NCBI GenBank assembly: GCA_027485695.1
Contig: JAIXQO010000004.1
Coordinates: 110,056-174,055 of the forward strand
Direction of reading: 5' to 3'
DNA: 64,000 bases
Origin: Pseudomonadota bacterium
Lineage (GTDB): Bacteria; Bdellovibrionota; UBA1018
In this document: piece after piece, positions 1 to 64,000 of the stretch
Layout of the letters: each line of letters opens with the position of its first letter
Position numbering within the stretch: position 1 is the stretch's first letter
Notes under the pieces: generated by a model
Databases searched by the model: none
Told to the model about the DNA's origin: nothing
Seen by the model: the letters and a program-made list of their open reading frames with translations, nothing else
Translations under genes and position numbers: made by a program

Positions 1-714
1 TACTTGAACAACGGCGGCCGCGCGATCATCGCCATCGACCTACTCCTCAAGTCCAAAGGCGGCGAGACCTCACCGGAACTCGTCTCCATCCTTAAGGACT
101 GGGGCATCCAAGCGGAGTCCGCGCTGATCATTGATCCGGTTTCGCGCGCGCTGAACTTGGAGCCCACGGTGCCAATCGCACCCACGTTCTCGATGCAGCA
201 TCCGATCACAGCCGATATGTCCGGTAACGTGATCGCACCGCTCTCGCGTCCGCTCACGATCCAGAAAACCCTGCCTCCGAACGTCGCCGTCGAAGCCATT
301 GCATCCACGACTCCAAACGCTTGGGGCGAGCGCGATATGAAATCGCTAGAGTCCGGAACGGTGAAATTCGATTCGAACTCCGACATTCGAGGCCCGATGA
401 CGATCGCCGCCGCCGTTCAGGGTAAAAAAGCAGGCGCCAAAGACGAAACCCGTTTCGTCGTATTTGCGACCTCCTATTTTGCGGCGAACCAGTTCGCTCG
501 TTTTGACAAAAACACCGACTTGTTTGCGAACTCGCTCAGCTGGGTCGTGGGCGACGACAACTTGATTTCCATCCGCCCGAAAGATGCGGGCGGTGGCCTC
601 GTACAGCTCAGCCAGAAAGCAGGTATCGCGATTTTCCTGACGTCTGTCATCGTTGTGCCTCTGCTTTTGGCGATTGCCGGTATCGTGGTCTGGAGACTTC
701 GCAAACGGTTGTAA
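1..714 (+). CDS. GldG-like ABC-transporter auxiliary component, C-terminal part (5' end lies outside window)
   Basis: ORF 4..714 is open to the window start. The product resembles the C-terminus of GldG-family proteins and ends in a hydrophobic membrane anchor (IAIFLTSVIVVPLLLAIAGIVVW) followed by RLRKRL. It is followed by a DUF4340-type gene, as is usual for this family. Confidence 0.55.
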   Translation, partial: YLNNGGRAIIAIDLLLKSKGGETSPELVSILKDWGIQAESALIIDPVSRALNLEPTVPIAPTFSMQHPITADMSGNVIAPLSRPLTIQKTLPPNVAVEAIASTTPNAWGERDMKSLESGTVKFDSNSDIRGPMTIAAAVQGKKAGAKDETRFVVFATSYFAANQFARFDKNTDLFANSLSWVVGDDNLISIRPKDAGGGLVQLSQKAGIAIFLTSVIVVPLLLAIAGIVVWRLRKRL

Positions 715-822
715 AAATAAATCGCCGACGACCGGGCTCCTGCCCTGCTGAAAATCGCGCCGTAGGCGCGACCGCTTCACGCTTTTTCAGACTCGCGGAC
801 GATTTATTTCTTACAACCGTTT
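703..822 (+). repeat. Structured intergenic element, copy 1 (conserved core CCGGGCTCCTGCCCT...TCGCGCC-GTA-GGCGCGA...CGCTTCACGC inside a 22-bp outer stem)
   Basis: Outer arms 703-724 (AAACGGTTGTAAAAATAAATCG) and 800-822 (CGATTTATTTCTTACAACCGTTT) are reverse complements. The core at 732-793 is shared with copies at 62472-62578 and 53817-53931 (reverse orientation). Confidence 0.7.
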
Positions 823-853
823 GATGAATAAGGCATTTTAGCTCGCGTGTTTT

Positions 854-2392
854 TTGAGTGAATTTGGAGAGAGTATGAGTTTTCGAACGCCTTTGATCTT
901 ATCCGCCATCCTGCTCGTCTTGGGTATGACCGCGTATTGGCTCGAGTTCAAGAAACGTCCCGAGGACGAAAAACGCGAACGCGCCGCCAAGCACCTCTTG
1001 GTAATGGATGATCAATCACTCAAGTCCATTCGCCTCAAGCAGGGACCGCAAACGATTCAGATCGACTGTTTGAATGTCGCCGAGAAACTCTGCAAGCCCG
1101 GCGACCTTTCGCAGTGGGAACTCACTGAACCACTGAAAACCAAAGCTGACGATTCAAACGCCAATAGCCTGCTCTCCACGCTCAGCGGTTGGGATCCCGT
1201 CGATACGATCGATCTCTCCAAGGACTCGCCCGAGAAACGCCTCTCGCTTCTCGACGAATATGGCCTCAGCGAAAAACGCCGCGTCGGAGCTGACCGGACC
1301 ATCGACATCGAATTCGCCTCCGGCAAAAAAACCTCGCTCGTTTTCGGAATCAAGCATCCGGCGGTGGATGCCTATTTCGTGCTCAAAGGCGCCGATGGAA
1401 AACTGGATGAAACTCAAGTTTTCCTGCTCGAATCCTCCGCGCTCTCCGCAACCGACAAACCGCTCACGTATTTCCGGGATAAACGAATTTTCTCGCTCGC
1501 CCAAAACGAAGTGAAAGAATTCCGTCTGAAATCGAAATCCGGCGCATCCCCCATCGTCGGTAAACTCGAAGGATCGGACTGGAAAATCACCGAAGGCGCG
1601 AAGTCTCTACCCGCAGATACGGACGCCGTGAACGCACTGATTAGCGCAACGTTGTTCCTGAACGCCAAAGGGTTCACCTCGAACGACCAAGCTTCGGCCG
1701 ACGCACAGAAATTGATCGGCAAGCTCCCAACCGTGCTTGAGATCGAACTCGTGACCGCGAATAAGAAACAATCGCTGAAATTCCTCGAACGCACGTTCGT
1801 CGATCAAGGCAAGAAGGCGTCGGTGATCTACGCGATTTCGCCCGAAGCCTCGCCCGTATTCGAACTCGATACAAGCTCAGTCATCCGAGTCGGCAAAACT
1901 TGGAACGAACTCCGCCTAAGGAAACTCGTTCAATCCATGGATCGATTCAGCATCGACCGGTTGAAAATCGTACGCACCGGTAAAACGGCTTTTACGAAAT
2001 CGCTCGAGAGCCGCGAGGCAAAATGGCACGATCAAAAACGTGTTTTGGACGGCAATCCGATCAATCAATTCCTCGATGCGCTGAGCGGCCCTGCACTCGC
2101 AGAAAACATCTCGCCACGAGTGAATGAAACCCCCGCCGAAGCCGTTCGCATCGAGCTTGGGATTGGCGCATCCGATGTTCGCTACATTTACACGTTTTTC
2201 GAGAAGAACGGAAAATGGTGGGCACGAGATGAAAAACGCGCCGACCGCCAACTGTTTGAACTCTCCGCTGAACTTCAGAAAGCACTCCCGCTGACGGAAG
2301 CGTTTTTACAAGACCCCAAAGCCAATCCTGAGCCCGAAGCTCCCGGCATGGACTCCCCTGATCACGCCGACGGCGATGGTCATGATCACTGA
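854..2392 (+). CDS. DUF4340-like protein (GldG partner), N-terminal TM segment, acidic His-rich C-terminus
   Basis: 512-aa ORF directly downstream of the GldG-like gene. It has an N-terminal membrane helix (LILSAILLVLGMTAYWL). The domain call is from recalled family architecture, not a search. Confidence 0.45.
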   Translation: MSEFGESMSFRTPLILSAILLVLGMTAYWLEFKKRPEDEKRERAAKHLLVMDDQSLKSIRLKQGPQTIQIDCLNVAEKLCKPGDLSQWELTEPLKTKADDSNANSLLSTLSGWDPVDTIDLSKDSPEKRLSLLDEYGLSEKRRVGADRTIDIEFASGKKTSLVFGIKHPAVDAYFVLKGADGKLDETQVFLLESSALSATDKPLTYFRDKRIFSLAQNEVKEFRLKSKSGASPIVGKLEGSDWKITEGAKSLPADTDAVNALISATLFLNAKGFTSNDQASADAQKLIGKLPTVLEIELVTANKKQSLKFLERTFVDQGKKASVIYAISPEASPVFELDTSSVIRVGKTWNELRLRKLVQSMDRFSIDRLKIVRTGKTAFTKSLESREAKWHDQKRVLDGNPINQFLDALSGPALAENISPRVNETPAEAVRIELGIGASDVRYIYTFFEKNGKWWARDEKRADRQLFELSAELQKALPLTEAFLQDPKANPEPEAPGMDSPDHADGDGHDH

Positions 2393-2407
2393 TGGAAGAG
2401 GCGCACC

Positions 2408-3151
2408 TTGCAAGATCAATCCACTGAACCGCAACTCGAACTCCCGATTCACCCGACGAACGAAGCCTCGCCGTTCACTCGGTATTTTCGGCTCCTCTTC
2501 GGTTTAATGACCAAGCCGCGAGAAACCTTCGATCGCATCGTGCTACCGATTTCACTGCCGGGCGCGGTTTTCTTCGCACTGGTCACCCACTGGATGGGAG
2601 CAGCGCTCGAGTGGGTTTGGAAGTCCGCGCTGGGCAAAGCTCTCGAAGAACGCCCGACTTTCTGGATGAAAGCCGTCGAGCGCATCTTCAATGAGGCCAG
2701 CGACGAACGCTTCTATGTTTTGATCGATCTCAAAGAGAAATTCCTCAAATGGGTCTGGGGAATCGGCTCGGTCTTCATCGATCCCGTCATCACGGCCTCC
2801 AAACTCTTGATCCTCGGTTCGCTCGTTTGGATCGGCGCAAAGATTCTCCACGGAGTGCCTCCGACAGACGAAAAATACCGCGAGCGTCTGAGCTTCTCGA
2901 CCGCAGTCTGCCTGATTTGCTTGAGTCAGGCGCCGAGCATCCTTCAGGGACTTCCGCTTTTTGGGAACTTGGTGTCGCAGTTTTTCTGCTTCTTCGTACT
3001 CGTCATCGGAGTGAGCCGAATCTACCGCGTCAATATTGGGCGCGCTGTCGTTATTGCAGCGTTTCCAACGATCCTGTTCTGGCTCTCCGTTTTGGGCGCA
3101 ATCGCTTTCGTCGCATTTTTCGTTTTTCGCATCGTGACGAGCTTTCTGTAA
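2408..3151 (+). CDS. Polytopic membrane protein (Yip1-like?)
   Basis: 247-aa ORF with several hydrophobic helices. The Yip1 assignment is tentative. Confidence 0.3.
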   Translation: MQDQSTEPQLELPIHPTNEASPFTRYFRLLFGLMTKPRETFDRIVLPISLPGAVFFALVTHWMGAALEWVWKSALGKALEERPTFWMKAVERIFNEASDERFYVLIDLKEKFLKWVWGIGSVFIDPVITASKLLILGSLVWIGAKILHGVPPTDEKYRERLSFSTAVCLICLSQAPSILQGLPLFGNLVSQFFCFFVLVIGVSRIYRVNIGRAVVIAAFPTILFWLSVLGAIAFVAFFVFRIVTSFL

Positions 3152-3375
3152 AACGTGGCAAAGAGGCAGCCGGGCAACCCGGCAAAGAGTGTGGGATCGG
3201 GCACTGGGGAAAGTGGCCTAGAAACTCAGCAATTTTGCTGATTGGATCACTGTTAAGCAAATCTACGCCCCGCAACGATATTTCACGTTTCCACATGCCC
3301 CGTAACTCTTTGCCACTTCCCACACACTTTGCCTCTCTGCCTCGTTGCCCCATTGCCACGCTTTTGATATCTCCA
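3152..3375. repeat. GGCAA/TTGCC-rich intergenic element with imperfect terminal inverted repeats
   Basis: 5' end CGTGGCAAAGAGGCAGCCGGGCAACCCGGCAAAGAG and 3' end CTGCCTCGTTGCCCCATTGCCACG are imperfect reverse complements. A 16-mer AGGCAGCCGGGCAACC and a 12-mer CCCCATTGCCAC recur at 14866-14896. Confidence 0.35.
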
Positions 3376-3379
3376 CCGA

Positions 3380-4021
3380 ATGCTCCATCGTAGTCTCCCC
3401 GGATTCATTGAAGTGATCTGCGGCAGCATGTTCAGCGGCAAAACCGAAGAACTCGTGCGCCGAGTACGCCGTGCGCAGTACGGCCGCCAAAAAGTGCAAG
3501 TTTTCAAACCTGCCGTCGACAATCGCTACAGCGACGATCACGTGCAGAGCCACGACGCGAACAAGATTCTCTCCACTCCGGTTAAGACCGCTTGGGAGAT
3601 CGTTGAACGCGTGGACGACAATACACGCGTCGTCGGAATTGATGAGATTCAATTCTTCGACGACTCGATCGTCGAGGTTTGCAACAAACTCGCCTACCGC
3701 GGGATTCACGTCGTCGCGGCCGGCCTCGATATGGATTTCCAAGGTCAACCGTTCGGTCCGATTCCGAAACTGCTTGCGATTGCCGAGCACGTGACCAAGC
3801 TTCAAGCGGTTTGCGTCGTCTGTGGAATGCCGGCGACTCGCTCCCAGCGTCTGGTCGGCGGGGATGGCGTCGTTGCGGTGGGCGCGACTGAAATGTACGA
3901 AGCGCGCTGCCGTTTCCACCATGAGCCGCACGTTTTCCAAGACCAAAAACCAACGGGACTGAAATCCAAGGTGCAGTCCAAGGTTCTCGAAGCCAACGGC
4001 ATCAGCGAAGCGAGCGTCTAG
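3380..4021 (+). CDS. tdk: Thymidine kinase
   Basis: P-loop [11 protein letters not shown], a Zn-ribbon CxxC...C motif near the C-terminus, and about 200 aa length. Confidence 0.9.
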
Positions 4022-4023
4022 CC

Positions 4024-4842
4024 ATGAAGCCACAGATGGACAGCCAATTCGAAGGACTGAAATTCCAGCTCTCCGAACTTCCTCACGAATACGGCAAAAA
4101 CGTCCACCTGCTGTCTGATCCTTACCTCCTTTCGCTCCTCGCTCGCCTTTGCTCGCCAGACACTCATCAGCCGGTGATCAACGAACTCGTTCAATCGATT
4201 TATACATCGCTTTTGAACACGGTCGTCGCTCATGAATTCCCCATACAAGTCTCTTCCCGCGATACTCGGATGAAGGCGCATCATCCCGAAGCCGTCTATC
4301 AAGGTCCGATCATCGACTCCAAGACCCCGGTCGTGAGCGTGAACCTCGCTCGCGCAGGGACGTTCCCGTCTCACCTTTGTTATACGGCTCTGAACTATTT
4401 CATGAACCCGGAGACGGTTCGCCAAGATCACATCAGCATCGCACGCCAGACGGATTCAGACTCACAAGTGACTGGAAGCGAAGTCACCGGACACAAGATC
4501 GGCGGACCGATCGACGGCGCGATCGTTTTGTTCCCAGATCCGATGGGCGCAACCGGCAGCACGCTCGTCAAGGCGATCGATTTATTCAAGAAGCGCGGAC
4601 AGGCGTCCAAATTTATCGCCCTCCACTGCATCGTTACGCCCGAGTATTTGGCAGCGGTAAAAAAACATCACCCCGATCTCATCGTTTACGCGGTAAGATT
4701 GGACAGAGGACTCTCGCCTGGCGACGTCCTGAAAACCAAACTCGGAAGCCGTTGGGCCGAAGAGAAAGGCTTGAATTCCCATCAATACATTGTCCCCGGT
4801 GGCGGGGGCTTTGGCGAGGTCATGAATAACGCTTATGTCTGA
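4024..4842 (+). CDS. Uracil phosphoribosyltransferase-like type I PRTase with N-terminal extension
   Basis: PRPP-binding motif VLFPDPMGATGSTLVKAIDL resembles the Upp signature. The protein is 272 aa versus about 210 for canonical Upp. The gene lies 3 nt after tdk and overlaps hpt by 8 nt. Confidence 0.55.
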   Translation: MKPQMDSQFEGLKFQLSELPHEYGKNVHLLSDPYLLSLLARLCSPDTHQPVINELVQSIYTSLLNTVVAHEFPIQVSSRDTRMKAHHPEAVYQGPIIDSKTPVVSVNLARAGTFPSHLCYTALNYFMNPETVRQDHISIARQTDSDSQVTGSEVTGHKIGGPIDGAIVLFPDPMGATGSTLVKAIDLFKKRGQASKFIALHCIVTPEYLAAVKKHHPDLIVYAVRLDRGLSPGDVLKTKLGSRWAEEKGLNSHQYIVPGGGGFGEVMNNAYV

Positions 4843-5374
4843 AACCCAACCGAACGAACCAAAAGTCTTGATTCCAGAAGTCCGCATCCAAGAGCGCATT
4901 CAAGAGCTCGGTCGCGAGATCACCAAAGAATACGCCGGCAAAGAAGTCGTCGCGATCTGCGTGCTCAAGAGCAGCTTCATTTTTTACAGCGATTTGCTCC
5001 GTCAGATCGACCTTCCAGTCAGCTGTGAATTCCTGGGCGTGTCCAGCTACGGTGACCGCCGCGTCTCCTCGGGCGAAGTCAAAGTCACGCTCGACATCAA
5101 CGAGCCGCTCGAAGGCAAACACGTCCTCATCGTCGAAGACATCGTGGATTCCGGTCTGACCCTCGCTTACCTTCAGAACAATCTTCGCGGTCGCAAACCA
5201 GCCAGCCTCAAGACCTGCGCGCTCCTGATGAAACCCGAGAGCATGAAGATGGAAGTCCTCGTCGACTACGTCGGATTCAAAATCGGTTCCGAATTCGTGA
5301 TCGGCTATGGGATGGATTACGCAGGCAAGTACCGCGGTCTACCGTTCATTGGGTATTTTGAGCCGGGGCATTGA
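4835..5374 (+). CDS. hpt: Hypoxanthine-guanine phosphoribosyltransferase
   Basis: Motifs VLIVEDIVDSGLTL and VIGYGMDYAGKYRGLPFIG, and 179 aa length. Confidence 0.9.
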   Translation: MSETQPNEPKVLIPEVRIQERIQELGREITKEYAGKEVVAICVLKSSFIFYSDLLRQIDLPVSCEFLGVSSYGDRRVSSGEVKVTLDINEPLEGKHVLIVEDIVDSGLTLAYLQNNLRGRKPASLKTCALLMKPESMKMEVLVDYVGFKIGSEFVIGYGMDYAGKYRGLPFIGYFEPGH

Positions 5375-5410
5375 TCAGAAAGCGTTCTAAAAGTTTAGAG
5401 TTTAGGCACT

Positions 5411-5442
5411 GGGCTTGCTTCGGCAGGCCCATTTGCTTTTCT
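5411..5442 (+). terminator. Rho-independent terminator after hpt
   Basis: GGGCTTGC-TTCG-GCAGGCCC hairpin followed by ATTTGCTTTTCT. Confidence 0.5.
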
Positions 5443-5521
5443 GAGAGGTCGAACATCCTTCAATTAGTCCGATCTTCAGCGGTAGTGTCCCCATCGAACT
5501 ACGCATGAACGAGCACGATAC

Positions 5522-6079
5522 TTGCCACGGCAATCGTCGATGAGACCACCTTCTGACAAACACCATCCCATTTCTCTGCAAGAAGTCGAAAATCAAATCT
5601 ATCTGATTCGCGGTCAGAAAGTGATGATCGACACTGACCTTGCGAGACTCTACGGAGTCACTACTTTTAACCTCAATAAGGCAGTGAAAAGAAACCGCTT
5701 ACGATTTCCAACAGACTTTATGTTTCAGCTGACAAATCAAGAACTTAGCGACTTGATATTCCAGAATGGAATTGCAAGATCATCCGGCCATGGGGGCCGG
5801 AGATCGCTCCCTTTCGCTTTTACCCAAGAGGGGGTGGCGATGATTTCTAGCGTGCTCAGAAGCGACGAAGCGATTCAGATGAATATCCTGATTATGCGAG
5901 CATTTGTACGCCTCAAAGAAGTCAATATGAGCCACGCTGAATTGAATCGGCGACTGGATTCGCTCGAAGAACGCTACGATCAGCAATTCAGTTCGATCTT
6001 CGAAGCGATTCGAGAGCTCATTTCGGATCGCTCAGTTCCGCGCAAGCGAGTGATCGGACTCGGGAAGAAAAACGTTTAA
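5522..6079 (+). CDS. ORF6N-domain (KilA-N/Bro-N-like) protein, stand-alone phage-derived gene
   Basis: IRGQKVMIDTDLARLYGVTTFNLNKAVKRNRLRFPTDFMFQLTNQE is the classic ORF6N N-terminal module. No integrase or other phage genes lie nearby. Confidence 0.65.
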   Translation: MPRQSSMRPPSDKHHPISLQEVENQIYLIRGQKVMIDTDLARLYGVTTFNLNKAVKRNRLRFPTDFMFQLTNQELSDLIFQNGIARSSGHGGRRSLPFAFTQEGVAMISSVLRSDEAIQMNILIMRAFVRLKEVNMSHAELNRRLDSLEERYDQQFSSIFEAIRELISDRSVPRKRVIGLGKKNV

Positions 6080-6175
6080 TACATCCTGAAAACAAGGGGG
6101 AAATAGTCGACCAAGAGTCGTATTTTTTTGACGAAGCACTTTGGCTCCTGCCACAATCTGGTGCAGGAGCTTCGT

Positions 6176-7225
6176 ATGAAACTGCGCTCGCTTGCCCCCA
6201 CTCGAATCGACCTCGCCGGCGGAACCGTCGACATCTGGCCCTTGTATCTTTTTTTGAATCGCGCAACGACGGTCAACCTTGCCATCAACTTGTTTGCCGA
6301 GACCCAACTCGAAGAAGGTAACGCTACAGGCGACATCCACCTTGAAGCCGCCGATCAAGGCGCGAAACTCTCGCTACCGTGGTCGAAACTCGACACGTTT
6401 CAGGCCCCCCCGGCACTCGACCTTCACCTCAAGTACCTAAAATATTTCGCCGCCAAGAAAAAGAACCTCACCGGCCATGCCCTCACCTTGCGCACTTCGG
6501 CCAAGAGCCCAGCCGGAGCTGGCCTCGGCGGCTCATCTACGCTCAGCGTTTCCATCGTCGGCGCTCTCCATCAATGGACTTACGGTGATCTGGAACCTGC
6601 CAAACACGGTGAATCGCTGATCGAGATCACTCGCGACGTAGAAACAACCGTCATCAAGGTTCCAGCCGGACTCCAAGACTATTACGGCGCGATGTTCGGT
6701 GGTCTCCAATCCATCGGATGGGATGTCTCCCGCCATGCCCGTAAATCGCTCTCTCTCGAACTCGCCCAAGAACTCGAGAAACGCGTGGTGCTTTTTTATT
6801 CGGGCCAATCGCGCAACTCCGGCATCAATAATTGGCAACTGTTCAAACAGTTCATCGACGGCGACACGCGGACTCGCACACTATTCGAAGGAATCGTGAA
6901 TGCCACGCACGACCTCGAGCGTGCGCTCGAATCCAAAGACTGGAAAAAAGTGGGCGACGCCATCGCTTCCGAATGGAAATCCCGCCGTGAGCTCGCGTCT
7001 GGAATCACGACGCCTGCGATCGACGCTGCATTCGCCAAGGCTCGTGAGTTCGGCTCAACTGCGGGTAAGATCTGCGGTGCGGGAGGAGGAGGTTGTTTCT
7101 TCGTCTATTTCCCGGATAACAACGACGCCGCTCAATCACAGGCCATCGCCGCGATCACGGAAGACGCCTCGATTCGCCATCTGCCTTACGAAGTGTCTCT
7201 CAGGGGTCTTGAACTCCAGGGGTAA
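6176..7225 (+). CDS. GHMP-family sugar kinase (HddA-like)
   Basis: GHMP ATP-binding motif PAGAGLGGSS, the N-terminal RIDLAGGTVDIWP motif and a C-terminal GAGGGG motif. Start moved to the internal ATG at 6176, which has a GGAG Shine-Dalgarno. Confidence 0.65.
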   Translation: MKLRSLAPTRIDLAGGTVDIWPLYLFLNRATTVNLAINLFAETQLEEGNATGDIHLEAADQGAKLSLPWSKLDTFQAPPALDLHLKYLKYFAAKKKNLTGHALTLRTSAKSPAGAGLGGSSTLSVSIVGALHQWTYGDLEPAKHGESLIEITRDVETTVIKVPAGLQDYYGAMFGGLQSIGWDVSRHARKSLSLELAQELEKRVVLFYSGQSRNSGINNWQLFKQFIDGDTRTRTLFEGIVNATHDLERALESKDWKKVGDAIASEWKSRRELASGITTPAIDAAFAKAREFGSTAGKICGAGGGGCFFVYFPDNNDAAQSQAIAAITEDASIRHLPYEVSLRGLELQG

Positions 7226-7230
7226 AAACG

Positions 7231-8082
7231 GTGACGGATGCGCGGTTATTTCCACTTCAGCCGAAACGAGTCCTGGGTCTTGAGCTCGCCGGAGCAAAAA
7301 GCCAAAAAAGCGCTATTTCCGTCCTCGAGTACTACCCAAAAGAGCGCAAAACATTCCTCCTCGACGTCTATGACCGAATCTACGACGAAGACGAGACCTC
7401 GAACGACGCAACCTTAATCGCGACCGTCGATGAGATCATCGAGGCCGATCGCAGGCAATCCGTGACGATGGCGGTGAACGTCGCAACTACGCTCCCTCCT
7501 TGTTTGCCCTGTACCCGTAAAACCTGCCTGACGGTTGAGAAATGCACCGTGCCTGCGGTCAAATGGATGCGCGAGATTTCGAATCGCGAGGGCGACGGCA
7601 AGAATTTCACTCCCTACACACAGCGGCCGATGGAACTTTGGATTCGCCACAAAATTTTCCCGAACATCCCCAAAGAAGCCCGGTTCGAGATCGACGAAGC
7701 ACTCGGCGGCAGCCGTGCCCCACTCACCGCACGGATGATTTTCCTGAAGCCGCATTTCTCGCACCTCAAGCTCATCGAAGCGCTCCCGAAACTGACCATT
7801 GCCGTACTCGCGTCTCAACTACGGATCCCAAAACGCGTGGTCCAGACCTATCGTAAACCCGAACAAGGTCATGACTCCCGAGCTCATATCTTGGATCAGA
7901 TCATTCGCACTCACAGCGTCTTTATTTACGAGCGAGATCAACGTAAACTGACGCAAAGCCTGACTGCGTTCGATTCGTTTCTTTGCGCCTTCACCGCTCT
8001 CTTGAGCGAACAAGGCGCGACGGCGACCGCTCCGCGGGGTTTTCCGAAAAACACGGGTTGGACCGAATACCCGAAATTTTGA
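7231..8082 (+). CDS. Hypothetical protein
   Basis: 283-aa ORF that begins 6 nt after the kinase stop. No confident family assignment. Confidence 0.3.
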   Translation: MTDARLFPLQPKRVLGLELAGAKSQKSAISVLEYYPKERKTFLLDVYDRIYDEDETSNDATLIATVDEIIEADRRQSVTMAVNVATTLPPCLPCTRKTCLTVEKCTVPAVKWMREISNREGDGKNFTPYTQRPMELWIRHKIFPNIPKEARFEIDEALGGSRAPLTARMIFLKPHFSHLKLIEALPKLTIAVLASQLRIPKRVVQTYRKPEQGHDSRAHILDQIIRTHSVFIYERDQRKLTQSLTAFDSFLCAFTALLSEQGATATAPRGFPKNTGWTEYPKF

Positions 8083-8100
8083 AATGAGGAAGGAGCAAGC

Positions 8101-9033
8101 GTGAACATCAAAGTGATCCTTCGCCGCGTGCTCGCCTCGATCGGTTTACTTTTTCTCCTCTCGACGCTCCTGTTTTTCCTGCTCCGGTTCGCTCCCGGCG
8201 GGCCATTCGACGGCGAGCGCGCACTTCCCGAAGAAGTGAAACTAGCGCTCGACGCCGCCTACGGCCTTGACCAACCCATCCTCACCCAATACGGCCGTTG
8301 GCTCGCCCAGAGCGCGCGCGGAAACCTGGGAGAGTCGTTTCAACACTTGGGCGTACCCGTTACTGAGATCATCGGCGAGAGCATCGGTCCATCGATCACG
8401 ATCGGTGGTTTCGCGTTCGTTCTCGCAATCGCGCTTGGAATCGTCACCGGCGTGATCGCCGCAAGCCGATGGAACCGCCCGAGCGATAAAATCTTTTTGT
8501 TCTTATCGCATACGGGAATCAGCCTGCCGAACTTCTTGCTCGCTTCGCTATTGATCCTCTTGTTCTCGCTCAAACTCGATTGGCTTCCGCCCGCACTTTG
8601 GGAGTCCAAGCTGTCTGCCGTGCTCCCCGTTTTATCGCTCGCATTCCGCCCCTGGGCACTCATTCACCGCCTGACCCGATCTGAAATGCTCGAAAACTTG
8701 CACTCTGACTACCTGAGGACCGCAAGGGCCAAAGGGCTGCCCGAATGGAAAATCTATTTCAAGCACGCGCTGAAGAACGCGCTCGTTCCTGTGCTCGCAT
8801 ATGCGGGTCCGATCTTGGCAGCACTGCTCACCGGCTCATTCGTGATCGAGCTCGTATTTCAAATTCCTGGCTTAGGAAAATATTTCGTCTCTGCGGTCAT
8901 GAACCGAGACTATCCGCTCGTGATGGGCGTAACGCTCACATTTGGCGTTTTCCTGATCGTCTGCAACCTCATCACTGATCTCGTCGCCTACCGTATGGAT
9001 CCGAGATTGAATGAAGAGGGTCGTCCGGCATGA
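8101..9033 (+). CDS. ABC transporter permease, OppB/DppB family (GTG start)
   Basis: N-terminal helix plus FAPGGPF, then a multi-TM permease core. The 4-nt overlap with the next permease indicates an operon. Confidence 0.8.
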   Translation: MNIKVILRRVLASIGLLFLLSTLLFFLLRFAPGGPFDGERALPEEVKLALDAAYGLDQPILTQYGRWLAQSARGNLGESFQHLGVPVTEIIGESIGPSITIGGFAFVLAIALGIVTGVIAASRWNRPSDKIFLFLSHTGISLPNFLLASLLILLFSLKLDWLPPALWESKLSAVLPVLSLAFRPWALIHRLTRSEMLENLHSDYLRTARAKGLPEWKIYFKHALKNALVPVLAYAGPILAALLTGSFVIELVFQIPGLGKYFVSAVMNRDYPLVMGVTLTFGVFLIVCNLITDLVAYRMDPRLNEEGRPA

Positions 9034-9878
9034 CGGTTGTGATGAGCAAGCCAGTAAGGAAACTCATTCGACGTCCACTCGTCGCAATTTCTCTCACGCT
9101 TCTTTTTGTCTTAATCGTCGGTTCGGTGCTTGCTCCCTGGGTGGCTACTCATGCGTACGATTTACAGGACATCGAAGCGCGACTTCAACCCGCGTCCGCC
9201 GAACATTGGATGGGAACCGATTCTCTCGGGCGCGATCTCTACTCGCGCATTGTTTACGGCGCTCGGATGAGTTTGTCGGTCGGGATCATGACCGCGCTTC
9301 TTTCGATCACTCTCGGAACGCTCGTTGGAGCACTCGCAGGTTATCGCGGCGGAATCATCGACACGGTCCTCATGCGAATCGTGGATCTTTTTACGATTTT
9401 TCCGAGCGTATTAACGGCGATCTTGCTCACGGTTGTTTTGGGCCGAGGACTGTCGGGCATCTTGATCGCGCTCGTTCTGACTTCGTGGGTATTGCACGCG
9501 CGGCTGGTGCGCAATCTGGTACTTAAGGCAAAATCGCTTCCCTACGTCGAAGCCGCCCGCGCGGTTGGACTCTCTGGATTTCCCATCGTGTTTCGACACA
9601 TCCTACCGAACCTCATGGGTCCGATGCTCGTCTCACTCACCTATCAGATTCCGAACAACATCATGGCCGAGAGTTTTCTCTCGTTCATTGGACTTGGACT
9701 CCAGCCGCCGCTTTCGTCTTGGGGGATCCTCGCGAACGAAGGGTTTCGTGCGATGAAGAGTTATCCGCATCTGACGATCTATCCGGGCCTGGCACTGTTT
9801 GTGACTTTGACGGCCCTTCAGATCCTCGGGGATTCGCTTCAAGAAGGCTTAGATCCGCATGCGCGGAAATTGATCTAG
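9030..9878 (+). CDS. ABC transporter permease, OppC/DppC family
   Basis: EHWMGTDSLGRDLYSRIVYGARMSL is the typical OppC N-terminal signature. Six TM helices. Confidence 0.8.
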   Translation: MTVVMSKPVRKLIRRPLVAISLTLLFVLIVGSVLAPWVATHAYDLQDIEARLQPASAEHWMGTDSLGRDLYSRIVYGARMSLSVGIMTALLSITLGTLVGALAGYRGGIIDTVLMRIVDLFTIFPSVLTAILLTVVLGRGLSGILIALVLTSWVLHARLVRNLVLKAKSLPYVEAARAVGLSGFPIVFRHILPNLMGPMLVSLTYQIPNNIMAESFLSFIGLGLQPPLSSWGILANEGFRAMKSYPHLTIYPGLALFVTLTALQILGDSLQEGLDPHARKLI

Positions 9879-9895
9879 TTCATTCGGGAGAGACG

Positions 9896-10294
9896 ATGAA
9901 ATTACTTGGAATCCTATTTTTGGCGACGAGTAGCCCTGCCTTTGCGGCGTCGACTGCTTACGACTTAAGGATGGACCTCGCGCTGGACGGAAAACACGTT
10001 TCGTCTCCTCGAGTGATCGTCAAAGAGGGTGAATCCGCTACCGTCACCCAAGAAATCGATTCTCAAACACAGTTCATCGAAGTGATCGCCACTCCGGGCA
10101 AGATCCAAAAACATGCAGGTATTTTGATGAAATTCATCATTGGAACGATCGGACCCAACGGGGAACGGACGATCCTAGCAAAGCCTCAAGTGTTAGCGAC
10201 CGAGGGCAAGCCCGCCCGAATCACCCAAAACAACTCAAAAAGCGGCGCCGAACAGCTGTCCCTTTCCGTGACTGCACACAAGACCGCCTTCTAG
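9896..10294 (+). CDS. Small secreted hypothetical protein
   Basis: Internal ATG at 9896 gives signal peptide MKLLGILFLATSSPAFAAS. The longer track ORF overlaps OppC. Confidence 0.35.
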   Translation: MKLLGILFLATSSPAFAASTAYDLRMDLALDGKHVSSPRVIVKEGESATVTQEIDSQTQFIEVIATPGKIQKHAGILMKFIIGTIGPNGERTILAKPQVLATEGKPARITQNNSKSGAEQLSLSVTAHKTAF

Positions 10295-10352
10295 TCTTGT
10301 AAGGCATTGAAATCACAGATTTTTAATCCCCATAAACCCACACGCAAACCAC

Positions 10353-11093
10353 TTGCATTCCATGCTAAACTCACCGATAGCAATGGAAGTGACAAATAGA
10401 TCTCCCGCAATCCTGTCCCTCGATTCAGCTGTAGCGATTTCCGCGAGCGAAGCCATTCACTCACCTTGGAGACCGTCTCTTGCTTGGAGCGCTTTTACGC
10501 ACGCGATGGTGATCGGTTGTTTTGCGACGCTCCTCTACATTCACCAAGATCCGCACGATCACCCTCCACTGGTCATCGATGTCGTCGCGATCTCGAAAAA
10601 CCCTTCGGCTCACGCCCCATCGATGGTCGCACCTCCGCCCTCGCGGGCACTCCCACGGAATCCGATCAAGCACTCATTGAACGAGTCGTCCGCAAAAAAG
10701 TCTGAAGAAACTCCCTCCGAAAACACGAGTATCTCAAGTGCACCGACCGCGCCCGGTATTGCAAGCACTGAGACTGCAGCGGGCGCACTCGTCGCATCCG
10801 CATCGGCGAAACAGATTTATGTTTCCGAACTGCGTGCGTTCTTGGAGCGAAACAAACGCTACCCTTCTCAAGCATTGACCCTGGGCCAAGAAGGCACGGT
10901 CAAAATCCGTTTTCAGATTTTAGAAGACGGCACTCTGACCGAGGCAACCGTCGCCCAAACTTCGGGCTCGTCCATCCTCGATCAGGCGGCAATGAAATTG
11001 GTTCGCGGACTCGTTCGATTCAAGCCGATCCCCGAGGGACTCGTCGAGCGATCTTTGAGTCTGATTGTTCCGATTGAATACCGTATTCAATAG
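10353..11093 (+). CDS. TonB C-terminal domain protein
   Basis: N-terminal TM helix, a Pro/Ser-rich linker, and a C-terminus YPSQALTLGQEGTVKIRFQILEDGTLTEATVAQTSGSSILDQAAMKLVR that matches the TonB_C fold signature. Confidence 0.6.
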   Translation: MHSMLNSPIAMEVTNRSPAILSLDSAVAISASEAIHSPWRPSLAWSAFTHAMVIGCFATLLYIHQDPHDHPPLVIDVVAISKNPSAHAPSMVAPPPSRALPRNPIKHSLNESSAKKSEETPSENTSISSAPTAPGIASTETAAGALVASASAKQIYVSELRAFLERNKRYPSQALTLGQEGTVKIRFQILEDGTLTEATVAQTSGSSILDQAAMKLVRGLVRFKPIPEGLVERSLSLIVPIEYRIQ

Positions 11094-11110
11094 CAGCTCA
11101 TCATTGAGAA

Positions 11111-11590
11111 TTAGTCGTTTTTCGGCCCAATTCGATCAATGATCGCTTTTCGTAAGAGGCCATTGCGTTCGAGCAGGCACTTAGCCGCATACATTTCGGG
11201 AGAATTCACTGCTGACGAATTTCCGAAGTTTGCACCGATACTTTCCACCTGATCCGCGAGATTTTCACAGGTAGCTCTATTCAATTGGCAATCGAACAGC
11301 CTCGCATCGTAGGTAATCTCAAGACGGTCTGGATCAACTTTCAGGTAGGTTTTACCGGCGGGGGAACTCGATTTGGGGTCGTATGTAATGAACAACTGAA
11401 AAGAATTTCGACCAAACGGAAGGATGATTTCGTTTAGACTATCGTGTCTAATGGGATCGCCAGCGATTTGGTGTTTAAACCCTTGTGACTTGAGCAGAGC
11501 ACAATGATCCGTAATCGCATCCACCGCATAAACCTGGGAAACACTCAAAAACGCAGCCAAACTCAAACCAAACGACTTCGAAAAAGACAT
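11111..11590 (-). CDS. Secreted hypothetical protein
   Basis: Signal peptide MSFSKSFGLSLAAFLSVSQVYA. No recognisable domain. Confidence 0.4.
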   Translation of the reverse strand: MSFSKSFGLSLAAFLSVSQVYAVDAITDHCALLKSQGFKHQIAGDPIRHDSLNEIILPFGRNSFQLFITYDPKSSSPAGKTYLKVDPDRLEITYDARLFDCQLNRATCENLADQVESIGANFGNSSAVNSPEMYAAKCLLERNGLLRKAIIDRIGPKND

Positions 11591-11819
11591 ATCTATCTCC
11601 TGTCTAAATAGAATGCTTAATTAGTCAGATATCTAGCAGAGACTCTAAATGATTGCAATTTTTTTACTTTATTTGTTTAAAAATAATTATCTAGTAAATT
11701 CAAATATTTACATCCAATCAAAAGCCGAAACATAGAAAACATCTGCTCTACGTTCCACACTATTGACTTAGTCGCCCCGCATCATTACAAGGGCGCCCGG
11801 TTCACAGCCGGGGGGAAAC
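11591..11819. promoter_or_regulatory. AT-rich divergent promoter region
   Basis: 229-bp AT-rich spacer between divergently transcribed secreted-protein genes. It contains TTTACA/TATTTA-like hexamers. Confidence 0.3.
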
Positions 11820-12665
11820 ATGAAATTACGCCATTCGCGCCTGATCGTCGCCATCACGATCATTGGCGGAGCAACGGGCTTGGTCTTACGAGGCGAAGCC
11901 ATCATCGACGGAACACCGGTTAAACGCGAAGAGTACGCGCAAGTATTCGCCATCCACAGCTCGCATGTTTTTGAGTCTCGAGACGAATCTTGCACTTCGG
12001 TAATGGTCGCACCTCGGCTCTTGATCACGGCAGGCCACTGCACTCATGAACGCCTGCGAGTCCGATCCGCATCTAATCCTCATGAATGGGGACGGTCACA
12101 GAGCCATACGGGAGCACTGTATGGCGATCCGATCAAATGGGCCGCGCATCCGCTCTACAATCGAATCGAAACCAGCGAGAGCTCGAATATCCGAGATCTC
12201 GCCCACAAGGCTGCTTACGATATTGGTTACGTGCTTCTGAAAAATCCGCTCGCGCTTGAACCGTCCGTTGTCGGCGACTATCCAGATGCCGATTCCGCAC
12301 TCACCCAACTGCTCGGGAAAAACGTGACTTTAGTCGGATACGGCGGGGACGAGGATCTCGGAAGAAATCCACGCGAGTTCAATGATTTCGGTACCAAACG
12401 TACGGGCACGAAACCAATTCGAGGAATCATGGACCTTGCCCTGATTTTCGAAGGCGAGAAAAACGCGGCCGTGCCTGGCGACAGTGGCGGACCTGTCTAC
12501 GCTATTCAAAATGGCAAGACCGTCGTCGTCGGGATCCTGAGTCGGTTTGTTCGCTACGATAACGGAAGCTACGCCTATCTCGCCGCTTCTCTGCTCCGCA
12601 AAGAAACGCTCTGCTGGGTTGAGAAGGATTCGGGTATCGATATTCCGAGCGTGAGTTGCGAGTGA
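11820..12665 (+). CDS. Secreted trypsin-like serine protease (S1 family)
   Basis: Catalytic His in TAGHC, catalytic Ser in GDSGGP, a signal/anchor sequence and 281 aa length. Confidence 0.85.
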   Translation: MKLRHSRLIVAITIIGGATGLVLRGEAIIDGTPVKREEYAQVFAIHSSHVFESRDESCTSVMVAPRLLITAGHCTHERLRVRSASNPHEWGRSQSHTGALYGDPIKWAAHPLYNRIETSESSNIRDLAHKAAYDIGYVLLKNPLALEPSVVGDYPDADSALTQLLGKNVTLVGYGGDEDLGRNPREFNDFGTKRTGTKPIRGIMDLALIFEGEKNAAVPGDSGGPVYAIQNGKTVVVGILSRFVRYDNGSYAYLAASLLRKETLCWVEKDSGIDIPSVSCE

Positions 12666-12744
12666 TGGAGAACACTCGCGTGATTGAAACAATTTCGTAA
12701 AAACGACCTAGAACCTCGTTCAAAAGAGGAGAAATTTCAGGCAT

Positions 12745-13161
12745 GTGCCAGCTATGAAAAATCTCTTCGTCGTTTTAGGCAGTTTTTTGGTTTTTAGTAG
12801 TTCATCTCAAGCAATAGATCTCAAAGAATGCGCCAATTTCGACGGCACTGTGAAATTGACGATCAATCAATTCTCAGGTGGCCCAGCCCGCCGCCCTGGA
12901 GATGAACAGCGTAAAACTCAACTTGTTCATCATGATCACCTCGTGAGAGAGGAAATCTCTTATTTTGGAACGACCAATCCACAGATTCAGGGGACCTGCC
13001 AGTTTCAAATCAACCAAGAGGAAACCCTCTCCCAAACGAGAAAATTCGGCGTGTCGACCACAGATTCGTGGATGAAGATTCAATTCTGCCTAAACGACGC
13101 GACCAATCCTGCACAAGAGTTCGTGCTCGTTTGCCGTCATGTCTTTCAGCCTCATCCATAG
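12745..13161 (+). CDS. Small secreted hypothetical protein
   Basis: Signal peptide MKNLFVVLGSFLVFSSSSQA. 138 aa. Confidence 0.35.
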   Translation: MPAMKNLFVVLGSFLVFSSSSQAIDLKECANFDGTVKLTINQFSGGPARRPGDEQRKTQLVHHDHLVREEISYFGTTNPQIQGTCQFQINQEETLSQTRKFGVSTTDSWMKIQFCLNDATNPAQEFVLVCRHVFQPHP

Positions 13162-13216
13162 TCAATTAGGCCGTGCCCATTCGGGCGCTACCTAGTCGCG
13201 CGAAAAATAGCTCCGG

Positions 13217-14776
13217 CTATTTTTTTGCTGATTCGGTAACCGTGATCTTCTTGAGCTTGAGATAGTTCAGCGGATTGATCTCGAGGTTCTTGGTTCTCGT
13301 GCTGACGAGCGCCAAGATCGGCTCATTGTAGAGCGGCAATATCACGGCGTCGTCTTGAACCAGAAGCTTCTGAGCTTCGTCATAGAGTTTCGCGCGAGCG
13401 GACTGATTTTGATTGCCGCGCGCGAGCATGACCTTGGCGTCATAGGTCGAGTTTTTCCAGCTGGTGCGATTGTTTCCGCTCATGGAGAGGAAAACCGAGA
13501 GGAAGTTGTCCGGATCCGGATAGTCGGCTGACCAGCTGTTCAAAAACAACGGATAGTTCTTGAGCTCGAGTTGCGCCCGGAACGTCTTGTGATCGTAGGA
13601 CTGAATCTCGAGGTTGATGCCCAGGTTTTTCTTCAGCTCCGACTGCAAGTACTGACAAACCGTCAGCGTTTTCTCCCAGTTCGTCGTGACGATCTCAAGC
13701 TTGACTGCCTTGGGATCGACGCCGGAGAGCGTGAGCTCTTTTTTGGCCTTGGCCGGATCAAATGGCAAACCAACGGAAGAGTTGTAACCGAACATTCCGG
13801 AGGGAATAAATCCTTCGGCCGACGTCTGCCCACCGTGCAGGAACTGACCGATTTTTTTGCGGTCGATCGCGTGTCCAAGCGCCTTGCGGAAATGGGCGTT
13901 CGAGACCGGGAACTTGTCGGTCACGATGCCGACATAACCGGTTTTTAAATAAGGGAATCGCTTCAAGTCCGCGCGCCCTTCCAATCTCTTGAGATCGACG
14001 GATGCGATATCGGTCAGGAAATCGAGCTTGCCTGCTTCGTAGAGCGTGAGTGCGGTCGAGTCTTCTTTGATGATGAGTCCGACGGCTTGATCGATGTTGC
14101 CGTGTTCACCGTAATAATAAGGATTCGCTTTGAGGACGATCTTGGAATCGAGATCATAACTCGAGAGTTCGAATGGTCCGACCGTCACCATGCGGCCAGG
14201 TTTCGCCCAGCTCGTACCGTGTTTCTCCACGACATCTTGGCGAAGCGGAAAGGTCACCCAGAATGTCGGGATATGAATGAAGTGCGCGACCGGGCGGGCA
14301 AGCCTCACCTGAAAGGTCAAATCATCAGGAGCCGAGATGCCGACCTTGGAGAAATCAGTTTGTTTACCTTTGAAGAATTCTTCGGCGCCTTCGACATCAA
14401 AAAGCAAATAGGCGTAAGACGCGGCCGTCAGCGGAGAGAGCAACCGTTTCCAGCTGTACACGAAGTCTTGTGCCTTAAGCGGCATTCCATCGCTCCATTT
14501 TAAGCCGGAGCGGAGCTTGAACGTGTAGGTCTTGCCATCGGGGCTCTTGGACCATTTCTCCGCCAGTGCTGGGATCACATTCATCTTGGCGTCGTGAGAA
14601 ACCAGGCCTTCCATCAAGTTCATCAGGATGTGCGTCTCAACCGATGTGTGAGCGCGGTTCCAATCCAAGGTCTCGGGATCACCCGGCAGACGGAACGTAA
14701 ACGACGGGCCGGCGGCCCAGGTCGAGGCGGAAACGAGCAAGAGGCTCAAGAACGCGGAAGCGAGATTTAGGTTCAT
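13217..14776 (-). CDS. ABC transporter substrate-binding protein, family 5 (OppA/DppA-like)
   Basis: 519 aa with a signal peptide. Sequence KTYTFKLRSGLKWSDGMPLKAQDFVYSW is typical of SBP_bac_5. Confidence 0.85.
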   Translation of the reverse strand: MNLNLASAFLSLLLVSASTWAAGPSFTFRLPGDPETLDWNRAHTSVETHILMNLMEGLVSHDAKMNVIPALAEKWSKSPDGKTYTFKLRSGLKWSDGMPLKAQDFVYSWKRLLSPLTAASYAYLLFDVEGAEEFFKGKQTDFSKVGISAPDDLTFQVRLARPVAHFIHIPTFWVTFPLRQDVVEKHGTSWAKPGRMVTVGPFELSSYDLDSKIVLKANPYYYGEHGNIDQAVGLIIKEDSTALTLYEAGKLDFLTDIASVDLKRLEGRADLKRFPYLKTGYVGIVTDKFPVSNAHFRKALGHAIDRKKIGQFLHGGQTSAEGFIPSGMFGYNSSVGLPFDPAKAKKELTLSGVDPKAVKLEIVTTNWEKTLTVCQYLQSELKKNLGINLEIQSYDHKTFRAQLELKNYPLFLNSWSADYPDPDNFLSVFLSMSGNNRTSWKNSTYDAKVMLARGNQNQSARAKLYDEAQKLLVQDDAVILPLYNEPILALVSTRTKNLEINPLNYLKLKKITVTESAKK

Positions 14777-14789
14777 GGCAACAGTTTCG

Positions 14790-14905
14790 CACTAAAACGG
14801 GCAGAGGGGCAATGAGGCAGTCTGGCAAAGTGAAACACAGGAGAGTGAACTCAGACATCACACCGGTTGCCCGGCTGCCTACACTGCCCCATTGCCACTT
14901 CTTAA
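14790..14905. repeat. GGCAA/TTGCC-rich element related to 3152-3375
   Basis: GTTGCCCGGCTGCCT (reverse complement of AGGCAGCCGGGCAAC at 3164) and CCCCATTGCCAC, both in the oppA-fdx intergenic region. Confidence 0.3.
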
Positions 14906-15207
14906 TGCCCTGTACCCTCTTTCATGATTTCAACCACTACATCAGATTTTCCGAGTTTCGCTTGGCAACCCAGGCGTGAATGAAGCGTGAGGCCGCTTGC
15001 CCGGTCTAGACGTTCTTCCTCATCGTCTCCCATGTCGGAGAGGGAATCGATTCCAGTTTTCACGATCACATGGCAGGTCGTGCAGGCGCAAAAACCGCCG
15101 CATGCATGCGAAAGTGGAATGTCGTTCGCGACCGCGACATCTAAGATTGAATCCCCAGATTTTCCGTCCACGGTCGTATTCATCGGCATGAAGGTGATTT
15201 TCGGCAT
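14902..15207 (-). CDS. fdx: 2Fe-2S ferredoxin of the ISC system
   Basis: Cysteine ligands in HACGGFCACTTCHV, plus a distal C in RLGCQ. It is the last gene of the isc operon. Confidence 0.85.
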   Translation of the reverse strand: MPKITFMPMNTTVDGKSGDSILDVAVANDIPLSHACGGFCACTTCHVIVKTGIDSLSDMGDDEEERLDRASGLTLHSRLGCQAKLGKSDVVVEIMKEGTGH

Positions 15208-15218
15208 AAAGGTGCTTT

Positions 15219-17027
15219 CTATCGCTTCGAGAGCGTTTCTTTGACGACGAGTTCCGCGAGTCTCACGGTCATCGAATTGAGTTCGTATTTATAGTTCTGA
15301 GTTTTTTCGGCGTCCTTGGCTTCGATCGCCGCACGCATTTCGCGAGTCTTGAGTGCGATCGATTCGAACTCCTCGGGTGGGAGCAATCGACGAGCATCGA
15401 TGAGACGAGCTTCGGTCGCCCGCAGCACTGGTTCGGCCTTGGTCCTGACTTCCATCCAGCGACGATGTTCGAAATCTTCGCTCGCGTTCGCCATCGCCGA
15501 TTCGATCATCGTCGCAATCCGCTCGGGCCCGAGCCCGAACGTTGGACGAACCTCGACGGATTGGAGCTTGCCGGTCTTCAGATCCTTGGCGGTCACCTGA
15601 AGGATACCATCCGCATCGACCAGGAATCTCACTTCAATGCGCGAGAAACCGGCCGGACCTGGTTCGATCCCTCGAAGCTTGAACCGAGCCAAACTTCGGT
15701 TCAGGGACGCTTTTTCACGCTCACCTTGGATCACGTGGATATCGACTGCAGTCTGATTATCCACGTAAGTCGTAAAAGACTCTCGTGCTTGCGCGGGAAT
15801 TTTGGTGTTTCTTGGGATCAAAACTTCGGCCACATCACCGTAGGCCTCAATACCAAGACTGAGCGGCACAACGTCGAGGAGGAGCACGCCTTGGGTTTCA
15901 CCTGCCAAGATCGAAGCCTGCACAGCGGCTCCCAGTGCGACCACCTCGTCCGGATGGAGCGAGCTGTTGGGTAACTTGCCCAGCCAGTCCGCGACGCCTT
16001 CGCGAACTGCTTGAATACGTGTAGCTCCGCCGACCAGCAAGAAATCCGTCAGCGACTCTTTGGCTACCCCAGAATCTGTGAGCGCTTGTTCGCAAGAACG
16101 AAGGGTTTCTTGGATCAAGGGCTGCGCAAGAGTGCGCAAATCTGCACGCGACAGTTCAAACGACAGCTCACGACCATCGACGATAAAATCGAAAACCGTA
16201 GTTTCCGAATCCGAAAGTGCTTTCTTGGCCTGCTCCGCTCGGTTCAAGAAACGACCTCGTAGGTCTTCGCGGTCCAAAATCGAGAAACCGAGATCACGGG
16301 AGAATCGCTCAGCGGCGAATCTCGCAACTGCATGGTCGAAATCGTCTCCGCCGAGTTGCGTATTGCCATGCGTGGAGAGCACTTCAAATAGGCCGTTCTC
16401 GAGTTTGAGTACCGAGCAATCAAACGTTCCGCCGCCCAAGTCATAGACCGCGAAAACGCCGTTTTTCTTCTGATCGGCACCGTATGCGAGCGCTGCTGCC
16501 GTCGGCTCACTCACGATGCGAAGCACGTCGAGTCCCGCGATACGGCCGGCGAGACGAGTCGCTTGTCTTTGTGAATCGTTGAAGTATGCCGGAACTGTGA
16601 TCACGGCACGAGTCACTTCACGCTCGAGTGACTTCTCGGCTGAGTCTTTGAGGAACTTCAGGATGACAGCCGAGAGCTCGATCGGCGTGAATCGTTCTTC
16701 GCCGACAACGACCTGGAGTTGGCCCTCGATGTCTTCATCGACGGCAAAAGGTAGCGTGTTCTGAAAAGGCGCAACGTCCGCGAGTTTTTTTCCAAGCAAA
16801 CGTTTGATCGAGGAAATCGCGATCGCACTGGGCTCCGAGCGTTTTGCGCGCGCAGCGTAGCCAACGCGCCATTCACCTGACTCTCGGTAGAGCACAGAGG
16901 GCACTAGCCGTTCGCCTTCGAGCGACGGGAGAATTTCAGGTTTCCCAGGGGCCTTACAAAAAGCCACAAGACTGTGGGTCGTACCGAGATCAATTCCGAC
17001 TACGGGTGATTTCGCCACGTCGCTCAC
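15219..17027 (-). CDS. hscA: Fe-S cluster assembly chaperone HscA (Hsp70 family)
   Basis: N-terminal Hsp70 signature VVGIDLGTTHSLVA, a GGGTFD motif and length near 600 aa. Start set to the GTG at 17027, which overlaps the hscB stop as GTGA. The longer track ORF would overlap hscB by 130 nt. Confidence 0.85.
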   Translation of the reverse strand: MSDVAKSPVVGIDLGTTHSLVAFCKAPGKPEILPSLEGERLVPSVLYRESGEWRVGYAARAKRSEPSAIAISSIKRLLGKKLADVAPFQNTLPFAVDEDIEGQLQVVVGEERFTPIELSAVILKFLKDSAEKSLEREVTRAVITVPAYFNDSQRQATRLAGRIAGLDVLRIVSEPTAAALAYGADQKKNGVFAVYDLGGGTFDCSVLKLENGLFEVLSTHGNTQLGGDDFDHAVARFAAERFSRDLGFSILDREDLRGRFLNRAEQAKKALSDSETTVFDFIVDGRELSFELSRADLRTLAQPLIQETLRSCEQALTDSGVAKESLTDFLLVGGATRIQAVREGVADWLGKLPNSSLHPDEVVALGAAVQASILAGETQGVLLLDVVPLSLGIEAYGDVAEVLIPRNTKIPAQARESFTTYVDNQTAVDIHVIQGEREKASLNRSLARFKLRGIEPGPAGFSRIEVRFLVDADGILQVTAKDLKTGKLQSVEVRPTFGLGPERIATMIESAMANASEDFEHRRWMEVRTKAEPVLRATEARLIDARRLLPPEEFESIALKTREMRAAIEAKDAEKTQNYKYELNSMTVRLAELVVKETLSKR

Positions 17028-17674
17028 TGGTTTGCTCCGGTCATCGTCTGTTGGGTGCGCTCGACATTCCGCGCGAGGCTTACGACGTAAGCTTGGCGTT
17101 TCATCGCATCGTTCATTTTTGAAAGCACAGCACTCTCGGCTGATTGATCCCACTCGCGCTCAAGCGATTGCAGTTCACGCGTGATCGTCTCATTCTCGGA
17201 GGTAATTTTCTCAGAAAACAGTTTCAACGCTCGCATGGCCGCATCGAGATCGTCCATCAAGAGATCTTGGATCGTGAACCACTCCTCGGAGAGTTCCACT
17301 GGTAGCGGTGGTTTCGATTTCGGAGCGTCCTTGAGCAAGAGTTCTAGGAGATAACCACGTCGATCGGCTGGTTTTTTTAGCGTCTGATAGGCTTCATTCA
17401 CGAGGCTCATCCAGTCGCTCGCACGTTCGATGATGGCTGGATTTCCCGAAGCAGAAAACCGATCCGGATGAAGCGCACTGGAGAATGCGTAGTACGAACG
17501 CGCCAGAGCGGTCTCATCGAGTCCAAATGCCGGTTTGAATCCAAACACTGCGAAAAAATTCGGCTGAGAACTATCGATCGCTCTCGGCGCATGGCAGTTC
17601 GGGCACACGATCGCCTCGAGCGGAGAATCCACTCCAGGCTTGTACTCCGTTCCGCAAAAATCGCACGCGATCAT
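17024..17674 (-). CDS. hscB: Co-chaperone HscB with N-terminal Cys4 zinc finger
   Basis: CDFC...CPNC zinc-ribbon followed by a J-domain-like segment (FFAVFGFKPAFGLDETALARSYYAFSSALHPDRF). Confidence 0.8.
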   Translation of the reverse strand: MIACDFCGTEYKPGVDSPLEAIVCPNCHAPRAIDSSQPNFFAVFGFKPAFGLDETALARSYYAFSSALHPDRFSASGNPAIIERASDWMSLVNEAYQTLKKPADRRGYLLELLLKDAPKSKPPLPVELSEEWFTIQDLLMDDLDAAMRALKLFSEKITSENETITRELQSLEREWDQSAESAVLSKMNDAMKRQAYVVSLARNVERTQQTMTGANQ

Positions 17675-17692
17675 GGGGCCAAAAGAAACAAT

Positions 17693-18022
17693 CTAGACCG
17701 AGAACGATGAACCGCAACCACAGGTGCGTTTCGCGTTCGGGTTTTGGAACACGAAGCCCGTGCCATTGAGGCCATCCGAGAAGTCGAGCGTCGTACCGGA
17801 GAGGTACAGGAACGACTTGGCGTCGATGATGATTTTCACGCCGTCTCTTTCGAACGATTTATCCGAAGGTGCGACTGGCTCGGAATCGAATCCCAGCTTG
17901 TAGCTCATGCCCGAACATCCGCCGCCGGCAACCTGAACGCGCAGATGCGAGTCTTTGGCCGCGGGATCGCTTTCGCGAATGCGTTTGATTTCGTTCACTG
18001 CTTTGTCCGTCATCGTGATCAT
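17693..18022 (-). CDS. iscA: Iron-sulfur cluster assembly protein IscA
   Basis: VAGGGCSGMSY...CGCGSSF has the three conserved Cys of A-type carriers. The start ATG at 18022 overlaps the iscU stop as ATGA. Confidence 0.85.
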   Translation of the reverse strand: MITMTDKAVNEIKRIRESDPAAKDSHLRVQVAGGGCSGMSYKLGFDSEPVAPSDKSFERDGVKIIIDAKSFLYLSGTTLDFSDGLNGTGFVFQNPNAKRTCGCGSSFSV

Positions 18023-18414
18023 GATGCGTGGCTCTCCTTTTTCTTCATGTAATCGCCGATGGCCGCTTTGATGGCGTCTTCGGCAAGAACTGAACAATGG
18101 ATCTTGATCGGAGGAAGCGAGAGTTCCTCGACGATCTCTGTATTCTTGATCGCAAGCGCTTGATCCAGGGTCTTGCCCTTGATCCACTCGGTCGCGAGAG
18201 AAGAACTCGCAATGGCGCTGCCGCAGCCGAACGTCTTGAACTTGGCGTCCTTGATCAAGCCCGTCGTCTCGTCGACTTCGATTTGCAGTTTCATCACGTC
18301 ACCGCACTCGGGGGCTCCGACGAGTCCCGTGCCGACGTTCATTTGGTTTTTGTCGAGCGATCCGATGTTTCTCGGATTGTCGAAATGTTCGATGACCTTG
18401 TTGGTGTATGCCAT
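18019..18414 (-). CDS. iscU: Fe-S cluster scaffold IscU
   Basis: MAYTNKVIEHFDNPRNIG...GAPECGDVMKLQI...GCGSAIASSS...IHCSVLAEDAIKAAI are canonical IscU motifs. Confidence 0.9.
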   Translation of the reverse strand: MAYTNKVIEHFDNPRNIGSLDKNQMNVGTGLVGAPECGDVMKLQIEVDETTGLIKDAKFKTFGCGSAIASSSLATEWIKGKTLDQALAIKNTEIVEELSLPPIKIHCSVLAEDAIKAAIGDYMKKKESHAS

Positions 18415-18440
18415 AGTATGAATCCTCTCCCTGTTCCGTC

Positions 18441-19655
18441 TTAGTGAGCCGTCCACTCGACGGATTTTAAATCAATGCCCTCTTTCGCCATCTCATAGAG
18501 TGGCGACAGATCGCGGAGTTTCTTGACCGCAGAAATCGTTTTCTGAATCGCGTAGTCGATCTCTTCGTCCGTCGTGAAACGGCCGACCGAGAAACGAATG
18601 CTCGTATGAGCAAGATCTTCGCCGACGCCAAGAGCTTTGAGCACGTAAGAGGGCTCAAGGCTTGCGCTCGTACAAGCGGAGCCGCTCGAAACTGCAAGTT
18701 CCTTCATCGCCATCATGAGCGATTCACCTTCGACGTAAGCAAAACTCACGTTCAAGTTGTTCGGAAGGCGCTCAGTCGCGTGCCCGTTTAGGTAAACCTC
18801 ATCGAGTTCGTTCTGGATTGCTTTCCAGAGGCGATCGCGCATTCCGGAGATGCGGGTCATCTCGTCCGCCATCACTCGTCCGGCGACCTCGCAAGCCTTG
18901 CCGAATCCGACGATACCCGCGACGTTGAGGGTACCCGAGCGCATGCCACGTTCATGGCCACCGCCGTGAACGATCGGAGCCAAACGAACGCGCGGGTTCT
19001 TACGGCGAACGTAGAGTGCGCCGACGCCTTTGGGTCCGTAGATTTTATGCGCGGTGATCGAGAGGAGATCGATGCCCATGGCTTCGACGTCGATCTTGAC
19101 CTTACCGACGGCTTGAACCGCGTCGGTGTGGAAAAACACGCCTTTTTCTTTGCAGAGCTTGCCGATTTCAGCGACCGGATTGATCGATCCGACTTCGTTG
19201 TTCGCAAACATGATGGAGACCAGGATCGTCTGGTCGGTCATCATTTCACGGAGCTTGTCGAGTTTCACTCGGCCCGTGTTGTCGATCTCGGCGTACGAGA
19301 TCTTGTAACCTTTGCGCTCGAGCGCTTCGACGGTGTCGAGGACGGCTTTGTGCTCGATGGGCGAAACGATGATGTGGTTGCCTTTTTCACGGTACATCTC
19401 TGCGATGCCCTGAATGGCGAGATTGTTCGATTCCGTAGCGCCGCTCGTGAAAATGATTTCCTTATCGCTTGCACCGATCAGGTTCGCAACTTGGGCACGG
19501 GCTTTTTCGACGGCCCCTTCGGCCGTCCAACCGTACTCATGGTTGCGGCTCGCGGCGTTGCCGAACACTTCCGTGAAATACGGAAGCATCGTTCTCAGAA
19601 CTTCTGGGTCGACCGGAGTGGTCGCGTGATAATCAAGATAGATTGGAAATTTCAT
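18441..19655 (-). CDS. iscS: Cysteine desulfurase IscS
   Basis: [12 protein letters not shown], the PLP-lysine region [17 protein letters not shown] and the active-site SSGSACTS. 404 aa. Confidence 0.95.
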
Positions 19656-20148
19656 GGCTCGAGTCTCCGAGTGTTTCTCTCCCGACGGTGATCCCGCTGG
19701 CGATCGCCACGGGCTGAGTTTCCGCCATTAATTCCATCAGAGGGATTTCAGCGAGGAAGCTGCGCACGCGCTCGTTGATACCGCCCATGATGTCCTGCAT
19801 TCCGCAAAGCTTCTGGTATTCACAACCACAGCTCGGATTCGACGCTTGAACCGGAGCCGCACAAGCGACGATCGCCTGGGGTCCTTCCATCAACTCCATG
19901 AAGCGACCGAAAGAAAAAGTTTCGATCCCTGCATTCAGCTGATAGCCGCCTCGCGCGCCTTGTTCCGAGAGAATGATCCCGGTGTCTTTTAAGCGCTGAA
20001 GGGTTTTCGCGGTGATTTCGAACGGAAGTTGATATCGATCGGCCACCTCGCGGGCGCTCGTCACCGACACGTCTTGACGGTTGCGCTTCTGGTGCATGTG
20101 CCGAAGAGCGATGAGTCCGTATTCGGTGGTTCGGTTCAGTTTCACCAT
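19633..20148 (-). CDS. iscR: Rrf2-family transcriptional regulator IscR
   Basis: Rrf2 helix-turn-helix ([11 protein letters not shown]...[41 protein letters not shown]) and C-terminal Cys ligands (CAAP...[10 protein letters not shown]). Confidence 0.8.
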
Positions 20149-20434
20149 GGGGTGCCTCGATATTAGCCTGACGTTTCTGCGTTGCCTCTGAATTACGATA
20201 CCTAGGGTCTGATATCAATATGAAACTCCTAGGATCTTTACTTATCTACGATAGCATAAATCGGATATAATCAGAAGGCAGAAGTCCTTGACATAACTTA
20301 GATAATTGGATTTCGCACTTAGTCAAAAACAGTGCAGTTTTCCGCAGTTGAATCCGTTTTAAACTATTACAATTTACAATAAAGACACTGAAATCATTAC
20401 CTTTTTACTCACGCCCACCGATCCGTCACCCACC
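20149..20434 (-). promoter_or_regulatory. iscR leader/promoter region (AT-rich, palindromes)
   Basis: 285-bp AT-rich region upstream of iscR. It contains paired CCTAGG palindromes (TACCTAGGGTCTGATATCAATATGAAACTCCTAGGATC) that could be IscR operators. Confidence 0.3.
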
Positions 20435-21343
20435 TCAAGGGCGCGCGATGGCGCCTGGAAATTCCTCGAGCAAAAACCCGGAACGATTGACTGATTCGAG
20501 CACCCGATGTCGAAATGCTCCCCCCGTGTCGAATCGATGGCTCGTTCGGTAGGAATCCAGCCCTCTAAGGGGGACGATGTTTTGCCCGAAGGCCTGCTCA
20601 CGAAACGATGATGAAACAAACTGATCGTGGCTGAAAACATATCCAATCTCAAAAGAGCGGCTAGCGAGCCAACGAATGAGCGCGGCATTTGCGTTCACTT
20701 GTTCTGAAGTCAGATCTCCGAAAACCTGTTCGTTTTCTGAAACCGGAGCGCTGTACCAGTCGGGCAACCAAGGTGCGATGTTTTCAATGCCGATCGACCA
20801 AGGGTTTGCCTCGATCAAATGTCGCATGGTCGGAAATCGTCCAGCGCCACTGTAGTCCACTTGTCCAACCGCGTTTCTCGGCGGGGCGAGTACAAAAACA
20901 GTTCCGTCGCGGTCTACTATGAAATGCGCCCCGGGCGGCATACGACCGTACCGCCTCAGTGTCCCTTGCGCCTCGGCAGCAAAAAAATCTGATTCCCTGA
21001 GTCCTCTCTCTAGAGTGCCGAGCGCCATTGAATGCAAAACAACGATTCTTGGCTCTACAAAATGAAGTCGGGAATCATAGTCGCCCCGATAGAGTGTGCG
21101 AAGGTATTCCTCCGTGAACACCGCCGGATTTAGTGAGAATTGCGTCGGTGACTGGATCAACTCAAGTGACTCCCGAGTTCCATCGGGATTGGACCAGCGG
21201 ACCTGAACCTGCCTTGAAACAGAGGGAATCTCATTTTGAGGTTCCGTGACCACTCGCGAAGGATCCGAATCGGCGCAACCTAGCCAGTGTAAAACAAAGA
21301 ACAAAATCAAAATCGCGATCGAGCGCCTCATGAATCTCATCAT
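20435..21343 (-). CDS. Lipoprotein with N-acetylmuramoyl-L-alanine amidase (Amidase_2/AmpD-like) domain
   Basis: Lipobox LHWLGC. AHFIVDRDGTVFVLAPPRNAVGQV...WSIGIENIAPW matches the AHYLIDRDG...SIGIE pattern of Amidase_2. Confidence 0.5.
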   Translation of the reverse strand: MMRFMRRSIAILILFFVLHWLGCADSDPSRVVTEPQNEIPSVSRQVQVRWSNPDGTRESLELIQSPTQFSLNPAVFTEEYLRTLYRGDYDSRLHFVEPRIVVLHSMALGTLERGLRESDFFAAEAQGTLRRYGRMPPGAHFIVDRDGTVFVLAPPRNAVGQVDYSGAGRFPTMRHLIEANPWSIGIENIAPWLPDWYSAPVSENEQVFGDLTSEQVNANAALIRWLASRSFEIGYVFSHDQFVSSSFREQAFGQNIVPLRGLDSYRTSHRFDTGGAFRHRVLESVNRSGFLLEEFPGAIARP

Positions 21344-21396
21344 AGAGAATCATGAGGCCAAAGATCCAGCGCCGTTCAAGATTCCGAATCGAGTTT

Positions 21397-21879
21397 CTAT
21401 TTCTGTGCGCCCGACGAGTATCCCGGACAGGTTGGTACGGACTTGAGATCGCATTTCGATTCAAACGATAGCTTCTGCAAAAAAAGCCTTAAACTTGAGA
21501 GAAACTTACATTTTGGCAAAGCGGAAACAAACGACAGCGGGAATTGTCGTACTTCCAAGAGAAATTGGCGTTCATCCCCCGCCGGATTTTTTTCAAGAAG
21601 ATCGACGAGGGCCTGATCGTGCATCGCTTTTTTGCTGAATTCGCATGGACTCAGCGGAAATCCAGATTCCGAACCACGATCGGTTTCACCGAATACCCAT
21701 TGAAACAAAATGAGATCATCAGCCGGACGTTTGGGGTCCTCGCGATTCGGCATTTTGAGGTAATCCCGATCATAAGGTGAAACTGGAGAATTCGCTGGAA
21801 TATTGAAGCCCACGTCAACGGCATGCGAAGAGGCCACTGTCATCAAACATAAAACGAGTGTCACGCTCCATTGTTTCAT
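21397..21879 (-). CDS. Secreted hypothetical protein
   Basis: Signal peptide MKQWSVTLVLCLMTVASSHA. Confidence 0.35.
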   Translation of the reverse strand: MKQWSVTLVLCLMTVASSHAVDVGFNIPANSPVSPYDRDYLKMPNREDPKRPADDLILFQWVFGETDRGSESGFPLSPCEFSKKAMHDQALVDLLEKNPAGDERQFLLEVRQFPLSFVSALPKCKFLSSLRLFLQKLSFESKCDLKSVPTCPGYSSGAQK

Positions 21880-22002
21880 GATTAGGTTTTAAGTGAGTCG
21901 CATTAATAAATCAAATTTAAATATTTAATGAGTAAAATCAACTCTTGTAATGCCCGCTGCACAGAATTCAGAATGTGGGAGCTTCACCCTAAATGTGGGC
22001 AT

Positions 22003-22635
22003 TTACCATCGAAGCAGATAACGTCCGAGTACCCCACCCAGCACTGTGTACAAAAACAGAGGGCATGTAAAATGCCAGTACAACAGATGCTCAGGCTCTG
22101 CATTCGGACAGACGAACGCCAATGCAACGGCCCCGAGCGCCGCCGATGAAATTCCCGACATCAACCCGATCTTCGTACCGGAGACTGGAATCAATCGACG
22201 AAGCCAAAACAGCTGTGCACCGACGAATCCCAACCCAAGCAACCCAACACTCAGAGTGCAGGCCCAGCCCGGCTCACCTGTCTCGACGACTGGGTGATTC
22301 GAAAGTGGCCAAAAACCCAGTACTAGAAATGCGGAAACGAGCGTAGAGCTCGATATCCAAAACAGCGCTCGAGTCTCGCGACGTCCAGGCACGGCCGACG
22401 AAAACGCGTATGCAGCAAAAAGAACCGTCGACAGGATCGCCACAGCGAGTCCGAAAAAATAACTCGCCTGAAATTGGCCGCGAGCAGCATCCAAACGCAG
22501 GTGGAAAAACAACAACAGGCATGCGATTGCGTAAAAAACGCCCATCACCAACGCGATTCCGCTCATTCGAAAAGGCGATTTGACCTGCACTGGTTTTAAA
22601 TCTCTGACGAGTTTTTCCGTCCAACTATCCGTCAT
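22003..22635 (-). CDS. DUF1109-type membrane anti-sigma factor (NrsF-like)
   Basis: 210-aa six-TM protein. Its start overlaps the ECF sigma stop by 11 nt. This architecture and position are typical of the NrsF/DUF1109 anti-sigma family. Confidence 0.55.
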   Translation of the reverse strand: MTDSWTEKLVRDLKPVQVKSPFRMSGIALVMGVFYAIACLLLFFHLRLDAARGQFQASYFFGLAVAILSTVLFAAYAFSSAVPGRRETRALFWISSSTLVSAFLVLGFWPLSNHPVVETGEPGWACTLSVGLLGLGFVGAQLFWLRRLIPVSGTKIGLMSGISSAALGAVALAFVCPNAEPEHLLYWHFTCPLFLYTVLGGVLGRYLLRW

Positions 22636-23218
22636 GGCGCTTTACCTCTTGAATGCGTTTCTGCACCGTTTTGATCGCTCGGTGAATGGTCACCTTCACG
22701 TCCGAAATCGAAAAACCTGTTTTTAGTGCCGCCTCTTGTAGCGAAAGTCCGCTTACTTTGACTAGTTCAAGAACGAGCCGCTGTTTTTTTGGCAAGAGCT
22801 CCAGCACCTCCTGAATATCCATCGGGCGCTCCGGCGAATCCATTTGTGGCGCCTCGAGCGTGTCCAAAATTCCGGATTCTTCTACAGAGATCGAACTCGC
22901 CTGCTTCTTACTAAACCTCATGTAATCGATCACTTTGTATCGCGCGATCGCATACATCCACGGCAAAAAATATTGGCTCGGATCATAAGTATCTCGCTTG
23001 CTATGAATCCCGAGGAGAATTTCCTGAATGACATCCTCACATGCAGATGAACTCATCAATCCAGCCCTGGCCAAGGCATTCCGCACAAATGGTTTGAGCA
23101 ATTCTTGAACACGATTCAGCAACAGCCGGTAGGATGCTTGCTGCCCCGATTGGGCCGCCCTCATCCACTCCGATAGCTCGCGTTCGTCCGCAGATTGAGA
23201 AAGCGATGAATCGCTCAT
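22625..23218 (-). CDS. ECF-family RNA polymerase sigma factor (sigma-F-like)
   Basis: Sigma-70 region 2 (DVIQEILLGIHSKRDTYDPSQYFLPWMYAIARYKVIDYMR) and region 4 (LPKKQRLVLELVKVSGLSLQEAALKTGFSISDVKVTIHRAIK). Start set to the ATG at 23218, which has a GAGGAGAA Shine-Dalgarno. Confidence 0.85.
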   Translation of the reverse strand: MSDSSLSQSADERELSEWMRAAQSGQQASYRLLLNRVQELLKPFVRNALARAGLMSSSACEDVIQEILLGIHSKRDTYDPSQYFLPWMYAIARYKVIDYMRFSKKQASSISVEESGILDTLEAPQMDSPERPMDIQEVLELLPKKQRLVLELVKVSGLSLQEAALKTGFSISDVKVTIHRAIKTVQKRIQEVKRHDG

Positions 23219-23362
23219 TCTTCTCCTCTGATCATTCGTCGATATGCCTGGCAAAGTTACACTCATTGAAGCGGATTTCGGGCCACTAAGCCACCGCAAA
23301 CGAAAATCGAGGCGAACGGCTTGCACCGTTCACCTCGAACGTCATTTCGCTACTCAGTTCGA

Positions 23363-24043
23363 CTAGCGAATTCGCTCTATTTTCACCAATGCTGCGATAT
23401 TCCCCCAGCCGATTACCTCCGGAGCATTTCCGCGAGGATTCAAGCCGCGGTCATAGCTGATTTTGCCTTCGGCCCCGTCGACGGGATGTCCGCCAGCACC
23501 GAAGTCTTCGATGTTGCCGGTGTTTTCTTCCGAGCCGGCGTCAAAATTAGAAGCAGCTTTTATGAAAACGCTGCCTACCGGAATCGCATCCAAACGAATT
23601 CCTTGAAGCGATACGAACGAATCATTACTGCGTCCGATCATCGAAGCGAGGCTCAGCACCGCTCCGTTCTGCAACGCTTTCGATGCCAAGGTAAAATCGA
23701 CGACGCGGGATTCCGAAGCAGGAATCGGCCCGCCCGCCGCCTTGAAAACTCCCATCGTCCTCGGGGACATTTTGAGTTCGGACTCGAGCTGGCTGGAGTC
23801 TCCCTTTTCAGCAATGAGCGCGATACCAGGACTTGCCGGCGTGCCCACCGAGAATAGCGGTGTTCCAGGAACAGAGACTGCGACCAGATAAGGAGACAGA
23901 CCATTACCCGCCGTCACATTCTGCACGGTGACACGGAACTGTGCCATTCGCGCGGAGGTCGCTTGCGCGTTTTCGACTGAGATCAAGGCAATAGACAGGG
24001 CGGCAACGGCAAACAAAGGTTTGTTCAAAAAAATGTGTTTCAT
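23363..24043 (-). CDS. Secreted Spondin_N-like protein, first gene of the sigma/anti-sigma operon
   Basis: Signal peptide MKHIFLNKPLFAVAALSIALISVENAQA, then a roughly 190-aa beta-rich domain (FRVTVQNVTAG...LSP). The Spondin_N assignment is from memory. Confidence 0.4.
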   Translation of the reverse strand: MKHIFLNKPLFAVAALSIALISVENAQATSARMAQFRVTVQNVTAGNGLSPYLVAVSVPGTPLFSVGTPASPGIALIAEKGDSSQLESELKMSPRTMGVFKAAGGPIPASESRVVDFTLASKALQNGAVLSLASMIGRSNDSFVSLQGIRLDAIPVGSVFIKAASNFDAGSEENTGNIEDFGAGGHPVDGAEGKISYDRGLNPRGNAPEVIGWGNIAALVKIERIR

Positions 24044-24100
24044 AAGACCCCCTCGGGTTTTGGTAGAGAAATGGAACTGCGTTTACTGCTCATTTACTCA

Positions 24101-24126
24101 TTCGCGACACAGGACCGGAGGTTACA
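24101..24126 (-). promoter_or_regulatory. ECF-type promoter motif TGTAACC-N15-CGAATG driving the spondin-like/sigma/anti-sigma operon
   Basis: Minus strand reads TGTAACCTCCGGTCCTGTGTCGCGAATG, i.e. GTAAC-N16-CGAA, about 58 nt upstream of the ATG at 24043. Confidence 0.45.
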
Positions 24127-24187
24127 AATCTTTTGAAAAGATTCTTTATCGGTCGAATCTGCCCGAAATTCGGGGACTTAGATTTTT

Positions 24188-24213
24188 TGTAACTTTTGCT
24201 GCTCAAGCGCGAA
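24188..24213 (+). promoter_or_regulatory. ECF-type promoter motif TGTAACT-N15-CGAATG driving the bufferin-like operon
   Basis: TGTAACTTTTGCTGCTCAAGCGCGAATG has the same GTAAC-N16-CGAA(TG) architecture as the divergent motif. An AAGGAG Shine-Dalgarno at 24225-24230 sits 10 nt before the ATG. Confidence 0.45.
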
Positions 24214-24240
24214 TGAGCTTTTACAAGGAGTCCTCAGACT

Positions 24241-24513
24241 ATGAACCAGAAAAAGATGATGATGATGAGCACTGCAATCGCCGGCTTAATGACTGCCGGA
24301 GTGGCCCTGTCCGTTTCGAATGCATCCGCAGCCGAAGCGACCGGCCATTGTATGGGAGCAAACGCCTGCAAAGGCCAAAGCGGCTGCGCTGTCAAAGGCC
24401 AAAACGAGTGCAAAGGCCACAATAACTGCAAAGGCAAAGGGTTCATCGAAACCACCAAAGCGCAGTGCGAGCGGATTTCGAAGAAAGATAAGAACATTAA
24501 ATTCGAGAGCTAA
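24241..24513 (+). CDS. Cys-rich signal-peptide precursor (bufferin-like RiPP precursor, 6-Cys type)
   Basis: Sec signal peptide ending ASA, then core AEATGHCMGANACKGQSGCAVKGQNECKGHNNCKGKGFIETTKAQCERI. It has six Cys in CxG/CKG repeats. It sits immediately upstream of the DUF692 and DUF2063 genes. Confidence 0.6.
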   Translation: MNQKKMMMMSTAIAGLMTAGVALSVSNASAAEATGHCMGANACKGQSGCAVKGQNECKGHNNCKGKGFIETTKAQCERISKKDKNIKFES

Positions 24514-24561
24514 ACAAAACTCTTTCTCGCCATTCAAACACACCAACGGAGGGCCCGAGCC

Positions 24562-25419
24562 ATGCTTCCTCACTCTGCCGATTCCAACTCACGACGGGAT
24601 CTCGGTGTCGGGATCGGGCTCAGGCCCCCCCATTACTCCGAAGTCCTCCAGCAAAGGCCCAAGCTTGCTTGGTTCGAAGCGATCAGCGAAAACTACCTGA
24701 CTTTTGATGAACGCGGTCCAGGCGCGGCGCTCGTGAGCCTGGAAAAGATTCGCGCCGACTATGAAATTGTTCTCCACGGCGTATCTCTTTCGATCGGATC
24801 CGTGGATCCCATCTCAGTAAACTACCTCACTCACCTCAAGCAACTCTACGACCGCATACAACCCGCTTGGGTCTCTGACCACCTCTGTTGGACCGGTGTT
24901 CAAGACGAGAACCTCCACGATCTTCTACCGCTCCCCTATACTGAGGAGGCGTTGAATCACGTTTGCTCACGAATACAGTATGTCCAAGAGCGACTCGGTC
25001 GACGGATCTCTATTGAGAACGTCTCAAGCTACCTCACGTACACCCACTCCACTCTCAGTGAATGGGAGTTTCTCCGCGAAATTGCTCAGAGAACCGGGTG
25101 CGGCATCTTGCTCGATGTGAACAATATTTACGTCAGCTCGATCAATCATGGATTCTCGGCAACCGAATTTTTGAACGCGATTCCTCGAAGCGCCGTCACT
25201 CAGATTCACCTAGCCGGTCATTCGAAATCAGGAACTCTGCTCGTGGATACCCACGACAGCCCCGTCTGTGAATCCGTCTGGCAACTCTACGCCGAAACCG
25301 TGCGACGATTTGGCTCGATTCCGACGTTGATTGAGTGGGATGCAGAGCTTCCGACTCTTGGTCGCCTTCTTCAGGAAGCCGATCACGCCAAAAAGATCTT
25401 GGAGGAAACGCTTCGATGA
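24562..25419 (+). CDS. DUF692 / MbnB-like multinuclear non-heme iron oxidase (MNIO)
   Basis: GVGIGLRPPHY...LHGVSLSIGS...VSDHLCWTG...LLPLPYTEE...ISIENVSSY...GCGILLDVNNIYVS...IHLAGH...LVDTHD...PTLIEWD are hallmark DUF692 motifs. Confidence 0.85.
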   Translation: MLPHSADSNSRRDLGVGIGLRPPHYSEVLQQRPKLAWFEAISENYLTFDERGPGAALVSLEKIRADYEIVLHGVSLSIGSVDPISVNYLTHLKQLYDRIQPAWVSDHLCWTGVQDENLHDLLPLPYTEEALNHVCSRIQYVQERLGRRISIENVSSYLTYTHSTLSEWEFLREIAQRTGCGILLDVNNIYVSSINHGFSATEFLNAIPRSAVTQIHLAGHSKSGTLLVDTHDSPVCESVWQLYAETVRRFGSIPTLIEWDAELPTLGRLLQEADHAKKILEETLR

Positions 25420-26243
25420 GCGATCGACCACCGTCTCTCTCAGAACTTCAGCACTGGATGAAGTGGATCATCACCGATCCTCGCGGAACCGAAAACGCGC
25501 TTCGCGAGGCCGCGCCCACGGATGCTCAACCCATCCACCGCTATCAGTCACCTCCATTCGAGGCGCTTTCCTGGATTTCATCCGATAGCCACCGGGAGCG
25601 TGTCTCTCGAATCGACGTCTACGCCGAAGCGTACTTCGCTCGGATTCACGAGTCGATTTCACTCGATTACCCGAGGACCCGTGAATTTCTGGGGGACGAG
25701 TATTTCATGAAGCAAGTCGCGTCCTACCTCAAATATCATCCGTCTCGGACCCCGAACCTCGGAGAGGTCGGTCTGGCATTTCCGGATTGGCTGGGGTCTC
25801 AAGCGGTCGATCCATGGGAGGAATTCGCGGCTGATCTCGCTCGACTCGAACGCAATCGGATCTACGCGTTTTACGCGCCATTCGGGCCACCTTCCGATTT
25901 TAGCCGGCTCGCAACACTCACGGAATCCGACTGGGCTTCGCTCGTTCTGATCTTGGATCCTTCGGTATTTTTGATTCAAAGCTCATTTGAACTGCTCGAA
26001 TCCGAGCCTCGACGCGTAGCTGAAGCCCAATCTTTTGTGACTTACCGCGATTCCACTCTGTCCCCGATTTCAACGAGCATTCGAACGCAAGAACATTTCA
26101 TTTTCGAGCAATCCCAAAAAGGTATCCCGCTTCTCCGGATCATTGACCAGCTAGACGAAGCTGACTGTGGACTACAGGAAATTTTCGAGACGTGGGGAAA
26201 TCGAGGCGTGATAAAAACAATTCAACTGGAGACGAAAAAATGA
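25416..26243 (+). CDS. DUF2063 protein (MbnC/BufC-like MNIO partner)
   Basis: Start at 25416 overlaps the DUF692 stop as ATGA. Its position, size (275 aa) and N-terminal region (LSELQHWMKWIITDP) are typical of DUF2063 partners. Confidence 0.65.
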   Translation: MSDRPPSLSELQHWMKWIITDPRGTENALREAAPTDAQPIHRYQSPPFEALSWISSDSHRERVSRIDVYAEAYFARIHESISLDYPRTREFLGDEYFMKQVASYLKYHPSRTPNLGEVGLAFPDWLGSQAVDPWEEFAADLARLERNRIYAFYAPFGPPSDFSRLATLTESDWASLVLILDPSVFLIQSSFELLESEPRRVAEAQSFVTYRDSTLSPISTSIRTQEHFIFEQSQKGIPLLRIIDQLDEADCGLQEIFETWGNRGVIKTIQLETKK

Positions 26244-26695
26244 AATCGCTGATGGTACGATACAATGGAGTTCGCACGAAATTCGCTCACGGCGAGGATT
26301 TCCTCCTCTTCTTGATCCGCATGACACTGGGAATACTCTTCGCTCAGAGCGGTTGGGGCAAACTTCAAAACATTGCACGCGTGGTCGAATACTTTCAGCA
26401 GCTCGGAATTCCCGGCGCCGCGATTCAAGCCCCTTTTGTCGCGGGAGTCGAGTTTGTTTGTGGGATCACGCTGTTTTTAGGCATATTTTCGGCCATTTTT
26501 GCGATCCCTCTGGCTGGCATTATGGTCGTCGCTATGGTTACTGCAAGACGCGACGACATCGACTCTATTAAGTCGCTGACTGAGGTAACGGAGTTCCTCT
26601 ACTTGCTCTTGCTCTCGGTCATCATCGTGCGAGGCTCCGGCAAGTGGTCGATTGGGTACTGGATCGCGCGAAAACAGAATGTCTCCGGAAAATAG
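26240..26695 (+). CDS. DoxX-family membrane protein
   Basis: Four TM helices. FLLFLIRMTLGILFAQSGWGKL is the DoxX signature. Start overlaps the DUF2063 stop as ATGA. Confidence 0.8.
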   Translation: MKSLMVRYNGVRTKFAHGEDFLLFLIRMTLGILFAQSGWGKLQNIARVVEYFQQLGIPGAAIQAPFVAGVEFVCGITLFLGIFSAIFAIPLAGIMVVAMVTARRDDIDSIKSLTEVTEFLYLLLLSVIIVRGSGKWSIGYWIARKQNVSGK

Positions 26696-26845
26696 GGATC
26701 TCTCCCCCTCGCTCGGTCATCCATTTCAGTACCTTCGAGTCCAAAAAAACAGGCCGCCCATCAAACGATGGACGGCCTTCCCCAATCGAAGACGCACTCC
26801 CCATACCCTATGTGTGCGCGTCCCCTTCTATAAACAAAGACTCAT

Positions 26846-26940
26846 CAGTAAAGCGATGCGTGAGCCTGAAAAACTAGAGCCAGCATCACCGTGAAGAGCA
26901 CGAAAGCGATCGATTTCAACGTTTCAATCACATTCCCCAT
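26846..26940 (-). CDS. 31-codon hydrophobic small ORF with strong RBS
   Basis: Minus-strand GAGGAGAA-N4-ATG GGG AAT GTG... encodes MGNVIETLKSIAFVLFTVMLALVFQAHASLY. A GGACCTGATTAGGTCC palindrome lies just upstream. Confidence 0.3.
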
Positions 26941-27163
26941 ACCGTTCTCCTCTCAGGACCTGATTAGGTCCGCAGCGGTGACTATCTAAGATGTTGCTAT
27001 GTGTCAAAACTATTTTCAACCGATGGTTTTTTGACTTCTCCATTGATTTCGGACATTTAAATGAATTCACTAGTGAGGAACGGATCAAAAGCCTGATGTT
27101 TCAGGCGGTTCAGGTCCTCAAGTTGGTACAGGTCGCGCCTGAAAATACCGATCGTTTTAGAGC

Positions 27164-28414
27164 GTGAGATCGATCTCCATCCTCCCTCTATTACTCGCCT
27201 CCATCCTATTCGGCCCTGGGCCACGGGCGGCGTTTGGTCGATGCTCCGATCGCCTGGAAAAACTGTATTCCGCCCGCCTCGCGAGCTACCTAGCCGAGGA
27301 TAGCCGCATCCGCACACCTCCATCCAGACGGCCTGGCGCGCTTAACTTCGTCGAGTCTTGTTATCAAAATGTGACCAACCTTTATGACAGCGTCTTCGGC
27401 ACCCTCAATCAAGTCGCGCCTGAAATTTTCGAAAGACATGAAATCGAATGCATCCGAACCGCTCAAAAAGACTTCGGCCCCAAACGATATGTCGAGTGCA
27501 CCAGCCGTACAGATTCCATTCTCGACTCCGATGGAACCATTGATGTCGCAGATCCACCCTGTATCGACAAAACGCCCACCTACAGCACGCTAAACGCCTA
27601 TCTTTTTAAAAAAGCCGCCGCTTGTACCGGCATGTCGGCCGCAGAATTGTTTAGACTGTTCAGCCATGAATCCGGGTTCCATCCGGAGATGGTGTCTCAC
27701 ACCAAGTGCTTCGGTATTGGTCAGATGTCGGTTGTTCGCATGCAGGATATGTATGATCGCGATGACCAGGTGAAAAACCTCGGTCCTAAAACCTCGCCCG
27801 TCACCCGAGCGATTTTGGAGTCCATTCGTGACCTAAACGCGACCATCGAAAAAGATCCATCCTGCCACGCGTTCAAAAACGTCATGAACTATCGGGCCGA
27901 TCCGAAGTACCGCTGCCAATACCTCTACCATTCTTGGAGACCGGATAAGAACTCCAACCGCGAGGTTCCACTCAACCCGGAGATCGGCTATTTCGCAGGC
28001 GCCAAGGCCTACATGATCAACCGGGCGCAAATTCAGGCTACGATGAAAATCTGGGGGAAAACTTTTCAGTATCTCCCGAAACTCGAGGCTGGTCAGTATG
28101 ATCGATTGCTCGCGGGCCTGACTACGATCGCGCATAACACCGGCATGGCAGGACTCCTCTCGCAGTTCACGCTATTTATGAAAACGCCTGGATTTAGCAA
28201 ATTCCTAAAGGCGCAATACGCCGCTCAAGAGCGCGTAAACGCGGACGATATCCTGAACGATTTTTCAGCGTACATGAAGGAAAACTACCCGGTCGAAAGT
28301 AAGGATCCAGACGAGATCAGAGCGCGTCGCAAAGAAGTCTCTCAATACTACGCGAGCGCCCGAGGATCCGCGATCGACATTGAACTGAAAACGGGGGCGA
28401 AATGTTTTCGTTAA
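27164..28414 (+). CDS. Secreted protein with lytic-transglycosylase (SLT)-like catalytic motif
   Basis: Signal peptide. LFRLFSHESGFHPEMVSHTKCFGIGQMSV matches the ES...S...G-GQ/LMQ motif of family-1 lytic transglycosylases. Confidence 0.45.
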   Translation: MRSISILPLLLASILFGPGPRAAFGRCSDRLEKLYSARLASYLAEDSRIRTPPSRRPGALNFVESCYQNVTNLYDSVFGTLNQVAPEIFERHEIECIRTAQKDFGPKRYVECTSRTDSILDSDGTIDVADPPCIDKTPTYSTLNAYLFKKAAACTGMSAAELFRLFSHESGFHPEMVSHTKCFGIGQMSVVRMQDMYDRDDQVKNLGPKTSPVTRAILESIRDLNATIEKDPSCHAFKNVMNYRADPKYRCQYLYHSWRPDKNSNREVPLNPEIGYFAGAKAYMINRAQIQATMKIWGKTFQYLPKLEAGQYDRLLAGLTTIAHNTGMAGLLSQFTLFMKTPGFSKFLKAQYAAQERVNADDILNDFSAYMKENYPVESKDPDEIRARRKEVSQYYASARGSAIDIELKTGAKCFR

Positions 28415-28842
28415 TCCAGTTACTGCTACTCGGCATCGTTACCCAAAACTCATTCAGTGCGGCGATCGATCCTGAACGCATACCGAAACTGATTCGATCC
28501 GATGTCGAAAACCTGCTGAATCAGGCGCAAACCAAAGACAAAAAATATCAAGCGCAAGTGGTCGTAATACGGGAAAAAATCGAGCGATTCGAATCGAACT
28601 TCCTCGAAAAAGGCATCACACCCAAAGACACCCGCGAACTGAGTACCTTATTCCAGATGTTGGCGTTTCTTCGTGCTATCGATTTGGATTCCGGAGCTCC
28701 ACTCAGCTGTGAACCGCTGGTTCGTACACTCAAGGCGCAAATGGGCGATTATTCCAAACCTGGGGAATACGAGCCCGCCTTTTCTATCGTGCGAGAAATG
28801 TTAGAGACGTTCTGCGTGCCCGGAGAAAACAAGACGAACTAG
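28402..28842 (+). CDS. Secreted hypothetical protein
   Basis: Signal-like N-terminus MFSLIQLLLLGIVTQNSFSAA. Overlaps the upstream gene by 13 nt. Confidence 0.3.
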   Translation: MFSLIQLLLLGIVTQNSFSAAIDPERIPKLIRSDVENLLNQAQTKDKKYQAQVVVIREKIERFESNFLEKGITPKDTRELSTLFQMLAFLRAIDLDSGAPLSCEPLVRTLKAQMGDYSKPGEYEPAFSIVREMLETFCVPGENKTN

Positions 28843-29639
28843 TCCCGAAGCTTCTCGCTTCTTTTGGTCGCAGCGAGCACGGCCTTGATCAGCGTCACTC
28901 GGAGCTTGCCTTCTTCTAGAGCCATCAAGCCGTCGATCGTGCAACCAGCTGGGGTGGTCACTTCGTCTTTGAGTGACGCCGGATGTTCACCGCGCTCGAG
29001 CACCATCTTAGCGGCGCCCAGCAGCGTCTGAGCTGCGAGCAATGTTGCTTTCTCGCGTGGGATGCCGACCTTAACGCCCGCTTCGCTGAGGGCTTCGATG
29101 ATGAGGTAACCGTAAGCCGGACCACATCCGCTGAGCCCCGTCACGCCGTCCATTAATTTCTCGTCGACGGTCGTTACTCGTCCCACTGCTGCAAACAAAC
29201 GCGAAGCGGTTTTGATGTGTGCGTCGGATGCGGACTGCCCCGGAGCGAATACCGTCATTCCTTCGCGAATCACTGATGGTGTGTTCGGCATCGCCCGGAT
29301 CACTGCGATCTTGCCACCACTGAACTCCGACAGCTGACGATTCGTGATAGAAGCGCAAACCGAGATAAGAAGCGCGTTCTTTTTGAAGTGTCCCGAAACT
29401 TGTTTCAAGACCTCTTCGGCTTGGTAGGGTTTTACACTCAAAATCACGACATCAGATTCAGACACGCATTTGGAGTTATCGGTATGTACTTGGATACCGA
29501 GACGTTTAGACGAATTCTTAGCACTCTCGTCCGTGCGTGTGGTGGCAGACAAATCCGATTTCTGCGCGACTTCGGACGAGAGGAGCCCTGAAACGAGCGC
29601 CTCACCGAGTTTGCCGAGGCCCAATATGCCGATTTTCAT
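28839..29639 (-). CDS. proC: Pyrroline-5-carboxylate reductase
   Basis: MKIGILGLGKLGEALVSGL Rossmann N-terminus and ProC-like C-terminus. The ATG at 29639 overlaps the proA stop as ATGA. Confidence 0.85.
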   Translation of the reverse strand: MKIGILGLGKLGEALVSGLLSSEVAQKSDLSATTRTDESAKNSSKRLGIQVHTDNSKCVSESDVVILSVKPYQAEEVLKQVSGHFKKNALLISVCASITNRQLSEFSGGKIAVIRAMPNTPSVIREGMTVFAPGQSASDAHIKTASRLFAAVGRVTTVDEKLMDGVTGLSGCGPAYGYLIIEALSEAGVKVGIPREKATLLAAQTLLGAAKMVLERGEHPASLKDEVTTPAGCTIDGLMALEEGKLRVTLIKAVLAATKRSEKLRD

Positions 29640-30886
29640 TTTCTCACCTGTCCGATTCCATCCACAATCCAACGTTCACTGGTCAGAGCGGCCACGCCGA
29701 CCGGGCCTCGCACATGGAGTTTTTGAGTGCTGATCCCAATCTCTCCACCGAGTCCCATTTGAAATCCGTCTGTGAAACGAGTCGAGGCGTTCCAATAGAC
29801 GCAGGCTGAATCCACCGCATGTTGAAAAGTTCGAGCAATTGATTCGCTCCTCGTGACGATCGACTCCGAATGGCGAGAACTGTAGGTCTCGATGTGGGCG
29901 ATCGCATCGGCTAACGAGTGCACGAGCCGGACGTTCAGCTTGAGTTCCAAATGCTCCACGGAAAACGTATCCATCTCAGCTTGTCGGATGCGCGTTCCCA
30001 ACGATTGAAACCGATCGAAATCAGAGCCGGTCAAAATGAACTCTACCGTTTCGAGATCGTAATAAGCTTTCGTGAAAAACTCATCCGCTACTCGGTCATG
30101 AATGAGCAGCGTCTCCAGGGAATTACAGACGCCCGGGCGCTGGGTTTTCGCATTTTTTACGATCGCTAGCGCCATGGCAAGATCCGCGTCCTCGTGAACG
30201 TACACATGACAGAGGCCGCGATCGTTCTTAATAATCGGAATTCGCGAGTTTTCCACGACGAATTCGATGAGTTTTTCTCCGCCGCGCGGGATGACCACAT
30301 CGATGTACTGTTTCGCATGCAAGAGCGATCGCACGAGCTCGCGATCCGGGTCCGTGATTCCGAGGATTGATTCGCGCGGTAGTTTCGCCCGCTCAAGCGC
30401 ATCCCTCATCCAATCGTAGAAGCACCGTGTGGTGTTCATCGATTCCTTGCCACCGCGAAGAATGATCGCATTGCCGCTTTTTAGAGCGAGCGAAAACGAT
30501 TCCACTGCGACGTTGGGTCGGGATTCAAAAATCAAAAATATAACGCCGAGCGGAGAGCGCACCTTGCGAAGCCGGAGGCCATTCTCAAGATTGCGATCTT
30601 CGACGGTCTCGCCGATCGGGTCCGGAAGTTTCGCCACTTGCCTCAAGCTCTCGGCCATATCACGAAGGCGAACTTCATTGAGACGAAGCCGATCACGAAA
30701 CGCTTCTGTCGCATCTTCGTTGAGAGCCAACAGATCTTTTTGATTTTCCGCCAGAAGCGTTTCGGAGTTCTTTTCGAGTCGTTCCGCCAGATCCAACAGC
30801 ACTTGATTGCGCGCGCTTACATCAGACATGCGAAGCACGCTTGATGCAGAACGAATCTGATCCAAAGGCAGGGAAAACGACGTCAT
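29636..30886 (-). CDS. proA: Gamma-glutamyl phosphate reductase
   Basis: 416 aa with aldehyde-dehydrogenase-like ProA motifs (NAIILRGGKES, VIPRGG, NDRGLCHVYV, VCNSLETLLIH). Confidence 0.9.
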   Translation of the reverse strand: MTSFSLPLDQIRSASSVLRMSDVSARNQVLLDLAERLEKNSETLLAENQKDLLALNEDATEAFRDRLRLNEVRLRDMAESLRQVAKLPDPIGETVEDRNLENGLRLRKVRSPLGVIFLIFESRPNVAVESFSLALKSGNAIILRGGKESMNTTRCFYDWMRDALERAKLPRESILGITDPDRELVRSLLHAKQYIDVVIPRGGEKLIEFVVENSRIPIIKNDRGLCHVYVHEDADLAMALAIVKNAKTQRPGVCNSLETLLIHDRVADEFFTKAYYDLETVEFILTGSDFDRFQSLGTRIRQAEMDTFSVEHLELKLNVRLVHSLADAIAHIETYSSRHSESIVTRSESIARTFQHAVDSACVYWNASTRFTDGFQMGLGGEIGISTQKLHVRGPVGVAALTSERWIVDGIGQVRK

Positions 30887-30983
30887 TGCCCGATTTTAAC
30901 CGAAAACGCGCTCAGGCTATAGGGGGCATTTTTTGCCCAAACGACTTTTGGAGGATTCCACACTTTGGCACTTGGCCAACGCC

Positions 30984-33059
30984 CTAGATCTTGGGACTAG
31001 GCGGTGGCGGCAACTGCGGACGCCCACTGCGAAGCAGGTCCGCAAGCAGCACCTGAACCAGTCCTTGGTCTCCGCCTCCACTGCCTGAACTCACCTGGAT
31101 TTCAGGAGTGATCTTGAGGCCCGCTCCCGCGATCGACTTCACGATCTCGACCGATGCGACCCCTTGCGCGGTCAGCGCGTCCACTTGATCACGGTAAGCC
31201 TTGGCTTGCGCTTCGCCCTTGGCTCGAATGATCGACGCCTCTGCATCCCCCATTTGCTGGGTTCGTGTTGCATCGGCTTCGGCGATCATTCGCACGCGGG
31301 AGGCCTCGCCTCGTGCACGCTCTTCGTTCTGACGAGCTTCGTGCTGGGCAACCTTGATACCCGTCTCTGCCGTAATGATCGCTAACTGCGCGTCGGCCTC
31401 GGCCTTGGTTTTCTCGAATTCGATCCGGCGTTGCTCGGCATCTTTCTTGGCGTCGAACATGGATTTCTCCTGCTCTGCTAAGTTTTTTTGCTGAGTCGTT
31501 TTCATGAGCGCTTCAGGCAAATGAATGTTCGTGATCATGACCGAGACGACTTCGACTCGATATTTGGCCAAGTCTTTGCGAACGGCCTCCTCGGCGGCTT
31601 TTTGTTCCTCCGCGCGATTTTGCTGATAAGAAATGGCGGGCGACCTCGACACTTGCGCACGAAAAACACCGTCAATCTGGGGATGAATCACGTTCGTCTC
31701 CAGTTCATTGATCGAGCCGATTTTCTGCACAACGTAGGGCGCGTTCTCCGGCAGTACCCGGTACTGACATCGCACTTCGACTTGCATGGGGAAACCGTCG
31801 TAAGAAACGACCTGGAATGGATCGAAGCTATTCGACGCGCTTTGTTTATTACTCTCGGCACTCCAATCGACTGAGCGAGTGGCCGTCGGAATGATGATCG
31901 CGGCGTACGCGAGCGGATTGATGTTGTAGGCACCAGGACCCAGGACCTCGCGCTGGATTCCGCGAAATCCCTTGGGAACGACGTGACGTGCCGGCATCTT
32001 GTCATCGATCGGCTCTTGAGAGACGAATTCGACGGGATCCTTGCCGATGTTTGAGATCAGCACGGCTACCTGGCCTTGATTCACAACGGTTTGTTTGCGC
32101 TTAGACACGGCAAATAAGTAAGGGTTGATGTAGTACGTACCAGGAGTCAGGATATTCTCTTGGGGTCCACGCTTACCGCCGTTGTTTAGGAACGCCTGAC
32201 CATCCTGAAAGTGATTGTGATTATCCGGCGTCGCTGCAACGACTTCGTCACGGCCGATTTGGACACCATCTCGCGCATCGACGATGCCGATTTCATTTTC
32301 GCTGATGGCGACCGCATCACGAATCTCGACGACGAAAATCTCGGTATTGATGTTGTAAGACCCCGGACGCAGGAAATCGATCTGTGGACCTTTTTGACCA
32401 CCGTTTTTTAGGAAAAGTTCTGCGCGTTGGAAACTATCGTGATCCGGAACGCTCTTACCCAGGAGTTGCCCGGCATTCAGTGGTGCGCCGTCATTCGCGG
32501 TAATGACCCCGATCTTACCTTCGGGAACGTAGGTTTTCTTGATCTTCGTCACGCGAAATACATCCGGATGAACCTTGAACGTGCCGTTGGTCAAGAAACG
32601 GAGCTGTTTGCCACGAATCCCACCATGCTGAAGAAACGCGGTCGGATCCTGAAAATGATTGTGGCGGTCACTGGCTGGATCGTCCGCAAAAATACGACCG
32701 GGAGGCAATGAGGCGCCATCTGTGGCCTCAACGATCCCCAGTTCGTCGGCAGCGATCTGAAGAAATTTCGGTTTCGAAACCACTCGGACGAATGGCCATG
32801 GAACGAAGTGTAGTCCCGGCTCTAGGTACTCCGCGCGAAGTCCGACCTGGTTCCCGCTCGCAAAAACACGCTCACCGTCGAGCGTCCCGCCGATGAAACG
32901 TTTTTCCATCACGGCGATTTCTTCGGCTCCGACGTTCACCAAGAACTGCTTTAGAAAAGCGACAAACACGAATAGCGCAAAAATACCCAAACCGATCAAA
33001 AAGCTTCCAACTTCCATGTCAGAACCCGTCCTCATTTTTATTTTAAATGAATATAACAA
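30984..33059 (-). CDS. SPFH/flotillin-family membrane protein with a triplicated ~55-aa N-terminal repeat
   Basis: N-terminal TM segment. Three tandem repeats (HNHFQD..AFL..GG.RG.Q..FL.PG.Y). An SPFH core, then a flotillin-like Ala/Glu-rich C-terminus (AEADAQLAIITAETGIKVAQHEARQNEERARGEASRVRMIAEADA...). Start ambiguous: candidate ATGs at 33059 and 33017. Confidence 0.7.
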   Translation of the reverse strand: MLYSFKIKMRTGSDMEVGSFLIGLGIFALFVFVAFLKQFLVNVGAEEIAVMEKRFIGGTLDGERVFASGNQVGLRAEYLEPGLHFVPWPFVRVVSKPKFLQIAADELGIVEATDGASLPPGRIFADDPASDRHNHFQDPTAFLQHGGIRGKQLRFLTNGTFKVHPDVFRVTKIKKTYVPEGKIGVITANDGAPLNAGQLLGKSVPDHDSFQRAELFLKNGGQKGPQIDFLRPGSYNINTEIFVVEIRDAVAISENEIGIVDARDGVQIGRDEVVAATPDNHNHFQDGQAFLNNGGKRGPQENILTPGTYYINPYLFAVSKRKQTVVNQGQVAVLISNIGKDPVEFVSQEPIDDKMPARHVVPKGFRGIQREVLGPGAYNINPLAYAAIIIPTATRSVDWSAESNKQSASNSFDPFQVVSYDGFPMQVEVRCQYRVLPENAPYVVQKIGSINELETNVIHPQIDGVFRAQVSRSPAISYQQNRAEEQKAAEEAVRKDLAKYRVEVVSVMITNIHLPEALMKTTQQKNLAEQEKSMFDAKKDAEQRRIEFEKTKAEADAQLAIITAETGIKVAQHEARQNEERARGEASRVRMIAEADATRTQQMGDAEASIIRAKGEAQAKAYRDQVDALTAQGVASVEIVKSIAGAGLKITPEIQVSSGSGGGDQGLVQVLLADLLRSGRPQLPPPPSPKI

Positions 33060-33139
33060 TATTCAGGCCGACGGACCTGCTTGGTCAATCCCCTGCCCGG
33101 AAATTATTTTGGATGAAACAGTCGGCAAATTCGGCCGAT

Positions 33140-33937
33140 TTAGGAACGCTTGCGAACGCGTGTCCCGACTGAATGGCCTTGAGCGATTTGAAGCAGGACT
33201 TGCGGAAGATCCCCTTTGGCTAGCCAAGTCTCCACACCCTTCTTGGACGCGAGATCAGCCGCCTTGATCTTAGAGAGGATACCTCCGGTGCCACGTGAGG
33301 TTCCACCGCCGGTTCCACTTTCTCGTTCGAGCTTCTTGACGAGCGAAGGCGTGATGCCTTTCATCTCCTCAATTCGCCTTGCGCCCGGATTTTTACGGGG
33401 ATCGCTGTCATAGAGTCCTTCGACATCGGTCAGGATCACCAGTCGTTGAGCTTTCATACTCACGGCGACGCGAGCGGAAAGGGCATCGTTGTCGCCAAAT
33501 TTGATTTCGTCCGTCGCGACCGCATCGTTCTCATTGAGAACCGGAGTGACCTCCCAATCGAGGAGTTGATTGAGCGTATTTTGAACGTTCTTCTTTCGAA
33601 CCGTATTCATCAGGTCTTCTGAAGTGAGCAGAACCTGGGCCCCCAAGAGTCCTTGGGCCTGAAGCGCAAGATTATAAAGGTCCTGAATGGCTGGCTGACC
33701 AATGGCCGAAAGCGCTTGTTTCTCTTTGAGTTCGCGTTTGGGTTTCTTAAATTGGATCCGCTCAACGGCCGTCGCGATCGCGCCACTGGTGACCCAGATG
33801 ACCTCCACTCCGTGATGCCGACGGAGCTGTGCCACTTGACTCATCCAATCGCGGATCAAAAGCGGTCCGCCCGACAAGATCATATTGCTGCCCGCCTTGA
33901 CGACCCAGCGCTCTCGAATCTTGGTCGTTTTTTTCAT
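33140..33937 (-). CDS. proB: Glutamate 5-kinase (short form, no PUA domain)
   Basis: VVKAGSN...ENDAV..DEIKFGDNDALSARVA...ILTDVEGLYDSDPRKNP are ProB motifs. 265 aa. Confidence 0.85.
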   Translation of the reverse strand: MKKTTKIRERWVVKAGSNMILSGGPLLIRDWMSQVAQLRRHHGVEVIWVTSGAIATAVERIQFKKPKRELKEKQALSAIGQPAIQDLYNLALQAQGLLGAQVLLTSEDLMNTVRKKNVQNTLNQLLDWEVTPVLNENDAVATDEIKFGDNDALSARVAVSMKAQRLVILTDVEGLYDSDPRKNPGARRIEEMKGITPSLVKKLERESGTGGGTSRGTGGILSKIKAADLASKKGVETWLAKGDLPQVLLQIAQGHSVGTRVRKRS

Positions 33938-34473
33938 TTGAGAACGACCTGCGATTTACGGATAGCGTCCGCGACCTCGCGAACGGCACCCCAGCCGCCC
34001 TCACTCTCGGTGATGTAGTTCACGACTTCTTTGACCTCATCCACGGCATGCGGGACGGTCGCAGAGAACCCCACCGCCTGCAAGACCGGCATATCGAATA
34101 GTTCGTCGCCGATGAATGCGATCTGTTCAGCGAGTAGTCCGGTCGCTGCGATGATCTTGTTGAGCGCCTTAATCTTGTCCTCGTCCCCCAGGAAAACATG
34201 CTGGATTTTGAGGAATTCAGCGCGTTTTTTCACGTCCATCGATTCGCCGCCGGAGATGATGCCGACGTCGACTCCCGATTTCATCAGAAGCTTCAAGCCG
34301 TAGCCGTCCTTGATGTTAAAAAAGCGGGTCCAGCCTTGGCCTTCTTGCCAGAAGATGCGGCCGTCGGTGAGGACGCCGTCCACGTCTAGGAGGAGCAGTT
34401 TGATTTTCTTCAAACGGCTCTGAAGTTCAGGGGTCTCAAGCAATTTCTGGGACTGACGCGAAGGGGTGCTCAT
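33934..34473 (-). CDS. kdsC: KDO 8-phosphate phosphatase (HAD family)
   Basis: LLLDVDGVLTDGRIF..., GGES, FIGDELFD. 179 aa. Overlaps the proB start by 4 nt. Confidence 0.75.
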   Translation of the reverse strand: MSTPSRQSQKLLETPELQSRLKKIKLLLLDVDGVLTDGRIFWQEGQGWTRFFNIKDGYGLKLLMKSGVDVGIISGGESMDVKKRAEFLKIQHVFLGDEDKIKALNKIIAATGLLAEQIAFIGDELFDMPVLQAVGFSATVPHAVDEVKEVVNYITESEGGWGAVREVADAIRKSQVVLK

Positions 34474-34643
34474 ATCCCTCCATTGTCTGCGAGACCGGGT
34501 GCGAGATCAATCTTAAGACGGGAGCAAACCGCTAAATTCCGACTGAACGCAAATCACATCCAGTGGATATCCAAATGGAACTCGGCAAAAAAGTTCCGCT
34601 CGCCAGAGCTGGACAAAATACCTCTCCGCATTACACTTCTTAT

Positions 34644-35645
34644 ATGAAAAAAATCGTGGTCGCCTCTGCAGCATTGCTCCCGCTGGCTGCCGTTTCATCT
34701 GAGAAATCGTTCTATCCATCCGCCGGTTGCAAACTATTCTCCTTTTCATCGGGCAAGTTCGCGGCCGCGTCGCCCACGGTCATTCCGCCCGGAACAAAGG
34801 TAGAGACCAAACCCCATCCGAAACGCAGCGATTTCGAGCTTTTCAAATACGATCAAATTTCATACGGCGCTATCAGTTCCTGTTTCGGTGCGGCTTCGGC
34901 AGAATCGGCTGAACTTCCGCTCGAGGTGGAATCAGATTCCCCGCCTATCGCCGAAGAAGTTCAGCCGTCGACCAGTGGCGCATCGGCTAAGGACTATCGT
35001 CCGACGGTGTTCTTCCGCACGACGATCAATGCCTATGATTTTACCGATGGCGAGACCGACGGAAGCACCAGTACCAACGCCTCCACCGGAATTACGACAA
35101 CCGTAGGAAAACTCAGTCTTAAAGCCGGGCTCGGATTTTTGATGGGATTTCACGTCAGCGAGCCCGGATCTGTGATCGTCGGATACCGCCAACTGAAGGC
35201 GACCCAAGACGGTAGCATTTCGAATGGCACGACATCCGGGACGGGTTCAATCGGCACCGCGATCAACGGGAAATTCTACACGCTTGGTTATCAACACGAG
35301 CTGAACAGCTCTCTCCCCATCATTCCCTACGTCCAAGGAAACATCGTTTACGGAAAAACCGAGGAAACTGCAGCCATCACCGGATTCAATGGTGCATTCA
35401 GTGGAATCAATGGAAATGCGAAATTGAGCGAAAGCTCATTCGGCGCACATTTCGAACTGGGAGCCATCCTTCCGATCGCGAGTCATTTCGGTATCACCGG
35501 TGGACTTGGACTCACCTTCTACTCAGGAAAGAAATCAAAAGTCGAATCGTCGACTTCGAGCGCGTTTACCAACGGCGAAGAGATCAAAGGCGACAGCGGC
35601 AAGTCACACTTGAACCTGGCTCTAGGCGCACAGATTCAGTTCTAA
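34644..35645 (+). CDS. Outer-membrane beta-barrel protein (hypothetical)
   Basis: Signal peptide MKKIVVASAALLPLAAVSS, Gly/Thr/Ser-rich alternating strands, and a terminal aromatic residue (..AQIQF). Confidence 0.45.
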   Translation: MKKIVVASAALLPLAAVSSEKSFYPSAGCKLFSFSSGKFAAASPTVIPPGTKVETKPHPKRSDFELFKYDQISYGAISSCFGAASAESAELPLEVESDSPPIAEEVQPSTSGASAKDYRPTVFFRTTINAYDFTDGETDGSTSTNASTGITTTVGKLSLKAGLGFLMGFHVSEPGSVIVGYRQLKATQDGSISNGTTSGTGSIGTAINGKFYTLGYQHELNSSLPIIPYVQGNIVYGKTEETAAITGFNGAFSGINGNAKLSESSFGAHFELGAILPIASHFGITGGLGLTFYSGKKSKVESSTSSAFTNGEEIKGDSGKSHLNLALGAQIQF

Positions 35646-35655
35646 CGGAAAAAAT

Positions 35656-36270
35656 ATGAGCTCATACCCACTCGATGGCCATCAGAACATTCTCGTCCAC
35701 CAAGTCCACGAACTCGGCGAGTGGGTGGGATTCGAGACCCGCAACAAGTACCAACTCTTAGACGAAAGCAAGAACCCGATCGGTTACGCGGCAGAACAGC
35801 AAAAAGGATTTTTCGGTTTCCTGCTCCGTCAGTTTCTGGGTCATTGGCGCAGGTTTGATATCCATTTCTTTACGCCGGATCGTCAACTCGCTTATTTGGC
35901 TCACCATCCGTTTCGTTGGCTGTTCCGAAGAATCGAAATCAGGACTCCAAGCGGAGAACCACTGGGTGCGGTTCAGCAGCGTTTCTCGCTCCTTTCTAAA
36001 CGGTTCGACGTGGAGAATTCCCAAGGAATGGTCGTGATGGAGGTTTCCTCTCCGATCTGGAAACTCTGGACATTCGAGTTCATGAGCGGAAACAAGGCCG
36101 TCGCTTACGTTCGCAAAAAATGGTCCGGACTCATGATGGAGGCATTCACCGACAAAGATAATTTCCTCGTTGAATTCAGCTCTCCAGACCTCACGAACGA
36201 GGAAAAAAATCTCGTGATGGCGTCCGCCGTATTTATCGACCTACTCTATTTCGAAGTCAAAAAATCGTGA
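35656..36270 (+). CDS. Scramblase/LURP-one-like family protein (hypothetical)
   Basis: 204 aa. Weak recollected similarity only. Confidence 0.3.
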   Translation: MSSYPLDGHQNILVHQVHELGEWVGFETRNKYQLLDESKNPIGYAAEQQKGFFGFLLRQFLGHWRRFDIHFFTPDRQLAYLAHHPFRWLFRRIEIRTPSGEPLGAVQQRFSLLSKRFDVENSQGMVVMEVSSPIWKLWTFEFMSGNKAVAYVRKKWSGLMMEAFTDKDNFLVEFSSPDLTNEEKNLVMASAVFIDLLYFEVKKS

Positions 36271-37358
36271 CCGTTTTCAAGGCCCTCCTCAAACGCAAAA
36301 GCGGAACGCTGGAGGTGCACGAAGACCAAGCGATCTTCGTAGGCGATTCGAATGGCGAACCGAAGATCTCCCTATCACTCAGTTCGCTCGAGATCAGCGT
36401 TGAGGGAATGAATAGTCCGCATTACTACCTTTTTGACCCAAACAGCCCTGAAACGAGGATTTGCGTCCAGGATGAACGAATCCTCTCCGTACTCTATGAG
36501 CGAGGGGTCTCCAGTGCCCGGCAAGCATCCGATCGAGGAAAAAAACAGATCAGACAACGGGTACTTCAGGTCGCACTCCCGATCGCGTTCAGTTTAGCGC
36601 TCGCTCTCCTGATCCCAGTGATTTTGTCGTTCTCCCCGCACACCTGGCTAAACAAGCTCGTATCACCGCAAGATGAAAAAAACTGGAGCGAGTGGATCAT
36701 CCCTCACTTAAAGAAACAAAGCCTAGTCCACGAAGGACATTCCGCCGAGCGCCCCATTCGTAAACTCGCGGAAACGATCATTGCTGCGAACCCGTCGCTT
36801 CAGCCATTCTCCTGGAGCATCTATGTCTCGGATAACTCGGAGATCAATGCTTTTGCGCTTCCGGGCCACGTCCTCATCATCAATCAAGGTCTGCTCGCAA
36901 ACGCGAGTAGTGTCGAGGAAATCGCCGGCGTTCTAGCACACGAGATGGGTCATGTGGAACAACGGCATGTTCTCAAAGGCATGACCCGATCGGCGGGAGT
37001 TTTCTTGGGGACTGTCGCATTGTCCCTGATGATCGGCTCGGATAGCGCGGTTCAAGCCACTCAGCTCACGCGGCTGTTTGACCTGAACTACTCGCGACAA
37101 GACGAGGGCGACGCCGACTCCCGGGGATTCTATTTTTTGAATCAAGCGAGGATCAATCCAGCCGGCATGATCGAGTTTTTTTCGAAACTCGCTCGCGAAG
37201 AAAGCACCCCTAAACTTCTGAAACTACTCAGTACGCATCCCGGTTCTCAAGAGCGCGTGGAGGCGCTCAAGAAATTGGCCTCTGGTTCTCATGAAGCCCT
37301 GAATTTGAATCCTCTGCCTGTGAGTTTGTCGGAGCTACGGGCGAGTCAAAACGACTAG
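36267..37358 (+). CDS. M48-family zinc metallopeptidase
   Basis: HEMGHVEQRH (HExxH) with a downstream E, plus a membrane/secretion segment. Overlaps the previous gene by 4 nt. Confidence 0.8.
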   Translation: MTVFKALLKRKSGTLEVHEDQAIFVGDSNGEPKISLSLSSLEISVEGMNSPHYYLFDPNSPETRICVQDERILSVLYERGVSSARQASDRGKKQIRQRVLQVALPIAFSLALALLIPVILSFSPHTWLNKLVSPQDEKNWSEWIIPHLKKQSLVHEGHSAERPIRKLAETIIAANPSLQPFSWSIYVSDNSEINAFALPGHVLIINQGLLANASSVEEIAGVLAHEMGHVEQRHVLKGMTRSAGVFLGTVALSLMIGSDSAVQATQLTRLFDLNYSRQDEGDADSRGFYFLNQARINPAGMIEFFSKLAREESTPKLLKLLSTHPGSQERVEALKKLASGSHEALNLNPLPVSLSELRASQND

Positions 37359-37361
37359 AAA

Positions 37362-38245
37362 CTACTGACGAATCAACCAAGGACTCGTCTGCGACAGCTT
37401 GCGAAACTCCAGGATCTGTTTCACGAACGCTCCGACATGCTCGAGGTAGAACGCATTCGGTCCATCGCTCTTGGCGACTTCGGGACGCGGATGACATTCC
37501 ATGAAAAGTCCGTCGGCTCCCGCAGCCATCGCCGCACGAGCGAGTGGTTCGATCATATCGCGCTTACCGCCCGTGGACTTGCCACCTGCTCCACCGCCCG
37601 GTGATTGCACCGAGTGGGTAGCGTCGTGAATAGTCGTAACACCAAAAGATTTCATCGTCACAAACGAAGTCATATCCACAACGAGCGCATTGTATCCGAA
37701 TGAGCTTCCGCGTTCGGTGAGGCAGATCCAGTCTTCGACTCCTTTGCGCGAGGATTTCTCCTCCACCGCGCGGAGTTTATCGACAATGTTCTTAGCGTCC
37801 CACGGAGCCAGAAACTGCCCTTTTTTCACGTTAATGCGGCGGCCGTATTTCAGAGCGGCTTCCGCACCGGCGACGATGAGATCCGTCTGGCGGCAGAGAA
37901 ACGCGGGAATCTGCATGAAATCCATCACCGCCGCGACCGGCTCTGCCTGATCGGGAGTATGCAGGTCCGTGATGATCGGCAGGCCCGTTTTCGAACGGAC
38001 GCGGTCCATGATCTCGAGGCCGCGCTTCATGCCGGGGCCACGGAATCCATCAATCGAAGTACGGTTCGCTTTGTCGAAACTCGCCTTGAAATAGAGCTGG
38101 ATGAGTTTCTGATCGATCAATGGCTGAAGCTGGCGCTTAAGCTCCGCGGAAACTTCGAAAACCAAACCGCTGTCGAGCGACTCGTCCTCGATCACGCAAG
38201 GGCCTGCGATCAGGGTCATCGGTTTCAACGTCGAGTTCGAACCAC

Positions 38246-38249
<4 letters not shown>
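37362..38249 (-). CDS. kdsA: 2-dehydro-3-deoxyphosphooctonate aldolase (KDO8P synthase)
   Basis: LIAGPCVIE...and DAHM-synthase-like TIM-barrel motifs. 295 aa. Its 3' end overlaps the pyrG end by 4 nt. Confidence 0.9.
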
Positions 38250-40009
<1,760 letters not shown>

Positions 40010-40082
40010 CGTTTCGCTCCTGAGCGCTCTCGGGTCGCTCGGTTCCGTTCCCTTACAGGTTTATTATACAATAAAAACTTAA

Positions 40083-40862
40083 TTAACCACTACCACTCAA
40101 AGGGTTCCGAGCGCTTTGACCCGCCTCCTCTTGGGCGATCAAGGCGCGAACCCGTTCAAGGTCCTCCGGCGTATCCACACCGATGGATAAAAAATCAATT
40201 TCACTGATGCCGATCGCGATCCCGTCCTCGAGTGCGCGTAATTGCTCCAGCATCTCCCCTTGTTCAATCCGGGAGGGTTTCAGGTCCCGAATTCGAAATA
40301 GGGTCTCGCGGTCGTAGGAGTAAATCCCCACGTGCCGACGACAGGCATAACTATCATTTTCTGTGGTACGTTGGCCACGGCTATAAGGAATGGGATGCCG
40401 AGAAAAATAAAGGGCGCGTCCCAAACGGTCGCCGAGCACCTTGACCACCGCTGGGTTGTCGAGGTCCGCCTCGTTGCGGAGCGGCGACATCACGGTTCCC
40501 ATACGAAACCGGCCAGACGCGACCAGCTGAATCGCTGCTTCGATCGCCCCAGGCGCCATCATCGGTTCGTCGCCTTGTACGTTCACAAAGAGATCGCCCG
40601 GAACCTGATCCGCAACGGCCGCAACCCGGTCTGTTCCCGATGGAAGATTCGTATCGGTCATCACCGCTTCGCCACCGAAGGCACGCACGGCCAAAGCGAT
40701 GCGTTCATCGTCTGTCGCCACAATCACCCGTCCATGAGAGGGGGCCGCGAGCGCTCGCCGGTAAACCCACTCAATCATGGGCTTACCGCAAATATCAGCC
40801 AGCGGCTTCGCTGGCAGCCGGGTGGCCGCGTAGCGTGCGGGAATCACGGTAACGATGTTCAT
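40083..40862 (-). CDS. kdsB: 3-deoxy-manno-octulosonate cytidylyltransferase (CMP-KDO synthetase)
   Basis: VIPARYAATRLPAKPL...VNVQGDEP. 259 aa. Confidence 0.9.
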   Translation of the reverse strand: MNIVTVIPARYAATRLPAKPLADICGKPMIEWVYRRALAAPSHGRVIVATDDERIALAVRAFGGEAVMTDTNLPSGTDRVAAVADQVPGDLFVNVQGDEPMMAPGAIEAAIQLVASGRFRMGTVMSPLRNEADLDNPAVVKVLGDRLGRALYFSRHPIPYSRGQRTTENDSYACRRHVGIYSYDRETLFRIRDLKPSRIEQGEMLEQLRALEDGIAIGISEIDFLSIGVDTPEDLERVRALIAQEEAGQSARNPLSGSG

Positions 40863-41093
40863 GTCTGGAGGAGATTACCGGTAAGGACCCACCGCTTCAA
40901 CGAGATTTTGACGGAAATTAACCATAGGTAACTTACTGAAATATATAACCTTTTAAAGGAGGGAGCCCACTCTGATCCCGCCCTGCCCTCGACAACAAGA
41001 CCGCTTGGCCTAAATTCAATAACCTCAGTGTAATTACAAGAGATTTTCGCTTTCACACCTCGATCAATCTCCAGAAAAATCCGATGAATATTC

Positions 41094-42692
41094 ATGCGTT
41101 TCACTGCCCGTGCTTACTGGATAGCCTTGATCGCTGCGGTGGCGGGGGCCGGGGGCGCAACTCAAGCACAGGCGACCATCTGGGACTCGTGCCTCAAGTG
41201 GTTGCGTGCCAGACCAACCCCCGTCACGAAAACGATTCCCCAGGCGACGAAAACGGCTGAATTGGAACTCGAACTCAGTTCAATCATTCAGTCACTATTG
41301 ACCACGACCGACGGGACCTTGAAACCGCTGCTCGGCAATCAGCCACGCACTGGACCAGGGGCGATTCGATTCAAGCAACTCGATCCAGAAAAGGTTCTTT
41401 GGGAGCAGCTTTCTCCCGACGACCAAAAAGATTTGGTCTCCACACTGCTCCGTGATCGAGATTTCTTTGAAAACCGAGTCATCCAAGGTCTCCAATTGCG
41501 CTCCTGGATACCCGTACCCGAACGGTATACTGGTCGATCACCGCTGATCGAATTACGCGACGGCAAACGTGGCATCGACTTAACCAAATGGTTTGGCAAA
41601 AAAATTGAGATGCGCGGGCCTCGGGACACCACGGAACGAGGCTGGCAGGGAATCGAATTACACCTATCCGATCCAGAGCAAAAAATGTCCGCCGGCGCAC
41701 TTCTCAAGCTCGTTTCTGACTTCCACGAAATCTTCGAGATACCCAAACGTCCGTTTCATATGCACATCGTTTCGGATTTCCCTCTCGAAACGCTCGCGCG
41801 CGGCGGCGGTGCTCCGAACCTTCTCGAGCGCATCGAACAAAGACTGCGAAGCGCTCTCGGCCGCGGCGACTCGCCTGTCGGCGCACTCCGGGTGACCGAA
41901 TGGATCGCGCGGGTCAACACGATTTTCGAGATGCTTTCCGTCCGGTACGCGAATGATCCAATCAATACGCGAAATCGTATGATCAACGGAAAACTCAGTT
42001 ACGAGTTCGACAATCTTCGCGACTACCATTCGCTATTCGATCACATCTTGGCGTTTGCACGAGGATCACAGAGTTTTCCAAAAGACGAATTCAAGATTGC
42101 TTACGTCGGAGTACGAGGACCGGGGGTTTACATCGGTTTACATTGGGGTATGGAAGTGCGCTCCAATCACCCGAATTTTCCTCGCGATCTGCATGCGGCA
42201 ATCCTCAATTTGATGGAGGACAATTTCCATCAAGAAAACTGGAACATATCTCACGAAGAGATGGATGCCTGGATAGCGCATCAAAAAGTTATTTTCACCA
42301 GTTCGTCGATTCCCTTGATTCACTGGGACCAAACGGAAAATCTCGATTGGTCACCGAGCCAGCGCATCACTCAAGAAGTGATCGAGAGACTTGAGTTACC
42401 TCCCCACCTGATGCCACGCGGAGGTGCGTCCTGGTTCGATCGGAACTTTGCAAGCGGTCGATTCCGCTCGGCGCAAATGCTTTTTCACGATTGGTGCGCA
42501 ACCCCAATCCTCTACCAAGACGCCAATCTCTGCCGGAGAATCATTGAAGCGCAAACCAAGGCCCTGGCCAAGTTGCTTCGCCGTTACCCAAACCAGTTTG
42601 GAGAATTGCATTTTGATCCCCGTCCCGAACTCCGCGAATTCATCGACGAATCTGGTATTCTTGAGCGCCATATTGAGTCACTGAGCTGGTAG
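41094..42692 (+). CDS. Large secreted hypothetical protein
   Basis: Signal peptide MRFTARAYWIALIAAVAGAGGATQAQA. 532 aa. No recognisable domain. Confidence 0.35.
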   Translation: MRFTARAYWIALIAAVAGAGGATQAQATIWDSCLKWLRARPTPVTKTIPQATKTAELELELSSIIQSLLTTTDGTLKPLLGNQPRTGPGAIRFKQLDPEKVLWEQLSPDDQKDLVSTLLRDRDFFENRVIQGLQLRSWIPVPERYTGRSPLIELRDGKRGIDLTKWFGKKIEMRGPRDTTERGWQGIELHLSDPEQKMSAGALLKLVSDFHEIFEIPKRPFHMHIVSDFPLETLARGGGAPNLLERIEQRLRSALGRGDSPVGALRVTEWIARVNTIFEMLSVRYANDPINTRNRMINGKLSYEFDNLRDYHSLFDHILAFARGSQSFPKDEFKIAYVGVRGPGVYIGLHWGMEVRSNHPNFPRDLHAAILNLMEDNFHQENWNISHEEMDAWIAHQKVIFTSSSIPLIHWDQTENLDWSPSQRITQEVIERLELPPHLMPRGGASWFDRNFASGRFRSAQMLFHDWCATPILYQDANLCRRIIEAQTKALAKLLRRYPNQFGELHFDPRPELREFIDESGILERHIESLSW

Positions 42693-42705
42693 CTCCGATT
42701 GCACG

Positions 42706-44010
42706 CTACCGGATCCGATTACCTTCCTCACGTCGGCCGTCAGCCGCACATCCCCAAGTTTCCGTTTGGATTCGGGCTTCGATTTCTGCCGCCTCGGTAG
42801 GACGAAAACTTCGGGCAACGAGCTCTGGCATAAACGCCCTTTGATTCCAGGGAATATCGCGAACCACTGCCAAACTGGACGAGTCGCTTTTGTAACGTAG
42901 CGAACCCTCACCATCATCTCGAGGTTCCGCGTTCACATAACGAGCTAGCCGCTTCAGCGTATTTGGACTGATGAAAGTTTCGAGCGTGCTTTTTCTCCCA
43001 AGTGCTCGGTTCCAACCATAGGTCGCTACTCTCGACGTCCAAGCACTCGCATCCGAAAACGAGTATTCGATCTCCTCATTCAGTTTGAGTAACGGGATAC
43101 TTTTCACGTAGCCAAGTTCGATCTTCTCGAGGACTAATCGATAGGCGTTCTTTTTCTCCGGCGAGGCAGAGGTCTCTAGCTGCGCAACAAAAAAACTCCA
43201 ATTTTGAGCGCGATCAATGAGACTCGGATTGATGACATTGATGGCAACGCCGCCTTCGAACCTTTTGCCGTCGAAGTCCAAACAGATACCGTAACTCGGA
43301 AGATTCCAACTATAAGCGATGAAATCGATCTTAAATTCGCGAAACAATCTCACCAAAATCGCACGCGTGTCATCATCCCTCATCAGGCGACCAAAGATCA
43401 CGCCATTACCCAAAACGCCTTCGTTACCGTGCATCGGAGGACCGTCTCGATAGTCGTGTTTGCGGTACACGTCCAAAATGGACTCGGGAAACTCGAGTTT
43501 GTTATCCCCTTGAATATCGAGATAGCGAATATCTGCCGGCAACTCCATCTCGAGCAAAAACCAGGGTAACCCGATATAGCTCTCGCTTTGGACCGGGTCC
43601 GTTGCGAAATAGATTCCCGCTCCTACCGTCCATTCGTGTTCACCGTCTGCGGCAGCGTGCGACTCCGCTAGACTCTTGAAATAATGGATCGCAGCCGGAG
43701 GCTTGAGTGGCGCAGGTTTCATCGCGTTTTCAAGTCCGGTTAGGTAGTTGATTGCTTCGTGCCGACCATAAATCAGAGGTCCGCGGTCTCTTGAAAATGG
43801 ACTCTGATTCAGGTTTCCACGCGTTCCGTAATGATAGAACTTCAATGGACGCCTAAGCGTCTTGGTCCGAAGTTGGAATTCGCTGCGCGCGGCTTTTTCG
43901 AACTGAGAGATGAATGGCTCGTCCGCGGCCGCCAATCCTGGAGTAACCACTCGCGTGCCCACGGAAATGAGCAGAACCAGGACGAACGATTTAATCAGCA
44001 AGCGAGCCAT
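42706..44010 (-). CDS. Large secreted hypothetical protein
   Basis: Signal peptide MARLLIKSFVLVLLISVGTRVVTPGLAAA. 434 aa. Convergent with the previous gene. Confidence 0.35.
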   Translation of the reverse strand: MARLLIKSFVLVLLISVGTRVVTPGLAAADEPFISQFEKAARSEFQLRTKTLRRPLKFYHYGTRGNLNQSPFSRDRGPLIYGRHEAINYLTGLENAMKPAPLKPPAAIHYFKSLAESHAAADGEHEWTVGAGIYFATDPVQSESYIGLPWFLLEMELPADIRYLDIQGDNKLEFPESILDVYRKHDYRDGPPMHGNEGVLGNGVIFGRLMRDDDTRAILVRLFREFKIDFIAYSWNLPSYGICLDFDGKRFEGGVAINVINPSLIDRAQNWSFFVAQLETSASPEKKNAYRLVLEKIELGYVKSIPLLKLNEEIEYSFSDASAWTSRVATYGWNRALGRKSTLETFISPNTLKRLARYVNAEPRDDGEGSLRYKSDSSSLAVVRDIPWNQRAFMPELVARSFRPTEAAEIEARIQTETWGCAADGRREEGNRIR

Positions 44011-44068
44011 GAGATCGCATATTTATACTTTTAATATATAAATATTACAAGACTACCTGAGAACAGGG

Positions 44069-44506
44069 CTAAATACCTGTTCTAAAAAGGATCTCAATCA
44101 GTGAATCGCCATTCATACCGAAGCTCGCTTGATCGAATCTGGGTGGCCCAAATCCGCTGGGTCCCGCATTCCTGGACACCCCCCAAGGCTCCTTGGGAAT
44201 CCCGAACCAACCGCGATCGAGTAGTTCGTTACCATTCTCATCGTGAAACATGGCAACGGCGTACTCTCCGGCGGGAATATTCGTGAACTGGCACTCGGCG
44301 TACGACTCAGTCAGCGTTCCATTCACGACTCGATAGGCAACACTGGAATCTCCCGGGAATCCTGCGGCGGCATTAAAAAGCGTGCATCGATAGACACCAT
44401 TCAAGTTCCGAGGCGACGGACTTCGAACCGTCAGATCAAAACCAAAAGCACTCGCGCTTAAAACCAAGCAGACCAAGGACATTCCAATATTACGTAGATC
44501 ACTCAT
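44069..44506 (-). CDS. DUF2141-family secreted protein
   Basis: FHDENGNELLDRGWFGIPKEPWGVSRNA matches the DUF2141 signature. Start set to the internal ATG that precedes the signal peptide MSLVCLVLSASA. Confidence 0.55.
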   Translation of the reverse strand: MSDLRNIGMSLVCLVLSASAFGFDLTVRSPSPRNLNGVYRCTLFNAAAGFPGDSSVAYRVVNGTLTESYAECQFTNIPAGEYAVAMFHDENGNELLDRGWFGIPKEPWGVSRNAGPSGFGPPRFDQASFGMNGDSLIEILFRTGI

Positions 44507-44547
44507 GCATTCATGAACTCGCGAAATACGAAAACGAGCAAGCGAAA

Positions 44548-45762
44548 TTATCCCAGCACGCCCGCGATTGCCTCGCCGGCCGCCGAGCCCGATGCCCACG
44601 CCCACTGATAGTTGTACCCACCTAACCATCCGGTCACGTCGAGAACTTCGCCCACGAAAAACAATCCGGGAACGATTTTAGACTCAAGCGTCTTTGAGGA
44701 TACCTCGTCGGTGGAAACTCCGCCGCGTGTGACTTCGGCTTTGGAGTAGCCAACGGTTCCCGATGGATAGATCGTCCAAGATTGGAGCTCATCGGCGATC
44801 CGCTGAATCTCTGCGTCGGAAATCTGAGGAAGAGGGAGCTCACTCACCTGGTTCCACTCGATGAACTTTTCGACAAAACGGGCCGGGAGTTGCTCCATGA
44901 GTAGGGATTTTAGGAATACTCGATGACCCTGGCGTTTTCTGTCTACAAGAACAGTCTTGAAATCTTGATCGGGAATCAAGCGAATCTCTACCGTATCGCC
45001 GAGACTCCAATGGAGCGAAGCCTGAAGCGATGCCGGTCCGCTGAGCCCGCCGTGTGTGAACAGAAGGTTTTCTCGAAACGATTTCCCGCCTGCAGTCATC
45101 ACGCAGTCCAGCGAAACTCCCGCCAGGTCCCGGTAGCGCTTGAGATCGGAATCATTCCACGTAAATCCATCCAACGCCGGCGCGGTTTCCACGATTTGAT
45201 GACCGAACCTTCGAGCCAGCTCAAACCCCACCCCCGTTGCTCCGACCTTGGGGAGCGAGAGTCCACCGAGTGCAACGACGACTTGCGCGGCACGGTACTC
45301 ACCGCGAGACGTGATGATTCGAAACTCATCGCCGTCTTTGAGGAGTTTCTTGATCTGAGTTTCAAACTCGAATTCAACTCCTGCGTCGAGGCATTCATTC
45401 ACGAGCAAGTCGACGATGTCCTGAGCGCGATTGTCGCAAAACTGCTGGCCGAGTTTTTTCTCATGATAAGGAATGCGGTGTTTTTCGACCATCGCGATGA
45501 AATCTTGAGGCTTGAACCTCGACATTGCGGATTTCATGAAATGAGGATTCTGCGACACGTAGTTCGCCGACGATGCACCGGTATTCGTGAAATTACAGCG
45601 ACCGCCTCCCGAAATCAGGATTTTGCCGCCCGCTTTTTTCATGTGATCGAGGATGAGGATCAGCTTGCCGTAACCACCCGCGGTGAGCGCACACATCATT
45701 CCGGCGCCTCCGGCGCCCAGAACGATCGCATCATGGCGAACGGGAAATACAGGGAGGGTGTC
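44548..45762 (-). CDS. HI0933-family FAD-dependent flavoprotein (aminoacetone-oxidase-like)
   Basis: N-terminal FAD-binding motif IVLGAGGAGMMCA, GGRCNFTN and a C-terminal Rossmann motif. Start at the internal ATG (MDTLPVF...). Confidence 0.75.
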   Translation of the reverse strand, partial: DTLPVFPVRHDAIVLGAGGAGMMCALTAGGYGKLILILDHMKKAGGKILISGGGRCNFTNTGASSANYVSQNPHFMKSAMSRFKPQDFIAMVEKHRIPYHEKKLGQQFCDNRAQDIVDLLVNECLDAGVEFEFETQIKKLLKDGDEFRIITSRGEYRAAQVVVALGGLSLPKVGATGVGFELARRFGHQIVETAPALDGFTWNDSDLKRYRDLAGVSLDCVMTAGGKSFRENLLFTHGGLSGPASLQASLHWSLGDTVEIRLIPDQDFKTVLVDRKRQGHRVFLKSLLMEQLPARFVEKFIEWNQVSELPLPQISDAEIQRIADELQSWTIYPSGTVGYSKAEVTRGGVSTDEVSSKTLESKIVPGLFFVGEVLDVTGWLGGYNYQWAWASGSAAGEAIAGVLG

Positions 45763-45847
45763 CATTCGCACAGTTTTGCCTGATGAACGAGAGAACGACA
45801 AACGGGAAATCGACCTACGGGAATGGTCCACGCATGGGAATAAAAGA

Positions 45848-46026
45848 GGCCCACGATGGGCCGTAGATAAGATCGGCATGACAGCCGATCTTCACGCGTA
45901 AGCGAAGCGTCGCGCCCGTAGGGCAAGGCCCACGATGGGCCGCAGATAAGATCGGCACGACAGCCGATCTTCACGCGTAAGCGAAGCGTCGCGCCCGTAG
46001 GGCAAGGCCCACGATGGGCCGCAGTA
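45848..46026. repeat. 79-bp tandem repeat, 2.3 copies, each unit built of four short hairpins
   Basis: Units start at 45848, 45927 and 46006 (GGCCCACGATGGGCC...). Two SNPs separate units 1 and 2. Units contain GGCCCA-CGA-TGGGCC, GATCGGC-ATGACA-GCCGATC and GCCC-GTA-GGGC hairpins. Confidence 0.85.
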
Positions 46027-46147
46027 AAAAAAAATCAAGGAGGCGACCTACTCTACAAGTTTGGTCGCCCCCTGGTCGCGTCTGTGAATCACCGAGCATC
46101 TGCACTCTCGGGGACCCATGCGCGAAACTAAAACTTTCCAATAAAGA

Positions 46148-46186
46148 CCCCATCCGGATGCACCAGACATCCAGATGGGGTTTTCT
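46148..46186 (+). terminator. Hairpin plus T-run (terminator-like) in the 600-bp intergenic region
   Basis: CCCCATCCGGATG-CACCAGA-CATCCAGATGGGG followed by TTTT. Confidence 0.4.
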
Positions 46187-46366
46187 GATTCAACGAATGT
46201 TCTCGAGAAAAAGTTAACCTGAATCTCGAGCTGACGACTCAAAGACGAAACCAACATGAGTTGCTCTCGTCTTCCATCCGTTCCGTCCTGATGGAGGACG
46301 GTCCGTATACTCGATACAAAGAGCATATGTTGTGCCAGGGCAGGATGGGGCAAAGTAGCAAAACGC

Positions 46367-46852
46367 TTGCACGTACTCATAGCATCAGGGAGCATCAAAA
46401 ACACAATGACTCGAATGACTATCACATGGAGTGTGGTCGCGGCTGTATTGACGATATCGGCGGGTGTCCTCGCCTGGATGAATCGATTACAGCCCTATCC
46501 GTGTTCGATGATCCAAGGAATTGAAATCAAGCCCAACGCGCAGGGGTTGAAAGAGCTCCGTTTTAGCTTCTCGCTCGAAAGTGCTTACTCTCCTGTCCTT
46601 GTACAATACGAACGATCTCCGGACCAAAACCGGATATTCGTCACACTCTACCGCAAGCTTGCCACTCCCCTATTTCGTAACTTCAATCCTACGCCCATCA
46701 CAAACGATCGCGTTCGACAAACGAGCCCTTTTTGGAGTCCGACAGAAGGAGTCATGAAGTCGCTCGTTCACACTTTCGATCTCACCGGACCGATCTTTAT
46801 CTTGCGATGCGAAGGAGAAGAGCGAGAGATACCTATAAGAACGGACCCTTAG
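46367..46852 (+). CDS. Hypothetical membrane-anchored protein
   Basis: Internal start MTRMTITWSVVAAVLTISAGVLAW is likely. No recognisable domain. Confidence 0.3.
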   Translation: MHVLIASGSIKNTMTRMTITWSVVAAVLTISAGVLAWMNRLQPYPCSMIQGIEIKPNAQGLKELRFSFSLESAYSPVLVQYERSPDQNRIFVTLYRKLATPLFRNFNPTPITNDRVRQTSPFWSPTEGVMKSLVHTFDLTGPIFILRCEGEEREIPIRTDP

Positions 46853-46853
46853 T

Positions 46854-47984
46854 TTAAACCTGGATATCCATCTCGGGACGCCACACGCCCTTCCACTCTT
46901 TGAGACGGACTTGTGGGCGAACGGGAGCATCCGAGGACGAAAGCGGATACTCAATAAAACCGTAGGTCAAGCGAGTGCGCGTTCCGTATTCGCTTAGATC
47001 GAGGTTCGTCACCTCATTCCAGGAGCCTTCGTTGAAGTATTCTTTGCCTTCGCGGTACTGGCGGTAACGCAGAATGTGCGTGTGACCGAAAACCACGACA
47101 TTGACGTCGGGATGCTCGTCCAAAATCCGAAAAGCAATTCGATCGTAAGACGGATAGAGCGTCACTTCCTTGAGTAAATCAAATTGCGCTCGGACGCCTT
47201 TGCGGAACTGATAACGCGTCTTGAAGATCAACGTTTCAAAAGTGAACACCACGCACATCAAAAAGGTCCGGATCGTCCACCAGAAGTCATGAATAATTGC
47301 CCAAACGATGAAATCACGAAACGGACGGACTTTATCGATATGCGGACGAGTCTGCTTGATCTTAGGCAACAGAACCGCGACAAAAAGCGAGCCCCACGGC
47401 AGATCGATTACCGGCTCGGGTACGCCTCGAGTAATGAATGGGCGATCCATGTTTGTCTTGGCGAAACGTTCGTACTGCTGACCATGCTCGACGTGGATGC
47501 CGTCAAATACGTGCGCGACATCGAAAAATCGAACCTCTCCACCGCACGCCTCGGCAAACACTTTCTGCGCGCCCTTGAACAACATTCCGACGTCATGGTT
47601 ACCAACCACGTAGGAAATCGTGTGCCCCGTCGTTGAAACCCATCTTCTCAGCGCGAGGAAAAAATCCGGATGCCCGGCGACGATCTTCCTCACTGCGTGA
47701 ATTTGAGACCTCTCCGAAAACAGATGAGTGTGAACCCCATAGTAGTCGATCTGAAGTAGATTCAAGATATCGCCGTTCAGGATCAGTTCAACGTCGGCGT
47801 CTTGGTACTCGCCGCTCCGGTGATAGAGCAAAAACTCCGAAAACTCTCGGTCGTAGACGAAATCTTCCAAGATGTTCTGAGTGCCATCACTGAAATAGCG
47901 ACCTTTGCCGAGGTGAAAATCACTGACGACGAGTTTGTATTTGCGGCGTTTGGCGGCAAGTGCTGATGGCGTCGACTCAGACAT
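46854..47984 (-). CDS. Calcineurin-like metallophosphoesterase
   Basis: Metallophosphoesterase motifs VVSDFHLG, GDILNL, GNHD, GHTH. Probably starts at MSESTPS. Confidence 0.7.
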   Translation of the reverse strand: MSESTPSALAAKRRKYKLVVSDFHLGKGRYFSDGTQNILEDFVYDREFSEFLLYHRSGEYQDADVELILNGDILNLLQIDYYGVHTHLFSERSQIHAVRKIVAGHPDFFLALRRWVSTTGHTISYVVGNHDVGMLFKGAQKVFAEACGGEVRFFDVAHVFDGIHVEHGQQYERFAKTNMDRPFITRGVPEPVIDLPWGSLFVAVLLPKIKQTRPHIDKVRPFRDFIVWAIIHDFWWTIRTFLMCVVFTFETLIFKTRYQFRKGVRAQFDLLKEVTLYPSYDRIAFRILDEHPDVNVVVFGHTHILRYRQYREGKEYFNEGSWNEVTNLDLSEYGTRTRLTYGFIEYPLSSSDAPVRPQVRLKEWKGVWRPEMDIQV

Positions 47985-49344
47985 CGCTCGTCTCGCCGGC
48001 ACGGAGGTTGGCGACGAAAACGCTGTTGCGGCTCTTGTTTTTCGCGTTGTACATCGCTTGGTCGGCGGCCTCGATCACATCTTCCTTAGAATGAGCATGA
48101 TCCGGGTATACTGCGACGCCGATCGAGACGGTGACTTTGAGGTTCAGGCCGTCATCGCGAAGAAACTCACTCTGTTCGATCATTCGGCGGATGCGCTCGG
48201 CGACCCGTTTACCAGTCGACAGATCGCAGGGCGAAAGCACGGCGACGAACTCATCCCCCCCGTACCGAACGGCGGAGTCGGAGTCACGAATACAGAGCTT
48301 GATCTTGTGGGCAATCTCGGTGAGCAAGCGACTGCCGTGTAAGTGGCCATGCTCGTCGTTCACCCGTTTGAACTTGTCGGCGTCGATAAAAAGGATCGCA
48401 AACGAGGAGTTCTGCATCCGCGCTTTTTCGATCTCGCGCTCGAGAATAGAATTCAGATACCGGGTGTTATGGAGTCCCGTCAGATCATCGATGAACGCCA
48501 TCTTTTGGATGTCCCGGTAGCGCATGATGTTTTGGCTCGTCACATCGATCTGGGCGCGCATGATCTTGAGGCGACCTTCGAATTCGGTCAGTGGTTCAGG
48601 CTTCTTTGGCGAAAGCGCGACGTAGTAGTAATCGCGGTCCTCCACGCACTGGAACCGGAAAAAGAACATCGCCGGTGTCGTCGGGGAGCGCTCGATAAAC
48701 TGGTAGAACGTATCTCGATCGGGAAAAAGTTCGTAAGGTTTGTGGTTCGTCAGCGCGATATTGAAGATCTCTTCGAGTCCCTGATCTAGAGACGAATCCG
48801 GATCCTCGATCTCGAAATGCGCGTACTTATTGAGTGTGAAAATGCCCGAATGCACGCATTGCAGCTCTCGGGTCAAGTAGCTTTTCACAATCGACAGAAT
48901 GCGCTGCTCTTCGAGTGATGCGGAAATCATCTGGCAACTATTCACCAAGTTCAAAGACTTGGAATACACGCCGTCTTCTTCGAACAAGACCTTGCGATCG
49001 ATACCGCGCTGGACAGCGAGCTTGAACGCTTCCATGGAAATCGGTTTGGTCAGAAAGTCTTCGGCACCCAAACGAATCGCACGAACCGCATCTTCGATAC
49101 TCGGAGAGCCCGAAAGCACGACGACGCTCGACTCTGGATGGATGCGCTTAATCCGCTCAAGCGTGAACAGCGGCTGCGGTAGATCCAAAACAACCACGTG
49201 ATACTGAACACGCCCCAACCAGCTCATGGCGTTGTCCGTGTTGCTCATGATGTCGATATGACAGTCCACCAGCTCACGACAGCATTTCGCGTAGAGCTCG
49301 TTTTGCTTCGCATCTTTGCCGAGGACCAGAATATTCACTAACAT
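47977..49344 (-). CDS. Response-regulator receiver + GGDEF diguanylate cyclase
   Basis: N-terminal REC domain (VVVLDL phospho-acceptor Asp), a GGDEF domain with an intact RYGGDEF active site and an RxxD-like I-site region. Confidence 0.85.
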   Translation of the reverse strand: MLVNILVLGKDAKQNELYAKCCRELVDCHIDIMSNTDNAMSWLGRVQYHVVVLDLPQPLFTLERIKRIHPESSVVVLSGSPSIEDAVRAIRLGAEDFLTKPISMEAFKLAVQRGIDRKVLFEEDGVYSKSLNLVNSCQMISASLEEQRILSIVKSYLTRELQCVHSGIFTLNKYAHFEIEDPDSSLDQGLEEIFNIALTNHKPYELFPDRDTFYQFIERSPTTPAMFFFRFQCVEDRDYYYVALSPKKPEPLTEFEGRLKIMRAQIDVTSQNIMRYRDIQKMAFIDDLTGLHNTRYLNSILEREIEKARMQNSSFAILFIDADKFKRVNDEHGHLHGSRLLTEIAHKIKLCIRDSDSAVRYGGDEFVAVLSPCDLSTGKRVAERIRRMIEQSEFLRDDGLNLKVTVSIGVAVYPDHAHSKEDVIEAADQAMYNAKNKSRNSVFVANLRAGETSDV

Positions 49345-49349
49345 GGTTG

Positions 49350-51134
49350 TCAGGCCGCCGTGGTTTTATCTTTCTCAGGATTATTATCTAAATCTTGAGT
49401 CAAAATATCTCCCATGTCCACCTGTTCGCTCGGGTCGAGGAGACCTTCCGCGACGCGAACCACTTGGGCCGCCTTGTCGAGCTTGCCGCGCAGTCCGGCC
49501 GTCAATTGTTTTTCTTTCTCGTATTGGTTCTGGAGGATATCCATGTTGAATTCCAACAGATCGAGCTTGCGTTTCAGGTCGATGATTCGGTTTTCGCGCG
49601 CGGCAAGAAGTGCCTCGGAGTCCTTTTTCATGATCTCCAAGCGGTTTTCGAGTTCTTTCTCGCGGGAACGGATCTTACGAATGTCGTTACGAACGCGGTC
49701 TTTGAGTTTCTCGGACTCCGCGAACGCGTCACGAACTTGGATCTCGAGGAGGCGGATCTTGTCCATCCGCTTTTTCATCTCGAATTTCAGTTCTTGGTTT
49801 TCGGTCGAAGAACTTTCGAGAGCGATTTGCTTCTCTTTATCGAAATTCTTGATGCGATGTTCTTGCTCTTGAGCGAGATAAGAGAGTTCCGAGTTCGTGG
49901 ACTTCTCTTGTTTCAGTTCGCTGTCGAGTTTTTTGATTTGTTCTTTGGCCTGACGGAGTTGCTGCGAGAGCGCAGCGACATCGAGTTCCCGTAGGCCGAG
50001 ATATTTCTTGAGCGTCTCCAGGTCAGGAGCGTTCGCCGCTCCACCCGGGACCATGGCATCGTCGACTGGATGCTGAGCAAACATCGGAGCGCGGCTCTGT
50101 TGCTTGCGCAGGTACGGCATTTGAACCATTGCTTCGTCGTCGAGCTCCTCGTCCAAGGAGGCTCGATGAGAAACGGGTTTCTGAACCGCAGGACTCGTAC
50201 TTTCGCCCAGCGAAATTCCACCGCCGGCATCATCCGAGAGCGGAGTATCGATCAAGGATTCTTCGGAGGACGAAGCGTCTCCCAGGGAGAGATCGCCGCC
50301 TAAATCTAGGGCATCGCCGTCGCCGAATTCACCAACTGGGGATGCAGTCGGAATATTTTCTGACTGCGCAGGATCGTCGAACGAAATGGGAGCCGCGTCG
50401 ATTTGGAGCGCACCCGAGTCTTCGGCCGGACTGCCATCCGCTTGTTGAAAAACCCCCTCTTGAGGGAGATCACCCGCTCCCGGAGCAGCGCCGCCGCCAT
50501 CTCCGCGTCCACTCTGCTCCATCACACTGATATCGATGCCACCAAAAAGATTGTCGACGTCGATTCCACCCTCTTCGGGCGACGCGTGCTTCATGACCGA
50601 ATCCGCTTCGGATTTGGTGTAGACGTGAGAGGCGTCTTCGATCTTGACGCCGATCGATGCGCCACCTTCGCCGATACTCACGGAATCAATGTTTGACGCT
50701 CTTACGGGCTTGCCGTGAGAAAGTTCAGTTCCGATGATTTCGTCGATGACATGAAAAAGTTCAGCATCCTCGACCGGAAGGCGCAAATAACCGTTCGCCC
50801 CAAGCGGGGACATCTGGTGTTGCACACACTGTTCGTCGGTCCATTTGGACGTCGTCAGGATGACCGGAATCGGTTTCAGTTGCGCGGAATCTTTGATGAG
50901 TTTATTGAGCTGAATCCCGTCGTCGTCATGACCAATGGCGAGTTGAATCGTGCGACCATGGATCTTGAGGATGAGGTCGGCCTCTTTAAGATCGCTGCAG
51001 GAGAGCACGACGATACCTAAGCTTTTCAGCTTCTGTAAGAGCGGGGCTTCTTGCAAATGCGGGTTCAAAAGGATGAACTTCATCAGAGAACTCATCGGCT
51101 GCAGTTCACCTGAACGTGAGTCTGGTTTTCCCAA
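49350..51134 (-). CDS. Degenerate REC-like N-domain + acidic disordered linker + long coiled-coil protein (RomR-like architecture)
   Basis: N-terminus MKFILLNPHLQEAPLLQKLKSLGIVVLSCSD... resembles a receiver without the conserved Asp pair. A 200-aa D/E/G/S-rich region follows, then C-terminal heptad-rich K/E segments. The true start is probably the internal ATG at about 51095 or 51083. Confidence 0.4.
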   Translation of the reverse strand: MGKPDSRSGELQPMSSLMKFILLNPHLQEAPLLQKLKSLGIVVLSCSDLKEADLILKIHGRTIQLAIGHDDDGIQLNKLIKDSAQLKPIPVILTTSKWTDEQCVQHQMSPLGANGYLRLPVEDAELFHVIDEIIGTELSHGKPVRASNIDSVSIGEGGASIGVKIEDASHVYTKSEADSVMKHASPEEGGIDVDNLFGGIDISVMEQSGRGDGGGAAPGAGDLPQEGVFQQADGSPAEDSGALQIDAAPISFDDPAQSENIPTASPVGEFGDGDALDLGGDLSLGDASSSEESLIDTPLSDDAGGGISLGESTSPAVQKPVSHRASLDEELDDEAMVQMPYLRKQQSRAPMFAQHPVDDAMVPGGAANAPDLETLKKYLGLRELDVAALSQQLRQAKEQIKKLDSELKQEKSTNSELSYLAQEQEHRIKNFDKEKQIALESSSTENQELKFEMKKRMDKIRLLEIQVRDAFAESEKLKDRVRNDIRKIRSREKELENRLEIMKKDSEALLAARENRIIDLKRKLDLLEFNMDILQNQYEKEKQLTAGLRGKLDKAAQVVRVAEGLLDPSEQVDMGDILTQDLDNNPEKDKTTAA

Positions 51135-51166
51135 ACAGACACAGGGCGAAAAAAATCGTTAGATCG

Positions 51167-53005
51167 TCAAACGCCTGACATCTGTTTCAGTTCTTCGACG
51201 ACTTTTTCGCGTTCTTCGGCTGCACTCATCCACTCGGATTCGCCATCGTCAATTTTCTGTTGAACCACTCCCATTTGACGAATGGTTTCTCGCGAGTCAC
51301 CTTGGCCCGATTCCAAGATCGTATTCAAACGAGCGAGTTCGGTATGCGCTTGGGCCACGAGCTTGTCTTGTTTTTCGATCAACGTCTCGAGTTGCTTGAG
51401 TCGGCGGTCCAGGGTTTTTTTGCGTTCGCGGTACTCCGTGTTCGCTGATTTAGAATTCGAACTTGCGCCTCCCGAGAAACCGGCGGTACTGCTCTCTTGC
51501 GCCTCCCCTTGAAGGGTCGTAAACGCGCCCTTCTCGACGCTCCAAACGTATTCATCGTAAGTGCCGGGATAAACCGCCGCTTGGCCCGAACGAATCTCCA
51601 AAATCTTGGTGCCGATCCGTCCGATAAAACCACGATCATGGCTCACGACGATCAATGCACCCGGATAGCTAGACAACGCCTGAGTCAGCGCCTCAACCGT
51701 TTGAAAATCCAAATGGTTGGTCGGTTCGTCGAGAACTAAGCACGACGAACGCTGAAGCAGAACTTGTCCGAGCGCGACCCGCGCTCGCTCGCCTCCCGAT
51801 AGCACACGGACCGTTTTCTTGACATCATCGCCTGAGAACAACAACGAGCCCGCCAAGTCGAGAATTGTTTGAGGCAGCACATCGGCGTGCGCTTTGCGAC
51901 TGAGCGATTGGAAAACCGTATCATCCGCAAGAAGCTCGTCCGCGACATACTGGTTGAAAAAACTCAGCGTCGCCTCATAGCCCATCTGCATTTCACCGCG
52001 AATCAGCGGCAAACGACCGGCAAGCGTTTTCAGAAGTGTGCTTTTACCCGCGCCATTGAGACCTACAACCGCTAAGTGATCCTTGGCATCGACACGAAGG
52101 CTCACCTGTTTGAGGACCGTTTTGCCAGGATACCCGAGATCCGCACCTTCGATCGTCAGCACGTTTTTTCCCATTCGCGCGGGCGGAGGGATCCGGATTC
52201 GCGCGGTCACCGGGAGCGGCTTGACCTCGATCGACTCCATCTTGTTCAAAGACTTGAGTCGGCTCTGGGCCTGACTCGCTTTGGAGGCCTTGGCCCCAAA
52301 CCGATTCACGAAATCGATGATCTCTTTGCGTTTCTCCTCGAGAGAGAGCGCTCGCGCTTCTAGCTGCGAGCGAAGCATTTCTTTCTGCTCGAAATAATCA
52401 TCGATGTTGCCCGGGTACTTGGTGATCGCTCCGCCTTCGACTTCGAGGATGTGATCGGTGGTCCGGCGCAAGAATTCACGGTCATGGGAGATCACGAGAA
52501 ATGCGCCCCGAAAACCTTGCAGGAATTTTTCAAGCACTAGAAGGGTTTCGAGATCCAAATAGTTCGTCGGCTCATCGAGCAGCATCAGGTTCGGATCTTG
52601 TCCGATCAAACGCAGAAGCTTGGCCCGCATGCGGTAACCACCGCTCACGGACTCGATCGGTTTGACATAGAACTCTTCGGTGAGGCCAAGACTTTTTCCG
52701 ATCCGTTTCAGATCCCAGATCGGCAGAACGGAATCGCGCTCGACGAACGCCTCGATGGACTCACCCGGAATCCAATCATCATGCTGGGATAAGTAGCCCA
52801 AACGAAGATTACGCGATTTGACCAGGATCCCCTCATCGAGTTCTTGCTCGCCAATGAGTACTTTAAAAAGGGTCGTCTTACCGGCGCCGTTCGGACCGAT
52901 CACGCCGACGTGCTCGCCCTCATTGACGGCAAATGACGCCTCATCAAAAAGCCGTTTGGACGAGAAGGCTTTGGAGCCTTTTTGAAGTTGGATCAGGTTT
53001 TCCAT
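51167..53005 (-). CDS. ABC-F family ATPase (two ABC domains, C-terminal coiled coil)
   Basis: Two Walker A motifs (GPNGAGKTT, GLNGAGKST), two LSGGE signature motifs, and no TM domains. Confidence 0.85.
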   Translation of the reverse strand: MENLIQLQKGSKAFSSKRLFDEASFAVNEGEHVGVIGPNGAGKTTLFKVLIGEQELDEGILVKSRNLRLGYLSQHDDWIPGESIEAFVERDSVLPIWDLKRIGKSLGLTEEFYVKPIESVSGGYRMRAKLLRLIGQDPNLMLLDEPTNYLDLETLLVLEKFLQGFRGAFLVISHDREFLRRTTDHILEVEGGAITKYPGNIDDYFEQKEMLRSQLEARALSLEEKRKEIIDFVNRFGAKASKASQAQSRLKSLNKMESIEVKPLPVTARIRIPPPARMGKNVLTIEGADLGYPGKTVLKQVSLRVDAKDHLAVVGLNGAGKSTLLKTLAGRLPLIRGEMQMGYEATLSFFNQYVADELLADDTVFQSLSRKAHADVLPQTILDLAGSLLFSGDDVKKTVRVLSGGERARVALGQVLLQRSSCLVLDEPTNHLDFQTVEALTQALSSYPGALIVVSHDRGFIGRIGTKILEIRSGQAAVYPGTYDEYVWSVEKGAFTTLQGEAQESSTAGFSGGASSNSKSANTEYRERKKTLDRRLKQLETLIEKQDKLVAQAHTELARLNTILESGQGDSRETIRQMGVVQQKIDDGESEWMSAAEEREKVVEELKQMSGV

Positions 53006-53074
53006 GACAGGTGCACTCTACGTGAAAAACGCCCGAAATTCGAGACCCGACTATGATATAAGCGTGGGCGTACC

Positions 53075-53734
53075 ATGAGCGAAACCCTGCCCGCCCAACG
53101 AAAATTCTGCTACCGCTGCCGGCGCGCCGGAGAGGGCTGCTACTGCACGGATATCCAGACCTTTAGGCCGCCTTTTGACCTTTTTCTCATTGTCCACCCC
53201 CGGGAATCGCGCAACCTCGTGGGTAGCGTCCGAATCGCCCACTTGAGCTGCGAGCACTCCACCTGGGTCGAGGGAATCGGCGAAGACATCGATCGCTCCC
53301 CCATTGTCCTCGGTGCTCTATCGAATCCGAAACTCGCGCCGATGATCCTCTACCCCTCACCGCATGCAGTTCCCTTGGACCGAATGACCGCCCAGAACGT
53401 ACCGAACGATCGACGTCTTGCTCTTTTTGTCATCGATGGAACCTGGTATCAGGCGAAACAACTCATTCGCCGTAGCCTCATCTTATCAACCCTGCCTTCG
53501 GTGTCGTTTACGACGGATCGCGTTTCTGAATACGGTTTTCGCAAGCAACCGCACGATTATTGCCTCTCGACCGTCGAAGCCGTGCATGTTGCCATCGACG
53601 CCTACCTTCGTAGTCCAGTCGCTCCCCCCATGGAAGCGCGCCCGCACGACCGAATGATGGATATTTTCCGAAAAATGGTGCGAACTCAGCTGGCGTTTAA
53701 CAGCCAGCCGCGCTCATTGCGTAATCCCATTTGA
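53075..53734 (+). CDS. DTW-domain tRNA-uridine aminocarboxypropyltransferase (TapT-like)
   Basis: N-terminal Cys cluster CYRCRRAGEGCYC and the DGTW motif (FVIDGTWYQAK). Confidence 0.65.
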   Translation: MSETLPAQRKFCYRCRRAGEGCYCTDIQTFRPPFDLFLIVHPRESRNLVGSVRIAHLSCEHSTWVEGIGEDIDRSPIVLGALSNPKLAPMILYPSPHAVPLDRMTAQNVPNDRRLALFVIDGTWYQAKQLIRRSLILSTLPSVSFTTDRVSEYGFRKQPHDYCLSTVEAVHVAIDAYLRSPVAPPMEARPHDRMMDIFRKMVRTQLAFNSQPRSLRNPI

Positions 53735-53816
53735 AGCGGTAGCCTATTGAGAGCCCATGAAACTACGACTCTCGGTTTCAAACATTCTGTTTTACTCCCA
53801 GTCCTTCTGTTGCTTC

Positions 53817-53931
53817 GGCAATCGCTCGCAGTTGACTCTCGACTTCGAGTCAAGCGTGAAGCGTTCGCGCCTTTGGCGCGATGACTCGGAGGGCAGGAGC
53901 CCGGCAAGAGAGTCAACTGCGAGTGATTGCC
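53817..53931 (-). repeat. Structured intergenic element, copy 3 (reverse orientation) abutting the start codon of the downstream gene
   Basis: Reverse complement contains CTTGCCGGGCTCCTGCCCT...TCGCGCC-AAA-GGCGCGA-A-CGCTTCACGC. The 24-bp outer stem 53817-53840 / 53908-53931 is perfect on plus-strand RNA with one G-U pair. Confidence 0.7.
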
Positions 53932-53932
53932 G

Positions 53933-54829
53933 ATGAAAGAGAAACTCACGCTCGTCCTTTTCAAGGATCACCAAAACGCCAGAACGTTCGAGCTCCCGCT
54001 CGAGCGGATTGAGCGCACGGGCATCCTCTATGTTCTCGTTATTTTCCTCGCCTTACTCTCGTCGGCATTCATGGTGAGAAGCGCCTATCGAATGTTGAGC
54101 TCTCGAGACGAAGGCTCCATCGACAAAGTCCGCTCCCTGACCCAAGAACTCGCCGAAGTCCGCGCCTCTTATCAAGCTCTTCAGGCACATTTATCCGGAC
54201 AACCGGCATCGAGTCTCACGCCGACTTCGATGAGGAGCATCCTGTTTACTTCGATTCCTACCCAATCCCTGCAATCGCCGCTGCCGTCGCGCGAGAGTCT
54301 ATCGTTTCGCTTGGAGCCGGTGAATTTCCGCTGGCAGGGGAATTTCTTGCAGATCAGCACCGCGATCGAATACCGCAAAGGCGACGACGGCAACCAGCAA
54401 GGAAACTTCGTGATCCTCGCGCAAGGCCCTCAGAATCTCTATGCGCATCCCGAGGGCGCGTTCTCGGATGCCGGGCAAGAAGTCCTCATGGAACCTGAAT
54501 CGGGCGAATATTTTTCGGTCAGTCGCTACCGAGAAATTCGCGCGCGCTTCGGTCCGGTTGAACGCCACGATCAAATCCAAAGCATCCAGGTTTACATCTT
54601 CGACAAGAACAAGAACCTGATTTACTTCGACCGCGTCTCGCTCACCGACGCCGAAAAAGACGCCGGCGCATCGACTGCTCCCGCACCCACGAGTACGACC
54701 GCTCCAAAGCGTCGCGCGGCACCGAAGCCTGCCCCCGAAGAGGAATCCTCAGACGCGTCTGAGGCAACCGCAACTCCAGCCAAGGAAACGACCCATGAAA
54801 CAGGAAGCGATTCGGGAAACAACGAGTAG
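53933..54829 (+). CDS. Membrane-anchored hypothetical protein with Pro/Ala/Thr-rich C-terminus
   Basis: The track ORF begins at TTG 53927. The ATG at 53933 (MKEKLTLVLF...) is preferred. One TM helix (ILYVLVIFLALLSSAFMV). Confidence 0.35.
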   Translation: MKEKLTLVLFKDHQNARTFELPLERIERTGILYVLVIFLALLSSAFMVRSAYRMLSSRDEGSIDKVRSLTQELAEVRASYQALQAHLSGQPASSLTPTSMRSILFTSIPTQSLQSPLPSRESLSFRLEPVNFRWQGNFLQISTAIEYRKGDDGNQQGNFVILAQGPQNLYAHPEGAFSDAGQEVLMEPESGEYFSVSRYREIRARFGPVERHDQIQSIQVYIFDKNKNLIYFDRVSLTDAEKDAGASTAPAPTSTTAPKRRAAPKPAPEEESSDASEATATPAKETTHETGSDSGNNE

Positions 54830-55178
54830 CTGGATCTCCGAGGACTCCGAGCTAGAGGGCCATTTCCTCTTCTCAGGTGTGACCCGTATTTTCGGTTCGG
54901 TCAAAGGTACGATCCAAGGACGTCCTCACAGCCATATAGTGATTATGGAGAGCTCGCGCGTCGAAGGTGAAATCCGCGGCGATCGCGTGACCGTAAACGG
55001 TCTGGTCGAAGGCAAAGTGTTCGCCACGACCCGCGTCGCAGTCGCATCCTATGGCCGCGTCGTCGGTGAGATCGAGGCGCCTGAGTTCGATGTCGCGTTT
55101 GGCGCGATCATCGACGGCGAGGTGCGCGTGAATCGAGTTCGCGAAAATCCATCAAATCCGGCGCCCGCAGCACCTTGA
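54795..55178 (+). CDS. Bactofilin
   Basis: Repetitive beta-helical DUF583 pattern (G.V.G.I.G...V.V.G...G.I....V). 127 aa. Confidence 0.7.
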   Translation: MKQEAIRETTSSWISEDSELEGHFLFSGVTRIFGSVKGTIQGRPHSHIVIMESSRVEGEIRGDRVTVNGLVEGKVFATTRVAVASYGRVVGEIEAPEFDVAFGAIIDGEVRVNRVRENPSNPAPAAP

Positions 55179-56553
55179 CGTTTTTCCAGCCGAATTTCGC
55201 CAGTAGTGGCGCAATTTTCGAAGCATCCCCGGCGATCACGATCTTCATCTGATCAAGACGAAATGCCTCTTGAATGGCGTCGATGGCCCGCTTGCGATCC
55301 ACTTTCTGAACCTCGGGGATGTACTCGTTCAAGAAGTCCGGCCCCAGACCGTAGACGTTCCCAGCCAACCAGCGGCTCGCAACCGCTCCGAGAGTAGACA
55401 CGCTCATCGGATATCCACCGATCAAAAAACTTTTCGAGGTTTGTACCTCTTCGTCAAGCAATTCACCGCGCTTGAGGCTATCGAGGATCTTCTGTACTTC
55501 GCGAATCAAAATCGGCGTGTGTTGAAGCGCCGTTGCCGATGCGATCGTTAGATAGGAGAGCTCTTTCGCGTACGAGAGCGAGCTACCAACGCCGTAAGCA
55601 AGTCCAAGCTCGTCACGAATCACGGAGTTCAACCGGCTGTTGAAATACTCTCCCAAGAGCGCGTTCGAAACGGCGAGCGCGTAACGATTCTTGGAATAGA
55701 TCGACGGGATTGGAAAACCGAAACGGACTTGCGCCTGCGGCAAGCCCGGACGATCCACGACGACGAGTTTCGCGTCTCGATCGATTTTTGGGTACTCGAG
55801 CGACGCCGCTTTTTTAGAGGCGCCCGCAGGAGCAGGAACTTTTTTCCAGTCGGCGAATCGCTTCGCGATTTGCGCGCGGATCGACGCGCGATCTCCTCGG
55901 CCCACGACCATGAGGATCGCTTGATCTGGAGTCATGCGCGCCTGATAGAAACTACGCACATCGTTGCCACTCAGTCCCATCCACTCAGGGATCGAGTAGA
56001 GGCTCCCTCGAGCGTAAGGGCTGGTTCGGCTCATCCACCGAGCCATCGTGAAACTTGCGAGGGATTCCGCTGAATCACCGAGGTGTTCCCACTTCTCTTT
56101 TTCTTGTTCTTTGACCCGTTGGATCTCGGCGTCATCAAACTTGGGTAGGAGAACTGAGTCAGCGAGCAGATCGAGTAACTGCGGGGTGTCGGTCGATAGG
56201 CCATGAATCGCGATGCTGATTGCGTCCTCGTCCACCGATGCCGAGAATGAACCTCCCAGGTTTTCAAAAGCGCGAGAAAACTCGAGCTGATTGCGAGTTC
56301 CCGCTCCGCGCTCCAGTGCACTTGCAGTCAGGAGCGCGAGACCGGATTTTCCGATGGGATCTTCGCGAGTACCGGTTTTCACGAGCAGTCCCAGATCAAT
56401 GACCGGAAGTTTCTGATCCAGGAACCAAGCGATCTGCAGTCCGTTTGGGAGCGTTTCCAACTCAGGACTCGGGAGTCTTAGGTCCGCAAAAACCGAGGTC
56501 GTCAGACCAAGAGAAACGGCCGCTACAATTCGGAGAGCGTTTGACATTTTCAT
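55108..56553 (-). CDS. M16-family peptidase, non-catalytic partner (no HxxEH)
   Basis: Signal peptide, an M16 N- and C-domain fold pattern, and no inverted zinc motif. Overlaps the downstream M16 gene by 4 nt. Confidence 0.7.
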   Translation of the reverse strand: MKMSNALRIVAAVSLGLTTSVFADLRLPSPELETLPNGLQIAWFLDQKLPVIDLGLLVKTGTREDPIGKSGLALLTASALERGAGTRNQLEFSRAFENLGGSFSASVDEDAISIAIHGLSTDTPQLLDLLADSVLLPKFDDAEIQRVKEQEKEKWEHLGDSAESLASFTMARWMSRTSPYARGSLYSIPEWMGLSGNDVRSFYQARMTPDQAILMVVGRGDRASIRAQIAKRFADWKKVPAPAGASKKAASLEYPKIDRDAKLVVVDRPGLPQAQVRFGFPIPSIYSKNRYALAVSNALLGEYFNSRLNSVIRDELGLAYGVGSSLSYAKELSYLTIASATALQHTPILIREVQKILDSLKRGELLDEEVQTSKSFLIGGYPMSVSTLGAVASRWLAGNVYGLGPDFLNEYIPEVQKVDRKRAIDAIQEAFRLDQMKIVIAGDASKIAPLLAKFGWKNVKVLRAPDLMDFRELDSRAPRRR

Positions 56554-57941
56554 TGAGAGCGAGCTCCTGTGGCTTGGACTTGGCGCGCGATGGGCGACAA
56601 GATCACGCGATTCTGACGATCTTTTCGAAGGTACTGACGAGCGACACGAACGACGTCATCGGCCGTGACTTTTTGATATTTGATCAGATCGTCTTTGTAG
56701 AGCTCCGGATCGCCCAAGATCGCCGCGACCGTGCCGATCAGGGTTCCTAATCCATGCGCCGTGCGCACGCTATCGACGGTTTGAATCGTCAGTTGTCTCA
56801 CCGCTCGATCGAGTTCCTCTTGGGTCACACCTTCTTTTTCAAGCCGCTCCAAGCACTCGCGCCACGCATTTTCGAATTGGTCTGGAGTCACACCCTGACG
56901 AAGCATCGCGCTCATGAGAAACAGTCCTGGATGGGTCGGCGTATAAGCGATACCCGAGACGTTGATCGCGAGTTGTTTGACTTCAACGAGTTCATGGTAA
57001 ACGCGTGAACTCACGCCGGCGAACAAGATATTCGACATCACATCGAGCGCATGCGTGTCTTTTTCGGAGGCCGCCGTCACGGGATACCCGAACTGGACTT
57101 TGGTGGTCGCCACGGCATCGGTGAGAATTTGTTCGCGAGATTCCGTTTGGACAGGTTCGCGTGGGATGATCTTGCGATCCGGCTTGCGCCCCGGAATCGA
57201 CGCATAAGACTCGCGAATGAGTTTCAACGTCTCTTCGGTATCGAAATCCCCCACCACGACGAGCGTCACGTTACCCGGTTGATAGTAACGAGCGAAAAAC
57301 TTCTCCAGATCTTCGACCGTAATACGGTTCAGGTCCTCGGGATAACCGATGACTGGCCAACGATACGGATGGGATTTGTAGGAAAGCGCCCAGAGCGCTT
57401 CTTGCATTCGCCCATCCGGACTGTTCTCGGTCCGAAGCCGGCGCTCCTCCATCACAACCTGTTTTTCCGTGAAGAGTACGAGGTCATTCAAATTGAGACT
57501 CGAGAGGCGATCCGCTTCGAGTTCAATGACCCGGGGGAGTAGATCTTTGGAGAAGGTCTCGTGATAGACGGTGTAGTCGCGCGTCGTGTAGGCATTGACG
57601 GCGGCGCCTTTGGCCTCAAGTTCTTGAAAGAACGCCTTGGGTCCGAAGTTGCGGGAGCCTTTGAACATGAGGTGCTCAAAAAGATGCGCGAGCCCCGTCA
57701 AACCGAAATCCTCGTCGACTGAGCCGACATTAACCCAAGTTTGATACGAGATGATCGGAACGGTCTTGTCTTGGACCATCAAGATTCGCAGTCCGTTATC
57801 CAGCCGCGTTTCTTTTAAGTCGAATTGGAGCCCGAGGCTCTGCCAGTCTTTGGATTTTGAGAGGCTCGAACAGCCGCCCAAAACCAATAAGCTGCCGACT
57901 AAGAACGCGCCTGCTACAACCAGCCTTTTTCTAAGTACCAT
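56550..57941 (-). CDS. M16-family zinc peptidase (pitrilysin-like, active)
   Basis: Inverted zinc motif HLFEHLMFKGS (HxxEH) with a downstream E, plus a signal peptide/lipobox (LGGCSS). Confidence 0.85.
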   Translation of the reverse strand: MVLRKRLVVAGAFLVGSLLVLGGCSSLSKSKDWQSLGLQFDLKETRLDNGLRILMVQDKTVPIISYQTWVNVGSVDEDFGLTGLAHLFEHLMFKGSRNFGPKAFFQELEAKGAAVNAYTTRDYTVYHETFSKDLLPRVIELEADRLSSLNLNDLVLFTEKQVVMEERRLRTENSPDGRMQEALWALSYKSHPYRWPVIGYPEDLNRITVEDLEKFFARYYQPGNVTLVVVGDFDTEETLKLIRESYASIPGRKPDRKIIPREPVQTESREQILTDAVATTKVQFGYPVTAASEKDTHALDVMSNILFAGVSSRVYHELVEVKQLAINVSGIAYTPTHPGLFLMSAMLRQGVTPDQFENAWRECLERLEKEGVTQEELDRAVRQLTIQTVDSVRTAHGLGTLIGTVAAILGDPELYKDDLIKYQKVTADDVVRVARQYLRKDRQNRVILSPIARQVQATGARSQ

Positions 57942-58915
57942 TTCACCGTTCCTTTGATTCCTTGCTCATAGGAGAGCTTCGGCCGGAATGAAAACTCCGA
58001 GCGAAACAGTTCCGACGAGCAAGTCCAATGATCCGGAAGAATCTCATTCATTTTATCCGAATTCAAAGGAAACGCTTTGCCGCGCAGTTTTCCGAGGGTG
58101 TTCAGCATCCAAGCGGTCGGCGCGATGAACGAGGTCGGAATGAGAAAAAACTTAGGCTCGATCCCCAGCGCGCGTCCGTACTGGATGTAGATGTCCCGGT
58201 CTCGAATGATCTCATCACCCGCGACATAGTAAAATTGCCCCGACTTAGCGGCATCGATTTTCTTGCTGAGAGTGCAATAGAGCGCCTCGACCAAGTCATC
58301 GACATGAATCTGCGAATAGGTTTTTGTGTGGGAAAAACCACCCGTCCGAGGGAGCGGCACCCAGCGTTTTTGAGCACCTTTGGCGAAAAGCAGTGTCGCA
58401 CGATCCCGAGGTCCGTAAACCATCGGCGGCCTCAAGATCACGATCGGAATGCGATCTCGGTACGCAAGAATAGCGGCTTCCGCATTTTTTTTGCTCCGAC
58501 CATACTCAGAGACCGGCGTGTCTGGATTTGCTTCGTTTCGTGGATCAGAAGTGATCGACGGCCCCCCCGCCGCAAGCGTTGAAACGTAAACGAACCGTTC
58601 GAATTTCTGTCCGCTCTCGAGCATCGCTCGGATCAAAAGCGCGGTTCCATCCGTATTGGTCTTACTGAAATCGCTGGCCGAATTTCCAGCCACAGATGCC
58701 GCCAAGTGAAACACAGAATGCACGCCTGAGACCGCGCGTTTCAGAGACTCGAGATCACTGAGCGACCCTTCGACTCGCTCATACTGGCAACCTGCCAGGT
58801 GCTCCAAACTCGAAGTCGAACGTAGCAGAAGACGCGGCACAATACCTTCTTGATTGAGACGCGCGACCAGCCCGCTTCCAATAAAACCGCTTCCACCGGT
58901 GATCAGGATATCCAT
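57914..58915 (-). CDS. NAD-dependent epimerase/dehydratase (extended SDR)
   Basis: MDILITGGSGFIGSGL Rossmann motif and a YxxxK catalytic dyad region. Confidence 0.8.
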   Translation of the reverse strand: MDILITGGSGFIGSGLVARLNQEGIVPRLLLRSTSSLEHLAGCQYERVEGSLSDLESLKRAVSGVHSVFHLAASVAGNSASDFSKTNTDGTALLIRAMLESGQKFERFVYVSTLAAGGPSITSDPRNEANPDTPVSEYGRSKKNAEAAILAYRDRIPIVILRPPMVYGPRDRATLLFAKGAQKRWVPLPRTGGFSHTKTYSQIHVDDLVEALYCTLSKKIDAAKSGQFYYVAGDEIIRDRDIYIQYGRALGIEPKFFLIPTSFIAPTAWMLNTLGKLRGKAFPLNSDKMNEILPDHWTCSSELFRSEFSFRPKLSYEQGIKGTVKWYLEKGWL

Positions 58916-59012
58916 GACTGGGAGTTTAAAGACAACCCTCTCAGAGAAACAACTCCTGATCTCAGAAATTCATGGATCTATCCGATTCGGGCACTTAGGA
59001 TCAAATCCGATG

Positions 59013-59849
59013 AGCGAGCCGGTCGAAATCACGATCCTCGGGTGCGGGACTTCTACGGGCGTCCCAATGCTGCAATGCCGATGCCCTGTCTGTACCTCAC
59101 GCAACCGCAAAAACAGGCGTCTTCGCGCTTCCGCGTGGCTCAAGACTCGCGGTAAGAGCTTTCTCATCGATACGTCCACGGACTTACGTGAACAGGCTCT
59201 GCGTGAAAACATTGATCGGGTCGACGCCATTCTCTACACGCATCCTCATTCGGACCACGTTTCTGGCATCGATGACGTACGTTCTTTTAACTACCTCCAA
59301 AAATCGAGCATCCCTGCTTACGGCAATTCATGGACAGAGCGCGAGCTCACGAGCCGCTATCCGTATATTTTCAATCCGCAGGGGCCCTCCGAGGGCGGTG
59401 GCGTTCCTCAAATTCAATTCCACCTCATCCCGGACGGTACCACTTCGATCGAAGTCGAGGGCGTGACCATTGAAACACTCACCTTGAAACACGGTTCCCA
59501 AGATGTGCTCGCGTTCCGTGTCGAAAACGTCGCCTACCTGACCGATTGCAACTTCATTCCTGATGAAGCCGTCGCCCGACTTCAAGGGCTAGACATTTTG
59601 ATCCTCGATTGTTTGCGATTAGAGCGGCACGGCACTCATTTTAACCTCGAAGAATCCCTCCATTTCATCCCACGGGTGAATCCGCGCAAAACGATCCTCA
59701 CTCACCTGGGTCACGACTTCGAGTACGGCGAATGGACTAAACGAGGACCGGGCGCAAAACTGCCGAAAAACGTGACTCTCGCTTACGACGGCATGCACGT
59801 CCGCGTGTCGGCGAATCATTCTTCAAACCCATCCGGAGCACCCCGATGA
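59013..59849 (+). CDS. MBL-fold metallo-hydrolase (PhnP-like)
   Basis: ITILGCGTSTGVP...YTHPHSDHVSGIDD (HxHxDH motif). Start at the internal ATG (MSEPVEIT). Confidence 0.7.
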   Translation, partial: SEPVEITILGCGTSTGVPMLQCRCPVCTSRNRKNRRLRASAWLKTRGKSFLIDTSTDLREQALRENIDRVDAILYTHPHSDHVSGIDDVRSFNYLQKSSIPAYGNSWTERELTSRYPYIFNPQGPSEGGGVPQIQFHLIPDGTTSIEVEGVTIETLTLKHGSQDVLAFRVENVAYLTDCNFIPDEAVARLQGLDILILDCLRLERHGTHFNLEESLHFIPRVNPRKTILTHLGHDFEYGEWTKRGPGAKLPKNVTLAYDGMHVRVSANHSSNPSGAPR

Positions 59850-60952
59850 TCATTGGCGTACCTAAGGAAATCAAAAACAAAGAAAATCGAGTGGGAATGG
59901 TCGTCGCCGGAGTCAGTGCTCTGACCCACGCCGGACACAAAGTCCTCGTTCAGAAAGGTGCGGGTATCGGCGCAGGAATTTCCGACGAAGACTACCGCAA
60001 AGCAGGCGCGCTCATCGTCGAGACACCCAGAGAGATCTTTGAAAAAGCCGACATGATCGTAAAAGTCAAAGAACCCCTGCCAGAGGAATATTCCATGCTC
60101 CGGGAAGGGCAGATCCTCTACACCTATTTGCACCTAGCGGCCGACGAGCGACTGACCAAAGCGCTGATGGAGCGCAAGATCATCGGTATCGCTTACGAAA
60201 CCATTCAGCCAGACGACCACACACTCCCCTTGCTCGCTCCCATGAGCGCGGTTGCCGGAAGAATGGCCACCCAAATCGGCGCCTCCTATCTTCAGCACGA
60301 CCACGGTGGCAAGGGCATGCTTCTGGGTGGTGTCACGGGAGTGGATCGAGCGAATGTCGCGATCCTAGGTGGCGGCGTTGTCGGCGTAAACGCTGCGAAA
60401 ATGGCGATCGGCCTCGGAGCACGGGTCACGATCCTCGACACCAACCTCGCGCGACTCGACTACCTCAGCGATGTATTCGGGAATGAGATCACCACACTCT
60501 ACTCGAATATCGAACAAATCGAAAAAGCCGTTGTGAACGCGGATCTCGTCATCGGCGCAGTTCTCGTACCGGGAGCCAAGGCACCTAAACTCGTGACTCG
60601 AGACATGATCTCCCGAATGCAACCGGGTGGCGTGATTATTGACGTTGCAGTCGATCAAGGCGGTTCCGTTGAAACCTGCCGCCCGACTTCGCACGAACAT
60701 CCGACCTATAACGTGGATGGAATCATCCACTATGCAGTTCCAAATATGCCCGGCGCGGTTCCCCGTACGTCTACTTACGCGCTCACAAACGTGACGATGA
60801 AATACGCCCTCATGCTCGCAAATCTCGGCTGGAAGAACGCCGTCCAAAAGGATGCCGCTCTCCGCAAAGGCGTCAATGTCGCCTATGGAAAATGTGTGTA
60901 TAAACAGGTCGCCGACGATCTTGGACTGCCGTTCGAGGACTTACTCGACTAA
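59846..60952 (+). CDS. ald: Alanine dehydrogenase
   Basis: [18 protein letters not shown]-terminus and the NAD-binding motif [13 protein letters not shown]. 368 aa. Confidence 0.9.
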
Positions 60953-61004
60953 CGAGAACATAGCCATTGTCCGACCGTCCCAGACGTGAAAAACTAAACT
61001 TATC

Positions 61005-61583
61005 ATGTCTGAAGAGAAAGCCGCGGCCGCCCCGGCGCCTGGAAAATCTAAACTCGCGCTCATTCTAGTGCTGGTGAACTCACTCGCGGTACTCGGGGTG
61101 TTGGGCATCGTGATCTATACCAAAATGCTCTACAAGCGCCCGCGGATCACCGAAACCGGCGAGCGAACCCGTATGGAAACCCAGGCCGCTCAAGATGCGC
61201 AGAAAAAAGCCGCAATTCAATCCAGTGAGCGACATTTGATGAAACTCGACATGATGCAAGCCAACTTGAAACCGAGCATCATCGGAAGGACCGGCCCGGG
61301 CGCGCCCCCTCCCGTCCTCAAGCCGCATTTCGTAAACATGAGTTTCACGCTGGAGCTCTTGAACGCCAATCAAGAGTCCGTGATCCGCGACAACATACCG
61401 AAATTTTTGGATGCCCTTTTGAAATCCCTGGGGCAAACGACCGTCGAAGAACTCACCTCTGTCCAAGGACGATTCATCCTGCGCAATCGCATCGCCGGCA
61501 TCATCAACGATCTCGTTCAAAAATCTAAAAACGACCCGCCGGTCGTGACGAACGTGTATTTCAACGATTTCTTGGTTCAATAG
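61005..61583 (+). CDS. fliL: Flagellar basal-body-associated protein FliL
   Basis: A single N-terminal TM helix and the characteristic C-terminal ending VYFNDFLVQ (FliL ..VYFT.FV.Q). 192 aa. Confidence 0.6.
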   Translation: MSEEKAAAAPAPGKSKLALILVLVNSLAVLGVLGIVIYTKMLYKRPRITETGERTRMETQAAQDAQKKAAIQSSERHLMKLDMMQANLKPSIIGRTGPGAPPPVLKPHFVNMSFTLELLNANQESVIRDNIPKFLDALLKSLGQTTVEELTSVQGRFILRNRIAGIINDLVQKSKNDPPVVTNVYFNDFLVQ

Positions 61584-61913
61584 TCGAACGAATCATCACT
61601 GTAGAATTCGAAAATCAGGATTCGGTCCTCACATTTTAGCCTGAATTCCACGTAAAATGCGGATGAATGCGAATTTTTCGCGACATGAAAAAATTGTCCT
61701 GTATAAGAAGCAACTCTGTTTCTTTGTTTCGCCATGATGACGAAATCGAGAACAGGCTTCTAACCAACCCGTACAACTGATCGACTGCTTGCAGACGCTT
61801 CCCACCGAGAGTTCGAGATGACCGCAAGGTCCTCTTGATCACGAGACGAAGACGTTGATCTGCTTCGTTTCAGGATGGGGACGAGTAGATGAGTAGTGGA
61901 TCATGGAGTAGTC

Positions 61914-62468
61914 ATGAAAACCGCAATCGCTCTGTCCCTCTTGTCTGCAATCACCGTATATTCCGCTTCAGCCGCATCGATCGAAGGATGCTACACGACC
62001 GACGACAGCCAGATCCCGCTGATCTATATCCAGAAAAACTCCGTCTCTTACAAACTCTCGACGGAACTCGTTTCCCCGACCACCCGTTACAACGGCAGAA
62101 CCGGTGACCCATACACCACCTATGACGGAAAAAAGGAAATCGTATCGACGGTTTTCGAAGCCTCCGCTTCTCCTGAAGCAACGACCTTTACCTACATCCC
62201 GATGTCACGAGACCCAGACGTGAAAGTTGCCAAAGGTTACAAAGTTGCTTCAGCGGTCACAAATGATCGTACGGCCGCCGCTAAGATCTCTTCCAAGATT
62301 TTTGTCGCATTCAACCCACTGAACTCCCGCCCAATTGTCGAAGTTCAGGCGAAGATCCAAGAACCTCGCAAATTTAACCAGTTCCTCCTCTGGAGCTCCA
62401 AACGCACGATCGAAACGACGATCGCCAAGAAGCTCTCGAACTCCGTTTGCGAGCGCGCTGGACTCTAA
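61914..62468 (+). CDS. Secreted hypothetical protein
   Basis: Signal peptide MKTAIALSLLSAITVYSASA. Confidence 0.35.
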   Translation: MKTAIALSLLSAITVYSASAASIEGCYTTDDSQIPLIYIQKNSVSYKLSTELVSPTTRYNGRTGDPYTTYDGKKEIVSTVFEASASPEATTFTYIPMSRDPDVKVAKGYKVASAVTNDRTAAAKISSKIFVAFNPLNSRPIVEVQAKIQEPRKFNQFLLWSSKRTIETTIAKKLSNSVCERAGL

Positions 62469-62471
62469 GGC

Positions 62472-62578
62472 GGTTTTTAAAAGGGTTTGCTTGCCGGGCT
62501 CCTGCCCTACTGAAAATCGCGTCTATTAGACGCGAGCGCTTCACGCTTTTTCAGACGCGCAAAGCCCTTTTAAAAACC
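62472..62578 (+). repeat. Structured intergenic element, copy 2
   Basis: Outer arms GGTTTTTAAAAGGGTTTGC / GCAAAGCCCTTTTAAAAACC. Core TTGCCGGGCTCCTGCCCT-ACTGAAAA-TCGCGTC-TATTA-GACGCGA-G-CGCTTCACGC-TTTTTCAGAC. Confidence 0.7.
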
Positions 62579-62597
62579 TAATGCAGTTAAAAACAAA

Positions 62598-62635
62598 AGA
62601 GGCCTCTCGGAATCCGAGGAGGCCTCTTTAATTTT
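62598..62635. terminator. Bidirectional rho-independent terminator between convergent genes
   Basis: AGAGGCCTC-(TCGGAATCCGAG)-GAGGCCTCT, flanked by an A-run on the 5' side and TTTAATTTT on the 3' side. Confidence 0.6.
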
Positions 62636-62655
62636 CTAAATCGACAGCTTGCCTA

Positions 62656-64000
62656 CTAAAATTTCACACCGACACGGGCTTGGAAACCCATCATCGCGCT
62701 TGTTGCATTGTTCGGCTTCGTCGCATCGTTCGAGAACGCGTAGTAGTTGCCTGGCTTATAGTAAGCGAGGTCAACACCGAAGCTCGTGAAGTCGTCCCAA
62801 TCAAAGTTCGTCGTCAGGTCGAGTTCGGTTCCGAGCGAAGAGCTCTGGCTACCGTTTGCCGTATAATAACGACGATCCCAGGTATTAAAGAACGACTGGC
62901 CGTTAGCTGCGGTCTTGTCAGCCGATGCCGTCATCAACGTCAAACCGAACGTCCATTTGTCCGTGCGGAACGCGCCACCCAGGCTCGCGTAGTTGGCATT
63001 CGTAATCGGGTTGTCATAGACCGAACGAACTTCACCACCGGCTGGATTGTTCGGATTGTTGTTACCTGCGAAGTTCCGAGGCTGCATGCCGAACATCAGC
63101 ATACCCAGACGGTAGTTCGGATGAAGGTAAGCCATCGTCCATTTCTGGGTGTTCCCGCCAGGGGCGTTTGGTTGGCCCGGAACCTTGCCCGCGCGAAGCA
63201 TGACGCTCCAAGCGTCATTGAACGAATATTTCGCTTCACCGGCGAGCGCGTAAGTTTTGTAAGGAATACCGATGATGCGTCCATTGAAGATCGGCGCTTC
63301 GACCGCGAAATCGAATTTCCCGGCGCGCTTCTTCATATAGATGTCCCAGATCGTGTAGTTCACACTGCCTGGAGTGGAGGCGTTCAAGAACGTCGCCGTG
63401 TTCTGTGCGCCACCGATCCGGCGAATGAAATTGAATCCAGCATCAAAATCTTCATCCGGATTGAAATAACGAAGACCGAGCGAGTATTCATTGAGCGTCG
63501 ATCCACCGAATGGGCTCGTCGTACATGGATTGCCGTTACACGTGCCGCCCACCGAATTTCCATAAGCATATTTCGTAGAGGCTGGAATGACCGAGAAATT
63601 TCCGAACTTGGAAGTCAATCGGATCACGTCTCCTGTCGACTGATAGCGATCCCAGAGGCCATCACCGGAGTGATGTACGAGGCCCAAGCCCCAATGAATC
63701 GGAGCGCGACCCACTTGGAGCAAACCGAAATCCGTCACTACATCCGCCCAAAAACGTTGCGCCGTCACGGTGCTTCCGCCCGAGTAAGAGGTGCTGAAGA
63801 AACGTTGATCGCTTCGGGTCGTTGCGGGGAATCCGTCGCCGTAGAATCCAGTGATCGGGTTACCGAACCAGATTTCCGATTTGATCGAAACGTTGTCGTT
63901 TACGATGACGTTTGGTTTCAAGCGGAGGAACAGCGATTGAAAACTCGCCGTCTTACTGCCTGCGCTGGGAATGTAATAGCCGCCAGCGCTCTCGCGGCTT
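62656..64000 (-). CDS. Outer-membrane beta-barrel (porin-like) protein, N-terminus beyond window end
   Basis: The frame stays open to the window end, so the TTG at 63921 is not the real start. The C-terminus ...FQARVGVKF ends in an aromatic residue. Gly/Asn/Tyr/Thr-rich. Confidence 0.5.
   Translation of the reverse strand, partial: SRESAGGYYIPSAGSKTASFQSLFLRLKPNVIVNDNVSIKSEIWFGNPITGFYGDGFPATTRSDQRFFSTSYSGGSTVTAQRFWADVVTDFGLLQVGRAPIHWGLGLVHHSGDGLWDRYQSTGDVIRLTSKFGNFSVIPASTKYAYGNSVGGTCNGNPCTTSPFGGSTLNEYSLGLRYFNPDEDFDAGFNFIRRIGGAQNTATFLNASTPGSVNYTIWDIYMKKRAGKFDFAVEAPIFNGRIIGIPYKTYALAGEAKYSFNDAWSVMLRAGKVPGQPNAPGGNTQKWTMAYLHPNYRLGMLMFGMQPRNFAGNNNPNNPAGGEVRSVYDNPITNANYASLGGAFRTDKWTFGLTLMTASADKTAANGQSFFNTWDRRYYTANGSQSSSLGTELDLTTNFDWDDFTSFGVDLAYYKPGNYYAFSNDATKPNNATSAMMGFQARVGVKF

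Follow-up and report, generated by a model that had tools for sequence, protein, structure and literature searches.

Short hairpins scattered over a bacterial genome can be functional RNAs, host DNA sites or mobile elements. Which of these applies to a repeat with a constant core that is enclosed, at each locus, in a different long stem? The question is raised by the end of a GldG-like gene (ABC_transp_aux, PF09822) in the window, i.e., the whole 64-kb stretch of Bdellovibrionota DNA that is analyzed here. The first of three copies of such a repeat begins in the last four codons of this gene (RKRL*), upstream of a DUF4340 gene, precisely where the original prediction placed it. The shared core sequences named in that prediction are all present as exact matches. 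The conserved 5' sequence CCGGGCTCCTGCCCT matches exactly at three sites in the window, one in copy 1, one in copy 2 (62494-62508, plus strand) and one in copy 3 (53890-53904, minus strand), and each of the three is adjoined by GCGCGA-N-CGCTTCACGC. The inner stems read as described (GCTGAAAA/TTTTTCAGAC in copy 1 and CCGAGTCA/TGACTCGAA in copy 3), as does the compensated hairpin of copy 2 (TCGCGTC/GACGCGA). The outer stems, for which 20-24 bp had been proposed, are present at each copy and are slightly longer (Table 1).

A covariance model search of the entire window with filters switched off scores 68-73 bits at copies 1-3, which belong to the seed alignment of the model, and 13 bits or less everywhere else. 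The predicted folding energies of the three copies range from -49 to -71 kcal/mol (z from -6.9 to -9.5), and none of 200 shuffled sequences folds as well. Apart from terminators and the outer repeats of these copies, the 64 kb contain no spaced inverted repeats that are both long and well matched.

Table 1. Parts of the three copies and the segment missing from a close relative (window coordinates)
Feature	Coordinates	Strand	Remarks
Copy 1, entire element (outer stem and core)	702..823	+	Spans the GldG-like stop codon; between the GldG-like and DUF4340 genes; orthologous copies in L070 and L071
Copy 1, outer-stem 5' arm and linker	702..731	+	Native DNA; pairs with 793-823
Copy 1, within the 5' arm	702-714	+	Last 4 codons and stop codon of gldG; the rest of the arm is former DUF4340 codons 3-8
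Copy 1, conserved 5' module CCGGGCTCCTGCCCT	732..746	+	Mini-hairpin P2 (GGGC-TCCT-GCCC), 5' strand, between outer and inner stems
Copy 1, inner stem P3, 5' strand GCTGAAAA	747..754	+	Pairs with 784-792
Copy 1, variable hairpin P4 (TCGCGCC gta GGCGCGA)	755..771	+	
Copy 1, conserved 3' module cCGCTTCACGCT	772..783	+	Bulge of 12-13 nt, 3' strand, between P4 and P3
Copy 1, inner stem P3, 3' strand TTTTCAGAC	784..792	+	
Copy 1, outer-stem 3' arm	793..823	+	Inverted copy of 702-731
Copy 1, 'extra' DNA from the 3' arm to the present DUF4340 start	824..874	+	About 51 nt; carries a new Shine-Dalgarno sequence
Copy 2, entire element	62472..62578	+	Begins 3 nt past the stop codon of ORF 61896-62468; bidirectional terminator hairpin downstream (62590-62635)
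Copy 2, outer inverted repeat	62472-62493 with 62557-62578	+	
Copy 3, entire element	53805..53943	-	5' arm is 53908-53943 (plus-strand coordinates)
Copy 3, outer inverted repeat	53805-53840 with 53908-53943		36 nt, 89% complementary
Segment present in the window and missing from L086	53747..53925	-	179 nt

A family of hairpin elements in Bdellovibrionota

Scans of genomes and metagenomes combined with the covariance model yield about 36 copies in total, all of them in Bdellovibrionota MAGs. Pattern matches outside this phylum do not exceed 25 bits and, as far as seen, the family is confined to Bdellovibrionota, nearly all the comparison sequences being MAG or metagenome contigs. The core of about 65-75 nt forms a single long hairpin, with P3 stacked on P4, and only two asymmetric modules are conserved, namely, a mini-hairpin in the 5' strand (CGGGCTCCTGCCCT) and a bulge in the 3' strand (ACGCTTCACGCTT). 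The overall architecture is that of a three-way junction with linkers of 0-2 nt and conserved nucleotides at the junction and in the bulge. The conserved nucleotides belong to the unpaired modules, and P1, P3 and P4 vary freely with covariation; P4, which mostly has a 3-nt loop, also varies in length. Every stem is variable in sequence and nevertheless paired (97.6% in P3, 97.8% in P4 and about 90-94% in the outer stem), and pairing drops to 42-48% when the partners are slid by 1-3 columns. Both sides have changed in 25 of the 27 pairs, and the covariation score is 0.81 compared to 0.19 for shuffled data, with 0 of 500 shuffles reaching the observed value. This strong stem covariation over 36 copies bears out the proposal of a structured family with a conserved architecture, as opposed to a MITE bearing terminal inverted repeats.

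Searches of Rfam 15 produce no match in the window at the gathering score and none to the element in the orthologous loci L070 and L071 up to E = 10. A viral contig collection and a plasmid collection contain no match, and nothing relevant was found in the literature on the motif, on REP or MITE elements of Bdellovibrio or on 'inverted target site duplication'.

The outer stem as an inverted copy of the 5' flank

The outer stem is 9-88 bp long, with near-perfect identity between its arms. The outer arms of the 36 copies are mutually unrelated, save that the innermost 3-14 bp are sometimes common within one genome. For example, L006 and L067, as well as L046 and L066, are copies with identical cores at different loci of one genome and with unrelated outer stems; between L006 and L067, identity of the outer stems is limited to the innermost 14 bp. 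The gene-specific outer stem of the original prediction has not evolved independently. Its 5' arm is native DNA, and its 3' arm is a reverse-complement copy of this DNA that arose when the core was inserted. The 3' ends of tRNA genes (3, 7 and 20 nt) lie inside 5' arms, and their reverse complements lie inside the respective 3' arms. All five informative cases (the three tRNAs, copy 1 and copy 3) have the same polarity, that is, the 5' arm is native. The outer edge is located within 20 nt of a gene end for 11 of 18 5' arms and for 1 of 19 3' arms (Fisher p = 0.0004), as expected if the 3' arm is the only added DNA; the edge of the 5' arm coincides with a gene end because this arm is native intergenic DNA. 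The idea that the outer stem ends at the gene end since copying halts there was withdrawn because stem length correlates only weakly with how far the core lies from the gene end (rho 0.32, p = 0.29). The possibility that pre-existing palindromes served as targets was rejected on the basis of a palindrome-free empty site, discussed below, and of the tRNA cases, given that tRNA 3' ends could not earlier have carried their own inverted copies. No direct target duplication is detectable at the outer-stem edges of 35 copies, and neither a common motif at the outer ends nor a fixed target motif where the 5' flank meets the core was found.

An empty site for copy 3

Copy 3 is located in a short spacer just upstream of a start codon, and its 5' arm overlaps this codon and the first codons of the downstream plus-strand gene (53933-54829). 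In a close relative, L086 (94-97% amino-acid identity), the site is empty: the dinucleotide GT corresponds to the 179 nt of the window, and there is neither a palindrome nor a replacement element. The window and L086 make up the one filled/empty pair among close relatives. The site is likewise empty in the more distant relative L072, the only genome in which the genes at this position overlap; L073 is uninformative about the junction, its contig being incomplete. In the element orientation, the insert consists of the inner outer-stem arm, the core, the inner arm, the inverted flank copy and 58 nt of 'extra' DNA (53747-53804). The inverted copy of the native 5' flank is imperfect (16 of 20 positions), and comparison with L086 reveals no direct target duplication. 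This insertion polymorphism indicates that the element is mobile.

In the two copies for which an outgroup is available, the 3' arm is succeeded by about 55 nt of 'extra' DNA (54 nt in copy 1 and 58 nt in copy 3), and no source of it was found. Its interpretation as a decayed extension of the inverted copy or as a copy of nearby DNA is not significant; the same applies to the resemblance, suggestive by eye, of 53746-53785 to a degenerate second copy of the beginning of the 53933-54829 gene. Within the 8-20 kb examined around each copy, there is no transposase or other recurrent ORF, and neither a trans-acting enzyme nor an autonomous partner came to light.

Origin and retention of copy 1

In the outgroup L083, gldG and the DUF4340 gene overlap (ATGA), and the overlap is followed by AAATAAACTACCAACG. 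This sequence matches the 5' arm of the ortholog of copy 1 in L071 at 14 of 16 positions, a score that none of 300 shuffles reaches. Copy 1 is thus shown to have a native 5' arm, made up of the last codons of gldG and former codons of the DUF4340 gene. The non-native stretch beyond the 3' arm, 54 nt if counted through the new ATG and two bases further (to 877), is missing in L083. By this comparison, copy 1 separated two genes that had overlapped and been translationally coupled, and it imposed a new start site.

Conservation in related genomes, which had been named beforehand as a check, is indeed observed: L070 and L071 have both retained copy 1 between gldG and the DUF4340 gene, and 10 of its pairs show compensating changes on the two sides. 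The inner stem of L070 contains TCC/GGA in place of the AAA/TTT pairs, and the 3' arm follows synonymous changes in the gldG codons across the orthologs. The element is 80-86% identical among the orthologs, compared to a divergence of 37-53% at four-fold sites, and the spacer downstream of it is scrambled. Copy 1 is older than copy 3, and at least this copy has been held by purifying selection, presumably as an intercistronic mRNA hairpin.

A proposed mode of insertion

We give an even chance to the explanation that this family consists of new non-autonomous mobile hairpin elements that are inserted with fold-back copying of the flank and whose effects at the RNA level are secondary and only sometimes selected. 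The unit that is copied would be the core of about 65-75 nt, with the two conserved modules as the likely recognition surface for a putative trans-acting factor. Once the core reaches a new site, folding would place its 3' end beside its 5' end, and DNA synthesis could then turn back along the 5' flank (by folding back or switching template), so that the reverse complement of this flank is laid down 3' of the core. The product would comprise the native flank, the core and the inverted flank copy, with an outer stem of 9-88 bp that is peculiar to the locus and with no direct target duplication. Subsequent template switching within the hairpin would keep the stems Watson-Crick and yield multi-base 'compensatory' changes, and the element would be co-transcribed with its neighbors as a hairpin of -50 to -70 kcal/mol.

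Under this explanation, the majority of copies are probably passengers that the host tolerates. Copy 1, however, is under purifying selection that extends to its non-coding arm; a constraint of this kind at the level of the host is not in itself predicted by a selfish-element model. Retention of the two motifs in different families of the phylum is no less expected of a host RNA or protein-binding site than of a mobile element.

Signatures of RNA and DNA

A host cis-acting RNA is a possible alternative that we consider rather unlikely. Such an RNA would form a highly stable hairpin in a 3'-UTR or between cistrons, in which the two single-stranded motifs dock an RNA-binding protein or an RNase, with stabilization, processing or uncoupling of the neighboring genes as the outcome; multiplication and fold-back stems would be merely the way in which the copies originated. 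The positions of copy 1 (inside an operon) and copy 2 (between a stop codon and a terminator) are transcribed ones, as this alternative implies, but copy 3 is antisense to both neighboring genes and is missing, unreplaced, in close relatives. Among the copies between tandem genes, about 3 are sense and about 7 antisense, although two convergent genes in L059 each have a sense-oriented copy behind them. This inconsistent orientation argues against a purely sense-strand sRNA or 3'-UTR element, both of which had been listed as candidates in the original prediction. The conserved nucleotides are unpaired, as in functional RNAs, and selection has maintained copy 1 over substantial four-fold-site divergence, with three G-U pairs on the sense strand tolerated among its orthologs. 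Family-wide, however, G-U pairs are nearly absent (4 of 432 cells of the two inner stems, <1%), and pairing is almost purely Watson-Crick. The only counter-hint to this missing strand signature comes from the loops: in four or five lineages the 'sense' strand carries a C(TTCG)G tetraloop, compared to one with CGAA, a strand excess that hints at selection on the RNA form. Outer stems that extend to 88 bp or engulf 20 nt of a tRNA are hard to explain as RNA design, and the family has no relative in Rfam. In short, the covarying stems expected of cis-acting RNAs in general are present, whereas strand-specific tolerance of G-U pairs and consistent orientation are not seen.

Compensatory change had originally been taken to argue for a functional structured RNA or DNA element. 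The change is real but, in this family, it is not good evidence of RNA function because the pairs are almost exclusively Watson-Crick, the outer-stem mismatches are strand-symmetric (16 G.T and 19 A.C) and the stem lengths vary widely. This combination of features is a mark of DNA-level copying or template switching, a process that creates and repairs perfect stems without selection (PMC8794818) and results in perfect stems, multi-base compensations, homogenization of arms and inversion of spacers (PMC8794818, PMC8604942).

Several specific readings at the RNA level were examined. None of copies 1-3 is followed by the T run of an intrinsic terminator, the terminator hairpin next to copy 2 being separate and located downstream. 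Interpretation of the CUCCU/AGGAG loop as a CsrA site or an anti-Shine-Dalgarno sequence receives no support from the other copies.

A host site that acts as DNA is improbable. According to this hypothesis, a hairpin or cruciform in single-stranded DNA is bound by a conserved Bdellovibrionota protein involved, e.g., in replication, repair, nucleoid organization or a defense system. Orientation-independent placement would fit such a site, as would Watson-Crick-only stems, which let both strands fold alike, the retention of asymmetric motifs across families of the phylum, and the intergenic, dispersed location of the copies. Yet the number and positions of copies differ among close relatives, 21-55 kb of syntenic DNA in related genomes contain zero copies, and neither a spacing rule nor an associated gene is apparent. 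Furthermore, a spacer of 65-75 nt between inverted arms, as in this family, disfavors cruciform extrusion from duplex DNA.

Comparison with known elements

We regard as very improbable the explanation of the family as a conventional MITE or IS fragment, or as REP/REPIN sequences moved by a RAYT-type transposase, with pre-existing target palindromes as the outer stems. The resemblance is considerable, given that the elements are small, non-coding, multi-copy, intergenic hairpins, that identical cores occur at separate loci of one genome, and that direct target duplications are missing, as in the single-strand transposition of the IS200/IS605 type. The outermost sequences, however, are unrelated between copies, so there are no common terminal inverted repeats; the empty site in L086 contains no palindrome; the tRNA 3' ends could not have borne inverted copies beforehand; and other long inverted repeats are not typical of the intergenic DNA of the window. 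MITEs (Correia/NEMIS, ERIC, RUP and others) are similar to the present family in their small size, dispersal, hairpin potential and effects on neighboring transcripts. In MITEs, terminal inverted repeats are common to the whole family, and each copy is flanked by a direct target-site duplication of fixed length. Both features were tested in the present family and are absent; its 'terminal repeats' differ at each locus and derive from the target.

A REP-like site is the nearest of the options offered in the original prediction. REP/BIME and REPIN sequences (mobilized by RAYT, an IS200/IS605-like Y1 transposase) are likewise short non-coding multi-copy hairpins found in both orientations in intergenic regions and 3'-UTRs, often kept at orthologous sites and co-transcribed (possibly as mRNA 3' hairpins), with no internal transposase, and the absence of a direct target duplication is a further shared feature. 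In REP, it is the palindrome itself that is conserved, with a head such as GTAG, whereas the present family has variable stems, conserved unpaired modules and no GTAG-type head. None of the REP/REPIN sequences has a flank-copied outer stem, and no RAYT gene was seen in the 8-20 kb flanks of the copies. The PATEs, which derive from IS200/IS605, would be compatible with the missing target duplication but have conserved hairpins at the left and right ends and are inserted 3' of a fixed tetra- or pentanucleotide, in contrast to the unconserved stems and the lack of a fixed motif at the flank-core junction observed here; flank copying is foreign to PATEs.

Other similarities concern the folded structure or its formation. 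Integron attC sites are recognized as folded single strands with variable stems and asymmetric extrahelical features that specify strand identity, but their outer ends are conserved (R''/R' core sites) and the middle is variable. The present family shows the reverse pattern, with locus-specific ends that do not match R'' (RYYYAAC) and R' (GTTRRRY), and occurs without cassette arrays or an integrase context. The retron msr-msd region has a similar topology, in which locus-specific a1/a2 inverted repeats surround a small stem-loop followed by a long hairpin. The present family differs in having dozens of dispersed copies, an msr-like part of only 14 nt and flank-derived outer stems; the copies abut ordinary housekeeping genes and tRNAs and, judged by the recurrence of flanking ORFs, have no adjacent reverse transcriptase gene. 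The terminal hairpins of parvoviruses and AAV are Y- or T-shaped, with small internal arms in a long stem, and involve hairpin-primed inverted copies with 'flip' and 'flop' forms. These hairpins are ends of linear viral genomes with a conserved stem and a Rep nickase, unlike the stems of host flank within a bacterial chromosome described here, and the resemblance is one of mechanism only.

An independent small RNA gene family, a self-cleaving ribozyme or a riboswitch would account for the three-way junction, the conserved junction and bulge nucleotides and the covarying stems, but is very improbable, given the lack of Rfam matches even at E = 10, of promoter-like or terminator-like sites in a scan of copy 3 and of junction linkers long enough (they are 0-2 nt) for known ribozyme cores, along with outer arms that overlap stop codons, start codons and tRNAs and the location of most copies 3' rather than 5' of genes.

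For the preferred explanation, insertion with fold-back copying, a precedent is template-switch (quasipalindrome) mutation or fold-back inverted duplication, in which one event produces a reverse-complement copy of adjacent DNA (PMC8794818, PMC8604942). Stems that are Watson-Crick only and of variable length fit this process, as does the native/copied polarity of the arms, but it is known as a sporadic event in arbitrary sequences and not as a regular companion of the spread of one core to many loci.

Implications

To our knowledge, an insertion mode that involves copying of the flank is not shown by known bacterial repeats. We tentatively propose, with distinctly less than even confidence, that the family represents a kind of bacterial mobile element that has not been described before. 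A 3' end of the target DNA would prime the copying of a structured DNA or RNA template of about 70 nt, after which the new strand would fold onto itself and synthesis would return along the target, so that the target duplication is inverted rather than direct and variable in length. A dedicated enzyme (nickase, polymerase or reverse transcriptase) with its gene at another place in Bdellovibrionota genomes might then act on the element through the two conserved asymmetric motifs.

If insertion indeed proceeds by fold-back copying, an inverted target duplication around a conserved core would be a signature of mobile DNA that is missed by current repeat and IS finders because these seek shared terminal repeats and direct duplications. 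The family would also be a natural, many-times-replicated case of template switching that builds long perfect hairpins, with a bearing on the origin of RNA stems and a warning that covariation alone can arise without selection at the RNA level. The element remodels gene junctions, as in copies 1 and 3, fuses hairpins to tRNA 3' ends and places very stable hairpins in the mRNAs of a poorly studied phylum of predatory (Bdellovibrio-like) bacteria.

Sequence, fold and distribution of the repeat

Rereading of the sequence bears out the original prediction of three related structured stretches in the window. The motif that they share, CCGGGCTCCTGCCCT, occurs exactly three times in the 64 kb, each time followed 27-28 nt downstream by GCGCGA-N-CGCTTCACGC. 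The common fold consists of an outer stem (P1), a mini-hairpin (P2, GGGC-UCCU-GCCC), an inner stem (P3) and a variable hairpin (P4), with a bulge of 12-13 nt separating P4 from the 3' strand of P3 in each copy. Folding energies range from -49 to -71 kcal/mol (z-scores, -6.9 to -9.5), and the reverse complements fold equally well. Terminators aside, the window has no other spaced inverted repeats that are both long and well matched. In the + strand mRNA, P1 of copy 3 forms a 36-bp helix that buries the start codon of a neighboring gene and the preceding 25 nt, and should hinder translation initiation unless it is opened.

Scanning 185,579 species genomes for the exact pattern identifies 69 loci, 23 of which have the full architecture, all in Bdellovibrionales, Pseudobdellovibrionaceae or Bacteriovoracaceae MAGs; the others are chance matches in G+C-rich genomes. 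A covariance model built from 28 copies finds the three copies alone in the window (68-73 bits; runner-up, 13 bits), detects additional, more divergent copies among the collected loci, and gives at most 25 bits to loci outside Bdellovibrionota; a metagenome scan adds five further copies. In these searches, the family is restricted to Bdellovibrionota, where not every member carries it: a total of 76 kb of syntenic DNA from further relatives (L074 and L083-L085; L-numbers denote comparison loci from other genomes or metagenome contigs) contains zero copies. Rfam 15 holds nothing resembling the element, and neither a viral contig collection nor a plasmid collection contains a similar one.

Coordinates of the copies and associated features
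Feature	Sequence	Positions	Strand
Copy 1	window	702-823	+
Copy 2	window	62472-62578	+
Copy 3	window	53805-53943	-
Extra DNA, copy 1	window	824-877
Extra DNA, copy 3	window	53747-53804
Insert replacing GT, copy 3	window	53747-53925
P1 helix, copy 3	window	53908-53943
Gene starting inside this helix	window	53933-54829
Copy 3 junction	window	53730-53940
Empty site with spacer	L086	960-1010
Gene overlap at this site	L072	560-580
Copy 1 region	window	700-880
Overlapping gldG and DUF4340 genes	L083	9990-10030
tRNA-adjacent copy	L030	2836-2925
tRNA-adjacent copy	L033	5024-5100
tRNA-adjacent copy	L050	7350-7426
tRNA-adjacent copy	L051	229-313
Copy past LysM/transglycosylase-like gene	L037	3457-3574
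Copy past LysM/transglycosylase-like gene	L047	2230-2392
79-bp tandem repeat	window	45847-46024
Tandem array	L057	381-677
First paired copy	L059	3215-3335
Second paired copy	L059	3449-3578

Conserved modules and variable stems

Conservation across 36 copies is limited to two asymmetric modules. One, nCGGGCTCCTGCCCT, separates P1 from P3 on the 5' strand; the other, A-CGCTTCACGCTT, separates P4 from P3 on the 3' strand and is conserved together with its flanking base pairs. The remainder consists of stems of free sequence. Pairing across copies is 97.6% in P3, 97.8% in P4 and 90% in the first 11 pairs of P1, falling to 42-48% once the partners are slid; 25 of 27 pairs show double-sided change, and the covariation score is 0.81 versus 0.19 in shuffles. 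Full-length P1 alignments (9-88 bp) are 94% paired. Even within one genome, copies differ in the length and sequence of P4, the loops of which are mostly 3 nt. The pairs are almost purely Watson-Crick: G-U accounts for 4 of the 432 cells in P3 and P4, and G.T mismatches in P1 are as common as A.C (16 and 19). RNA helices do not usually have this appearance; such stems result when, at the DNA level, one arm is copied from its partner (PMC8794818, PMC8604942).

The outer stem as an inverted copy of flanking DNA

Comparison of occupied loci with native sequence indicates that P1 arises as an inverted copy of the DNA 5' of the core, the part inside P1. Three elements lie directly downstream of tRNA genes, and their 5' arms take in the final 20 nt (L050), 7 nt (L030) or 3 nt (L033) of the tRNA; the 3' arms contain the reverse complements of these ends (e.g., TGGCGCGCCCGGAAGGATTT); because the tRNA end is native, the 3' arm is the copy. 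At the copy 1 site, gldG and the DUF4340 gene of the distant relative L083 overlap by ATGA, and the sequence after the overlap (AAATAAACTACCAACG / TTCAAAACTCCG) agrees with the 5' arm and linker in the orthologous L071 copy at 14 of 16 positions, a score reached by 0 of 300 shuffles. Past the element, the DUF4340 gene picks up at the same codon, F(K/R)TPLILS. The 5' arm of copy 1 is thus native and contiguous, comprising the last gldG codons followed by former DUF4340 codons, and the inserted DNA consists of the core, the 3' arm and a stretch of about 55 nt with a new ribosome-binding site and ATG. Relative to the L083 arrangement, this insertion broke a translationally coupled pair.

L006 and L067 have identical cores, but their P1 stems agree only over the innermost 14 bp, beyond which each has a separate 20-bp extension. 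In 11 of 18 cases, no more than 20 nt separates the outer edge of the 5' arm from the end of an upstream gene or tRNA, compared to 1 of 19 for the 3' arm and a downstream gene (p = 0.0004), which fits a 5' arm carved from pre-existing spacer and a 3' arm of added DNA. The polarity is identical in all five cases with an identifiable native arm.

For copy 3, L086, from the same source metagenome as L070, provides an empty site, GGTAGCCTA-GT-ATTGCCGATGAAAGAG, whose GT is replaced by 179 nt in the window; the two sequences encode DTW proteins with 94% identity and downstream proteins with 97% identity, and differ at 23-32% of four-fold sites. In element orientation, the insert begins with an inner arm of 16-18 bp, followed by the core and the matching arm, then by CGATTGCCGAAGCAACAGAA and 58 nt. 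CGATTGCCGAAGCAACAGAA is an inverted copy of TTCTCTTTCATCGGCAATCA, the native flank, with agreement at 16 of 20 positions (by our own calculation, a chance of about 4e-7). There is no direct duplication relative to the L086 site. The more distant L072 is likewise empty, and copy 3 postdates the split from the L086 genome. The genes overlap only in L072; L086 already has a 21-nt spacer, and it was in this spacer, shortly before the start codon, that copy 3 landed.

In copies 1 and 3, for which an outgroup or an empty site is available, 54-58 nt of extra DNA with no detectable source separates the copied 3' arm from the resumption of native sequence. At copy 1, this DNA gives the DUF4340 gene its new start codon and ribosome-binding site.

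Age and constraint of copy 1

Copy 1 is older than copy 3: its orthologs occupy the same place in L070 and L071 (DUF4340 proteins 92% and 82% identical, respectively). In the comparison of these orthologs, pairing is kept in 97.9% of cells, and 10 pairs show compensated, double-sided change. They include changes in the right arm mirroring synonymous changes in the last gldG codons, and a three-pair block of P3 swapped from AAA/TTT to TCC/GGA. The element is 80-86% identical, versus four-fold site divergence of 37-53%, and the downstream spacer is scrambled. Template switching can account for the kept pairing but not for the kept sequence, which therefore points to either purifying selection or core conversion from other copies.

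Nature of the element

By their defining tests, the family belongs to neither MITEs, REPs, attC sites, terminators nor Rfam families, and is therefore grouped with the dispersed hairpin repeats of bacteria, as a novel form; there is a real, if less than even, chance that its insertion chemistry is new. The best-supported account is a non-autonomous mobile hairpin, the arrival of which would be coupled to fold-back copying of adjacent DNA. The same kind of template switching as at insertion would keep the stems perfect, and the RNA form would be an unavoidable by-product, sometimes selected.

The element has no fixed orientation: about 3 sense and about 7 antisense copies occur in tandem-gene settings, and copy 3 is antisense to both neighbors. 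No promoter-like or terminator-like site is present at copy 3, and the terminator hairpin at copy 2 is separate from the element. A C(TTCG)G loop recurs on one strand in several lineages, a hint in the opposite direction from these results. No transposase or other recurrent gene was found adjoining the copies. Four of about 33 independent copies are tRNA-adjacent, three beginning 36-41 nt past the tRNA end and one stopping 13 nt before the tRNA start, which exceeds the expectation from the tRNA share of gene ends (Poisson p about 0.014 for three). In two genera (L037 and L047), a copy lies just past the stop of homologous LysM/transglycosylase-like genes (46% identical), in opposite orientations and with unrelated outer stems, reflecting either independent insertions or in-place inversion.

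Tandem, paired and relic forms

An intergenic region of the window contains 2.3 tandem units of 79 bp (97% identical), each with a pair of short, perfect hairpins, GGCCCA-CGA-TGGGCC and AAGATCGGC-ACGACA-GCCGATCTT. The minus strand of the unit also contains TGCCCT-ACG-GGCGCGA-CGCTTCGCTT, similar to the 3' half of the element, of which the unit may be a rearranged relic. In L057, three tandem repeats of ~97 bp comprise the left outer arm and the 5' half of the core, and the last alone is completed by the 3' half; thus, the element can seed tandem duplication. In L059, a single intergenic region between convergent genes contains two copies, each following one of the genes in the sense orientation, with P3 and P4 sequence in common; the motifs (CGGACTCCTTTCAT, GCGCATCCTGCTT) and outer stem of the first are decayed.

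Follow-up and report, generated by a model that had tools for sequence, protein, structure and literature searches.

An uncatalogued palindromic repeat family of Bdellovibrionota whose arms are probably copied in part from flanking DNA

The inverted repeat between tapT and the gene starting at position 53933 is best read as one member of a small, non-coding, palindromic repeat family, previously uncatalogued and restricted to Bdellovibrionota, and as a selfish element acting at the DNA level in which fold-back template switching both makes the arms and keeps them in repair; this joint reading is held with moderate confidence. About 30 copies were found, every one in a Bdellovibrionota genome, and three of them lie in the window, meaning here the whole 64,000-nt stretch of DNA that was analysed: copy 1 (~703–822) and copy 2 (62472–62578) on the plus strand, and copy 3, beside tapT, on the minus strand (Table 1).

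The repeat family and its core

One genome from each of 185,579 species was scanned with an exact pattern of the two conserved core words. The scan returned 53 matches, 22 of which have the full architecture, all in MAGs of Bdellovibrionales, Pseudobdellovibrionaceae or Bacteriovoracaceae; the matches lacking that architecture are isolated chance matches. Metagenome contigs contributed four true copies with arms of 16–42 bp, compared with arms of at most 7 bp in 52 of 52 chance matches, and the scan of viral contigs for the core found no copies. The window has no match to Rfam 15 at the gathering threshold, and a permissive search gave at best a sub-threshold match to a generic miRNA-precursor hairpin (31 bits, where 85 are required). 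When 20 loci were searched, Rfam recognized tRNA, SRP RNA and c-di-GMP-I alone, and no family for the element. No description was found in the literature of this family in Bdellovibrio, nor of elements with one-sided inverted flank duplication.

The family core, of ~65 nt, forms a three-way junction between near-perfect inverted repeats that are specific to each locus. Read in the family orientation, the order is the 5' arm, a junction of 2–7 nt ending in C, hairpin A, the 5' strand of stem B, hairpin C bracketed by T and A, the motif ACGCTTCACGCTT, the 3' strand of stem B, and the 3' arm. Hairpin A (GGGC-TCCT-GCCC) is invariant apart from divergent copies, in two of which its stem covaries (AGC/GCT, GGC/GCC) with the TCCT loop kept. 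Stem B comprises 7–9 covarying base pairs and usually carries a G.A mismatch, hairpin C is a covarying perfect palindrome of free sequence with a loop of 3–4 nt, and ACGCTTCACGCTT is an unpaired direct repeat, CGCTT-CA-CGCTT. Among 25 copies, 89.8% of cells in the core are paired, compared with 61.7% after shuffling and ~45% in slid controls; 24 of 28 core pairs have changed on both sides, G-U pairs are nearly absent from stem B and hairpin C, and RNAalifold independently gives the same core fold. The loops of hairpin C are T-rich on the family strand (TTC in 8 of 31, TTT in 4 of 31). An assignment of hairpin C as a UUCG tetraloop was rejected, since these loops are triloops of perfect odd palindromes and are not diagnostic of RNA. 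Covariance model R1 detects only the three copies in the window, at 67–74 bits with E ~1e-15, the next match scoring 16 bits, and on the fetched loci it recovers additional, more divergent copies. Two other local inverted repeats of the window, at 24097–24217 and 12790–12917, are unrelated.

Copy 3 matches model R1 on the minus strand and has arms of 24–36 bp. Its outer arms, GGCAATCGCTCGCAGTTGACTCTC (53817–53840) and GAGAGTCAACTGCGAGTGATTGCC (53908–53931), pair over 24 bp with a single G-U on the plus strand, which corresponds to a C-A on the minus strand, and the 24-mer arm and its partner are the sole two matches across 64 kb, where none is expected. The inverted repeat extends to 36 nt (53805–53840 with 53908–53943, 89% complementary), and the extended stem reaches 11 nt inside the downstream coding sequence, start codon included. 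The inner hairpins are TCGAGTCA/TGACTCGG and TCGCGCC-TTT-GGCGCGA. As RNA, the plus strand folds at −77.0 kcal/mol (z = −9.8, reached in 0 of 200 shuffles) and the minus strand at −71.1 kcal/mol (z = −9.5); the extended copy folds as single-stranded DNA at −47.6 kcal/mol (z = −9.7). A sequence-only reading had described most of this, and on recheck its letters and coordinates (53817–53931), its 24-bp stem with one G-U, its two smaller enclosed hairpins, and its structured repeat family with a core common to copies 1–3 and inverted in copy 3 all agree with the present results, the amendment being that the repeat is longer than the stem it described. It also placed the end of the 3' arm 1 nt before ATG 53933, which is the true start, with an N-terminus identical in two orthologues.

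The sequence of stem B in copy 3 (TGACTC/GAGTCA) recurs in the innermost stretch of the outer arms, TTGACTCTC/GAGAGTCAA (53833–53840/53908–53915). Other pairings are possible as a result, and the recurrence suggests that one of the two, stem B or the arm, was rewritten from the other.

The empty site at copy 3 and the behavior of the arms

Two relatives reached through a TapT homologue search lack the element. In L114, whose flanks are 89–92% identical in nucleotide sequence, the tapT stop codon is followed by a 21-nt spacer, AGCGGTAGCCTAGTATTGCCG, and the ATG; in L054, a distant relative with 62–76% amino-acid identity, tapT and the next gene overlap by ATGA. The covariance model finds no element in either. 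The empty site in a relative of ~90% identity indicates that copy 3 is a lineage-specific insertion of ~176 nt, which on the plus strand consists of a 55-nt filler, an inverted copy of ATTGCCGATGAAAGAGAA with three mismatches, and the core between two 18-bp terminal repeats. The 24-bp stem is, as judged from these alignments, composite, its inner ~18 bp having been carried by the element and its outer part consisting of the native leader and start codon together with their inverted copy. In the family orientation this inverted flank copy is found 3' of the core, and comparison of the filled and empty alleles confirms directly that the 5' side is native at copy 3. No direct target duplication is present at the junction. 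Insertion into a pre-existing hairpin was rejected because the L114 target contains no palindrome.

For the 55-nt filler, no match was found within the window or among ~110 loci. Within it lies a relic-like ATGAAACTACGACTCTCGGTTTCAA, which bears a weak resemblance to the 5' end of the gene downstream (p ~0.02, not significant after correction for six comparisons). The tapT stop lies ~12 codons earlier in the window (53732–53760) and in L114 than in L054 (540–575); since the earlier end is also present in L114, translational coupling of the L054 type was lost before the element inserted.

Table 1. Positions of the three family copies in the window and of the parts of copy 3 (5' and 3' arms named in the family orientation)
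Feature	Position	Strand	Basis
Family copy 1; 5' arm includes the last 12 nt and stop codon of the upstream gene	703..822	+	Covariance model; same locus in L111, L112
Family copy 2; begins 3 nt past the upstream stop codon, followed by a terminator hairpin	62472..62578	+	Covariance model; orthologous locus in L115 rearranged
Lineage-specific insertion, ~176–179 nt relative to the L114 empty site	53747..53925	-	Alignment with L114 sequence; covariance model finds no element in L114/L054
55-nt filler, arrived with the insertion	53749..53803	.	Absent from L114
Outer 3' arm: inverted copy of native flank ATTGCCGATGAAAGAGAA, 3 mismatches	53805..53822	-	Inverted-repeat extension; empty allele has the native partner without this copy
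Inner 18 bp of 3' arm, terminal inverted repeat brought by the element	53823..53840	-	Sequence, arm matches, L114 alignment
Conserved core, family orientation on the minus strand	53841..53907	-	Covariance model 70.6 bits, E = 5.5e-16; covariation
Core junctions, copy 3	53841–53844 and 53903–53907	-	
Stem B, copy 3	53845–53852 with 53882–53889	-	
CGCTT-CA-CGCTT motif (read on the minus strand), copy 3	53853–53864	-	
Hairpin C, copy 3	53865–53881	-	
Hairpin A, GGGC-TCCT-GCCC (minus strand), copy 3	53891–53902	-	
Inner 18 bp of 5' arm, terminal inverted repeat brought by the element	53908..53925	-	Sequence, arm matches, L114 alignment
Native flank serving as outer 5' arm: ATTGCCG, ATG and first codons	53926..53943	-	Unchanged in the empty-site relative

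Across the family the arms are 10–88 bp long, with a median of ~32 bp, and ~95% paired, the 88-bp arm of L040 containing a single mismatch. They are unique at each of ~27 loci, the common part being confined to 3–18 bp beside the core within subgroups. Two copies in one MAG (L003 and L052) are identical over the core and 13 bp of arm and diverge beyond that, from which the transferable unit appears to be the core with a short terminal repeat. The outer arm ends have no common motif, and direct target duplication is not detected, the longest common outer-flank word averaging 4.6 nt compared with 4.5 nt in mismatched controls.

Overlap between an arm and a gene or tRNA was seen in seven cases, and in all seven the arm concerned is, in the family orientation, the 5' one. 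This arm covers the 3' ends of tRNA-Ser at L022 (7 nt), tRNA-Arg at L025 (3 nt) and tRNA-Arg at L039 (20 nt), takes in the end of the upstream coding sequence at copy 1 and the start codon at copy 3, and overlaps or abuts stop codons at L031 and L034; four of the seven overlaps are substantial and three are marginal, at 1–4 nt only. Because the arm lying on a functional feature is always the 5' one, the 3' arm has to be the derived, inverted copy. Four of ~27 copies abut a tRNA gene, all of them co-oriented with it: L022 at 2836–2925 (Ser), L025 at 5024–5100 (Arg), L039 at 7350–7426 (Arg) and L040 at 229–313 (Leu); in three of the four, the arm holds an inverted tRNA 3' end including CCA.

Over 845 bp of arm in 25 copies there are 15 G-U, 11 A-C and 12 transversion-type mismatches, with no preference for either strand. 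The proposal that the G-U of copy 3 favors the plus strand therefore fails when extended to the family. The unbiased G-U and A-C mismatches and core stems nearly free of G-U are consistent with recopying of the arms rather than with selection on one RNA strand.

The orthologues of copy 1 allow arm changes to be followed over a short divergence, in two relatives whose flanking protein is 92% (L111) and 82% (L112) identical. The coding arm reads CGGTTG, CGACTC and CGTTTG in the three genomes, all encoding R-L, matched on the other side by CAACCG, GAGTCG and CAAACG; two of the genomes have AAA/TTT in stem B where the third has TCC/GGA, and G-C to A-T exchanges occur in hairpin C. Compared with L111 and L112, nine pairs have changed on both sides and three on one side, 97.9% of cells remain paired, and the three orthologues fold at −53 to −56 kcal/mol. 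Identity at the locus is 74–85% in the element, 51–62% in the adjacent spacer and 79–90% in the coding flanks. Template switching between the arms of an inverted repeat homogenizes and extends them and makes perfect hairpins (PMC8794818, PMC8604942, PMC13100816); the mirrored multi-nucleotide or indel arm differences, with few one-sided ones, by which it is recognized are found among the copy 1 orthologues. Changes that are mirrored, clustered and partly transversional over such a short divergence carry the signature of recopying of one arm from the other, and stepwise compensation through wobble intermediates would not yield this pattern.

Rearrangement is evident at copy 2. In L115, an 82% relative in which positions 4555–4834 correspond to the window spacer 62468–62656, the element is reversed and lies beside the convergent gene, a solitary remnant of the 5' arm and hairpin A, separated from the element by the terminator hairpin, persists past the upstream stop codon, and stem B is interrupted by a different small repeat. 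This arrangement looks like an inversion with partial inverted duplication. The terminator in question is an ordinary bidirectional terminator-like hairpin (AAAAGAGGCCTC...GAGGCCTCTTT, 62590–62635) directly after copy 2 and is kept in L115, so that normal terminators occur alongside the element as separate structures. The interruption of the L115 stem B is a sequence of ~70 nt related to a repeat found elsewhere in the window, at 45847–46024, between an HI0933-like flavoprotein gene and a small ORF. That repeat consists of 2.3 tandem copies of a 79-nt unit of hairpins with GTAG beside the stems (GTAGATAAGATCGGC...GCCGATCTT; CCCGTAGGGCAAGGCCCACGATGGGCC) and looks like a GTAG-tagged repeat of REP/BIME type.

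Partial copies immediately precede full ones at L043 (330–680, a tandem array with a period of ~97 nt), L004 (~1249–1305) and L021 (~4600–4640); they consist only of the end of the 5' arm and hairpin A, in some cases with stem B and hairpin C as well. Two c-di-GMP-I aptamers (L028, 3733–3814; L037, 2048–2128) lie 100–160 nt from family copies, beside an MltD-like SLT/LysM gene; in the riboswitch-mltD spacers of these two loci, which are apparently orthologous, the elements are of different subtype and in opposite orientation. At L050 and L037, which have two copies each, the DNA between the copies holds no more than an ion-channel gene, a hypothetical gene, or a non-coding stretch with a c-di-GMP-I aptamer.

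Explanations for the element and its effect on neighboring genes

All copies are intergenic and occur in convergent, divergent and tandem spacers, with convergent spacers over-represented. In the family orientation ~17 of 26 lie downstream of a gene, tRNA or riboswitch on the same strand, commonly no more than 13 nt past its end, and ~9 copies face the start of a gene on the opposite strand. The genes beside the element at 10 loci are ordinary housekeeping genes with no relation to one another, and those scanned in the window are likewise ordinary. Among 20 flanking ORFs from these loci and 30 of the 62 window ORFs there is no reverse transcriptase, transposase or integrase; the sole mobile-element-flavored protein among the 30 is an ORF with an ORF6N (phage antirepressor-type) domain at 5522–6076.

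According to the explanation judged best, and given moderate confidence at the outset, the core with a short terminal inverted repeat inserted into the 21-nt spacer between tapT and the downstream gene after the split from the L114 lineage. DNA 5' of the core has been copied in inverted form to its 3' side, at least for the outer arms, and the two arms thereafter evolve in concert. The hairpin core would seed the fold-back synthesis through intramolecular template switching, a step that we infer, and the process would operate on DNA without selection for the RNA of one strand; the conserved unpaired motifs would most likely be the recognition site of a putative trans-acting protein. Several observations weigh against this explanation. 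An exact 12-mer and an exact 9-mer are kept in the core across Bdellovibrionota families and the fold of copy 1 is kept over at least 20% flank divergence, conservation that looks like purifying selection and could reflect a host function. A gene for the trans-acting partner was not found among the ORFs examined, and the filler has no source in the sequences searched. The T-rich loops of hairpin C, the predominance of co-oriented copies and the co-orientation of all four tRNA-adjacent copies hint at a role at the RNA level. Furthermore, loci in opposite orientation (L115 compared with copy 2, and L028 compared with L037) show cores to be capable of inversion or re-insertion, which could blur the polarity.

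It is suggested more tentatively that the family represents a new form of mobile DNA, in which the core would be the single-stranded recognition and nicking site of a putative enzyme and would spread by snap-back synthesis: once it had been copied beside a free 3' end, the new strand would fold back on it and copy the 5' flank in reverse. If so, each insertion would from the outset have its own hairpin, fashioned from the DNA around it, and one-sided inverted flank duplication without direct duplication would be a transposition signature undescribed for bacterial elements.

Another explanation, considered rather unlikely, is that the family strand specifies a functional structured RNA, a three-way junction that binds a protein or ligand and that upstream transcripts (mRNA, tRNA or riboswitch RNA) carry at their 3' ends, with the long stem as a double-stranded handle, such as an RNase III site or a barrier to 3' exonucleases, and perhaps spread even by reverse transcription with snap-back. 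The strong covariation and conserved unpaired nucleotides of the core, the persistence of the structure at the orthologous copy 1 locus, the T-rich triloops on the family strand, and the placement of ~17 of 26 copies just 3' of a co-oriented gene, three abutting tRNA 3' ends and one following a c-di-GMP-I aptamer, all speak for such an RNA. However, wobble pairs are not tolerated on either strand, ~9 copies including copy 3 are antisense to their neighbors, the conserved part cannot accommodate a promoter, nor was one detected around copy 3 (53500–54200), Rfam contains no relative, no reverse transcriptase gene was found nearby among the 20 flanking and 30 window ORFs, and mirrored multi-base and indel changes are hard to obtain from selected point mutations.

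That the family consists of transposase-mobilized MITEs or REP/RAYT-like elements targeting the loops of pre-existing hairpins such as terminators, with arms that are simply target DNA, is judged improbable. The small size, non-coding nature, multiple copies and enrichment in convergent spacers fit this account, as do the two copies in one MAG (L003, L052) with a common core and 13-bp terminal inverted repeat and the presence in the same genome of GTAG-tagged REP-like repeats. Against it, the copy 3 empty site has no palindrome, the arms hold inverted tRNA 3' ends and ends of coding sequences and reach 88 bp with one mismatch, there is no target-site duplication, and no transposase was found at any locus examined.

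The sequence-only reading also held that the stem occludes the ribosome-binding region of the 53933 gene, could terminate read-through from tapT, and may act as an attenuator. In read-through transcripts the copy 3 stem, which spans −26 to +11 relative to the start codon, probably does occlude it: the computed energy for opening −18 to +12 around ATG 53933 is 34.5 kcal/mol, compared with 9.7 kcal/mol in the L114 empty allele. The first claim thus survives as strong computed sequestration and falls as regulatory design, since the site is empty in L114 and L054 and any effect on the gene is accordingly a consequence of insertion rather than inherited regulation. The 53933 gene differs from its L114 orthologue at 32 synonymous and 4 nonsynonymous codons, with 153 of 157 residues identical, and this purifying selection since the split means that the gene is still expressed. 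Burial of the start codon is most likely a by-product of insertion rather than evolved regulation. Termination is contradicted by the lack of a U-tract after the stem, where the 3' arm is followed by GATGAAAGAG, and by 53500–54200 containing no terminator-like site on either strand, nor any promoter-like site. An evolved translational or transcriptional attenuator coupling tapT read-through to expression of the 53933 gene is the least probable explanation of all, because its favorable points (the position of the stem, the opening energy and the very stable fold) are met by the missing terminator signature, the absence of the element from two relatives in which the gene follows tapT by 21 nt or overlaps it by ATGA, the same element elsewhere in unrelated contexts with no position or orientation fixed across the family, no evident alternative (anti-)structure or sensor, and a gene that remains under purifying selection.

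If the preferred explanation, insertion followed by fold-back copying of the arms, is right, the usual rule for repeats of conserved ends and a free centre is reversed, and the element is manufactured in part from adjoining host DNA with a fixed polarity. The filled, empty and orthologous alleles in public data would then provide a natural system for the origin and upkeep of long perfect hairpins in bacteria, and a concrete case in which apparent compensatory evolution arises from copying, not from RNA selection. For annotation, it would warn that such hairpins beside start codons or tRNA ends in Bdellovibrionota are insertions and not riboregulators, and it points to a putative protein that reads a strongly conserved single-stranded motif.

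Comparison with known systems

Intrinsic terminators and attenuators are not matched, there being no U-tract and a mixed orientation across copies, and no Rfam 15 family matches at the gathering threshold. Retron msr-msd units resemble the element in that inverted repeats specific to the locus (a1/a2) enclose a structured non-coding unit; however, a retron is a single locus with an adjacent reverse transcriptase, whereas the element occurs as many dispersed copies, and no reverse transcriptase domain is present among the ORFs flanking 10 loci or among 30 ORFs of the window. Integron attC sites likewise conserve structure while leaving the stem sequence free and act as a folded single strand. 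They have conserved R''/R' boxes at the base of the stem, a variable centre, and cassette arrays beside IntI, whereas here the centre is conserved and the base is free, the outer arm ends have no common motif, and the neighbors are housekeeping genes.

Template-switch (quasipalindrome) mutagenesis (PMC8794818, PMC8604942, PMC13100816) accounts for perfect arms, mirrored multi-nucleotide and indel changes, arm extension and occasional inversion of the spacer, each of which is observed in this family. It is, however, a general mutational process, which leaves the conserved dispersed core and the one-sided polarity unaccounted for.

MITEs such as Correia/NEMIS, ERIC/IRU, RUP and Nezha are of the same non-autonomous size class, form long RNA or DNA hairpins from terminal inverted repeats, and alter expression when inserted beside start codons. 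Their ends are the same in all copies and are accompanied by a direct target duplication. In the present family, by contrast, copies have only the innermost few to 18 bp in common, the remainder of each arm being one flank copied in inverted orientation; the arms are unique at each of ~27 loci, and target-site duplication is absent both from the family-wide comparison (4.6 nt against 4.5 nt in controls) and from the copy 3 junction.

REP/REPIN elements, mobilized by RAYT (Y1 HUH) transposases, are also short non-coding intergenic hairpin repeats that number in the tens and are frequently located at gene 3' ends; they are thought to be recognized as folded single-stranded DNA and can have incidental effects on mRNA stability or translation. 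A REP is a conserved imperfect palindrome of 20–40 bp, tagged at one end with GTAG or CGTC (PMC3733652). In the present family the stems are locus-specific and it is the branched centre that is conserved, no tag is common to the aligned copies, and no RAYT gene was seen among the sampled ORFs (20 flanking, 30 window). The element is of the broad kind of small non-autonomous palindromic intergenic repeats to which REP/REPIN and MITEs belong, and it departs from the features that define either of them.
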